From: Eledone cirrhosa
Taxonomy: Eukaryota
DNA: 64,000 nt
NCBI GenBank assembly: GCA_964016885.1
Contig: OZ024741.1
Location: 67,704,001-67,768,000 of the forward strand
Direction of reading: 5' to 3'
Shown here: positions 1 to 64,000 of the stretch, piece by piece
Position numbering within the stretch: position 1 is the first letter of the stretch
How the letters are laid out: every line of letters begins with the position of its first letter
Notes under the pieces: model-generated
Database searches by the model: none
The model's input: the letters and a program-made list of their open reading frames with translations, nothing else
Told to the model about the DNA's origin: nothing
Program-made: the position numbers and the translations under genes

Positions 1-795
1 TAAGATCTGAATACATAAGGAGAATAAGAAACATCTGAATAGTAGAAATGCCATATTGTGCTGTAAATTCCCGAGCTGTGTCTATTATTAGGCACCGTTC
101 GGGAAATCTTAAATGGAATATAATCGAGTGAAAACAACTGGAGAGAAAGACAAGGAAATTAATGTCTATCTACTCTATTCTTCATAAAAAGGATGATGTT
201 GATAGAGTTCTGAAACACAGTCTATTTCTGATAATTAGTTATACAAACAATATCAGAAGTATTATTATTATTATTATTTCGCTGACAGGCGGTGAATTGG
301 CAGTATCAGTAGAGGGTTGGACGCCATGCTTTCCAGCATAGTTACGTCCCTTTACTGTCTGAGTTCAAATCCCGTCGAGGTTAGCTTTGCCTTTCATCCT
401 TATGAGGTCGATAAAATAAAGTACCAGTAATGTACTGGGTAATTGCTGGCCTTGTGCCAAATGTAGAAACAATTATATTGACAAGTAGGAGGCAAGCCCG
501 CTTCGTGTGATCTGCGGAGAGAGGGAGAAAGGAAACTGTGGTTCACATCGAATCTGAGTGTGAACACCTAGCCCAGCCTCATAATAAATAGATGGAGGTA
601 TGATATCTTGGGAAAAGGGATCCACTGGCATTTATGCAAACTGAATAATTTAACTCATACTGAGAGAAGGTATGAGCATAAGTCAGAATCGGTGATAGAA
701 AATGATTGTGTGAAGGTGCTGTGGGATTTCAGGATACAAACAAACGAAGAATTAGAACACAATAGGCCTCATCTGATGGTTTTTGGCAAGGAAAA
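1..795 (+). mobile_element. Degenerate R4/Dong-like non-LTR retrotransposon, 3' part (post-RT region and REL endonuclease), interrupted by a SINE
   Basis: 1-210 reads ...AVNSRAVSIIRH..KQLERKTRKLM..LHKKDDVDRV. ORF 608-940 reads GKGIHWHLCK..YEHKSESVIENDCVKVLWDFRIQTN.ELEHNRPHLMV, matching the R4-clade WDF.IQTD..RPD motif. Stops and frameshifts are present. Confidence 0.8.
288..476 (+). mobile_element. SINE family 1 (tRNA-derived, Nin/Deu-like core), full length
   Basis: A-box TGGCAGTATCAG, B-box GAGTTCAAATCCC, core GCCTTTCATCCTTA(C/T)G(G/A)GGTCGATAAAATAAAGTACCAG; more than 10 copies in the window. Confidence 0.9.
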
Positions 796-811
796 AAATC
801 AAACCACTATC

Positions 812-1340
812 TGCAGCCTCAGCTATTCAGGGCGTATCAGAGGGTCCTTGCTATTCCAAGTAGGCTTGCCATATGATGTGTTCCAAAAATGTGAGCTGGG
901 AAAATATTCTTTATCCAGCCTTGGAAGCTCTTCGAGATAGTACCTAGTGCTCCTATGACGATGTGAACGACTTGATCTCATGACAGTCCCAAATCTTTTT
1001 CTCTTCCCACTTTGGATCCTGAAACCAATTAATTTTCTCCTTCTCTTGGACTCTTGTCTCAAAGAGGCATGCTGCACCTATAATCAAGCAAGAAATCTTT
1101 CTTTGTCAAACACCATCAGATGAGGCCTATTGTGTTCCAATTCTTTATTTGTTTGTATCCTGAAATCCCACATCACCTTCACCCAATCGTTTTCTACCAC
1201 CGACTCTGGTGTTCATAGCACTTCTCAGAGTGGGTAAATTATTCAGTTTGCATAAATGCCAGTGGATCACTTTTCCTTTGATACCATGCCTCCATCATTT
1301 ATATTATAAATTTTATTATAAATTCTATAATGTGACTGGC
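812..1340 (-). mobile_element. Second R4/Dong-like LINE 3' fragment, inverted relative to the first
   Basis: The reverse complement of ~1100-1300 closely matches ~590-795 and continues through the REL C-terminus (VIGALGT-like motif). Confidence 0.8.
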
Positions 1341-1690
1341 TAGGTGTTTACACCCGAATATGATGTTAGCCACAGTTCCCCGTCCCCCACTCTCTCCCCA
1401 CCCCCTCTCTTTCTATCTATCTATCTCTTTCTCTCCACAGATCCTACAGAGCACGCTAGCCTACTCCTTGTTACTATGATGTTTGATCTGCTTAATTCTA
1501 AGGCCTGCTCCTGTGCAGCCAGTAGCATGCAGTCTGTAGCTTTCATAAGGCGCCTTCCTTTCGTAACTCCGTTAAACAAATATATTATAACTGCTCTCTG
1601 TCAAGTAATGTAATTGCAGGCAGGAGAATATTTCGCTGGATGTCGGCAGTTTCTAAGTTCCGATTTCTATAAAGACACATTATAGACTTT

Positions 1691-1724
<34 letters not shown>

Positions 1725-1773
1725 TATAAAATAACAGGAGGCTCGACTGGTGTAATTCCTTAAAAGGTTTATT

Positions 1774-1831
1774 ATACTCTGATCATTTCAATGACCGGGT
1801 TCAGTATGAGTCCGGTGACATCATCAGGTAT
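1774..1831 (-). ncRNA. Degenerate type I hammerhead motif in a (TA)n-flanked module (1724-1943)
   Basis: Minus strand: atac-CTGATGA-stem II (ACCGG..CCGGT)-GAAA-TGATCA-GA-gtat-AATAAA. The U16.1 position is G. Confidence 0.55.
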
Positions 1832-1938
1832 TCGAAATATAACAAAGGCATATAATAGACAAAATCCATGGGGCTGAAAATCGGAGACATTAGGGCGACC
1901 GAACATTTAGCAGCTTCTACCCCGGTCGGCCGTCCTCA

Positions 1939-2021
<83 letters not shown>

Positions 2022-2616
2022 GGTCTATACCCAAGTATATACAACATCAAGCGAATAATAAATGATATGGAATATTTCCGTGTTTCTTGTGATGGCTACA
2101 TCTATGATGTAACATTCTCATATTTCTTTCTCAAACACAATATATTTATCCCTATGTCACCCTGTGTTTCTGCAGATCCATTGTCTCAAACATTTTCAAG
2201 GATATTTCTCTAACGTGTTTGGCCTCCCACGAAATTGTACTAGAGTGTCAATACCCCAGTGTAGATGTTAGCACACTATATAATGGCGCCTTTGGTAGTC
2301 TGTATGTGCAAACATTTAACTGACACTTATAATGTCACAGTTTTATGTATTGGTGTAGTAATTTCTCGAGAAGAACTCTTTTTAATATGCTGTCTGTATC
2401 CAGTAGCGATATTTTCTTTATCGTGTGTTATATATTCACGAGTCCTGTGGTTTTGATTATGTACCTGAGTGAGGAGGAAAGCATTTATATTATATAATCA
2501 CAGATACACACACGCACACAAACATACATATATATTTTCTATATTAAATTTTCGTTATAAATATATATATATGTGTGTGTATTTATATATATATACATAC
2601 ATATATATATAAATAT

Positions 2617-2733
<117 letters not shown>

Positions 2734-3037
2734 GAGAGGGGGAGATATAGGCAGAGGACAGAGAGGGCAGAAGAGACATAAAAACATAAAGTGAGAGCCA
2801 GACACAAACAAACAAATTGATAAGCAGTCAAACAAAAATATATACAATGGGATATAAATAAAAAGTGAGTTAGGAATTCTAACAGTTAAAGTTTAGTAAA
2901 AATATCATGTAATTTCTAAATCTTTAAATTACTTTTTTTAATTTCTAATTTCTTAGTTTTATCCTTAGTTTTCTTTACAGCTGTATTTACAGATATTTCC
3001 ATTCACACAAGTATATAAACGTAGACATATAGCATAA

Positions 3038-3500
3038 CCGGCCTGCCGAAAAATATCCGACTTTATTTTTTCCAGTGTGATGTCAGGCTGCTAATAAGAA
3101 ACGTGTGTGTAGAGTTTTGCTATATACATTCATGCATATGCGTGGCTTTTAGGGAGCACGCTGGAAGTGTCAGTAACTGTCAGGCAACCACTGTGTGAGG
3201 GGCTGCTCTACTTCATTGCCGCATTTTCTTTTCACCCGATACTACCAACAAAGGATCCTGAATTCCGGAATATCGGGATTAATTGAAGATGAGATGTAAG
3301 CAAACGGGTACGACCCGGAAACCAAATCCGAACATCACAGTGGAATCATTCAATGACGTCAACGAACCAAATACACGTCAACTACAGGACAAAGTCAAAG
3401 TGATTCTGACTGTTTTCTGCGATTTCCGAGGTGATGTGCATCGCATGACCCATCCCAAGGACAAACATTTGCAAAGGAGTTTCCCAGTTTGGTTTACTTA
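3038..3500 (+). mobile_element. Mariner transposase remnant
   Basis: ORF 3283 contains KVKVILTVFCDFRGDVH (cf. mariner KVMLTVFFD.RGVVH); a GYDPETK-like motif lies upstream in another frame. Confidence 0.7.
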
Positions 3501-4419
3501 TTTTCACAGTCGAAAGTTTGCTGGACATAGAGCGATATTAGAGCAATGTCGCGCCTTAGGATCGAGTCCAGAACCCCAACATTTTATCCATGCAGTAGTT
3601 GTATGTGATCAACTCAAGTAAAGACAGGAACACCAACGCAATTTCTCTGGGAAATCTTTTTCTTCGAACATTATACCAACAGCCACTTATTTTATACCTC
3701 ATTCCGGATACGTCGTTTATCATCTGATAATTACTGAACAGCCGACAGGGCCACTAACCTGATACGAGATACATCTGTTATATCGATTCCATTCATTACT
3801 CAGGTGTTAAGAATTTATAGAACCAGGTGGGATAGAAAGAAAAGTCGACTTGAGAGGAATTTTACCTCAGAACTCGAAAGACCGAAATTATATATAACAA
3901 AACATTTTGCCCGTTGTCTAAACTATTCTATTAATACTCCTCTGTATATGATCTCAGACTGCAGGCTGAAAATATAACCAATATAAGAATTTTGACCTGA
4001 TCACCACATTTTTAAAACAAAATCAGAGGATTGGAGTTTAGCCAAAATTTTAAACCGACGTAGAATTAGAAGCCAGTCTGACAACATCACTATCAATGGC
4101 CAGGCTGTTTCTCCAATATCCGGTAAATTATTATGCATGTAACTAAGGCAGGACAACAACATAGTATATGATGAGGGTTGTAACAAGGAACACTTATCCA
4201 CTGAATATTACACCAGACTGAACAAAATATAGGAGTTAGATCTCTCTTCAGACAGGAAATCAATAGCATTTCAATATGCCTGTGAGCTGTACCACCAAAC
4301 TAATATTTGAAATATTCAAGCCAACGAAGTTGTTTGATCTACTAGAAATAGCAATAATATATCCTTCAAACCAAATTATACAATATCTGAATAAAGGTAT
4401 TGTTGGACTTTCGTCGTTT

Positions 4420-4716
4420 CCGACGACGAATGCTCCAGTTGATTCAATCAGTGGAACTGACTGCTCATGAAATTAACGGGTACATGACTGAGCATTCCAC
4501 AAACACGTGCACCCTTATCTTAATGTTTAGGGGGCATGTGAATATGTGACAAGTGGACATTTAAATTAGAAGTGCAACTTATTTTTGCTTCCTGAATGGG
4601 TTGAAGCAATGTGAAATAAAGCGTCTTGCTCAAGGACACAACGCGCCGCCCGGTCCATGAATTGAACGTACAATGTGATCGGAATCCCAGCGCCCTAACC
4701 ATTACGACATGCGTCT
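4420..4716 (-). mobile_element. SINE family 2 (tRNA-derived, long form, diverged)
   Basis: Minus strand carries GTGTCCTTGAGCAAGACGCTTTATTTCAC, shared with the 27552 and 40457 copies. Confidence 0.7.
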
Positions 4717-4847
4717 TGTCTTAATATAAGTATCTCAGAACTGAGTATTTTCCCTCCCCACAGCAGCAATATCACCTTCTACGTTTGCAATGTAAACAAT
4801 CATCTAATACCCTTCGAGCAATTAGATAGATAATATATATGTGTATG

Positions 4848-4990
<143 letters not shown>

Positions 4991-7111
4991 GTGTGTGCGT
5001 GTGTGTGAATGTGTGTGCGTGTTTCTGTATGTATGTGTTTGGCTGCGTGTCGTCTCATTTAATTCCCAAAACTTGACGTTTGGGAACTTCTACACCCTCA
5101 CAGCAACTACACAGATAATATCTTTCTTATGGATGTTATATCTCTAGTTACTGTCACATCGGAATATTACCTTTTAGGAAATTAATGAGTTTTGATTCAG
5201 TTTCCAAATTTCTAATCAAAAGTTCGGGATATTCCTGACAGATATCCAGGAAAATTTATAACTAATAACAGTATCATCGTTTTTATCTACAGTATTTCTT
5301 TTGAAAAGTTGCAAGTTGACGTCTAATGCCATAAACGTGAGTATAGGGACAGAGTTCACGAAAGCCATAGTTCAAGGGTAATAGGACTATCGTAAGGGTT
5401 AATGGTTCACCTTGAGATAAGGTGGAGACAAAATTTGTTACGAGATAAAATGTGACTAGCATGTCGGGAGCAGTTGAGTATTGGTCTTCTGTAACAAGCC
5501 AGCTCTGTAGAGAAGAGGCCATTCGTAGTACTGAAATATGTAGGGAAAGTGAGCTAAGATTTGTGGACCAGAAGATAGAGTATGCCTTTATATAAGTGTG
5601 TATATCCGTATTCAGGAATATGTGTGTATTGTTTGTTAGTTAGATTTAAACTATTTATCTGAGTCTATGATTGTGTATGTTCGTGTCAATATGACAATAT
5701 GGGTGTTGACAGGAACGATGTTTGAAAATTTATGATCCCTGGGTTAGATCACAATGCCAGGCTTTCTGAGCAAGAGTCATGAAAATTAAATTCGGGCCGA
5801 CCCAAATCTTCTTAGTAAAATCTCATAGACACTGTGTGATAATCATTCCGATAGATATTACCTGTAATTCAAAGGGCCAGCCATGTCACACACTCTGTCA
5901 CACTGATTCGCCATGAGAATGAGATTATGGTTACAAGTGCCTGGAGGATAGCCAGTCACACTATAATCAAATGAATTAGTAATACATATAATTGACAACT
6001 GTAATACTCATTGTATTGTGTCGTACTGAGATAGAAATTTATCTTCTATTTTTAACTCTATCTTGAGACATGCATTTGTTAGTGTGTTTACATGATTATA
6101 TGTATGTGTTTATGTGTGTAGTTGTATGAATTACATATATATGTGAGAAGCACGAAGTCATCGTCAATGATTGAAAAGTTTCTTTTTAAACCTAAGTCTC
6201 CAAGCTCGATCTCATTGCACGGCACTCATTTATAGTGCGGTTCTCTGGGCGCGTTAGGTATAGAAACGTGTAAATGCATTTGTGTTGTGAGCTGGAAGAA
6301 AAGCTTGGTATTTTACTTCCTAGTTCTCTGTTTCAGAGATTTTCACACCGGCTAGATATAGCAATTGCTCTCAACCAACATTTTTCTCTTTATGCAATAC
6401 TTTCTTGTGTTTGTTTTTGTCCCCTTAGTCCTCTGTGACTCATTTCATCATATATTGCTCGACTTAAATGTCGAATAATACATTCTGTACATATTTCATG
6501 TTACTTCACGTAAGATTTGCTTTGATTTCGTTTAGTAAAATGTTTGACTATCTTCTCAGATACTATGACCCCGGTTATGTCCGTGGCGGTCGAAACTGTG
6601 TATGTCCATTTCGATTGCTGATAACCACGGATTATTTTTATTTGCTACTAATTTTTCTATATTATTATTTCCGCCGAGGTTAACTTTGCCTTGCATCCTT
6701 ACGTGGTCGATAAAATAAAGTACCAGTAATGCAAAATTAGAGACAATTATTATTCGTGTTGCACGTGGCTTTTCCTCCCCTTCTTTTGTTGTCTTGCACT
6801 ATATTTATCAAAATTGCCAGAAATCGAACTCGACGGTTGAAGACCTTGGAGTCCTGTGTCTTTTGTTCGTGTTTTTCGTATTTAAAAAAAAATTCGTTTA
6901 GGTTTCGCCTTCAAAGAAATTATTTTTTCGTTTGCTTTGTTTTTGAGTTTTAATACCTTAACTCTTCACACAAAGTAACACATTTCGCTTTAATCATTTT
7001 CTAACCCAGAAAAAAGAGAGAGAAACAAAAAAGGAAAAAAAAAAATGTTTCTTCCTCTTAATCGTCTCTTTCTCCCTGTTTTCATATATATATTTATATA
7101 TATATATATAC

Positions 7112-7167
<56 letters not shown>

Positions 7168-7239
7168 GTGTGTTTTTTTCTCCCCCATCTTCACCTCATT
7201 TTCCCCGTTCCTACCACTTATTATTCTTTACTTTCTATT

Positions 7240-7376
7240 TATCTTCTATTTCTAACTCTATCTTCTGAAGAATGATCAGTGTCCGGAACGTGAAGACTCT
7301 CTTCCTGCTATTTCAAGCGTTAAAATAATATATTTCCTCCATGTACAGTGTCGTTTGTTTTGTTATTTCTGTTTAC

Positions 7377-7380
<4 letters not shown>
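7240..7380 (+). mobile_element. PLE pLTR-like remnant with a degenerate minimal HHR; homologous to 50080-50212
   Basis: tctt-CTGAAGA...GGAACGTG-aaga, followed by ACTCTCTTCCTGCTA..TCAAGC shared with the 50.1 kb copy; ends at a (CA)n tract. Confidence 0.55.
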
Positions 7381-7439
<59 letters not shown>

Positions 7440-8146
7440 GTGTGTGTGTGTGTTTCTCTCTCTGTCTCTCACACACTCTCTCTTCCTCCTCTCTCTCTCT
7501 CTCTCTGTATATATGTGTATGTGTGTGATCATGTGTTTACATATTAATTGTTTCTACTTTAGGCACAAGGCCAGCAATTACCCAGTGCATTACTGGTACT
7601 TTATTTGTGTTTACATGTGTTTACATATTAATGATAGTAATATTGAGGTGTTTTCCGTTTCTTTACTATTCCACTCTTTATACTTTTCCTTTTACATTCT
7701 TCTATTTTACTTCTTCTTTCATTTCTCCCTCATATTTTTGCCGCTTCATCTGTATTGTTCCTTATTTTATTTTTTCTTCGCTTATTCGTCTCTCCGTTCG
7801 TTCATTCTTCTTCTTCTTCTTCGTCTACACCTTCCATTCCTCTTCCTTCCTTTACCACTCCTTTACCGTAGCTGTCATCCTTCAACTTCTGTCTTCCTTC
7901 TATTTCCTTCATCTTACCGTTCTTCAGAAATACAGAAATACAGAAAGCTAGACAGTTACATCGATAGTTAAAACTGTAAACAGATCGATGGTAGATAGAT
8001 AGAGATATAGTCGGGGCGGGTGGGGTGACAGTCCCGCAGTGGGGACGGATGTCGGTCAGACAGACAGTCAGAAAGTTAAGTTGATTGGTTGATAAGACTA
8101 TAAATAGACAATAAACTGATAAATAACGAGATAGATAGATAAATAA

Positions 8147-8205
<59 letters not shown>

Positions 8206-8656
8206 CAGAAATAGAGAGATAGATAAACACTTAGATTGACAAATATATAGGAAAACAGATATTAAAACTAGAAAATTAAACAGAATTAGAAAAAAGATGG
8301 CCTGAAAAACTATAGAATGTAAACATATACTCATAAATATGTAGAGAGAGTTAAAGAGCGAGAGAGATGAAGTCAGAGAGACAGTGGGAGAGAGAGAGCA
8401 TACACATAGCGAGAGTGTAGAGCAACAGAGGTAGAACACAGACAGATACAGTAGACACAGGAAAGGCTGGAAAACTGAGGTAGAGTGTGAGTGAGAGAGG
8501 GAAAGAAGGAGAGAGAGAAAGAGAGAGAGAGGGATGGAGAGATAGAGAGAAAGAAATCGAGACAGAGTGAGAGAGAAATAAAGAAAGATAGAAGATACTG
8601 GAAATATAGAAAAGCGCGGGGTGTGGGGGCAGTGAAGAAGATATGAGACGAGAGAA

Positions 8657-8711
<55 letters not shown>

Positions 8712-8800
8712 AAAGAGCACGCAGAGAGGGTAAGAGAGAGAGGGAGAGAGATAAATAGAGTGAGAGACAAAAGAGCACGCAGAGAGAGTGGGAGAGAGGC

Positions 8801-8833
<33 letters not shown>

Positions 8834-9335
8834 GAGAGACAGGCAGACAGAGTGAGAGAGTAAGAGAGAGAGAGAAGAGCACCCAGACAGAGAGAGCACA
8901 AAAACACGGGAGAGACAAAAAAAAAGGTAACTGTAAAGAATGAGGGAAGAGAGCAGGATGGAGAGCTCGCAGACAGAGAGGGATATATATGTGTATATAT
9001 AGACAGAGAGAGAGAGACAGATATATATATATATATATAGAGAGAGAGGGGGAGAGAAAACAAGGGAAAGACATGAAAAAAGGGGCATCTATAGAGAAAG
9101 AGAGAAGAGTTGCGAAAAACGTACTAACTATGGCCAATCGGAAATTAGTGACGAAATCAATGTGGTGCACATAGGCTGATACGTTATGTTAACGGTTGTA
9201 ATGATGAGGCATCTGGTGGTGCACGTGTTCATATATATATATAGATGTGTGTGTGTGTGTGTGTGTGTGTGTGTCTGTGTGCATCTGTGTGTGTACAAAT
9301 GTATAATGATGTCTATATCTGCTCTCTCATTCCTG

Positions 9336-9390
<55 letters not shown>

Positions 9391-9846
9391 AAATGTATAA
9401 TGATGTCTATATCTGCTCTCTCATTCCTGTATATAGATGTGTGTGTGTGTGTGTGTGTGTGTTTGTTTTTGCGTGTGCGTTTATATATATATTTTATATT
9501 TATATTACTCTCTCTCTTTCCTCTCTCCCTCTCTCTCTCTTTCTCTCTTTCTTTCTCTCTCTCTTTCTCTCTGTACGTATATATATATATATCATATCTA
9601 TGTATGTGTATATATGCGTTTAAGTATGCGTTTAAGTATGCATGTGTGTGTCTGAATTTGTTGTGTGTGTGTGTAAATATGTAGGAATATAGTGATGGCT
9701 GTGTGAGTGTGCATGCACAGCGTGTTGTAGTAGTGTTTCCGGATGTTGTGCAGGTCAATGATGGGGGGGGGAGAGTAATACAAGGTGATGATGATGATGA
9801 TGATGATGATGATATGTATAGTAATGATGATGATGTTGATAATGAG

Positions 9847-10560
9847 AGTGATGTTGATGGTGGTGATGATAACGATGTTGATGATGATAGTGATGTTGAT
9901 GGTGGTGATGATAACGATGTTGTTGATGATGATAGTGATGTTGATGGTGGTGATGATAACGATGTTGTTGATGATGATAGTGATGTTGATGGTGGTGATG
10001 ATAACGATGTTGTTGATGATGATAGTGATGTTGATGGTGGTGATGATAACGATGTTGTTGATGATGATAGTGATGTTGATGGTGGTGATGATAACGATGT
10101 TGTTGATGATGATAGTGATGTTGATGGTGGTGATGATAACGATGTTGTTGATGATGATAGTGATGTTGATGGTGGTGATGATAACGATGTTGTTGATGAT
10201 GATAGTGATGTTGATGGTGGTGATGATAACGATGTTGTTGATGATGATAGTGATGTTGATGGTGGTGATGATAACGATGTTGTTGATGATGATAGTGATG
10301 TTGATGGTGGTGATGATAACGATGTTGTTGATGATGATAGTGATGTTGATGATGATAGTGATGTTGATGGTGGTGATGATAACGATGTTGTTGATGATGA
10401 TAGTGATGTTGATGGTGGTGATGATAACGATGTTGTTGATGATGATAGTGATGTTGATGGTGGTGATGATAACGATGTTGTTGATGATGATAGTGATGTT
10501 GATGGTGGTGATGATAACGATGTTGTTGATGATGATAGTGATGTTGATGGTGGTGATGAT
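9847..10560 (+). repeat. 45-bp minisatellite, ~16 near-identical units (GATGATGATAGTGATGTTGATGGTGGTGATGATAACGATGTTGTT)
   Basis: Directly visible. Translates as DDDSDVDGGDDNDVV in one frame; one partial unit at ~10330-10350. Confidence 0.95.
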
Positions 10561-10903
10561 AATGAGGATAATGATAATGATGTCGATGAAAACGAGGAAG
10601 GTAATGATGACGATTGTGATGGTGATGACTGATGGTTATAGAGAATGCGTGTATAGTTATAGTATTAACTACTCCCACCACTACCACTATCAACAACATC
10701 AATACAGCTACTACCTCTACTGCTACTGGTAGCAAAACCCCACCAATAACTATATTAGCTACTACTTACTAACTCCCTCCCTCCCTCCGTTTCTTCCTCC
10801 CACTGCTACCATCATCACGAGCAACAGTACTAGCAACAACCACAACCACCATCACACTCCATTCCCCTCCTCCCCCTCCTCCTCCTTCTTCGTCTCTCCA
10901 TAG

Positions 10904-11184
10904 CCTACGTCATCGTTTTCATTGATCGCCTACTTAGTGTGCGTGAAGAAAAAGCAACCATGCTCCCACAACGGTTGCAGTTTCTTCTATGGAGACGCCC
11001 GGATAAGGAGAAAATAACCATGCCAGCGAATCGGCCAGCCTCACCGGCGAGAAAGCCATTGCCGGCACTCGCCTTACCAGGGATGTATCTGGTCTATAAG
11101 TACAATGAATACAAGAGGCAGAGGCAAGAACAACATCGGCGTAAAGTAACCGAAAGGGAGTTGGATCACCTGAATCATAAAATT
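10904..11184 (+). CDS. Exon of a host gene; likely N-terminus of an invertebrate C3HC4-type RING-finger protein (ATG at 10960 or 11020)
   Basis: Strong polypyrimidine tract plus TAG acceptor (10901-10903); two accATG starts; phase-0 GTGAGT donor at 11185. The peptide RKPLPALALPGMYLVYKYNEYKRQRQEQHRRKVTERELDHLNHKI resembles, from memory, the N-terminus of insect/mollusc CG14435-like RING proteins. The RING exon was not seen in the window. Confidence 0.8.
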
Positions 11185-11303
11185 GTGAGTAAATATTGTA
11201 ATGGAATATATGAAAATATATACCTAACTAAAACAACAAAAACAAAAAAAATATAATAAATACATATGATTAATAATAATAATAATAGTAATAGTAATAA
11301 TGA

Positions 11304-11525
11304 TTTCTTTATTAACCACAAGGGTTTACATAAAGTAGACATTAAGGACAGTACAGGACAATACAGGACGGTACAAATGGGCATTTCTGCGTGTAAAAAA
11401 AAACAGAGGATGTAATAAAAATAACAATGAAAAATTCCCCAATAGGGGGCAGACTTCCGAAGGACATTTGTGGATAGCAACGACAACAATACTAATATTA
11501 TAGGAATGCTTTACCTTGCGCCTAA
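11304..11525 (-). mobile_element. LINE-like 3' end with (ATT)n tail; related copies at 54221-54790 and 22380-22410
   Basis: Ends GTGG(T/C)TAATAAAGAAAT plus tandem tail; CCCCAATAGGGGG is shared with 54337-54349. Confidence 0.55.
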
Positions 11526-11744
11526 CCAATAGCTATATTCTGCTTTCCTTAAGCATAGAGTACTAAGTTGATTAATGGTCTTCGTGGTTTTACTGGTTTT
11601 AACTAGTAACATCTCATCCATCACACATATACATATATATATATACATAAATAAAAAGGTGTGCATGTGCATATGGATGTGTATATGGTTATGCATTCGT
11701 GGATTAATAAATACACACATGAATATATGAATATATATATATAT

Positions 11745-11785
<41 letters not shown>

Positions 11786-11923
11786 AAATAGAGTCACGGA
11801 TATAGGGATATTTTTATACATATAATATGTATATATGGATGTATGCAAGCGGTGCATTCCCATTTGCATTCTTTGTTGCTTGCACAAATGTGGGTTAGTT
11901 CCTGGGAATGTGAATATATATAT

Positions 11924-11963
<40 letters not shown>

Positions 11964-12052
11964 ATAATAAATGTGAAGACTATATATATATAGGTTGGTC
12001 TATGTCTTTGTGTACACAATAATTTTCATTAATTATATATAAATAGAAACAA

Positions 12053-12117
<65 letters not shown>

Positions 12118-12166
12118 TAATTGTGTTTGTGTGTGTGTGCGTGTGTGAATATGTGTGTGTGTGGGA

Positions 12167-12214
<48 letters not shown>

Positions 12215-12417
12215 GTGTGTGCGTGTGTGTGTGCGTGTGTGTCACTACGCGTATTTGTATGCGCACATGTCATCAGGGGTGTTTCCGTGTTCTAGCGCAC
12301 TTCAGTTTGCATGTTTATTGATATAAATGAATGTGAAAAGAAATCTATGTCAGTCTGCCTGCTTGAAAATAGTAGACTTGGATGCACACATGCAAACACG
12401 TACACACACACACACAT

Positions 12418-12482
<65 letters not shown>

Positions 12483-12600
12483 CATACATAGTGGTGAGTA
12501 ATTAAATATATATATAATATGGGGGGGTATGTGCGCGCGTGTGAGTGTCTGTGTGTGTGTGTGTGTATGTGTGTGGGTGTCTGTATGTGTGTGATGGTGT

Positions 12601-12639
<39 letters not shown>

Positions 12640-12753
12640 AAACGTACGCCACTGGTATGGGTCCGCTGTACTAACTGCTCTTAATCATATTAAAACTCGC
12701 CCTACCAACTTGAGTTACTATTTACCTTGGATATTTCTACAAAGTTATTACCA

Positions 12754-12809
<56 letters not shown>

Positions 12810-13270
12810 CCATACCTGCATATATGCAGGTATGGGTGTGTGCATATATGCAGGTATGGGTGTGTGTATATAAAAACCTGTCAGTAGTGTATACTTTTCA
12901 TTAACTGAGGTTTTCTCGCTGAATGTGGGATACACGCTGCTTTGTGTATACATATGCATTCATTCTATATTATACTATATATAATATTATATTATATTAT
13001 ATTATATTATATTATATTATATTATATTATATCATATTATATTATATCATATCAAATTCTATCATATTACATCGATTAGCGACTGTTGTTACTCTGAGTT
13101 ACATGATACTCCCAAGTAATTACAAAAGGCGGAGTCGCAACGGAGAACAATCTCACTAATTCAATAAAAATAGACATTATACTTTGCCATCGAAACACAC
13201 AAGTGCATTTATATGTATATATATATATATAAATATACACATATATATATATATACACATATATATATAT

Positions 13271-13367
<97 letters not shown>

Positions 13368-13519
13368 TAGAGAGAGAGAGAGGGATGGGGGAGAGAGAGA
13401 GGGTTGGGGTAGAGAGAAAGATAGATAGATATGTGTGAGTGTTTGTAATGTGTGTATGTGTGTGTGTTTGTGTGTGCGTGTGTGTGAGTGTGTTTGTGTA
13501 TGTGTGTGTGTGAGTGTGT

Positions 13520-13559
<40 letters not shown>

Positions 13560-13849
13560 GTGTGTGTGCGTGTGTGTGTGTATGTGTGTGTGTCTTAACG
13601 TGAATCCCAAGACATTTTAGTATGACACAATATGGTACAGCACTTGCAGGGTGAATTACTGACAGATTTCAATTGAACAGACTTCCACACAGTCTCTGTC
13701 CACACTGAAAACGCTTGCGTCGACTCAGACTATGGTAAAGATTATTGTCCCAAACGCCTCAGGGGGAAACCCGGGACCTCATCATTGCAAAGCAAACTTC
13801 AATAAAACTCAGCCATGACTGTACTTGCAAATGTATGGATATATGTATG

Positions 13850-13939
<90 letters not shown>

Positions 13940-14197
13940 CACATACATATTATATGTAGCCTTAACGTAGCGTGTTTCATCACAGGTGTACATGATCGCA
14001 GATAAGAACAAAGGCGAGACTTATATATTATGCATAAACATTGCGTATATGCCCTCATATATACCACTTTTATATATATATGTGTATGTATATATATATA
14101 TATATATGTAGGAGTTGTATTTAATTTGTTGGAATTCCGACAAACATAAATGTTATAACTGATATAGAGCACTCAACAATTTACTGAAGTAAATATT

Positions 14198-14426
14198 CCA
14201 AGATAATAATAAATGGAAACTATATTTATAAAACCATATTTATTTTATTATGTATATTTCAAGGGCGACCAAGCATGTGATTTCCATGGATATGTCATTA
14301 TTTATAAAACAAATTTTGTATTTTATCTGATGAAAGCGCACCAAGTTTTGCTTGGTCGCCCTTGAAATATATATAATAAAATAAATATGGTTTTATAAAT
14401 ACAGTTTCCATTTATTATTATCTTGG
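14198..14426. mobile_element. Inverted pLTR pair of a PLE-derived module
   Basis: 14198-14274 is a near-perfect reverse complement of ~14350-14426; TA-rich microsatellites at ~14070-14108 and from 14427. Confidence 0.8.
14319..14383 (+). ncRNA. Type I hammerhead ribozyme motif
   Basis: Stem I TATTTTAT/ATAAAATA (8 bp), CTGATGA at 14327, stem II AAGCGCACCAAG/CTTGGTCGCCCTT, GAAA at 14364, palindromic TATATA, then UA. Confidence 0.8.
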
Positions 14427-14480
14427 TATGTATATATATATATTTATATATGTATGTATATATATATATATTTATTTATT

Positions 14481-14636
14481 TAATATAGAAAAGGCTTCTA
14501 CGGGACTAGAACTGTTTCCTTCGAAGGAAATCATCAGGAAGGCCTTCCTGGTGATTTCTATATTAAATATTGTATATACTCTACTATGTATTCAGTACAC
14601 CTTACTTACTGTAGTTACTCCAGATGAAACTGTGAT
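14481..14636. mobile_element. Microsatellite-embedded family B module (PLE-like). Other copies: 16056-16227, 27361-27465, 28306-28370, 47831-47941
   Basis: Shared GGACTAGAACTGTTTC inverted arm and CTATGTATT(G/C)AGTAC..CTTACTTACTGT tail. The minus strand has CTGATGA..GAAACAGTTCTAGTC. Confidence 0.75.
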
Positions 14637-14643
14637 ACACACG

Positions 14644-14792
<149 letters not shown>

Positions 14793-15140
14793 GCACACAC
14801 ACACACACACACACACGCACACACACTCACACACAAACACACACAAACGCACACAAACACACACAAACACACACACTGAGACACACACACACAAACACAC
14901 ACACATATATATATATGCATATAAGGAATACGAAGTGGACGTTTTGACGTGTTTACTTGTTAGGCAGGTTACATAAATACGTGTGCAAGTGTAATACAGA
15001 TGAGGATATACCTAACGTTATGTTCGAGCATCTGATACAAATATATATGTCTGCCTGTGTCAGTGCCTGTGTGTATATAAGCCTAATGTAACTGAGAAAC
15101 AAACTCCTCTAACAGACTATATGTATGCACGTATATATAC

Positions 15141-15171
<31 letters not shown>

Positions 15172-15208
15172 CGATTGTGAGTATGTTTGTGTGTGAGAGT
15201 ATACAGAC

Positions 15209-15346
<138 letters not shown>

Positions 15347-15509
15347 GAGGGGGGGGGGAAGAGATAAATTAGCTGACTCACAACAAATAAGATAGATCGA
15401 TAGATGGTTAGGTGGGTAAATATGTGGGTAAAAGGTGGGTAAATACCTGCTGCTTATAAAGCTGCATTACATATGCAGCTTTATAAGCAGCAGGTATAAG
15501 TATATATAT

Positions 15510-15603
<94 letters not shown>

Positions 15604-15666
15604 GTCCCAAGGCTCTGATACCATCAACACCATAAACACAGAGCTGGCATATCTAAGAAGTGACTA

Positions 15667-15722
15667 ACTGCCTGATGAGGTCATAGCCATTCAATGGCTA
15701 TCATGGAAATATATATAGCAGT
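15667..15722 (+). ncRNA. Type I hammerhead ribozyme motif in a (TA)n-flanked module (15602-15768)
   Basis: ACTGC-CTGATGA-stem II (ATAGCCAT/ATGGCTAT, imperfect base)-GAAA-TATATA-TA-GCAGT, then AATAAA at 15724. Confidence 0.7.
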
Positions 15723-15763
15723 AAATAAAGGATTATGAGTTCTTGCAATTGACTGATGTTTCG

Positions 15764-15813
<50 letters not shown>

Positions 15814-15815
<2 letters not shown>

Positions 15816-15903
15816 AGTAAGTAAGACCCCGACGGCTGAGCTCAAGCCGTTTCGACGGCTAATGCGTTATGGTTCACCTGGTTCCTTACTACTTTTCCTT
15901 TGC
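15814..15903 (+). mobile_element. Family A (TA)n-embedded module, internally deleted copy (a tail-only copy lies at 16288-16375)
   Basis: Shares GACCCCGACGGCTGAGCTCAAGCCGTTTCGACGGCTA and the GCGTTATGGT.CACCTGGTTCCTTAC tail with 28828-29017. Confidence 0.85.
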
Positions 15904-15907
15904 TATA

Positions 15908-15986
<79 letters not shown>

Positions 15987-16007
15987 ATATATATCTATAT
16001 ATATATT

Positions 16008-16055
<48 letters not shown>

Positions 16056-16231
16056 GATGAGATTCTACAGGACTAGAACTGTTTCATTTTTTAGAAATCA
16101 TCATGATGATTTCTAAAGAATGAAACAGTTCTAGTCCTGAGAATCTCATCTATATTAAAACTGTTATACTCTGCTATGTATTGAATACCTTACTTACCGT
16201 GGTTACCTCCGATTCAACCCGGAATAACTTA

Positions 16232-16272
<41 letters not shown>

Positions 16273-16374
16273 ATCTATGCATATATACTGGTTCCTATTA
16301 CCCACTCTACTACCCCAAGTATTGAGTACTTTGGTGCGTTATGGTCCACCTGGTTCCTTACCACATTTCCTTCG

Positions 16375-16419
<45 letters not shown>

Positions 16420-16972
16420 CATATATATATTATATATATATTATATATATATATATAAATATAATATAATATTCTATGCATGTAGACGACGAGTTAGGTA
16501 TGATATATGATTCGACGGGTGCTGGACATGTGGATTATTGGTGAGATAGCCATACCTGAACTACAAAAGAATATACCTCTGCATATAAGTGTACACACAC
16601 ACACACACACACACATATCCCCACACATACATACACATACACACTCACACAGACATACCCATACACACACACACACACATACATACACACTCACACACAC
16701 GCACACATACGCACATACCCACATACATACCCACACACATACACACTCACACACACACACATACCCCCCTCCCCCACACACACATATATATATATTATGA
16801 GTACTATATACCGAAGTAGTTTAAATATTTATTTTATTAAGGCCATGTAGTGAGTGTTGCTACTTTGGAATAATTCCAATGTAATAAGACTCACTATTTA
16901 GCCTTGAGAAAATGAATATTTAAACCTCTACTTGGGTATTGAGTACTCTTTTCTCTCGGTCATTAACTACAC

Positions 16973-17048
<76 letters not shown>

Positions 17049-17125
17049 GAGACGCACCCCGGCTGAGCGCTTGCCGTTTCAACAGACCCTTCCACACACA
17101 TACACACATATATAATTGTGTATGT

Positions 17126-17184
<59 letters not shown>

Positions 17185-17200
17185 CATATACACTCATACA

Positions 17201-17318
<118 letters not shown>

Positions 17319-17519
17319 CATATATAATATGTATGTATGTATACATACACAACCAATCTAACACACACTGAAATATTTCAAAGAATAAATTAACTCACAC
17401 CGTCAATAAGCTCATGAAGCCTAAATGTGTTTCCTCGAGGCGGTATTCATTGCAGTAAAACCTTCTTTTAACTCAAACCTTATTATAGATTTAAATATAA
17501 AAAAGGAAACATTATTTGA

Positions 17520-17640
17520 TTCTGAGTTCAAATCCCGCCGAGGTTAACTTTGCCTTTCATCCTTACGGGGTCGATAAAATAAAGTACCAGTAATACACTG
17601 GGTAATTGCTGGCCTTGTACCAAAAGTAGAAACAATTATT
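17520..17640 (+). mobile_element. SINE family 1, 5'-truncated
   Basis: Matches consensus from the B-box to the 3' end. Confidence 0.85.
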
Positions 17641-18004
17641 TGATGTTACTCCCACACACCTTTAGATACCATAGTTCTGCACGTTCAGTTTGGAATTAAT
17701 ACCATAACATAAATAAGTGAATAAATATATAAATAAATAGATAACATTGACTTTACGTCAGCAACAATGACAAAATCAAATGTGTTGATGGCAGGAAAAT
17801 TTATCCATTATCTGTTAGAAAGAGTAGCCAAAGTCCCATCACATAGTGTGTTACATTGGACAAATTCAGAGAAGCCCAAACACACAAACATATATACTTA
17901 GCCACACAGGCACATTTATGCATATGTATATATATATATATGTGTGTATGTATGTGTGTGTATTTATATATATATATATAAATACATATATGGACCATAA
18001 CGCA

Positions 18005-18050
<46 letters not shown>

Positions 18051-18052
<2 letters not shown>

Positions 18053-18670
18053 GGTGGCTGCCAACTCGTTTCGAGTACGGCCACTACTTTATATCCATGT
18101 AGGAGAACCCCTACCGATGCGCTGAACGAGTGTGACTTTTTAGTCCAGCCAGCGACTTGATAACTCTGGTACAAACACTACACTTTTGACAATTATACAA
18201 CATATATACATACATACATATATATGTATACATTGTTGAAACTCCAGTTTTTATATATATACAGTGGCTGCGTCTCGGTTTAGAGAATTGCCATCTCTTG
18301 ACATTTTTCTCATACATGGTGGGCACTAACATGACTTTTAGCTTTGCCAACGACTTCGATTCATTTTTGCATATGCTGCAGCGAAAGAAAAAAAAAGGCC
18401 AAGCTCACTCAGCATATATGGAAGTCGTTTAGATTAAGTTATGTCTGTGCTTGAAGTGCTTTTAAGTGATCAAAGACCTTGCACTGGGCAAATGCCACTC
18501 TCTGAACAACGGTGACAGTTATCCAAAAGGAAAAACAGGGCAACATTATTGGCTGCCATAGTTCTACATAAGAGTTCTATATGAGAGTTCTACATGAGAG
18601 TTCTACATGAGAGTTTTCCCTCTTCTAGAACGTTGTCCTAACAAGAAATAGTGGTCTCTTACTCCCGGAG
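18051..18670 (-). mobile_element. RTE-derived element, related to 46137-46749
   Basis: 18051-18200 is nearly identical to 46137-46283; 18480-18670 is a diverged match to 46385-46550. Confidence 0.65.
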
Positions 18671-19417
18671 GGCTACTCATGCACTGGGGCACCAAACTGA
18701 GTATGTTTCCACGCATCAAACATGCATACACATACATACACACACATACATGCATTCATACATATACACATACATACACACACATACATACATTCATACA
18801 TATACACATACATACACACACATACATACATTCATACATATAGACATACATACACATACATAAATACATACACACATACATACACGCACAGCAGACACAC
18901 ATACAGACATACGCACACACACACCACACATATATATATATATATTCAAGAAATGGTCAACAAGTTCACCAAAATCAACATTATCGTCAAGGATGCTAAG
19001 AACAACAACAATAACACCTCACTATCGAGTGAACCTGCACATTGTCAATTGATTTGCTTGAAATAGCAACTACACGTCCCTCATATCTCCCTGCCAAATT
19101 TTAAACACGAGAAATACTACGAGTAATGTCCTAGTCCACATATATTCATGATTGGGGCTTACCTGGGAATAAACTATATTAACTAAATCAACAGTAAGGA
19201 AAGCAATGACAACAACAACAAAGTCAATATCAGTGGTATAAGAACAAGGAACAAAAGTATTTGGTCGTTTGATCCGCTAGAAATATCTGTCAAAGTTTAC
19301 TTGAATCATCTTTTACCATCTGCAAATATGCATACGCACATGATTTTATATCTATATCTATATCTATATCGATATATAGCCGTTTCAACAGCTAGATCCG
19401 AACTGGATAAATAAATA

Positions 19418-19473
<56 letters not shown>

Positions 19474-19705
19474 TACAGAGAGAGTGAGAGAGAAAGGGAC
19501 AGACAGATAATGAGAAAGACTCATTGAACAAGGTCTATTGATTTACATAAAACAATAGTTAGATGGTCATGGCTGGAATACATCTTGCATCATAGATATT
19601 GGTCCGTCAGGGCCCACATGGGACTAAATAAAATCAACAGCAACAGGTACGAAAATAACGAATAAGACAATTAAATGTAGAAAAATTAGTAATTAATATA
19701 TATAT

Positions 19706-20020
19706 GGGAAAATGTTCAAGACCCCGACGGCAGAGCTCAAGCCGTTTCGACGCTATTTCTGGAGTCCAGAAATAGCCGTCGGGGTCTTGAACATTTTCCT
19801 TTACCCACTCTACTTCCCAAAGTATTGAGTACTATGGTGCGTTATGGTCCACCTGGTTCCTTACCACACTTCCTTCGTTATATATATATATGAAAAGATT
19901 CAGGACCACTACGGCTGAGCTCCAGCCGTTTCGATAGCTAGATCCCACTCTACTACCCCAAGTATCGATTACTCTGGTGGGTCATAGTCCACCTGGTCTT
20001 TTTTACCACACCTTATCTGA
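19706..20020 (+). mobile_element. Two tandem family A modules separated by (TA)n
   Basis: 19706-19878 (hairpin plus tail) and a diverged copy at 19892-20020. Confidence 0.85.
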
Positions 20021-21770
20021 TATATATATATATATTTATTTATTTATTTATATATATAAATATACATATGTATATATATATATATATTTATGCATATATA
20101 TAAAATGAATGAATAACAGAATGAATGAATATTTGAATAAATAGATTAATGAATGAATGAGTAAATGAATGAATGAATAAGCGGATTGTTTTTTAATGAA
20201 ACGTAAGGAGAGCATGCATGACTCACGAAAAATGTGGGTGTTTTTCTGACATGAGCTGCTGTTGACTTGTAGCACATGACTGCAGTGTGTTGTATGTTGT
20301 AGTTGTGGTTATACCGATGATGAGGTTGTTGTCGTATAGTATAGTGGGGGGAGGGAGTCGTCGTTGTTGTAGTGATGATATGGTAGTTGTGGGGCTGGAG
20401 TGGACCATAGCATTACAAATTGTAGTATGGCACTCGAAGGTATTATTGTTGGTAGTATAGTGCTTGCGGTGTATACGAAGTTATATCAAATTGTTGTCGT
20501 AGAGTTAAAGTGGGTATGGAGAAATGTTTGCATAAGATCTGATTGTAATTATGGGGAGGTTAGTGATAGTTGTATTGGTTGTAGTTGTGCCGGCAGCAGC
20601 GGTGCTGTGATGGTTCTAGTCATTCTGTTGGTGTTTGTTGTTGCAATTGCTCTTTAGTTTCATGACCATCCCGTCTTCTTGTATATGACGAACTATATTA
20701 TGGAATGTGAGGGCACGTGTCTTAGTGGTAAGGATGTTCCTCTCGCGGTCGTAAGGTTGAGAGCTCGTTGCACTAGCTGTCAAAATTCATTTGCACCTGT
20801 GAGTTAAAAGTTCCAGCCTTCTCAAAGACACTCTCACACTGAATTTTCATGAGGACTATGTTATGAGTACACGTGTATGTGGAATGCTCGGCTACTTACA
20901 CCTAAATTTTACAAGTGAGCTGTTCCAACCCACACATTGTTGAATGTGGCCTTTTCTTTCATTCAGAACTGTATATGATTTCAGGGGTTTGGGGCTGCTG
21001 ATTCTTGTACTATGAGGGACCACGTAGACACTCCATAATTATATGGACAACTGGAACCCTGTATTACTAATTTAGCCTGACAACTGCTCCAGCTATTCTT
21101 CGATTAAAAGACATTCAAGGTACAACTATGGAGCTGAATATATATACTGACTCAAATATTAATTAATTAAACTAAATGTATTGTCGAACAGCTGAAAATG
21201 CTTGAAATTTGAAAATGTCAGGCTAATATTTGATCGCCATAGATAATATTTCAGAAAATTGAGTAAATTACCTTTAAAGGCAGAAAATATGTATCCAATT
21301 TTCTCAATTCTTATCAATAGCGATCGACTTTTATTACAGTTGTTTCTTACGACTCTCACCTGTTAAAGTAATTCATTAATTTAAGTTATATACATGTTAT
21401 ATTTTATAGTTCTCGTTCTTAAACTTATTTTGTCGCAGAACCTTTATATAATTTTCTGAAAATCTCAGAAACCAATAGTTTATCACTCGTAGTTTTAATA
21501 AAACATTGACTGAAACAAAAATTCTTTTCGAAAGACAATTTATTCATATGAAGAAAAGAAGTATTAAATTGTATTAAATTTTAAAAAAAGATATTTTGCG
21601 GAATCACTTTGAGGAAACACTGCTCTATAGTTATACCTATGTTTTTGTTATGTCATTTTATTCGTCTTTTAATTTGTGAGTAGTCACATGTCGAAAGCAA
21701 TTCTCCAGGGTACTGGAGAAGCATTGTTCAAAAAGCAGGGTTCTTAGTTTGTGATATTATATTGCTAATA

Positions 21771-21953
21771 GGGCGGTGGATTGGCAGTGTCGGTTGAGGG
21801 ACGCCATGCCTTGACGCATAGAGTTACGGCCCTTGCTATTCTGATTTCAAATCCCGCCGAGATTAACCTTGCTTTTCATCCTTACGGGGTCGATAAAATA
21901 AAGTACCAGTAATACACTGGGTAATTGCTGGTTTTGTGCCAAAAGTAGAAACA
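21771..21953 (+). mobile_element. SINE family 1, full length, 15-bp TSD
   Basis: TSD ATTATATTGCTAATA at 21756-21770 and 21954-21968. Confidence 0.92.
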
Positions 21954-22414
21954 ATTATATTGCTAATATTTTATGTGGTATTAGTAACGTTATATATATA
22001 TATGTGTTGGTGGATATAGGAGTAATAGCAATAGCATTGCTATAACGTAATTCATAATAGAGGTGTATAAGAAGACATACACGATATCATAAAATATAGT
22101 AAACATATACGTCTCACTATGAGCGCTTTAAGCAGTCACACTACCGTTCGGGAACACCGGACTCGAGTATTTCAGGATTTCCCATCCATCAACAGTGGCG
22201 CTTACTCACTCGCACTGAGAGAAGAAGAATCTAAATATTATACACTTTTAGCGTAATGGGGTAATTTTGTTGTATTTTATATTGATAGTGCTGGTAATGG
22301 AGTTAGTGGTGGTAGGTGCAATTAGTGATGTTGGTGGTAGTGTCATTTGAATATTGTTAATGGTGGTATGAGAGCTTTGAGCCCTGTGTGGGTAATAAAG
22401 AAATTATTATTATT

Positions 22415-22840
22415 GCTTAACCCAAGGTCAATTCTGATTGACTGACCCAGCTGAATCAAGCCCTTTCTCCCCTTTTCTTTGGTGATCTGTTGCAATTTCG
22501 AGAATTTTGGCTTTTTCATTTATGACAACACAATGTAGTTTTGAAGAGATTTGGCTGTTATTTCTAGCAGTTCGCGCGACCACATAGATTTATTGTTGAT
22601 TGGTTGTGCTAGCGAAGTTATCTTTGTTTAAGCTCAGTTTAGCCCTGAGTGAACTAACCTGTTATCAAAAGTATTCTAGTCATCGAATATTTGTTCGTAT
22701 TTGTTAGAGATATAAGGGAACACAATGTTCAAAGCATCTTTCTTCTTGTTTAGGGAAGAAAGTTATAATTTCAGGGTATTTGGCATTTATTTCTAGCAAT
22801 TGAGGTGATCACGTAGAGGTTTCCTCGTTAGTTCGCCCTC
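22415..22840 (+). repeat. Old ~200-bp interspersed repeat (family C), two tandem copies. Further diverged copies near 19.1-19.6, 20.7-21.0, 23.5, 24.0-24.4, 25.5, 38.0, 39.2-39.7, 40.4-41.4, 47.5 and 56.3-56.7 kb
   Basis: Recurrent 5' motif TTTAGCCC..GTCAGCCCTGAT..A.CAGACCTATGATCAAA and 3' motif TTTGGCTG.TATTTCTAGCAG..GAGCGACCACGTAGAG. Confidence 0.65.
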
Positions 22841-25800
22841 GTGAAGTTAGTGATAGCAGTCCAGAATAGAAGAAGGGAGCAGATGGGACAGTTTGCAAGA
22901 CCCTACAATTTTGAGAGGATCTATTGAAAAGGTGAACCCTTTAGTAAAATATTACATTTAAAAATAACATCGTTCTAGTTATTTCATACGGTTCTGGTAC
23001 CTGTAGGTATACTACATGTACATATATATATAAACATGAAACCAATACATAAATTATACGTATTTAGCACTGATTGCTAAAATACTTGATGAGCAGTTTG
23101 AAATGGTGTTGGGTTACTGTTAGCGTCAGAAACTTGGCCTCATGGTAGTTCATATAGATCTTAAATTTCTCATTTAGTATGACCTTATTTCCAGCATTGC
23201 ACCAGTACCATTTATGGAAAAATAATTGATGTTAGTGGTGTGATGAAAGTGTTTGTGTATACGTGTGTGTGTGTGTACATGCGTGCGTGTAATAGGATGA
23301 TAGAAATGATGGTTGTGTTGGTGTTAGAGATGTTGCAAGTTTGTGTATGTGTGTTTGTGTTGTCTGTATGTATTTGTGGTGTATGTATGTGTTTGTGTTT
23401 TTTCTAGTAATAACAGTGATTTTAATGGCATATTTAATAGATTCCATTATCTAGGTAGTTGTTCGTGTTGTTTAGCTCTATCTTAGTCTCTACCGAATAG
23501 ACCAATCATTCTAGACTTTTTACGGTTTATTTAGGAATACCCAGTGTGTCCTTTTCCTTTTCAAGTCAATAAGAATGTGATTTAATGGAGGTTCGAGACG
23601 TTAGAGCGTCGGATAAAATGTTTTTCAGTATTTCTGTCGATTCTGCACTCTGAGTTCGAATCTCACCAAGGTCATCTTTGTCTTTCATCATACAGAGGTC
23701 GATAAAAAATGTACCAGTCCAGTACAGGGGTCAATTCCTTTTCTGTATCTTTTTCTCAGTTTTTTCTCTATCACTCCTACTTCTTCTCTGGAATAAACCG
23801 GGGGAGTACAGAACTGGAGAGGAGACGGGCTCCACCAGGTTTAAGAAATAACCCACCAGGAGTGACGCGTTTAAAGTAGAAGAGATGGAATGGCTAGTTC
23901 TAACAGATTGAGTGACATCTTAGAGGATTCATTCAATAATATTTGTGTTACTAATGGTGTCGTTAGAATTGTTACTATTGTAATTCCTAGTCTTGTTGTT
24001 TATGTTTAGCCAAAGTCAACACTTATACAACAGACACATCATCAAAGTGCTCTACCCTAGACTATTTCATATTTTGACTTGTATATAAGGCAATTATGTT
24101 GTTCAATGAACTTTTTAAGGGGCATTTGACTTGTATTTTGGAGGTGAGGTCACTTGTTAGCTCGTGTGTGATGTTAGCGAAGTAGTTGTTATACGGTTGT
24201 TATTCAGCTTCAAATCAGTCCTGTGGTCCAGCAGATCTATCATAAAAAGTATTCTATCTTTGCTCATCCCATCGTTTTGTGTATATTTAGGACTACATCG
24301 TAAACTGTGTTCTTTCCATTTTAGGAGACTAGGGCGTTATCTAAGGAAATTTTTTTGCTATTTCTAATTGGGCGATGATCGACCACGTACAGGCACCCTC
24401 TGATGCTAATGGTATATATATATATATACACATATATGTGTGTGAGAGAGTGAGAGAGAGAGGGGGGAGACAGAGGGAAAGAGAGAGAGAGTGTGTGTGT
24501 GTATGAATGAAGGTAAGTCAACAAAAAAAAAACATGGGAGAGTAATGCAATACAAAAATACAAAATTTCGGATGTCAGTCGTTCATATACACCCCCACCC
24601 TCATCCCCCGTATACACACACACACACACACACATATACATATATATATATATATATATATCCTGTCATTTCACGTCATACCATGTCATACCTTATGAGG
24701 CGTTAGCGTAACTCCAAAAATGAATGCTTTTTGTGTTATTGTCATATGGGGAATCAAAAATGTGTTTAATATTAGTGATTTTTTTTTAAACAGAGATAGA
24801 TGGTGGTGATGACGGTGGGGATGATATTGCTAATAGTTATGAAGTAGTGTTAATGGGGATGATGAGGGTGATGGTGATGAAGTTGATGATGTTGCTTATA
24901 GTGACACTAATGATGGTGGTTGCAACGAATTTGATGCTAGTAAAGGCTGTTATAGTGATGATGATGTTTATATTGGCTGTGTAACGGCAAGGGAGGTGTG
25001 TCTGTTGGTAATGATAGTGCTTGCTCTTGTAATGGTAGCAGTAGTACAGTTGGTTTTACATGTAGTAGTTCTACTAATGAAAGTGGTTGAACAGTTTGTT
25101 GTTGTTATAGAGGATGGAGGGACTTTCGTCGGTTTCGAAGTTGACTTTTCCAGCAAGTCAATCAACAAAACAGCCCGCTAATAAAATTAACATGTAAGTG
25201 GCCGAGCCTTCTATAGACACGTGTACCCTTAACATAGTTCTCATGGAGATTCGGCGTGATACAATGTGTGAAAAGGCTGGTTCCATGAATTAAAGATACA
25301 TTCCATGAGGACAGACTTCCAATCAGTTTACGTCCATCTAATTTAACTCACAAGGATTGAATTTTCCTGAGGTTGTGATAAATGACACATGTACATACGT
25401 CCTGCAGTCGGAACGAACCTGGGACATAATGATTGTGAAGGGAAGTCCTTAACCCTTCGATCATGTTGTTGCTATTATAGTTGTTTTTACTTAGCCTAAG
25501 TTAAGCCCTAAACGAATAAACCTTTGATCAATTGCTTTCAGTCATGACCATCACTGTTCTATGTGTAGAATGACCAACCCTACATTGTCGAATATCAGAG
25601 GTCCTATATTCCCATGGCAGAGTTAGCGGAAGGGACAAATGGGGTAGTAACATTATAATAAATATTACATTTTTATTGTGGAAGGCAACGTTTGCTTAAA
25701 TAACAGTAGACAAAAGAACCGACTAATATATACACATTGACATAAATACATATTGATATGCATGCATGTCTACAATCTTCAACAAATAAACACAAATACA

Positions 25801-25876
25801 CGCCCACAGACTCTTTGTGCATCCCCCCCCTCTCTCTCTCTCATTCCCTCTTTCTCACTCTCTTTCTTTCCCACTG

Positions 25877-25930
<54 letters not shown>

Positions 25931-26134
25931 AAAACACCTAAATACCTTTATTTACATACATTGTTATATATATATATATATATATGTACACACACGATGT
26001 CCCATGATGATAGAACACATTTTAAATGCAAGCACCTTGGTTTATAATAATAAAATTGAGTATTTATTGCATAAAAATAAAATGTGCCCCATAAAAATGG
26101 GGCCCCATATATATATATATACATATACATATTT

Positions 26135-26328
26135 CTGACCTGTCAACTCTGCCCGTCCGACGGGGAGATCTACCACCCACTTTGGGTGGATGAGAGATGT
26201 CTTCTCTTGTGAGAATAGGTATAGCTTTCATTATGTAAAACCTCCCCACTTTCCCTCATTTCTCCTTTGTTTGGGGCACCTTTTTTCATGGTACTCCTCG
26301 ATTGGGTTTTTAGATGTTGGCAGGTTTG
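26135..26328 (+). mobile_element. ~195-bp MITE; further copies at 35431-35629 (+) and 36391-36583 (-)
   Basis: TIR C(A/T)GACCT(G/A)TCAAC / GTTGGCA(G/A)GT(C/T)TG; the bodies align across the three copies. Confidence 0.85.
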
Positions 26329-26448
26329 ATATATATATACGCACGTATGCATGTATGCATAGTTGTATACACACACGTATATGTATATACATTAACATTA
26401 AGTACTCAAACTGGTGAACCATCAATAACTAAACATTACACAACAATA

Positions 26449-26529
<81 letters not shown>

Positions 26530-27153
26530 GCATAAAAACATCGTGTTCATCTAGAGCGAATATAAAGCATAAATAACGTTTAAAATACCACTTAATGCCA
26601 CAAACATTTCTGAATAGGTGGTCTAACACATAATATATTATTTCTAAGCACTTGTTTTTATCTTCAAGTAGGTGTTTTAGTTTATCGGTGTTTTTTTTAT
26701 CTCCATATTTTGATAGTGGGTGGATCGCGTATGTTTCCGCCATATTGTCAGGCGTGGTAGTTGAACGATTTGCGGGCTGGGCTTGTGTAGTTCATTTTTA
26801 ATTATTTATTTAATGGCGGACACCGTTTCACGAGACTTTAACGTCCTGCTATGGTGATTTCTTACGCGAAACGAACGAATGGCGTCGGTGATGAGGAGGT
26901 TTCGCTTCTTTCTTCTAGTGCTACAATCGTTAAATTTGTTTACGTATATAAATACATTTTGGCGAAGAGAAAATATGAAAATGACATAGGTCCTACTATA
27001 TACTACTTGGGGAGGGTCATATTTGTGTAATATTGCCAGAATTAATAACAGAACACACTCACTGTTTGGTTTTCGCTTTTCGCTTCTGTGTCTTTTATAT
27101 CGGTAATCTAATTTATTCGGTCCTCAATGTTGCCATATATATATATATATATA

Positions 27154-27329
27154 ACGAAGGAAATGTGGTAAGGACCATAACGCACCAAAGTATAACGCAC
27201 CAAAGTACTCAATACTTAGGGTAGTAGAGTGGGTAATAGGAACGAGTAGGACTCCGACGGCTGAGCTCTTTTTAGTCCAGAATTAGCCGTCGAAATGGCT
27301 TGAGCTAAGCCGTCGGGGTCCTACTCGTT

Positions 27330-27331
<2 letters not shown>
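27154..27331 (-). mobile_element. Family A module
   Basis: Reverse-orientation copy between (TA)n arrays. Confidence 0.88.
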
Positions 27332-27363
<32 letters not shown>

Positions 27364-27516
27364 GATCATTTCTTCCGTGTAGAAGTCATTTCTATATTAA
27401 ATATTTATACTTTGCTATGTATTGAGTACCTTACTTACTGTGGTTAACCCCGATTAAACCCGCGATATATACACATATATATATATACACACACACACAT
27501 ATATATAAATATATAT

Positions 27517-27549
<33 letters not shown>

Positions 27550-27551
27550 CC

Positions 27552-27739
27552 GAGGGAACAATGTTTCCGTTGGTCTTTCCAATTGCTAATACTATCTATC
27601 GGTCGCAACTCCAGGTAGAAGGAGCAATGTGAAATAAAGTGTCTTGCTCAAGGACATAACGCATCGCCTGGTCCAGGAATCGAACTCACAACCATACGAT
27701 TGCGAATCCAATTCTCTAACCACTCAGCCACACGCCTTC
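27552..27739 (-). mobile_element. SINE family 2; homologous to 40457-40650
   Basis: tRNA-like head GGCGTGTGGCTGAGTGGTTAG..GAGTTCGATTCC plus TGTCCTTGAGCAAGACACTTTA core. Confidence 0.88.
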
Positions 27740-27755
27740 ATATATATATATATTA

Positions 27756-27795
<40 letters not shown>

Positions 27796-27929
27796 TTTAT
27801 TTATTTATTAATTAAATACGCTAATTTTGAATACAATATTAAATGAAACCTTACTCATTTCGGGTACTAGAGGAAGACTTGGATAATATGTAATGGTGTG
27901 ATGGGATGTGACAGCGTATATACAATTTG

Positions 27930-28148
27930 AGGTGTGCCAAAAAATGGATACACACTTTAATTACCTATACAATATTTATTAGAATGCACAACCTTTCCCC
28001 AAAATAAAATGATTTACAGACATAATTCAATTGTATGTAAACAATTGTATGTTTACATAAATTGAATAATGCATATATGATGAAAGAGAATTTATTTTAA
28101 TGCAATTTTTTGCTGTTGAAGTGTGTATACGTTTTTTAGGCATATATG
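27930..28148. mobile_element. Possible Tc1-type MITE
   Basis: Imperfect TIRs GTGCCAAAAAATGGATACACACTT / AAGTGTGTATACGTTTTTTAGGCAT. Confidence 0.45.
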
Positions 28149-28243
28149 CATGTATACACACACATACACACACACATATATACACACACACACACATATA
28201 TATATATGAGTGTGTGCGTATGTGTGTGTGTGTGTATATATAT

Positions 28244-28294
<51 letters not shown>

Positions 28295-28391
28295 TACATA
28301 TTTACATCATCAGGATTACCTAATGATTTTTTATGAATGAAATGGTACGTTTTACATAGGGAATCCATCTATATATATATATATATATATA

Positions 28392-28452
<61 letters not shown>

Positions 28453-28740
28453 ATAAAGTAAATATGTTTGGAACGCTAGATTTGGAATAGTAATAGAAGC
28501 ATGGCCGTAAGATTGGCTCCATACTATTGTCTAATGATGGGGAGTATACACCCACCGAAGAGAAACAGGTGGGTATCAACACATATAGGAGTCGAACCCA
28601 CAAATCATGGGTAGCGTACTCGTCCGGCAAACGAATTGAGTGAGATCGACTCCTATGTGTGCTGATACCCATCAGCAGGTTTATACGCCCCATTATTAGA
28701 CTATGTCATCTCTGTTGCGGCGATGCTTCTATTTCTATTT

Positions 28741-29135
<395 letters not shown>

Positions 29136-29319
29136 GATAAATCTACCAAGAGTTTACGGTAGTGTCCAATCCGTATGAAGAACTCAATGTATTCCGGATA
29201 TCATGGAAAGAAGAGATGTATATGTATATACACACACCGAACTGCATTTAACCTTTTGTGTTTTCATTGGTCAATTTTGAACTGAAATTTTGAATTGTTG
29301 TTATTATCAATAAATATAC

Positions 29320-29474
29320 TTCATTATTTCTGAAGACGGCGTATATATGTGTTTGGTATGTATATTTAATCTTGATAATTTGTATAATTTTGTATAATTT
29401 TGTACATAGATCTGTTGAATATGCATACCAATTATAACACATATATATCCTAGAAACGATCGTTAAATAATGAA
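29320..29474 (+). ncRNA. Type I hammerhead ribozyme motif with a ~115-nt extended stem II
   Basis: Perfect 10-bp stem I TTCATTATTT/AAATAATGAA; CTGAAGA at 29330; GAAA at 29453; palindrome CGATCG; UU site. Stem II arms pair (GTATATATGTGTT/AACACATATATAT and TGGTATGTATATTTAA/TTGAATATGCATACCA); its base is imperfect. Confidence 0.8.
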
Positions 29475-29519
29475 CTTTTTTTGTTTAATATAAGGAATTG
29501 TTTATTCATTATTTGTTTA

Positions 29520-29587
<68 letters not shown>

Positions 29588-30789
29588 TGGTCGTGTGCTA
29601 AAATGGCGGTATCGTAGGTAGGTAGGTAGGTAGGTAGGGAGTGATGGTAAGTAGTGAAGGTTCGAGTCGAGTGGGAACTAAAAAGGTGGCTTTGAGATGA
29701 ACGTGGCCTCGAGTAGCCCAGAAGGTAGAGACCATTATATATATATATATATAGATATAGATATATATATATATAGAGAGAGAGAGAGAGTGTGTGTGTG
29801 TGTGTGCGTGTGTGTGTATGTGTGTGTGTGTGATAGAGAGGGGTGTAGATTGGCAGATACAGATTTACTTCCACTAAAGTTAGTATATCCCAAGCCCTCA
29901 ACCCGGTGCCTATAACTGATTTCAACTTTCATTTGCATTAAGCGAGTTTGAGCACAATGAAAGCCCTGGGCAGGACGGTATAATGAATATTAGTATAGGT
30001 TACAACCTCAATAGAAGGAGCACAAAAATTCCATGGCATTTATTTCAACGATTCCGGACAACTAGAAAGGCTAAATGTATCCTACCAGATTTTGAGATCA
30101 TAACATTTAAAAAACTAAATAATAAGGTTGTCTATGTGTGGAACTGGTAGTTGATGTGGACGTAAACAGCAACATTGAACTAAGTAAATTACTGCTACTG
30201 GTTTTATATATACTTTTCCTTGCTGAGGTTCGAACCCCTAATCAAGGTCTCAACAGTCTCATAACATGACATACACTAGATCACTGAGACTGAAGAACAC
30301 CAATGTACATCATGTTTGTACTCTCCGAATTTAATATGCCATGGCTAAATTTTGTTTAAGTGCTTCAGCCATATATCGAACAGCTTGTGAAGACTGTGGA
30401 CAATACCCTTCCTCCAAATGTTCTAAGTATAAAAAGAAAGCGAGTTCAGATACTGTAAATAATGTAATTTGTTTCTCCAATCTTGTATTCTTATCGCTTT
30501 AAGGGTAATACTTTGAAGAAGCCACCATATGGTGGGAAATACTAAGAAAAGCCCGACGTGTACATCCCAATAAATTAATAGCATATTATACATAGATATA
30601 TAAAGCCTGTTACCAAACTGGAAGCAAAGCTTTTTCAAATGAATGTAGATCACGTCAACGAGGCATGTACCTACACAAGTACGTAGATGTTCATCAACAC
30701 AAGCGTTACATAATGTTGATGACACATTGGCGCGAAAACATATCCCATGATTTACGTCTTCAATCAATAATGAAATACTAAAAATCCTT

Positions 30790-30823
<34 letters not shown>

Positions 30824-31399
30824 TATATTTAAAGGATTATTAGTATTCCCTTATTGATTGAAGACGTAAGTCATGGGATATGTTTTCGCGCTGTAAATAA
30901 ACTTCCCTGTTTGTACTGTTGACCATGTTATTCTTCACTTTTTCAATTTTATTACTCCAAGATATATTTACATAAGAATACAAGTGAAGTCATAAACTCG
31001 TCATCCACGTAAACCTCTTGTTTAGTTATACAACGCCGTACGCTAAAACTATCCATGATAAGAAGTATTCAAAACCTCTAATTGGATTACCTATAACGAT
31101 ATCTTGTTATACTCTCTCTATATATATATTCTTGGTTTTAGGCGTGGTCACTTCTCCAAGTTTGCCAAATTTGCCAATAGAAACATGCACTTTTTGGCTT
31201 TCACTTCTGCTATATTGTTATTAGTTATTGGTTGTTTATATTGTCAAAGTTCTTTCGTAACACATTCTGTGACCTCCTCAATGGTTATTTGTTCATCTTC
31301 TCTGTGACTCCTTTTCCTTCTGTCCCTTTTTCCTAATCCATCTTGAACACATAACCATTGAGGAGATCACAGCATGTGTCACGAAAGGACTCTGACAAA

Positions 31400-33120
31400 A
31401 TAACCAGCCTGTAACTTTTTTAATAAATCTTGGTTTTTAAATGGGATTGACCCTAATGCCCCGATCACAACTGGTATCACTTTCACATTATCCTCTCACA
31501 TTCCAAACTGTCTTGCCATCTCCACTTTCAATTCTTAGTACTTGGGGATTTTTTTCAACCCCTTTACTCGCAATATTCATGTCATTTGGTTTGGCTACGT
31601 CAATGATGTGATAGTGTTTGTCTTTCTTGTTCAATACAACAATGTCCGGACGGTGATGATTATCAGTATGAACATTCTAATCCCATATTATCGTTGCTTT
31701 CTAATGCTCCTGCATTACTTTACAAGGCACATGCTCATACCAATACTCTATTACTTCTTATGGTAGTTATGACCTAAGAGTCAATGAAGGTATAAACAGA
31801 CTTTAACATGGCGGTTCTTGTATTCTTTTTGCACGAGATTCTCACATCCACTTACCTAGTGGGTTAAATTTTACACATTTTTTCCAAAAGTCTGGATTTC
31901 TGGGTGTCAGAGGTTATATAGATGCTATACTTCACCAAATTGGTAGTAAGAGCTGGATCCTGTGCTGCAATTATAAGGCAATGGAATGCTTCAAATCGCA
32001 TTGTTTAAATAATGTTTTACCTTTCTTAACTTGGGTATTTCTTTCAAACTGATCATGCATTTTAATTTCTTGAAGATCTTTTCTCTACTTTTCGTCTCTT
32101 TGGTTAAACCATTCCTTAACAGCTATTTCATCTGCATTTATACTCATGCCTACTTCTGCATATTGCGAAACCAGTTGGTCACTGTTAACTAATATTCTAC
32201 AAATGTCCTCCTTTCACTCATTGTATAATGCATTGACTAGATTTCTCGCATTCAGATTGCATTTTAAAATCATTTTTATTCTTTTTAAATATCTCCCCCT
32301 TTTCTCCGTGTAAAATATCCTCCTGTTCTTAAATCGTCGAATACCAATATCTTCTAATTCACCCGTAGACTCTCCCGATGGTAGCTGTAATCCACTACAG
32401 GCTGATTTCTTGCCTCTTTTCACATTGAGCACAGAGAATTTGGTAATCTCAAATTCTATTTTGATGTCACTGAAACATATCTGGACTGTTCTAACCAAAG
32501 ATTTCATTTGGTTTTCAGATTTCTTAAACAGCTTCAGGTCAACCATAGACAGAAGGTTGTTTATGAATGGTCCTTTCGTTCCACATTGGTAACTTTCCTA
32601 AGTGTCAATGTATAAGTACTATGACAAATAGTAATGATGAAAATGAGTCACCTTTTAATTTCTACTTCTCCAAGGAAAACATTGCTCGTGTAAAACTTGG
32701 TCTTCAGATTTACCATAGTATTCAGAAGAAAAATTGTAATGTTGTCAGCAATACCAAACATTTAACAATCCAAGAATGTAACACCAAATCATATGCCTTC
32801 TTAAAATTATACTACGCCATAGACATAGTCGCAGGATGTTTTTACAAGGCCTCAAAACTGTCTTAACGATAGAAAGGTGATCCTTGGTACCTTTTGGGTC
32901 TTGTTCTACATCCTTTTTTATCCTTGGTAATATTCCTTTCTGCAAAAAAAAAAAGGTATATGCCTTCTCCGCAAATATCTGCGTAAGTACTTCCCATATT
33001 ATGTTCAAGCATGACATAGGACTGTAGTTTTCCACAATATTCCCTTTACTTTTACTATCTTTTATTACAAGCGTTGTCCTTCCCGTTAGCATCCAAGAGG
33101 AAACTGCATCTCTTTGGCTA
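31400..33120 (-). mobile_element. Degenerate R4/Dong-like LINE (RT plus REL endonuclease)
   Basis: LTGRTTLVIKD..KGN.VENYSPMSCL; DLKLFKKSENQMKSLVRTVQI..DIKIEFEITK..LNVKRGK; downstream HHRPDIV and VIPVVIGALG motifs; many disablements. Confidence 0.85.
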
Positions 33121-33205
33121 CATTCGTGTGATGATAGTCATCTTTTCCCGTTCTATGGGTTTATACGCTCCGTTATTATTAGTGTATGTTATTTAGTAAA
33201 ACAGT

Positions 33206-33403
33206 GAATTGGCAGAAAAGGGCGGTGAATTGGCAGTATCGGTAGAGGGTTGGACGTCATGCTTTCTAGCATAGTTACGTCCCTTTATGGTCTGAGTTCA
33301 AATCCCGTCGAGGTTAACTTTACCTTTCATCCTTACGGGGTCGATAAAATAAAGTACCAGTAATGTACTGGGTAATTGCTGGCCTTGAGCCTAAAGTAGA
33401 AAC
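33206..33403 (+). mobile_element. SINE family 1, full length, 19-bp TSD, short duplicated 5' piece
   Basis: TSD TGTTATTTAGTAAAACAGT at 33187-33205 and 33404-33422. Confidence 0.92.
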
Positions 33404-33767
33404 TGTTATTTAGTAAAACAGTTACGGCTAAATCTTCTAATTCAATATATACATACATATATAAATATAAATTCATATATATATACCTCGGGTATCTATG
33501 TTTTATATTTTTGTTAAATTTTAATATGATACTGTAACGAACAATGTATTCTTACATTCTATGCAGATTGTCTCTTGTTAAAGTTTGATATATGCTATTA
33601 TACATTTATATCATTGGATATTTATGTATATATATATGTCATTCACTATTTTGTAATAATTAAATGCTCGGATTTATTCTTTGAATTTTTTCTATGAGTT
33701 GATTTTGGGAGACAGGATGCATGTTCGAGATTTCTCAAACATAACATCTACACCTTTGAATGTAATG

Positions 33768-33864
<97 letters not shown>

Positions 33865-34940
33865 GTGTATGTAAGTACTTCCACTTTATACCAAATGCGT
33901 GGGCAGTAATTGGCACTTGGAACTAATGAAGAGTGTTAATAGAAAGCAACATTTATGGACAGGCAAGGAATATGGTAAATCTAGAATTGGTCTGATTCAT
34001 AATACAGTAGATGTCTAGGGAAAGAACATGGAAAATAGATGTTGATTAATCGTCTTCAACTGGCTGAGTACAATGTATACCAGATGATGATTGAAACGAA
34101 AAGCGTGGAGGTCCAAACTAGTTGTCTCTGTGTTGTGTCTCTATCTGCTAAAAAGATTATTTGAATGTTGATCAAATCCCACGCAACTCTTCTGAAAAGT
34201 AATAGCTGCATTGAATAATGTAACCTACTCTGAAAAAAAACCCAAAACAATAGGATATTCATGTCTAGAACACCTTCCATCATTGGTCTACTTGTTAAAC
34301 CGGTAGACATAAACAACATCGCCAACAACCATGTTAAATAATATGAGTATTTATTACCTCCGTTGTGTATTATAACGTGACTCTCAACAACATTCCCTTT
34401 TTGTATATTTTCGATTGTGAAAGCATGGTCCAATGATTTAGCTTGCGTCCAATGTTCAATCCTACCACCTGGTACATTGAGCAAATATATTTCACCATAT
34501 CTTGAATCCTTACAACCCTTTTAACTGAAAGTGTATAGATAGAGATGATAGAGCCAAATTATTTGGAAACCTGTCAAGTGACTGCCTCCAGTTTTTGATT
34601 TTCTATCTCATTGAGGTTAAATTTGCCTTTCATTCTTTTGTGGTCAATAAAATATAGTACACTCAACTACTGGAGTCAATTCATACACATATTAAACATT
34701 CGATATGTGGATGGAATTATACATTCAGAGCCTTTGTCATGCATTAGATTTGCTTCAGGATTACGCCCAAGGTACAAATATATGTGGAATGTTCAACCAC
34801 TTAACCTATAACACATGATAAACTGTTCCTTTAATTTAAAAGCCAGACATATCCCAACGTGTCATACTTATTTGATCTGAGGATTAGATTAAGGTATCTA
34901 TCAAAAATGATGTCACATTATATAATTCACGACGTAATTA

Positions 34941-37256
34941 CCGTATTTTTCGTATGCTAAGACGCATTTTTACCCCTGTAAAATGCCTTTAAAGTCCGGT
35001 TGCATCATAGCACTGAAAGGCCAAGTTTTAGAGAGGAATTTGCCAACATTATCAGTGCTAGATAAGATATAAATTATGAAATGAACAAATAGAGAATATG
35101 GATGAAGTCCCATTGCCATTCGATTCACCATCAATCAGATGTGTTGAAAGTAAAGGAGAAACGTTTGTGACAATGAAAAGACCCAGCCATGACACCCCAC
35201 CCACACACACCCTTTACTGTTGTTTTGTTCTGATATGCACGCGGAAAAAATTCTCCTATCCCGTTCTTATCTTCAAACGGAAAACGATACCCAAAGACAA
35301 AGTCCCCGATGGTGCTGTTGTTGTTTGCGTCCATCCTAAAGGATGTTTGGATGAAAACGGTGATAAATTTGACCAGAGAAGTTCTGGTTACGACGCTCTG
35401 GTGGTTTGCTAAAGAAACCAGCATTATTTGCAGACCTATCAACTCTCCACCGTCCGACGGGGTGTTCTCCCACCTACTTTGGGGTTGGTGAGAGATGTGT
35501 TCTCTTGTGGAAATGGGTATAGCTTTCATTATGTAAAACCTCCCAATTTTGCCTCATTTCTTCCCGTTTTGGGGCACCTTTATTTTCAGGATACTCCCCG
35601 TTTGGGGATTTTAGAGGTTGGCAAGTCTGTATTTGTGTGGGATCAGTTTAGAGCCTTACAAACCTAAATCAACAAAAGAAGAAAACTTCAATAATTACAA
35701 ACTAAACCAGCAGTTATTTCAGATGGTTTAACATCACTTCTACAGCCATTGGAAGTTCCTGTCAACAAAACATTTAAAGGAAGACTTAAGAGAACTTCTA
35801 TTACACGGGTTTACGAATGGGTGAAGATATAATGATGGATGGAACCCAGAATGAACTTCACTATGAATACAGTGATGTTTCAGTGGATGACCCATGATCA
35901 TATAACGGTACTGATAGTGGTGCTGGTTATGGCAGCAATGTGTATCCACAGGATGAGTGTTGAGAAGGAGTAGATAGTAGTAACACTGAATACTCCGGAT
36001 TTGAGGATGTTTGAATGACAAAATGATGAGGTTTTTTATCAGTTGTTCATGCAATATTCATATATTTTCTCATTGTTATTGGTATTTTTAGAGTGGTGGA
36101 TTGGCAATATCGGTAGAGAGTCGGACACCATGCTTTGCAGCATAGTGTTACGGCCCTTTACGGTCTGAGTTCAAATCCCGCCGAGGTTAACTTTGCCTTT
36201 CATCCTTACGGAGACGATAAAATAAAGCACTAGTAACGTACTGAGTTCGATTTAATCGACTTTCCCCTCTCCCCAAATTACTGGCCTGGCGCCTATAGTA
36301 GGAATCATTGTTAAATAAAGAGAGTACTAATTACTGTAACTGTTGACAGATTGTATTGTATGTTAAAATGTAAACAGGCAATTTATATACCCGACCCGCG
36401 AACCTCTAAAACCCAAATGGGGAATGCCATGAAAAAAGAGCCCCAAAACAGGGAGAAATCCGTCAAAATGAGGAGATTTTACATAATGAAAGCTATACCC
36501 ATTTTCACAAGAGAAAACATCTGCCACCCACCCCAAAGTGAGTGCGAGATCTTCCCGTTGGACGTGCGGAGTTGACAGGTCTCATATAGTGATATATTGG
36601 TATTGTGGAATGAAGCAATATTACGATAATGACTTTGTTTCATGAATTCTGCTGGAGTGATGGGTTATAGTGGCGCACAGATAAAGGTACAGTAGTTCGT
36701 TTCGACTACCGAAAATAAAAACACCTGACACTACCTCTGTGTACAAACGTACTGCATTTATTGTATTCCGTATTTTACTAAATTAAATAATTGCTTCTAC
36801 TTTGAGCACAAGGCCAGCAATTATCCCAGTGCATTACTGGTGCTTTAAATAATGGCTATTACTGTAATAATACAAACGGATAGTTAATAATATAGTCATA
36901 CATGAACAGTGGACTATGGTAGTGACGATACAAAAGCAACACACCGTTTGCGCTCTTGAATGCAGCCCTAAAACATCAGCTAGGAGTTGGATAAAAACAC
37001 GCTGTGTGGCTTGTGGTGGCAAGTACGAGTTGTTCTGATGTAAATAAGTATAACATTAGGCTATTGGAAATCTAAGGTCCGAAATGTGAAAATAATTTGT
37101 TGTGTCTGAAAGGAAAATGACAATGTAGTGTGGGTGATTTGAACTTGTTACTACGGTAAGATATTAAATCCTGAAATATTTTATTTCCAAAATATTACCA
37201 AGCTATTACAGGGTACGTCTTACTATTTGTAGCGGCTTAGTCTACGGGAAATACAG
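34941..37256 (+). mobile_element. pogo/Tc2-like DNA transposon, defective, with nested MITEs and SINEs
   Basis: TA TSD; TIRs CCGTATTTTTCGTATGCTAAGACGC and (rc) CTGTATTTCCCGTAGACTAAGCCGC; transposase motifs NMDEVPLPFD, LIFKRKTIPK..HPKGCLDE and AVISDGLTSLLQPLEVPVNKTFK. Confidence 0.85.
36091..36310 (+). mobile_element. SINE family 1, long 3' variant, nested in the pogo-like element
   Basis: A/B boxes and core present; extra TTCGATTTAATCGACTTTCCCCTC segment also seen at ~51020. Confidence 0.85.
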
Positions 37257-37353
37257 TAGCTACGTTGATCAAGACACTGAAATGCGCATCGTCGTAACTG
37301 AAGAAAGATCCTTTAATGTATGCCTTTCGCTCTTTCACACACACACACACACA

Positions 37354-37417
<64 letters not shown>

Positions 37418-39420
37418 CTCGCTCTCTTCTAATTTTGGGGGGCCGAATTGTTTGCAAATGTATGGTAATGTGTGTTTGTGTGTAATAGATAAGTGTGCAA
37501 AAGCTGCATAATAGGCTGCATGGTGTGTTCACATAAAGCACGCGGGTGCTCAATAAGTGTAAGTCTGATGTGTGTAGCAGTAATACAGAATATTTCAGAA
37601 CTACAGTGAGCATGTGTGTGTGCTTCGTACTTGTGATTGTGTGTGCATGCTTGTGTGTATGTGCATGTATGTGTGTGTCTGTTTGAATGTGTGTGTTTGC
37701 ATGTACATCCATTTGTATGCATGTGCATATACGTTTGATATGTTGATAGTCCCATAACTCACTCGGTCGATTGGTGAAACAACAAAGATTCCATTTTCTA
37801 TAAAGTATTCTCTGTGAAATCAACTTCATTCCAAATCCTATTTATTTGCAAGGAAGGGATTGAGTCTAGAGACATCAAATAAATGTATTCTTATGTTTCT
37901 GTTAAAGTGTTTATAAAATGTCTGAATACGAAGTATCTTTTAAGAGATAAACTTACGCAGTTCAGCGACTCGACCTTCTAGAATTAGCAGATAAATCTTC
38001 TTCAAATTACATACCTACTATCATAAATATGAAAGATACGTTGGATAATGTAATCCATCCTATGATATTTATAAAACAACAGAGGATGGAAAGAATTGGA
38101 ACGCTTTTGATCACAGATCCTTACACCGAGGTAGAGTGAGGAATAAACAACACATTTCAACGTATGTGAGAGTATGTGTGTGTATATACGTGTGCCTATG
38201 TGCGTTCATAAATTTTTGTTGCTTATATGCATAGATACAGCGAAGTTTATTATAAACATATACCTCTGTACACATGATGGAACATTGCGAAACTAGCGAA
38301 ATTTGTCGGTGTGCGCATGCGTTGTATACGCGTCAGAATGCGTATGGAAGTTGTTTTTTTCTTTCGGGCGCGCTTGTCTATATATATATATGCTTGTGTA
38401 TTTGTGTGTATGTATATATAAATGTATATACATATATATATTTACATATACACATGTACATATATATTTACGCATACATATATATAATGTGTGTGTGTGT
38501 GTGTGTGTAAGAGAGGGACAGAGAGAGAGAGAAAAAGAGAGAGTGTGTATGATTGTGTGCGTGTGTGCAGATAAGACCACTAATTGCCCTAACCCGTAAA
38601 GAAAACACTAACATAATAAGGTTAAACTAACCACAGACCCACACTGGCCACTTCGGTATAATATAAACTATTATTATATGTAGGTAAGATGTATGTATGT
38701 TATATTTATGTATAACGAACACAAATGAATATTTTATCAAACAGAGTGTTGAAGGGGAGAAGATCGAAGAATGCGGGATTTGAACTTGGAATATACAAGG
38801 TGATGAATAAATATTGTTAGTCATTTCTTTCGCCGTCGCTCGCTACTCCCTCCCACTAACCCACGACTGTATTCTTTCTACTTCCACTCCACTCCAATAA
38901 TTATAATGCTACTGTTACAGGCGGCTATGTAACTGTTCTTGCTACTACTACAGTTAATACTACGCTAATACCAGATGTAGGACAAATAATTTGCTACTTT
39001 ATAGAATGCAGTATTGATTTCTAATATTGGCACAACCCCACACATTTTGGTGGATGGCGAGACGATTTAGTTGACTCAAGTACATGACTGGTATATTATT
39101 TTATTAGAGTAGAAGGCAACGTTTCCCTGGATGGTATTCGTACTCACAATGCAAACATTCAATGCTACACACATTTTGTCTAGCACTCTATCAAATGTGC
39201 TACCTATTCTAAGTCTTCTTTAAACCACATCCTACCCTGTTAGAGAAAGATACTTTAAATAATGAGATCGCGGATTCCTTTCAAACAGGAAAAAGACTGG
39301 ATAGTCTCGACTAGAATGTCCTTGGTTATAGGTCATCTTGATCAGATTAAACCTGGGGTTAAACAACAACATAATCTAAACAAGGTCGATAATGCTGATG
39401 ATGCCACATTATTAGTTCTT

Positions 39421-39515
39421 GTTAACTTTGCCTTTCATCCTTACGGGGTCGATAAAATAAAGTACCAGTAATACACTGGGATAATTGCTGGCCTTGTGCC
39501 AAAAGTAGAAACAAC
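39421..39515 (+). mobile_element. SINE family 1, 5'-truncated, with TSD
   Basis: Flanking direct repeat TATTAGTTCTTGTTA. Confidence 0.85.
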
Positions 39516-39859
39516 TATTAGTTCTTGTTATTGTGTAGTCCCAGGTCAACTCTGGCAGAGCAGACCCTATGATCACAAGCGTTCTAGGCACCCACACGTC
39601 GTGAATTATGTAATTAAGTTTAGAAGACCCTATGTGTTTTTACTATTCTAATAGGGTAAGTTGTAGTTTGAGGAAGAGGTAACGGTAACTGCTCTTTCTA
39701 GCTGGTCGAGCGACCATATAGAGGCTCCCTTGTTCGTTCATGCATGTTTACCGCTCCACCGCTTTGTAGCCTCTGCCAAATAATGTGATGTGCTGGCTGT
39801 TTGTAGATGTTGTTATTATTGTTGTTGTGGTTGTGGTTGTTGTCCTATGACAAGCAGAC

Positions 39860-40150
39860 AATTGTTTTTTTATAATGCTAGATCAGCCCAGGTGCAGCAG
39901 TTTTATGACACACGGGCAACTGTTGTTGTGTAACTCCAAGTCAGCCCTGATCCAACAGTTTTATGACATACGGCTAACTGTGTTGTTTAACTCCAAGCCA
40001 GCCTTGATCCAGCAGTTCTATGTGAAGCAGGTAATAGTTGTTGCGTAGCCCCTGGCTAGCCTTGATCCAGAAGTTCCACAATATCCAGTGGGTTGTTGCT
40101 GTATAACCTCATGTCAGCCCAGGTTGTACTGCCCCATGAGACGCAGGTAA
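39860..40150 (+). repeat. Diverged ~59-bp tandem repeat (~5 units) resembling the family C 5' end
   Basis: Repeated TTGTTG..TAACTCCAAGTCAGCCCTGATCCA.CAGTT.TATGA. Confidence 0.7.
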
Positions 40151-40456
40151 TCGATCAAATGGCAAAGAGTGACCTATAGAACAATTTTACTTGTTATGCC
40201 ATGTCTGTGTCTAGCTGAAGATCACACTGCACACACAAACTTACATTGATGGATGTTATTGAGGTGAAATGTAACAGTCTGGACGCAGTTACTGCTTTGC
40301 ATAGTTTGTTGGTGTTAATGCTACTTATTGTTGTTGTTGATGCTGTTGTAATAGTTTATTCATGGCTCAACTCGGATCAAACTAACATACGCTCAAAAGG
40401 ATTTCAGGCGTAGTAATCCCGTGTTTTAATCTTAATATATTAGAACTAGATATATT

Positions 40457-40650
40457 AAGGCGTGTGGCTGAGTGGTTAGAGAATTGGATTCGCAATCGTG
40501 ACGTTGTGAGTTCGATTCCTGGATCGGGTGATACGTTATGTCATTGAGCAAGACACTTTATTTCACGTTGCTCCTTCTACCGGGAGTTGCGACCGATATA
40601 GATAATACTAGCAATTGGAAAGACCAACAGAAACATTGTTTCCTTGTTCC
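40457..40650 (+). mobile_element. SINE family 2
   Basis: A-box TGGCTGAGTGG, B-box GAGTTCGATTCC; matches 27552-27739. Confidence 0.88.
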
Positions 40651-41514
40651 GATTTGATGAAAGTTGATATCTAGGACTATATTGTGCAATGTGAACATGA
40701 TATGTGTTGCTGTTGGTGTTGGTGATGTCTCTGTCGTTCCTGAGTATGTTTAGCCCCGAGTCAGCACTGATTAATTGTCTTCCCGCAGCAATCAATACTC
40801 ATTAGATTCAAATTTCTCACCTTAAAGGGAATCATCTCGAACCCCACCTCTACTGCGAGGCGAAGAAATATTGTTTTCAGAGAAATTGTTTTTAAGGAAA
40901 ATGATTATCATGCCTCATCGATTTAGCTAGATATATATTTCTTAATGTTCATTTTTAAAATGCTTTCATTAAATGAAGATAAGACTTAATGTCATTCAAC
41001 AAACTCTGTTAGGGAGAAAACTGCCGTTTTTCTAAACATCTGTTGGATATGGCGTCGGTATGGTGGTGAACAGTTAAAGGAAGAAAATATGAAAAATTAT
41101 TTAAGAAACCCTGGCTTAGATACAGGGAATCTTGGACAATATCATCGAATGGGCAACCTCATTTTAAGATAAAACGTGAACATTTGAAGTACATTTGGCT
41201 ACTGATTGGGGCAGGTCAAGGCTACCATCATTCTGTTTATTGTCTAGTTTTGTTTTGTTTGTTGTTTGTCTATGTTATTTCTATCTAAGCCTCCGGCAAG
41301 CCCTGACTGTCTAAACCTATCTACACAGGTATTCCAGTCACAGCTATCCATCAATTCATTCATGTTTTTTCAGGCTATTTCTAGCATGTGATGCAACTGC
41401 GTAGGAGGTTCGTCGTTATACTTGTTGTTCTTGTTGCTGATGATGTTGTTGTGTTGTTGTTGCTATTGTTGTTGTTGATATTATTGTTGATGATATCGTA
41501 TTTTGTTAATGAGG

Positions 41515-41952
41515 GAGTAGTGGTGGAGGTAGTGGAGGAGGTGGTGGTGGAGGTAGTAGTGGAGGTGGTGGTGTAGGTAGTGGTGGGGATGATGGAGGTG
41601 GTGGTGGTGGTAGTGGTGGAGGTAGTAGAGGTGGAGGTGGTGGTGGAGTTGTGGTGTAGGTAGTGGTGTAGGTAGTGGTGGTGTAGGTAGGGGTGTAGGT
41701 AGTGGTGGTAGTGGTGGAGGTAGTGGTGCTGGTAGTGGTGGTGGAGGTAGTGGTGTAGATAGTGGTGGATGTGGTGGTGGTGTAGGTAGGGGTGTAGGTA
41801 GTGGTGTAGGTAGTGGTGGATGTGGTGGTGGTGTAGGTAGGGGTGGAGGTAGTGGTGGAGGTACTGGTGGAGGTGGTGGTGGTGGTAGTGGTGTAGGTGG
41901 TGGTGCAGGTAGGGGTGGTGGAGGTAGGGGTGGTGGAGGTAGTGGCGGTAGT
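41515..41952 (+). repeat. Degenerate (GTG/GAG/GTA)n trinucleotide tract
   Basis: Directly visible. Confidence 0.9.
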
Positions 41953-42647
41953 TATATAATTATCTTGTTTTCTCTCGATTTCTGTCTGTTATTGTCCCTC
42001 GTGTTTATTACTCCTACAAAAACTGTTAATGCTATTTATAACGACTTCGTTTCTGCTGCTGCTGCTGAATCTGTTGCCTTTTTTTTATAGCTATTATAAG
42101 TATTTGTTAGTTTTGTTACTGCTGTTGTTGCTGCTGTTGTTGTTGGCGTAAGAGTCATAGATATTTATAGTTGCTGATTATATTATTGTTCATATTGTTG
42201 CTGCTGCTGCTGAAGTTACATTTGCTGTTGCTGCTGCTGCAGCTGTTTTTGATGCAACCCGTTGTTGCTTTTGATTGCTGCTGTTGTCATCAGTCTTTTT
42301 TATAGTTGTTGCTGCTGGCGAAACGACTTCTCATCATATATTTAACAAATATGATGTTAATGATGATCACCATCATTAACATCATTATTATCATCATCAT
42401 CATCAACACTATTATCATTATCATCATCAACATCAACACTATTATCATCATCATCAACATTCTTATCATTATCACCATCACTATCAACACTATTATCATT
42501 ATCATCATCATCAACATCAACATGAGATTAACAATGACAATAAACAAAATGGTTTCTAAAGTTTGTACAAAATCATACATGTGTACATATATGTATGTAT
42601 ACATATAATTAGGTAGGCAGGTAGGTAAGTGCTTATGCATTTACGAA

Positions 42648-42695
<48 letters not shown>

Positions 42696-43080
42696 TGTAT
42701 GTATATGTATATATGTATATATGTATATATATATATATATATGTGTGTAAACATATACGTATCTACAAATGAAGGTTCGTAAATATATATATATGTATTT
42801 ATATGTATATATATATGTATATATGTATGTGTATATATATATATATATATATACGGGGTAACAAATAATAGTTATATGCAGTCCACTTAGGTGTAGTCCA
42901 GTTATGGTATTCCGGGTAGTGGATGATATCAACGCTTGGATTGGTTTGACTCAACAAGGCGTTTTCATAGTGATGTTGCGAGTATGCTGTAATTCCTATG
43001 TTGTAAACACTTGGAGTAATAATAAATCAGGAAAGAAGAGTGACACGGTTTGCTATACAAAAAAGGTTTTTAATCTCATA

Positions 43081-43186
43081 GCTGACAATTGTTTCTCTGA
43101 ACTGGTAGGTCTAGAGATCGCTATTCGCTTATTTTCGCGTTACTCGATCGCCAATACAAAATTATAACCAGTCAGTTCTTCGGAGC
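43081..43186 (-). ncRNA. Hammerhead motif of the PLE pLTR, ~80-nt stem II, core variant CCGAAGA
   Basis: Minus strand: GCT-CCGAAGA-ACTGACTGGT...ACCAGTTCAGA-GAAA-CAATTG-TC-AGC. Confidence 0.65.
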
Positions 43187-43956
43187 ATGCGAGAATGAAG
43201 AGAATATACAGGCATGAAAGGAATATACAGGCTACTATATGAAGTAGTAATGGCATTCAGTTAGAACAATAACAACAATTACAACAATGCTATTAATAAA
43301 TTATTTGAGGAGACCCTGACATTACATTAGGTGGGGGGTATAGTGTATCTAAGATTTCGGCGTGTAAAACTAGCTGACATGAAGCAGAAGTAAAAGTTTG
43401 GCATGTACGGAGTATCGCAGGGTGTATTGTATCAATTTTAAATTTTAAAGATAAGCCGGTGTTTACAGTCTTTCTTTTCATCTTCAATAACATACATGAA
43501 TGGGACAACACTGTCAAAGCTAAATAGTGGGCGAGTTAATACAGAGGTTAAGGAGGTAATATACATATATATATACACACACATATACACACACACATAC
43601 ACACACATATACATATATATATATACACACGCATGCGTACATAGACACATACATACACATCTATATACACTCGTACAAAAATATACATACATGCAAAGAG
43701 ATAAGCGTGCTGATTGTAATTATGGCAAAAGGAAGGTAAAGTTACATTGTAGTAGTGATTTGAGAAATACTTGGATTTAGGATCAAGTGATGGCAGCAGC
43801 TGAGAAGGAATAAGTTTATGGGTTGATGAGGTACTTACAGACATTTGTGTGGTAAAGACCTGTGAAGGCTAGAGTGTACTTAATGAGTATATTTCTGTGG
43901 TGATTTGTGCAGGGTAGTGGGTATCCTAGTTTAAAGCTATGTTGTGTTGGTTCGAT

Positions 43957-45198
43957 TCACGGAGGTTCGAATCTTATGAATTTAGTGGCAATTCTATGTC
44001 TGCAGAAGATAGATCTTTCTAACTTATTGTTAAGTAGCCTTTTTACATTTTTGAGGATATACATTAGTTCTAGATCACATAGCCAGCAGTGGGACATACC
44101 TGTACTATAGGTTTTAGCAGCCGACAACTTCGACTAGTTAATACTGTAGTTAGTGCTGCTGTCCTTCAGTTCCCATATTTTTTGGCGAGGGTTGTGGAAC
44201 CCATAAGTGCACGGTTTTTCATTGAGTGCCTGTGCACATACCATCTTTTTTTAAAAGAACCCGTGGTGGATCCTATGTAATTTCAGGTGGAGTTATCCGA
44301 GATGACTGTGCACATGTATACTGGGCTCGAATCGAGACATCTGTTCGCCAATGGGCACCTATCTGGTAGGTGACAGTTACAGTTTGAGGCGCTACTTTGT
44401 GCAGCTTCTACACTGCTGTTTAGTACTCTGTTATAAGTGGGTTGTGATATATGCCCATTGGGGTTTTGCTGCTGCGCGTTTGTATGCGCTTGCGGTTGTG
44501 ATGTTGTGATGTGTTTATGCTTATAATTTGGTGCTACGTTATGCATAGGTGCGGTTGATTTACTAGAGATATTTCTGTGGTTGATCCTGCGTATGTGTGA
44601 TTCTATATTTGCTGCTGTCGAGTATGAGAGTTTTATAGTAAATCTATTGAGTATTTTGTGATATCTATGTGAGATAGGGAAGTGTTTATCTATTAGTTTA
44701 AAGAATGTAGAGGGCAGTCTAGTTTTTATAGAGGAGTTGAAGATTGGGTTGAACCATAGGTATTTTCTTTGTCTGTTTCTTCTATTGTTTCTTGGGTTTA
44801 CGTTATTAGTGTTTTGACCGTTTACTCCAGGTGTTACGTGCCTAACCCTATGTCTAGTCCAGCTATTTCTATTATTGTGTGAGCGGTTGGTGTAGTAGTT
44901 ACTAGGATTGTTTACGTTGTCTTTATTCACTATATATTGCAGTTTATCTTTATGACCGGCCCTACGTAATACTGCATTATAATAGTCAGCATGTACGTTA
45001 AAGATTTCTAGGTTAGAGGATAAGCGGGATATTCGGAGGGATATACTACGTGCTATGGATCTAATTATGGATTTGGGGTGGTTTGAGTTGTAACTAATGT
45101 AGGCAAGATTTTCATTATTTTTGTGGAAAGGTTCTATTAAACCCGTATTTAGATTTAGAGTCACATCTAGAAAGTTTACTTTCTTATGGTTCAGTTCA
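43957..45198 (-). pseudogene. PLE RT thumb plus GIY-YIG endonuclease pseudo-ORF
   Basis: VNFLDVTLNL..SNHPKSI..WFNPIFNS..KHFP..NRFTIKLSYS..CNC..CPLANRCL..VYMCTV..*NYIGST..FKKRW..H; after a frameshift, WELK..C.LCD.E..LLNNKLE...CRH. TGA at 44283, frameshift near 44180, one further TAG. Confidence 0.88.
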
Positions 45199-45327
45199 TT
45201 GTATTGGCGATCGAGTAACGTGAAAACAAGCGAATAGCGATCTCTAGACCTACCAGTTCAGAGAAACAATTGTCAGCAATGAGATTAAAAACCTTTTTTG
45301 TATTGCAAACCATGTCAATCTTCTTTC

Positions 45328-45400
<73 letters not shown>

Positions 45401-45416
45401 ATGTATGTATATGTAT

Positions 45417-46099
45417 TATGTCGGGTAACTCTTGAGTGCTACTGGTAACATGTGACCTAGTACAAACAGTCTCATGGTCGGGTCGTCGGCGACTAAACTG
45501 GCAGACCCACCAAGTTTACTTGGTGAGGAGTGTGATTTTCGACACCCTACAGGACAAAAACCAAAACCTGACAAAAGGCGGAATAACTCATAAGAGTCAA
45601 CGGCCATCCTAAAGCGTGTAAATATGTATATATACATATGTATGTACATGTGTATATACATGCGCGGGGATATAGAAATAGTCGGGCTGGACACCTGATC
45701 GCGCGGTTAAACCACTGGGAGTGACGGACCCCTAGCCTTTGTCAGGGCATTCTTCTAGGAAAAGGCAACTGAGGAAACTGGGATAGCTCCGATATAAAAC
45801 CTGCGGCTCAGTAGTTACCGATGATGTTGATCTTTTCTTCTTTTCGGGTTATAGCTACTGTCGCTCAAAGAGTGGGATTGGCTCAGTGCAGTCTTTCCTC
45901 ACTTTAAAAAATATCTTCGCGCACAGGTATTGCACGAAAGAATTAATTAATAATGGTATATCGTGCAATCGCCATACTCGATAACGAGGGGGCAGCCATC
46001 ACGTATATGTATATATGTATATATACATGTATATATACGTGTATATATATGTATATATATGTATATATATGTATATATATATGTATACATAGATATATG

Positions 46100-46132
<33 letters not shown>

Positions 46133-46749
46133 GTATATGGTGGCTGCCAACTCGTTTTCGAGTACGGCCACTACTTTATATCCATGTAGGAGAACTCCTA
46201 CCGATGCCCTGAACAAGTGTGACTTTTTAGTCCAGCCAGCGTATTGAAAACTCTGGTACAAACACTACACTTGTGACAATTATTGACCCATAGTGCTGGG
46301 CCCATGGTACCATGTGACGACAAGTGCAGAGAGATCTCCAGATTTAAAGCAATGCCTGTGCTGTGAAGCTTTTATAGTGAGCAAAGGCACTGCACAAAGC
46401 CAGTCCCACTCTCTTAACCAAGATGATATTTACCAAAAAGAAGAACAAGTCAACATCATTGGATACCATCAGGGTTGCAGGTATTATATCAGAGTTTTCC
46501 TTCTCCTAGAATTCTGCCTTGACAAAGGCTAAGGGGTCATCTCTCCCGGTGATTTTGGATGGCCATTGAATCTTAAGAGCTCCTTTGCCCTTTGACAGGT
46601 TTTGTTTTTAGTCCTGCAGGATGTCCAAAGTCACCCTCGTCACCAAGAAACCTTGGTGGGGTTGCCAGTTTAGTCGCCAACGACCCGACCATGAGACAGG
46701 TTGTACTGGGATACATGTTACCAGTAGCACCAACTGGTGACCTGACATA
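45417..46749. mobile_element. Tail-to-tail pair of related RTE-derived non-coding elements joined at a microsatellite (1.3-kb imperfect palindrome)
   Basis: 45417-45940 is a diverged reverse complement of ~46350-46749. Both inner ends read CGAG..GGCAGCCA(T/C)CA plus microsatellite. CTAGGA(G/A)AAGG..AACT..GATATAA.ACCT resembles RTE 5' UTRs. Confidence 0.65.
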
Positions 46750-47941
46750 TATATATGTATATATATGTATATATATACATATATATATATATATACATAT
46801 ATATATATGTATATATATATACATATATATGTATATATATATATATACACACATATATATATATACATATATATATATATTTATGTGTTTGTGAGTGTGT
46901 ATTTAGATACAACAATAATAATATTAATAATATTTAAGTATCCTCACACGTCTTGTAGCAAGGTCGGCTACATTACATAGACAGTGTTTATATTGAAGAA
47001 AAAACGCAAGTGAAAGTGTAATTACACTTAGTATAAATAATTTTATAATATCCATGAAGGAATGTCAACGAGATGAAACCAGCATATCCCAATTTTATTG
47101 AGCTCCTCTTCTCTTTTTTCTCACTCATGTCTCTCTCTGTCTTTCTCTCTCACTCTCTCTGTCTCTCCCTCTGTCTCTCCCTCTCTCTCTCTTTCTCTCT
47201 GCCTCACTCTTTCTCTCTCTCTCTTCCTCTCGCCATCTCTCTGCTGTCATTTATTGATTTAAAGCTAGGGTATTTTTCGGAAAAATCACTTACCTTTTTC
47301 AAAATGTCCATGACAGAGGCACTGCGCTCTAGAAACTGGTCGACGAGAGGTAGCTCGATAAAGAACGTAATTTATTTGACACCAACATCGATATCAGAAG
47401 AAATAAGCACAACACAACAACAACAATAGAAAACAGCAATAATATCGATAAAATCAGCCACAGTAATAAAAACAGCAATAACATCAATAACAACAGCCAC
47501 AGTAACAAAAACAACGCTGAACAAACGAAAATACCTCTGAGCTGTCACACAAGTTGATAGCTGTAGAGTACAAAAGTTCAATTGCATCCTGCCGTCTTAG
47601 AAAAGGAAGAACATATTGGATGAATTAGTCACAGATATACATAGAATGGAATATTCCCGGGTGGAAATGTTTGCTTGGAGTTCTGATCGTTCAGTGGTGT
47701 TCAATAACAATACGATAATCAGAAGTATTCAGAAAATCGACGTGAAAATACGCGCACGCACACACACGAACACACGCACCAACACACACACACACACACA
47801 TACATACACACACACACACATATATATATTTAATATAGAAATGGCTTCTACAGGACTAGAACTGTTTCATTTGGAGGTCTGCTATGTATTGAGTACCTTA
47901 CTTACTGTGGTGCCCCCCCCCCCCCCGATTGAACCCGGGAT

Positions 47942-47982
<41 letters not shown>

Positions 47983-48562
47983 CACGTTACATTTTAAACA
48001 CAACTGTACCAGAGTTCGTTTGATGAACTATATTAAGGATATTTCGTATTTCATTATTCTTTAGTTATGTTTGATTTGGAACAATAGCGTTTCTAAATCT
48101 ATATGTGCATTAACGGTTTGAAATCTTCACATACCCATCTGCACAATCTGTATGATGATACTTGTAGGGTATGCTTCATATAATTCTTTACGGCTAATGC
48201 TAAGCCCGTGCATAAAATGTCACAATGGCCATTCTGATTCTGAAGACGGCGCTTTGAAAGTCTCGAAACTTTAATACATATATGGCTTTAGGAAATATAT
48301 TGTTCCAAACTAAGAATAAACAACACATAAATGATTAATAAAAATGATAAAACTAGAGTAGTGCCTTGGTTTCAATATGTGCACTGCAATGGATGGTTCC
48401 AATAGTGATTTCCAGGGGTTGAATGAGGAAATGAGACTGTTTCTCTTTTCCTTGCTTTTTTCTATTGTCCTTGACCTGTACGCCCGCTATTTTAAATATT
48501 TATTTATTTATTTAATTGTTCCCACTATATTTAGTATCAAAGCACTGCGATTATCAGATAAA

Positions 48563-48872
48563 TAATTGTTTCTACTTTTGGCACACGGCCAGCAATGGCC
48601 AGTACATTACTGGTACTTTATTTTATCGACCCCGTAAGGATGAAAGGCAAAGTTAACCTCAGCAGGATTTGAACTCAAACCGTAAAGGGACGTAACTATG
48701 CTGGAAAGCATGACGTCCGACTCTCTACGGATACTGCCAATTCACCGAGATAAATAATTGTTTCTACTTTTGGCACAAGGCCAGCAATTACCCAGTGTAT
48801 TACTGATACTTTATTTTATCGACCCCGTAAGGATGAAAGGCAAAGTTAACCTCGGCGGGATTTGAACTCAGA
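48563..48872 (-). mobile_element. Two tandem SINE family 1 copies
   Basis: Near-full copy at 48563-48748 followed by a 5'-truncated copy; the flank AGATAAATAATTG is repeated. Confidence 0.88.
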
Positions 48873-50092
48873 ATGGCAATGGCATTTGGTATTGTGCAGT
48901 GTACGTTTTATTTTACATCCATCATTGTGGGTTTGTACTTTTCACATCTTCATTCTGTCAGTTGATCTCTCTCTCTCTCTCTCTCTCTCTAACTCTCTCT
49001 CTTCATGGCTCTTTATTTCATGGGTTAGATAATGCTAGTACTATTTTGCTTAGATGTTCACTATTAATGTTTCTGTGAGGGCAGTGTATTGGCAATATTG
49101 GTAGAAATTGAACATTTAATTAGGTCTCTTTAAGTTCTGAGTTCAAATTCCACTGAGGTAAACTTCGTTTTCTATCCTACCGAATTAGATAAGATAACAT
49201 ACCAGGCATGTACTGAACGTTGGCTTAATCCACTTTCTTCCCGCCTAAATTTGCTGGTTTTGAGCCAAAATTAGAAATAATTATTAATGGTTTTGTATCA
49301 CTAGTGTTGTTTTGATATTTGTGATTGTATTTTTACACGTTTAAACGTTTGTCGGTCAAACAGTTTACTTAACAACATCAGACCAACATCATCACTACTA
49401 ATAACACTAATACCATCCTAACACCATAACAGATGTGATTACCACAATTATCAGTATGCATACAAAACTGAAATTCTCACGCCACCAACATGGTCACTAC
49501 GACGCCTGTATTCCTATTCTAATTACCTTTTCTGGAAAGTTTAACGAAGTAGCTAGAGGCATCCACTCACGTATTTCCTGATGCTCTAACAAGGAGAGAT
49601 CGACTGCAAGAACGAGAAGGAATAATAATAACAATAACAATAATAATAAAAATAATAATGATTAGGATGTTGATGCGGATGGTGAGAATGTTGATGATAA
49701 TAACAATCATAATTACGATGATGATGATAAACATTTTAATGATTTCAGACATTACCAGAAACCAATTAATTTGTAGTAGCGATGCTGTATTAACAGTTGA
49801 CTTTAATGTCGTAAACTAGAAGTGCTAGCCAACGTTGCCCGGGAGGCGTCTATCAAGGATTTCTCTTTTATAATTTTATCAAACTTAAACAAACAAAAGT
49901 GTAGTTTTTATGGAGATGTTTACAAACACAAATGAACAAACATACACTTACTGTCTCAGTGATACAAACAAATTGGTTTGCAACTGTAGGTGTATAAATA
50001 TGTCAACATGAATGGACCTGTTATTTTATCTAAAGACATTTTTTCCAATTCAAACCCACCCGTCCCCTCAATCTATCTTATTTCTCATTCTT

Positions 50093-50128
50093 TTTTCTGA
50101 TGAAGGACTAGCACCTGAAACGTTAAGA
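50093..50128 (+). ncRNA. Minimal (dimer-type) hammerhead motif in a PLE pLTR remnant (50080-50212)
   Basis: TTTT-CTGATGA-AGG(actagca)CCT-GAAACGTT-AAGA, containing the AACGTT palindrome; the module ends at (TA)n. Confidence 0.7.
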
Positions 50129-50865
50129 CCCTCTTCCTGCTATATCAAGCCTTAACCTAATATATCCTTTCCATATACTGTACCGATTGTGTTATTTTTG
50201 TTTACCTTTAACATATATATATATATATATATAATCCGTGTTGGTTGATCCTAGCAATTCACCTAGCTATAGAGTATCAAGCATAAGTACTCCGCATTGC
50301 TTATTATGTGTATGGCATCATACGGAGTATCCATATTAAGAAAGAGATGGTTTTAGGTATTCAACTTCAGTTTATTATCTTACGTCACACATGTTGTGTA
50401 CATTCCAAAGGCATTAAAATGTCATTATGGAATAGTTATTTAATGTGTTGTCATCAGATAATATAAAATGATGAAAATGTCAACAATGTTTTGGTTGGAG
50501 TTTTGATATGCCCGCTGCTGAAGGAATAATGCTGATTCGAGTTAATATATGAGAATAGGTTATTATCATTAAGAATATTATAATTATGTCTTTCTTTCGT
50601 TGTTGATAAATAAAATACCAACCTATGGACGGTGGAGTGGCGGAAATGGTAAAAAGTGCTAAAGGATGCTTTATGGTATTTTTGGGTACTGTGCTGTCTG
50701 AGTTAAAATGTCAACTCCTGTCACCGGAAAAGCGTTGGCGCTTCTGTCAAGTGTTGCGACCATCTTATAGTATTAGCAATTGAAAGACTTGTAAAAATAT
50801 ACTTGCTTTGGTCTGACCTGACTATCGGCTCGTCCGTTTCCTTTTTTTATATTACTATGATTAAC

Positions 50866-51320
50866 GGCAGCGGATTGGGTGAGTCAATTGAGCATCAAGC
50901 AAATGATTAGTATTATTTGTTCTGTCTCTTAACGTTGTGAGTTCAAATCCCGCCTAGGTTAGCTTTGCCTTTCATCCTTACGGTGTCGATAAAATAAGGC
51001 ACCAGTAACGTACTGGGATCGATCTAATCGACTTTTCCCTCCACCAAAACAACGTTGGACTTGTGGTTAATTCAGGAACCAATATCATTCTGATTAAAGG
51101 CAGCGGATTGGTAGAGTCAGTGGAGCGTCGGACAAATGATTAGTATTATTTGTTTTGACTATTTATGTTCTGAGTTCAAGTCCCACCGAGGTTAACTATG
51201 CATTTCACTTTTTCGAGATCGATAATATAAAATGCCAGTTAAATACTGTGGTCGATAAAATTGGCTTCCCGTTATTCTAGAGAAAATGGTGGATTCCTGC
51301 CAAATTAGAAATCTGTATAA
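50866..51320 (+). mobile_element. Two tandem SINE family 1 variants
   Basis: The head GGCAGCGGATTGG..GAGTCA.T.GAGC.TC is repeated at 50867 and 51099; B-box and core present. Confidence 0.75.
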
Positions 51321-51452
51321 ATATGATTATCATAATGCATCAAAAGAAGAAAATGATGATCGAGATGATGATAATTACGAGGGTGATGAAATTATTTAAT
51401 GATTATTCTTGAGTGTGTATTGCGGGCGAGGAGAAGCGTTGGAAAGTATGCT

Positions 51453-51507
<55 letters not shown>

Positions 51508-51513
51508 TATATA

Positions 51514-51713
51514 NNNNNNNNNNNNNNNNNNNNNNNNNNNNNNNNNNNNNNNNNNNNNNNNNNNNNNNNNNNNNNNNNNNNNNNNNNNNNNNNNNNNNNN
51601 NNNNNNNNNNNNNNNNNNNNNNNNNNNNNNNNNNNNNNNNNNNNNNNNNNNNNNNNNNNNNNNNNNNNNNNNNNNNNNNNNNNNNNNNNNNNNNNNNNNN
51701 NNNNNNNNNNNNN
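51514..51713. other. Assembly gap (200 N) at a (TA)n array
   Basis: Run of N. Confidence 1.
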
Positions 51714-52456
51714 GGAATGATTGTGTTTAGTATGTGTGTGTTTGCATTAAGTGATTCTTTTATGTGTGCCTGTAAGGACACATTTACACATTGACATGTG
51801 TTGCAAGTTTACGCATGTATGCTTGTATGCACCTGTGTGAGTACGTGTCTGTGTGCGTGTGTATGCTTGTACACAAAAAGTAAACATTATAGATCATATA
51901 TATATATTTGTGTAGGCTCTCATGCGTAGATATATGTAAAATTCCTTGTGTCTGTGTGTAGATGCATGTGCGTGTGCCTCTATATGTAACAGTGTTGATG
52001 TATTTCTATGTATGAATGTGTGTGGATGTATGTATACTTCACTATGTGTGTTTGTAAATAAGCAAAGACATGCACAGGCATGACTTAGCACGTGCATGTT
52101 GTGTGTGCGTATACGTGTATTTGTATACATGGTTACATGTGTGCGCGTTGTATGTGTTTGTTGTGTCAGTATGCTGTACTGTGTGTGTATGTGCATATTA
52201 TAGTTGTCTGTACATGTTGCCCTGTACATGTTGCCCCATGTGTTATGTATATTATGGGATATATTTGGTGTAATCTTTTAATGTCATTAAATATGTACGA
52301 TACACAAACACACAAACACATACACACACATATATACACACAAACACACATATTATATATATATGACATTCGATTGCCTTAACTTAAACACAAACAATTC
52401 TACACCTAAACTCATGCTAGCCTCGAACTCAAGCAGATGCTAACCATAATCCAACA

Positions 52457-52501
<45 letters not shown>

Positions 52502-52770
52502 TGTGTGTGTGTATGTGTGTATGTGTGTATGTGTGTGTGTGTGTGTGTGTGTATGCGTGCGTGCGTGTATGTGTGCGCGTGTGTATGTGTATAGCTGGTT
52601 TGTAAATGCACGGTTGTAGAAAACTATGTATAAATGTGTTAGTAAGTATTTCTGTATATACAAGAATGTGTGTGCAGGTGGTTGCTTTTGCATGTGCATG
52701 TGTGTAGAGGCATACGTGTATGCGTGTGTGTGTAACTATACGTAATTTATATGCGTTTAACTGCATATTC

Positions 52771-52815
<45 letters not shown>

Positions 52816-53344
52816 ATAAAAATAATGTTCGCTCTACATGGCTGAATACAATAAATGTAATCTGAGTTTTTCGAATATTACTAATAATATTCGATTCGTT
52901 TGCAATTATGCAAACAAGCCTCAATTTTATAGCCATGTCAGTAGAATGAACCCTTCATTCTTGCTCTTCTAACATGGCTATAAAATTGAGGCTTGTTTGC
53001 ATAATTGCAAACGAATCGAATGTTATTAATATTTGAAAAACTCAGATTACATTTATATAGTTGTATGTTTGTAGGGACGTACAAAAATGTTGTATACATG
53101 GTGTATGTTTGTGCATACATCTTCTGTGGCACTGTGAAACGAAAGTTTTCTCACGCATGCGCAACTACGAAACAGCACGATATATTGCAAAGTTGGGTGA
53201 CGAAGGAGAGAAGGGGTGACCCGGTCAGCCAGGCAGCCAGACTATAAATGTGAAGAGAGAGAAGGAGAGAGGGTGAAGTTATAATCATATACACTCAGTT
53301 ATCAATATTGAGTTTTGACTCCCTAGTGGAATACCTAAATCACA

Positions 53345-53505
<161 letters not shown>

Positions 53506-53589
53506 CCCACTCTCAAGCGTGAAACTAATACTAATATCATTTGTACTGCCTCTTCGTTTTTCTGTTTTTTGTTCTCTGTTTATTTATTA

Positions 53590-53665
<76 letters not shown>

Positions 53666-53669
<4 letters not shown>

Positions 53670-53864
53670 ATGTTTCACACCGGCGGCAGAGCTCATGCTG
53701 TTTTCGACGGCTATTTCTGGACGGCTAGGTCCAGAAATACCCGTCGAAACGGCTTGAGCTCTGCCGCCGTGGTTAAACATTTTCCTATTACCCACTCTAC
53801 TACCCTAAGTATTGAGTACTGCGGAGCGTTATGGTCCATCTGGTTCCTAACCACACCTCCTTCG

Positions 53865-53865
<1 letters not shown>
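53666..53865 (+). mobile_element. Family A module
   Basis: Hairpin plus tail between (TA)n arrays; same subtype as 19706. Confidence 0.9.
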
Positions 53866-53946
<81 letters not shown>

Positions 53947-54499
53947 CGTGTGTGTATGTGTGTATATATATACACGTACATATATGGAGGGATGTGTTGC
54001 TGTTGTGATGCTGTTGTGTATGTGTGTGTGTTTCAATGACCCATAAGGTAATGGTTCACCAGAAAAGAGATCAATAGAATAACTACTAGAGTATAACAAA
54101 TCCTACTACTGTCCACATCTAATGGCTGAAACCTGTAAGAGGAATAATATACTATGTATATGTATCAAGTTACACATACAGAGTGAGTCAGATAGATAGA
54201 TAGATAGACATATAGATATATTTCTTTATTAGCCACAAGGGCGCACAAGAAAAGGGGACAATACAAAGGCATGCCGGGGATTTTACATACAGTCGTGTAA
54301 AATATATAAAAACAAACAATTACAACAATCGAAATCCCCAATAGGGGGGAGGCGCCACAAATGGGTTGTTTAATACCCCGTCGATAGAACAACCCTCAAC
54401 TCGAGGAGCGTGTTGTGCAAGTGCTCCTTTCTTCCTTTTGCTCTCTTCTTCAACCTACAGGCTTATAAACAGAGAAGGCCCAATCACTCGGACCATTAC

Positions 54500-54543
<44 letters not shown>

Positions 54544-54823
54544 TTCTTTATTGGCCACAGGGACGTAAAAAAATGCGACATTACAAGACGTGACGTCGGA
54601 GGTTTTACATAAAATCTTATAGATAGGTAGATTGGTAGATAGGTAGATAGATAGAGAGTTAGAGAGATAGACAGGTAGTGAGATAGACAGGTAGATAGAT
54701 ATGTTTCTTCATTAGCCACAGGGGCACAAAAGAAGGGAACAATACAAAGCGGGAAGTTTACATACAATAAAAACGTGTATGATACTATCACATCACAATA
54801 GATAGATAGAGATAGACAGGTAT

Positions 54824-54898
<75 letters not shown>

Positions 54899-55189
54899 TT
54901 GGGGAGGGGGGTGCAAATAGAGAGAGAAGGCAAAGAGAGAGAGGGAGAGAGAAAGAGAGAGGGTGATAGAACGAGATGGAGAATGGTATTTTCTTCAGGT
55001 GTGCATGTTTGGGCATGCATGCATACATTAATGCACATTCTCTCTGAATTAATAGAGAAAATCCCACTGCTTCAACTACTGCTGTCTTATGTTGCAGCCG
55101 CTGCTGCTGTCGTTTTGCAGCTGCTTCTACTTCTTTTCCATTTCGTTGTGTTGATACTTCTGCTGTTGTGGTTGTTGTGCTGTTGTTGT

Positions 55190-56305
55190 AATGAGTGTAG
55201 TGTTGTTATGGTTGTGATGTTGCTGTAGTAGTTGTATTACTGTTGTGGCTGTTGTGATGTTGCTGTGGTAGTTGTATTACTGTTGTGGTTGTTGTGATGT
55301 TGCTGTAGTAGATTGTATTGCTGTTGTGGTTGTTGTGATGTTGATGTAGTAGTTCTATTGCTGTTGTAGTTGTTGTGTTGTTGTTGTGGTGGTTGTATTG
55401 CTGTTGTGGTTGTTGTGATGTTGCTGTAGTAGTTATATTGCTGTTGTAGTTGTGTTGTTGTGGTGGTGGTTGTATTGCTATTATGGTTGTTGTGCTGTTG
55501 TTGTAGTGGTTGTATTGCTGTTGTTGTGTTGTTGTTGTGGTGGTTGTATTGCTATTATGGTTGTTGTGCTGTTGTTGTAGTGGTTGTATTGCTGTTGTTG
55601 TTGTGTTGTTGCTGTAGTCGTATTGCTGTTGTTGTTGTGCTGTTGCTGTGCTGTTGCTGTGCTGTTGCTGTAGTAGTTCTTTTGCTGTTGTTGTTTTGCT
55701 GTTGCTGTAGAAATTGCGTTGCTGTTGTGGTTGTGTTGTTGTTGTTGTTGTTGTTGTAGTTCTTTTGCTGTTGTAGTTGTTGTGTTGTTGCTGTAGTCGT
55801 ATTGCTGTTGTTGTTGTGCTGTTGCTGTGCTGTTGCTGTAGTAGTTCTTTTGCTGTTGAGGTTGTGCTGTTGCTGTAGTAACTGTGTTTCTGTTGTGGTT
55901 GTTGCGTTGTTGTTATGGTTGATGTATCTTTGTTATTGTTGTCTTTATGTTATGATTGTTGTATTACTGTTGTGGTTGTTGTGATGTTGATATAGTAGTT
56001 GTATTTATATTGTAGTTGCTGTAGTTGTGCTGTTATTGCGGTCATTTTATTGTTGTTATGATTGTTGTGCTACTGCTGTGATTGTGGTGGTTGTGTTGCT
56101 GAAGTTGTTTTTGTGTGTCTGTTGTGCTGTTGTTACTGTTGTGGATGTTGAGGTGCTGTTGTGCTAGTTGTTCTGCTCTTCTTGTTGTGGCTGTGGTTGT
56201 TTTGTGGCTTTTGTTGTTACTGTGTTGTTGTTGTAGTTGTTGTGTTGTTATTGCTGTTGTGTAAGTTGTACTGCTCTTTGGGTTGTTGTGTTGTTGGTGA
56301 TGTTA
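55190..56305 (+). repeat. Degenerate (GTT/GCT)n low-complexity tract with ~33-bp sub-periodicity
   Basis: Directly visible. Confidence 0.9.
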
Positions 56306-57299
56306 TTTAACATTTGCCTCAGGCCTGATTTAGTAGCCAGAGGCTTTCCTTTCTTGATCAATGGTTTTCCTCGTGTATTTTTAAAAAATCTAGATTACCT
56401 TGATTAATTAAGATGCCATTTCTTTTTTATAGAGAGTGTAAGAATATCGTTTACGATTTTGCTTATTAGATCTAGCAGATTGAGGGATGCGACTTAGGCT
56501 TCCACAGTCCCTGATCAGGTCTTGATTATATACATGAGATTAAAATCATTCCATTGGTGACACTCCCATATTTTTCTGCAAAGTATAATTTGTCTTGGAT
56601 TACATTATCTAATCTTTACCTGTATTATTAATATAGTGGCTTCTACTTGAGGGGGATTTAGCTGCTATTCGTTGCATGTCGGTCAAACACAACGGGGCTT
56701 CCTTTTTTATTCGCTTTGATGGCATTGCTGTTAATGTTATGTTGTCGTTTGAATCACATTTATAAAAGAAAGGAGAGACAAAACAGGATGTCGCGTCTGC
56801 AATACGTTTGAAAAGGAATCTATTGAATCAGGGGTGATCAGAGACTAAACAACAACGGCATTGATTGTCACCTGTCAAATTTCCAGGATCGATGGTTTTA
56901 AACAATACATTCGATCAATTATGGACTATGCTAATCCTAGAGGAAAACTGCAATAAACTAAGAACACAAAAGCGCACAGTATATCATAACATATAATCCA
57001 AAGGCGATAGTTAGAAACAAAGTAAATAATAGTAAAATTGAAAGACACCTTGACATTGGGAACACAGTTTGCAGTACAATGCTTGTCGCTACACATACCC
57101 AGGCGCTTAAAGAAAAACTGCCAGCACATCTAAAGCAGTATTTTACATAGAAATGTAAACAGCATTTCTACAACAGTATCTTACACCTTCAAACACAAAC
57201 AAAAACAACCGCACTTCTAGAAATGTGTCTTACACTTAGAAATATAAACAAAGCTCCACAGTACTTCTACATCTGTATCATACAAAAATGATATCCTCC

Positions 57300-57830
57300 A
57301 CATTGCGGTGAGATTTATATAAATTGTCTATATACAGAGAAATAGTTGCATTATCCACCAAAAACTGTGCTGAGATGCATACCGCCAACAATAAGAGCAA
57401 AAAAACAACCAGCACGCTTGGATTGAGTCCATTTAGTGTACATCTGCTGTAGCTACCAACAGGATGTATAATGGTAAACGAATAAATTGAACAGCGTAAA
57501 CCATAGCAATATGTCAACACAGTTAAACTGGAGATTGTAAATTTCACCACTACTTGTAGAAGATGCAATATGGTCTTCACATATGTGGACACTTGGTATG
57601 ACTGGGTAGATGTGTATGAGAGTCATGCTTCATCAAACAGTCGACTGCTTGTGCACTATAACACTGCTTGATCAAGGCTGATTTGGGTCTGCACAACAAC
57701 CAGATTCACATATAGCAACAGGAATAACTGAACCATGAGTAGAATATTTTTCTGACTGTGATCTATGAAGGTCATGGAAGAGGCTGCATCTCTTAATAGA
57801 AATTATACAACACATTTCCCAATCTACCAC
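57300..57830 (+). mobile_element. Possible very degenerate RTE LINE ORF 3' end
   Basis: Weak motifs NCAEM..(cf. YGAETW) and KMQYGLHICGHLV (cf. RQLRW.GHL.R). Confidence 0.3.
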
Positions 57831-58103
57831 ATCAGAGAGTAAAGCAAAGCTTAAGTGCGTTCACACATATACAGGACAGTCAAACACATTCACACGCGGA
57901 CGCATACATTCATAAACAAGGAGAGAGAGAGAGGGGGGGGGGAGAGATAAATAGAGAGATAAAAAGAAAGGGAGAGAAAGAGAAAGCGATACACGTGCGT
58001 AAACACATACGCAGATGTATGTGTGTGCGCACACACTCTCACATATAAAAAAGGGGACTTATATACATGTATGTATGTATGTGTCTGTGTCGATGTCCGT
58101 GTG

Positions 58104-58159
<56 letters not shown>

Positions 58160-58730
58160 TACGTCTGCTTAGGATAGTCCTCACCAGCATGCGTCCCTGT
58201 TATTTAAGCTGAACAACATGTAATATTCATGAACGTGCTGCGATCTCCTATGTATACAAATGTGCACATGACTGCACACAGCAAGAACAGCAACAGTTCC
58301 AACTGCAACAGCTGCAGTAGTAGCTTCTGGTGCTGCTGATACAACTGAGGGATGGCCTTGTTCTCATATTGACGGATGGCATGAAGATAGGGAAGAGCAT
58401 GTGTATATGTATGTATGTATATATGTATGTATATATGTATGTATATATGTATGGATATATGTATGTATATATGTATGTATATATGTATGTATATATGTAT
58501 ATATGTATGTATATATGTATGTATATATGTATGTATATATGTATGTATATATGTATGTATATATGTATGTATATATGTATGTATATATGTATGGATATAT
58601 GTATGTATATATGTATGTATATATGTATGTATATATGTATGTATATATGTATATATGTATGTATATATGTATGTATATATGTATGTATATATGTATGTAT
58701 ATATGTATGTATATATGTATGTATATATGT

Positions 58731-58967
58731 AGTCGCTGGCTGGACTAAAAAGTGACACTCGTTCAGCGCATCGGTAGGGGTTCTCCTACATGGATATACA
58801 GTAGTGGCCGTACTCGAAAACGAGTTGGCAGCCACCATATATGTATGTATATTTGCAAATATGTATGCATGTATGTATGTATGTAAGTTTGTGTATATGA
58901 ATGTATGTATGGATGAATGGATGGATAGATAGGGAAGGGCATGTGTGTATATATGTATATATGCAAC

Positions 58968-59001
<34 letters not shown>

Positions 59002-59856
59002 TGTATGTATGTATGTATGTATGTATGCATGTATGTATGTATGTATGTATGTATGCGTGTGTGTGTGAGTGTGTATGTGTGTGTGTGTGCATGTGTGTTT
59101 TAGTTGTGTCAGATAAACAAATAAATATCTTTGTCTTGTTTACTAACGAAAAGTTGCTGTATACATACATGATGGCCGCCCCCTCGTTATCGAGTATGGC
59201 CATTTCACGATATACCATTATTAATAATTATTAATTAATTCTATCATGCAATGCCTGTGCGTGAATATATTTTTTAAAGTGAGGAAAGACTGTGCACTGA
59301 GCCAATCCCACTCTCTGAGCGACAGTAGCTATAACCCGAAAAGAAAGAAAGATCAACATCATCGGTAACTACTGAGCCGCAGGTTTTATATCGGAGTTAT
59401 CCCAGTTTACTGAGCTGCCTTCTCCGAGAAGAATGCCCTGACAAAGGCTAGGGGTCCTTCACTCCCAGTGGTTTAACCGCGCGAGCGGGTGTCCAGCCCG
59501 ACTATTTCTATGTCCCCGCGCATATACATACACATACACCCATGCATATACATATACATACACATATACATGCATATAGATATACATATACATACATGCA
59601 TATACATATACCTACACATATACATATATATGTACATGTGTATATACATATTTACACACTTTTGGATGGCCGTTGACTCTTATGAGTTCTTCCGCCCTTT
59701 GTCAGGTTTTGTTCTTTGTCCTGCAGGGTGTCCAAAATCACTCTCCTCACCAAGTAAACTTGGTGGGGTTGCCGCTTTAGTTGCCGACGATCCGACCATG
59801 CGACAGGTTGTACTGGGTGACATGTTACCAGTAGCACTCAAGAGTGACCCGACATA
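58731..59856 (-). mobile_element. Second copy of the tail-to-tail RTE-derived pair (matches 45417-46243)
   Basis: Colinear reverse-complement match, with internal microsatellites at the same positions. Confidence 0.85.
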
Positions 59857-61260
59857 TACATACATACATACATACATACATACATGGATACATACATACA
59901 TGCAAACATACATACATAGATATATATATATACATACATGCATGAATACATACATACACATACATACAAACATGCATACATACATGCACATATACATACA
60001 CTCATAAACACATACATACACACACAAATACATACAGAGACACACACATCAATGCATATATACATACATACTTTCATACATACATACATTTATACATACA
60101 TACATACATGCATTTACGTGTGTGTGTGTTTGCGCACGCGTTCTCTCCTTTGTCATCGACTGTGACAACAACGTGTACCGTGTTCTTAGCCAATCAATCT
60201 CACGAGTTCCACCACCGCCACCACTACTACAACTAATATTACTACAACAACTATTAATGGTTCCTAATTGAGACTTAATGCCAGTAATTTGAGCGAGAGG
60301 GGAGACGTTGATTATCTCGACAGTAGTACTTGACGTATACTTTATTTTATTGACCCCCGAATGGCTGAATGGTAAAATTGACATCAGAGAGATTTGAAGC
60401 TAGAACGTAAATATCATGAGGTATTTTTTCTAGATGTAGAAGAGGCTGCTATTTGCACTGAATACAGTTACCACTGTTCAAAGTGTAGCACAAATATTGC
60501 AGGTACCGTAAATGTTAATTTTTAGTTGTTTTGGCGGGTGAGGAGTGCGGTTGATAATGTTGGCCGATGCAGAATAGGCAAAGCTTCGATCAAAATGTTT
60601 TGCACTATTTTATGTCCATGGTTGACATTCTCTATAACGGTGAATTTCCTGGAGAGCTATGATAAGGATACACTTGTCTGTGAAATGTTCAACTACTTGC
60701 ATGTTAATTTCATCAATATGTTGTTCCTTGATCGAATCAACTGGTACATTCGCCGTTGTAATAGACGGAGTGCCAGTTTTGTTATCCCTGCTTCTGGTAC
60801 ATAATTTAGATTGGAGTCATTACAATAGATACATTAGCCCACAGAGAAGAGTGTGCCTAACAAATTTTCTTCTTACACTAATTTAAGTAATGAATAGGTT
60901 ACACTGAAAATAATTATCCTGCCACTCATCTAGAGTTTGGTAAGCACGGTTAAGAATATATTTCTTTGAGTTTCCACTGAACTTGCCAACTGTACGCTCT
61001 CAATCTGATTTAGATCAGGAATATATTCTCTTGCCTGGTTTTATAAAATTTAATAACCAAATGTTATGGTTTTTGCTATTTTTACAGGAGTAACATTAAT
61101 TTAATAACCGTAGCTCACTAGAGTGAGTAACTTAAACTCGGCTTAACTACACTGTGTTAAACGAAGTTGATTCGGTATTTCAGATGAGAAACAATGCAGT
61201 CTGGACATGTGTACTTTATTGACAAATCCCTTGAAAGTAAAACTATGCAAAAACACATTC

Positions 61261-61356
<96 letters not shown>

Positions 61357-61704
61357 TACCACATACTCATACACACCCAAATACCTCACACTCATACACA
61401 CACACGTGGGCGCTTACATGTGTGTATCAATTCAATAGAAGGGCTTTCTATATTTGTGTCCAGATTTGTGTTTACTTTTACACTGTTTGATATCCAGTAT
61501 TGATATCCCGTATCTTAGCGGTTCGATAACTAGATATCAATACCATAATTATAAAACTGGGAGAACGTATTAGGCGGACACGCTCGCTAAAACCCTTCAA
61601 CGCATGACCGAAGTGAAATGGGTGAAATCAATAAAAGAAACACATTATACATATATATATCATCTACATATATTGATCTGTGTGTTTGTGTGTGTGGTGT
61701 GTGT

Positions 61705-61809
<105 letters not shown>

Positions 61810-62243
61810 CATATCGTTACGCAATTGTTTTGCAAGATTGTTGATGTGAAACTAGGTGGAAATATTCATGCAGTTTGGTAGAGTGATATTGCAAATTAAA
61901 ATCAAACTCACCTGTCGTATTCCTGGTCGGTTCGATTAATTATTCGATAATTACTTTATTAATGAATTCATTAATTCTTTCGAAGTTCTTTCGCCTCAGC
62001 CTGTGACCTTAACAATATCAGTGTGCCCCGTCAACCTCATTCTGATTAAAACTTATTTTATGCTCTGTGTTTCTATTGCAGAACCTCATGCTAGTGTTCA
62101 TTTTATATGTTCTGTTAAGTGTATTTATGATCACACCGTACAATATTAACAGGGAGACTAAATATATTGCATATCGGCTCATAAACGCCTTTATTCTGTA
62201 TGATGCTGTCTCATTGCCATTGATAATTTATGATTCAATACAT

Positions 62244-62291
<48 letters not shown>

Positions 62292-62292
62292 A

Positions 62293-62342
<50 letters not shown>

Positions 62343-62666
62343 CCTGCATGTAGACCTATGGACCTATGGACTAATTTGTAGAAAACTTATAACGAAACGA
62401 TCGTTTGGAAGGAGAGATGTATTTAATTATATCTCATATAAAATAATACAGCCGGCTATCTGTAAAATACAATATAGTTAGCAGCCCAAACATATAAATA
62501 GGGTTATACTCAGGTATATCCTAATGTTTGTTGAGTGAGACGGAAGTCGGTCGGAGTATTGCTTAAAGCTTTCTCTGTTAATGTATTAAATATATATATC
62601 CTAATGTTTGTTGAGTGAGATGGAATTGGTCGCAGTATCGTTTAAGGCTTTCTCTGTTTATGTATA

Positions 62667-62711
<45 letters not shown>

Positions 62712-63765
62712 AGGGGTGTATGTATTTGAGTGCGTGTGTGTGTGTGAATGTGTGTGTATATGTGTGTGCGGGTGTGGACGTACGCTTGTGGGTTTGTTTG
62801 CGTGACTGTGCCTATACAGCAGAAACACCTTTGACAAACCGTGCTTTGTCACCAATATTACTGTGTTGTGGAAGGGCTACGCTGCATATTAAAAACCTCT
62901 TGTCTATATAGTTATTTGTTAACCCACGAATTAATCGGTCTCTCAAACGTTTTTGTCATCGTATCGATGATCTGCCTATTTTCTATTGAAGATTTATGCT
63001 GATGAATTCAGACGAGTTAAGGACCATCTGGTAGTATGTATATATACATTTGACTTTTTATGTAGTTCTTTCTTTAAGAGTGCGATTCAACGCTGTTGCA
63101 AGAGTTTTCACAGACATTATCACAGGAGGGTTATCTGTTTGTCTTTTCTGTCTGATAAATAAAAATAACGTTACTAACTTTGCGTTCCATCCCTACTCAC
63201 TACTTAACACTGGGTGAAAACTAACTGTATGTATGAGAGGATTCTCTCAATTGAAATCAGGAATATTTGTTTGTAAACTTGATTGTTTTCTTTTGCTAGT
63301 TTAATGCCATCAAATATTTAGATATTGGCACATATAAGATTCGATCTGCGGATAATATTTGCTGACAATATTTTCTTACCAATTACCAATGCTTCTCAAA
63401 ACTCGGAGGCTTTGGAGTCAGTCAACAAAACACATTACGCTCCAATAATCAGGTTATCAGCTATGTCCATGAAAGTGAAATACCAACACGTCCGTAGTTT
63501 CCTCCATTCTAATGCTGCACACAATCTGAAGTGAAGACGAGCGGGAGAAGCTGTGATGTTCTGTTCACACGTGTGGCACATTCCCAGTTGCCTGGGAGAT
63601 GGAACCATGGTCTTAATATACTGGCTTATATTCTTGTAGGCGTGAGGATCCATTAGAAGGAGGTATTATATTTGAAGAAGAAGAAAATAAGGTCACACTG
63701 GCTAACAATCGAACGCCACAGTTTATGTATGTATGAATTCATATATGTATTTGTATATTTAGGTG

Positions 63766-63859
<94 letters not shown>

Positions 63860-64000
63860 TAAATATATATATATGTATATATGTATATATATATATGTAT
63901 GTATATGTACATATATATATATATACATATATTTCTATGTATGTATATGTATGTAAATTCGTACGTATGTATGCGTGTTTGTATGCCTGTGTGTGTGAAC

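What the first reader, a model, noticed from the sequence alone, without database searches (positions are those of the whole stretch)
29320..29474. Hammerhead with an intact core split by a ~115-nt stem II
All core nucleotides, a perfect 10-bp stem I and a CGATCG palindromic stem III are present, but CTGAAGA and GAAA are ~115 nt apart, bridged by two helices whose differences are G-U compatible. Standard HHR descriptors with short stem II would likely miss this. It lies on the same strand as the host exon. The base of stem II is imperfect, so this copy may be inactive.
Basis: partly seen in the sequence, partly recalled or inferred. Interest (0 to 1): 0.75.

Follow-up and report, generated by a model that had tools for sequence, protein, structure and literature searches.

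The report
Long-armed hammerhead in octopus Penelope retrotransposon
This is a complete hammerhead (predicted self-cutting) RNA motif with one arm stretched to 116 bases, carried by thousands of copies of a Penelope-type jumping gene in an octopus-type genome; the long arm is kept by paired mutations, and the element likely copies itself from capped, uncut RNA that starts at the ribozyme.

Summary
The motif is not a one-off. It is the pseudo-LTR hammerhead of a young Hydra-clade Penelope-like retrotransposon (830-aa RT/GIY-YIG ORF).

6,456 genomic copies have a 100-130-nt stem II and none has 8-38 nt. Three subfamilies keep the proximal helix by two-sided changes. They also keep the 'imperfect' base (C·A, then C·C), so that base is a family trait, not decay of this copy. 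Published Hydra-clade motifs have 12-26 nt here, and Rfam misses this one.

Copy ends pile up at A29323 (1,380 against 107 one base upstream), often after an extra G. This suggests a capped start inside stem I and copying from uncut RNA. Cleavage is untested; it is predicted to be slow and to need a dimer or protein. This copy lies in the sense strand of a host intron, with no like partner in the 124 kb scanned.

This scan has already noted long-armed Hydra hammerheads and capped-start ends in other families of this genome. Verdict: new variant of a known kind, moderate interest.

The parts
29130..29220 (-). Inverted piece of the element's 'tail' (ends at the second 3' terminus)
   Evidence: 100% identical over 91 nt to L039:402-492, in reverse
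29219..29528 (+). 5'-truncated pseudo-LTR of a Hydra-clade Penelope-like element, ending at the first 3' terminus, 64 nt after the predicted cut
   Evidence: 97.4% identical over 310 nt to L032; the same repeat flanks 759-830-aa ORFs in L033, L038, L039
29320..29329 (+). Stem I, 5' strand
   Evidence: 10 Watson-Crick pairs with 29465-29474; U-A/U-G/C-G and U-A/C-G changes between subfamilies
29323..29323 (+). Predicted capped transcription start of the element (inferred)
   Evidence: 1,380 copies begin here against 107 one base upstream; G precedes in 32 of the first 100 listed against 13% background; joints to 29323 in runs X1 and X5
29330..29336 (+). Core box CUGANGA (C3-A9)
   Evidence: of 100 copies picked by their 3' half, 2 have a point change in this box and 14 are truncated before or within it
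29337..29452 (+). 116-nt stem II rod: C·A opening, two pairs, C·C, covarying proximal helix, long distal helices, apical 10-nt tandem unit
   Evidence: lengths of 104-126 nt differ by copies of the 10-nt unit
29453..29456 (+). Core box GAAA (G12-A15.1)
29456..29463 (+). 8-nt palindromic stem III, predicted to pair between two hammerheads
   Evidence: self-duplex -10.0 kcal/mol
29464..29464 (+). N17 (U); predicted cut on its 3' side, triplet GUU
   Evidence: N17 is A in subfamilies B and C and in a branch of A
29465..29474 (+). Stem I, 3' strand
29505..29514 (+). Second copy of the stem I 5' decamer; predicted competing partner of the 3' strand
   Evidence: hairpin z only -1.16, weak
29018..29132 (.). 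(TA)n target microsatellite, left flank
29527..29584 (.). (TA)n target microsatellite, right flank
10960..11184 (+). Coding exon (aa 1-75) of the host RING-finger gene, in whose intron the copy lies

Best explanation
The motif is a complete type I hammerhead sequence in the terminal repeat of a young Hydra-clade Penelope-like retrotransposon, left here as a short truncated copy in a host intron; its 116-nt stem II is a fixed, covarying family trait, it is predicted to cut only slowly and as a dimer or with the element's protein, and the element likely copies itself from capped, uncut RNA that begins inside stem I. Shown: the motif, its place in the pseudo-LTR, copy numbers, covariation, the pile-up of 5' ends at 29323 and two fixed 3' termini. 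Inferred: the pile-up is a capped start; reverse transcription starts inside the RNA 64 or 199 nt past the cut site and runs back through an uncut ribozyme; the catalytic fold is a minor state, held back in the capped RNA by a 7-pair A-U stem I, a helix that ties up the core, and a downstream partner of stem I; the rod is a structural handle, likely for the element's protein, rather than part of the chemistry. Untested: any cleavage, expression or binding.
For: Element: direct repeats of 351-355 bp with periods of 6.4-7.1 kb around 759-830-aa ORFs in 3 of 18 fetched regions, and inverted arms in most others. The best 100 ORF matches are 99-100% identical, 98 without a stop. Hydra motifs are present in P0001. 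Family trait: 6,456 copies with 100-130 nt, 0 with 8-38 nt. Covariation: 94% of 500 cells paired against 34-47% when slid; 44 cells with two-sided changes, 0 of 500 shuffles reach it. Core-anchored pairs at positions 2, 5, 6, 7, 10 and 11 change on both sides between subfamilies whose stem II is 45-65% identical. RNAalifold finds the same proximal helix. 5' ends among the first 100 copies: 35 within 4-8 nt of the core (1 a point mutant), 2 at 9-13 nt, 41 run through. 30 of 30 loci are true junctions; the extra G has binomial p 7e-7. Only 3 of 30 loci with a non-T before the cut site begin there. Precedent: the Anolis PLE hammerhead needs protein and is dispensable for insertion in vitro (PMC11167929); PLE hammerheads cut poorly and as dimers (PMC4209133).
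Against: No cleavage, RNA or protein data exist here. The covariation comes from three related subfamilies, so from few events: two of five measures do not beat the shuffles (36 and 253 of 500). In subfamily A the (AU)n helix also pairs when slid by two (0.88 against 0.99). Subfamilies B and C were fetched with patterns that demand an intact core. The 100 listed hits include head-to-head partners and are not independent, and some G's may come from the partner arm. Copies starting at the cut after a T were not counted. Folding energies ignore tertiary contacts. Pfam and PDB sequence searches do not recognise the ORF; the clade call rests on motifs compared by eye. The role of the rod is untested, and that reading was met in earlier scan notes.
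Confidence: 0.7

Rival explanations
1. The hammerhead no longer cuts at all and is kept only as a structural scaffold (promoter, RT-binding or priming element) at the RNA's 5' end.
For: At least a third of the first 100 copies must come from RNA uncut at this site. The catalytic fold lies 6.8-9.8 kcal/mol above the ensemble in the two subfamily A copies tested with flanks. There is no G10.1-C11.1 pair, and the youngest branch has GUU. Ribozyme mutants do not affect insertion in Anolis (PMC11167929).
Against: Core boxes, palindrome and an NUH triplet (GUA or GUU) persist across subfamilies whose arm is 45-65% identical. The motif-only penalty (3.4-3.9 kcal/mol) is within the range of other hammerheads here (2.3-7.9). 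The outer stem I covaries.
Confidence: 0.17
2. The long arm is a decayed DNA fold-back or MITE that landed in a short hammerhead and inactivated it.
For: The arm is AT-rich, also folds on the antisense strand (z -4.43), and fold-backs are common in this family.
Against: No short form exists. The sense strand is 17 kcal/mol more stable, with G-U bias. There are two-sided changes. The arm is in ORF-intact young elements. Other families here also have 37-98-nt arms of different sequence.
Confidence: 0.04
3. This copy has been domesticated as an intronic ribozyme that cuts the host pre-mRNA, like amniote HH9/HH10.
For: It lies on the sense strand of a host intron and has the full 10-pair stem I.
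Against: It is 97% identical to other copies of a family of thousands and sits in (TA)n like its sisters. No hammerhead with the same palindrome lies in the 124 kb scanned. Stem III is too short for a monomer.
Confidence: 0.04
4. The motif processes monomers that circularise (retrozyme-like), and the genomic copies come from circles.
For: Tandem full-length units exist, and 41 of 100 copies run through the start site. This model is proposed in PMC4209133.
Against: A circle has no 5' end, yet copies pile up at one base with an extra G. The short copies fetched are mostly head-to-head or single, not tandem arrays.
Confidence: 0.05

Closest known systems
Hammerheads of Hydra-clade C-terminal EN+ Penelope-like elements (Craig et al. 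2021, PMC8557442, section 11 and File S2), including Hydra-1_Obim
   Same: Type I motif in the pLTR, short palindromic stem III, frequent mismatch opening stem II (15 of 26 rows), frequent U at N17 (10 of 26 rows), (TA)n targets, Hydra protein motifs, inverted 5'-truncated copies and a tail.
   Different: 116 nt between the boxes against 12-26 nt (my count); unit of 6.4-7.1 kb against generally under 3 kb; tail of 135 nt against 30-40 bp.
min-HHRs of metazoan PLEs (Cervera and de la Peña 2014, PMC4209133)
   Same: pLTR location, palindromic positions 15.2-16.2, extra nucleotide after A9, predicted dimer mechanism, many solo and opposite-strand copies.
   Different: Their 'larger than usual' helix II is 7-8 bp and their descriptor stops at 26 nt; the conserved G10.1-C11.1 pair is replaced by C·A followed by an R-Y pair.
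Poseidon PAc of Anolis (Frangieh et al. 2024, PMC11167929)
   Same: Internal RT initiation at two sites giving a tail; uncut RNA as template.
   Different: Different clade; there the ORF starts in stem II, here the ATG lies about 350 nt after the cut site. Protein-assisted cleavage was shown there and is untested here.
'Long helix II' hammerheads of chrysoviruses (PMC13725137, passages)
   Same: Type I motifs in 5' UTRs upstream of an ORF.
   Different: 'Long' there means 6-8 bp; they have a stable helix III and cut as monomers.

Membership tests
Type I hammerhead ribozyme | CUGANGA and GAAA boxes, A15.1-U16.1 pair, NUH triplet | tested here: met
   triplet GUU
Type I hammerhead ribozyme | Three helices, ends open in stem I | tested here: met
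   stem III is 3 pairs with a 2-nt loop as a monomer, 8 pairs as a dimer
Type I hammerhead ribozyme | G10.1-C11.1 pair stacked on the core | tested here: not met
   C·A at that position in 67 of 69 sequences; PLE descriptors allow extra N10 and N11, so this excludes the canonical subtype only
Type I hammerhead ribozyme | Loop I-loop II tertiary contact | tested here: inconclusive
   Loop II lies dozens of pairs from the core; the conserved C·C at position 4 could stand in, untested
Type I hammerhead ribozyme | Match to an Rfam hammerhead model | tested here: not met
   the window's short-armed motifs are not matched at gathering either
Type I hammerhead ribozyme | Site-specific self-cleavage | not testable with these tools
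   needs an assay
Penelope-like element (EN+) | Single RT plus C-terminal GIY-YIG ORF flanked by pLTRs | tested here: met
   domains assigned by eye against the alignment; Pfam and PDB gave nothing
Penelope-like element (EN+) | Tandem or inverted 5'-truncated copies and a tail at one end | tested here: met
Hydra clade | RWK-type motif and DKT | tested here: met
   RWR and DKT in P0001
Hydra clade | CxCX5C linker; CxxC and CxH on either side of conserved E and N | tested here: met
Hydra clade | Insertion into (TA)n | tested here: met
Hydra clade | Placement in the clade by phylogeny | not tested
   published sequences were read, not loaded into a tree
Non-LTR retrozyme | Short non-coding tandem monomers, each with a hammerhead | tested here: not met
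   the tandem unit is 6.4-7.1 kb and coding; definition from 10.64898/2026.07.22.740005

The most novel reading that the evidence does not exclude
Octopus Hydra-clade elements use a long-armed hammerhead as a position-dependent switch. At the capped 5' end of the RNA the ribozyme is locked off (7-pair stem I, core tied into an extension of the rod), which keeps cap and template whole. The read-through 3' copy, with 10 pairs, can cut once two copies pair or the element's protein docks on the rod. Arms of 60-126 nt have grown in several families, a class of over 15,000 motifs in one genome that the descriptor I read and Rfam miss.
Probability: 0.25. Interest if true: 0.72.

Novelty: new variant of a known kind. 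Interest (0 to 1): 0.45.

Why it matters
What PLE hammerheads do is an open question (stated in PMC8557442). This family gives a genomic record of the RNA that was copied: a sharp 5' boundary with an extra G inside stem I, two fixed 3' termini, and few copies starting at the cut. That extends the in vitro Anolis result to another clade and makes the role of cleavage testable with a handful of constructs. It also shows that hammerhead counts in animal genomes are too low. Patterns with 37-130 nt between the boxes give 15,560 matches here, against 34 in the reversed controls, all beyond the 26-nt limit of the published descriptor. The window copy itself is most likely an ordinary insertion.

Tried and rejected
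DNA similarity search of the own genome returned nothing (the tool skips common words), so patterns were used instead. Rfam found no hammerhead. Pfam named none of 13 window ORFs and found no RT in the element ORF; the PDB sequence search gave nothing.

Sequencing runs: no RNA holder listed. The four runs laid are contigs of unrecorded kind and cannot show starts or expression.

A short-armed form of this family: none. A pile-up of 5' ends at the cut site: not seen. An upstream cut at the UUC before 29323 as the source of the 5' boundary: rejected by inspection, since no core follows a matching stem I strand. A splice acceptor there, as in Drosophila virilis: no AG precedes 29323.

The downstream anti-stem-I hairpin is kept only as weak: z -1.16; perfect in 14 of 14 sampled A copies, but 10 pairs in only 6 of 11 B and 7 of 14 C copies, against shuffled means of about 7.

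Link of other long-armed families to PLE ORFs: of 60 loci, 10 had a tblastn hit within 1.5 kb, 5 with the ORF's end upstream on the same strand; 50 had none. Lünse et al. (PMC5785218) is not held.

Full report
Observation. The region folds far better than shuffles (z -6.58). The 116-nt arm is a rod of -41.8 kcal/mol on the sense strand and -24.4 on the antisense strand. Rfam shows no hammerhead. The min-HHR descriptor of Cervera and de la Peña allows at most 26 nt between the boxes, so the claim that standard searches miss it holds.

What it belongs to. The 25-nt 3' half occurs 6,845 times in the 3.0-Gb genome, control 0. The arm is the family state: 6,456 copies have 100-130 nt and none 8-38 nt. 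Of 18 regions fetched, L033, L038 and L039 show the motif in direct repeats 6.4-7.1 kb apart around ORFs of 759-830 aa; most others show inverted arms. The protein has RWR, DKT, CxCX5C, CxxC and CxH where Craig et al. define the Hydra clade, and it follows their Hydra alignment block by block by eye; no tree was built. The best 100 ORF matches are 99-100% identical and 98 have no stop, so the family is young. The window copy is (TA)n, an inverted 91-nt tail piece, a 310-nt truncated pLTR, then (TA)n, the insertion form described for PLEs. It lies between exons of a RING-finger gene whose exon is 99% identical to an Octopus bimaculoides protein.

Is the arm under selection as RNA? I found three subfamilies: A (104-126 nt), B (about 95-101 nt) and C (about 100-103 nt, 214 copies by the pattern). 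Their distal arms are 45-65% identical. Pairs counted inward from the core, without alignment, in 31, 12 and 26 distinct sequences read C·A, then G-U/A-U/G-C, G-C, C·C, A-U/G-U/G-C, U-A/U-G/G-C, A-U/G-C, U-A, A-U/G-U, U-A/G-C, A-U/U-A. On a 25-sequence alignment chosen by me across the three groups, 94% of 500 cells pair, against 34-47% in slid registers. 44 cells change on both sides (0 of 500 shuffles), while the numbers of covarying pairs and of pair types do not beat the shuffles (36 and 253 of 500). These are few evolutionary events, B and C were selected for an intact core, and A's (AU)n helix also pairs two places off. Among 100 copies picked by the 3' half only, 2 have a point change in the 5' core box. 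The imperfect base is thus conserved, and 15 of 26 Hydra rows in File S2 also open with a mismatch (my count).

Long arms are common here. A generic pattern gives 6,672 matches at 37-67 nt and 2,432 at 68-98 nt, controls 19 and 15. The 60 loci fetched fall into several sequence groups, most folding as one rod; 5 of 60 have a Hydra-type ORF end upstream on the same strand. Published Hydra motifs have 12-26 nt. I found no such arm in print in five searches. Lünse et al. was not held, and I did not see the relaxed descriptors of Arkhipova et al. 2017, which could bear on this. Earlier notes of this scan report long-armed Hydra hammerheads in other families of this genome; none matched this sequence.

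What the copy ends record. In the first 100 copies, 35 have their 5' boundary 4-8 nt upstream of the core (one is a point mutant), 2 at 9-13 nt, and 41 run on upstream. Genome-wide, 1,380 copies begin at A29323 and 107 one base earlier; 30 of 30 loci checked are junctions, not point mutants. A G not in the element precedes the start in 32 of the first 100 listed, against 13% in the flanks (p 7e-7, hits not independent). Contigs of runs X1 and X5 show joints to 29323, one with that G. An extra G as the trace of a copied cap, and the likeness of the start to an initiator, are recalled knowledge; the capped-start idea came from scan note e1-10353012 and was tested here on this family. Of 572 copies with a non-T before the cut site, 27 of 30 checked run through it and 3 begin there. 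3' ends fall at two places: 45 of 100 at 64 nt and 39 at 199 nt after the cut, matching the two internal RT start sites of the Anolis element.

Mechanism. Shown: motif, element, covariation, end positions. Inferred: the RNA starts capped at 29323, so the ribozyme is its first 152 nt with 7 A-U pairs in stem I. In that form a helix between the 5' strand plus CUG and the GAAA side is predicted to dominate (pair probabilities mostly 0.67-0.99 in 4 of 5 RNAs, 0.18-0.44 in the fifth), and a downstream decamer competes for stem I (weak). The catalytic fold lies 7.7-13.7 kcal/mol above the ensemble in four of the five capped forms and 6.1-6.3 in the fifth. In read-through forms it lies 2.7-3.6 above for B and C but still 6.8-9.9 for A, which weakens the switch reading for the youngest family. 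The motif alone (3.4-3.9) is no worse than other hammerheads here. Pairing of two palindromes (-10.0 kcal/mol) or the element's protein would be needed to cut. The reverse transcriptase starts inside the RNA and copies back through the uncut ribozyme. The rod is most likely a handle for that protein, which is untested and echoes earlier scan notes. For this copy, no hammerhead with the same palindrome lies in the 124 kb scanned, so it probably does little to the host transcript.

Papers seen: PMC4209133 (parts 1-2 of 4, passages of supplement file 2; file 1 not searched), PMC11167929 (parts 1-2 of 4), PMC8557442 (passages, section 11, supplement parts 1-2 of 59 and passages), 10.64898/2026.07.22.740005 (part 1 of 5), and passages of PMC13725137, PMC6155905 and PMC6765202.

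Verdict. A real motif and a new variant of a known kind: the Hydra-clade PLE hammerhead with a stem II four to ten times the published length. Interest 0.45, as cleavage is untested and the association with PLEs is known; the switch reading would deserve about 0.7 at probability 0.25.

Noticed in passing
window 14319-14383 and 15667-15722 (+): Two further type I hammerhead motifs with 30- and 27-nt stem II and a TATATA palindrome, on the sense strand of the same intron.
   Followed up: partly
window 14327; L015, L025, L098: Short-armed sister motifs (30-43 nt) also show a C·C mismatch at position 4 of stem II by eye, which hints at an old conserved contact site.
   Followed up: partly
window 28827-28935: Near-perfect 109-nt palindrome of a different repeat, next to (TA)n; one arm recurs at about 15820-15862.
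   Followed up: no
window 43963-45257 (-): Broken C-terminal half of another Hydra-type ORF (tblastn E 6e-42).
   Followed up: partly
window 62394: Second GAAA plus the same 8-nt palindrome, with no CUGANGA box found upstream.
   Followed up: partly
L039:356-490: The tail between the two 3' termini is 135 nt, against the 30-40 bp described for PLEs.
   Followed up: partly
L009, L055, L017: Arm lengths of 104-105, 114-116 and 126 nt differ by copies of a 10-nt tandem unit in the apex, a simple route for arm growth.
   Followed up: partly
L019/L020: The head-to-head junction holds a 13-nt unit three times, each starting with the extra G, as if the RT slipped back after reaching the RNA end.
   Followed up: no
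L219-L248: A branch of subfamily A has GUA rather than GUU at the cut site (26 of 30 loci have A there and run through), so GUU looks derived.
   Followed up: partly
L039:645-3083: The local Pfam library gives no significant hit on this intact RT/endonuclease ORF, though many homologues carry PF26215 in precomputed annotation.
   Followed up: no
L044, L048: Other Hydra-type elements are inserted between copies of this family; L048's has a 36-nt stem II hammerhead.
   Followed up: partly
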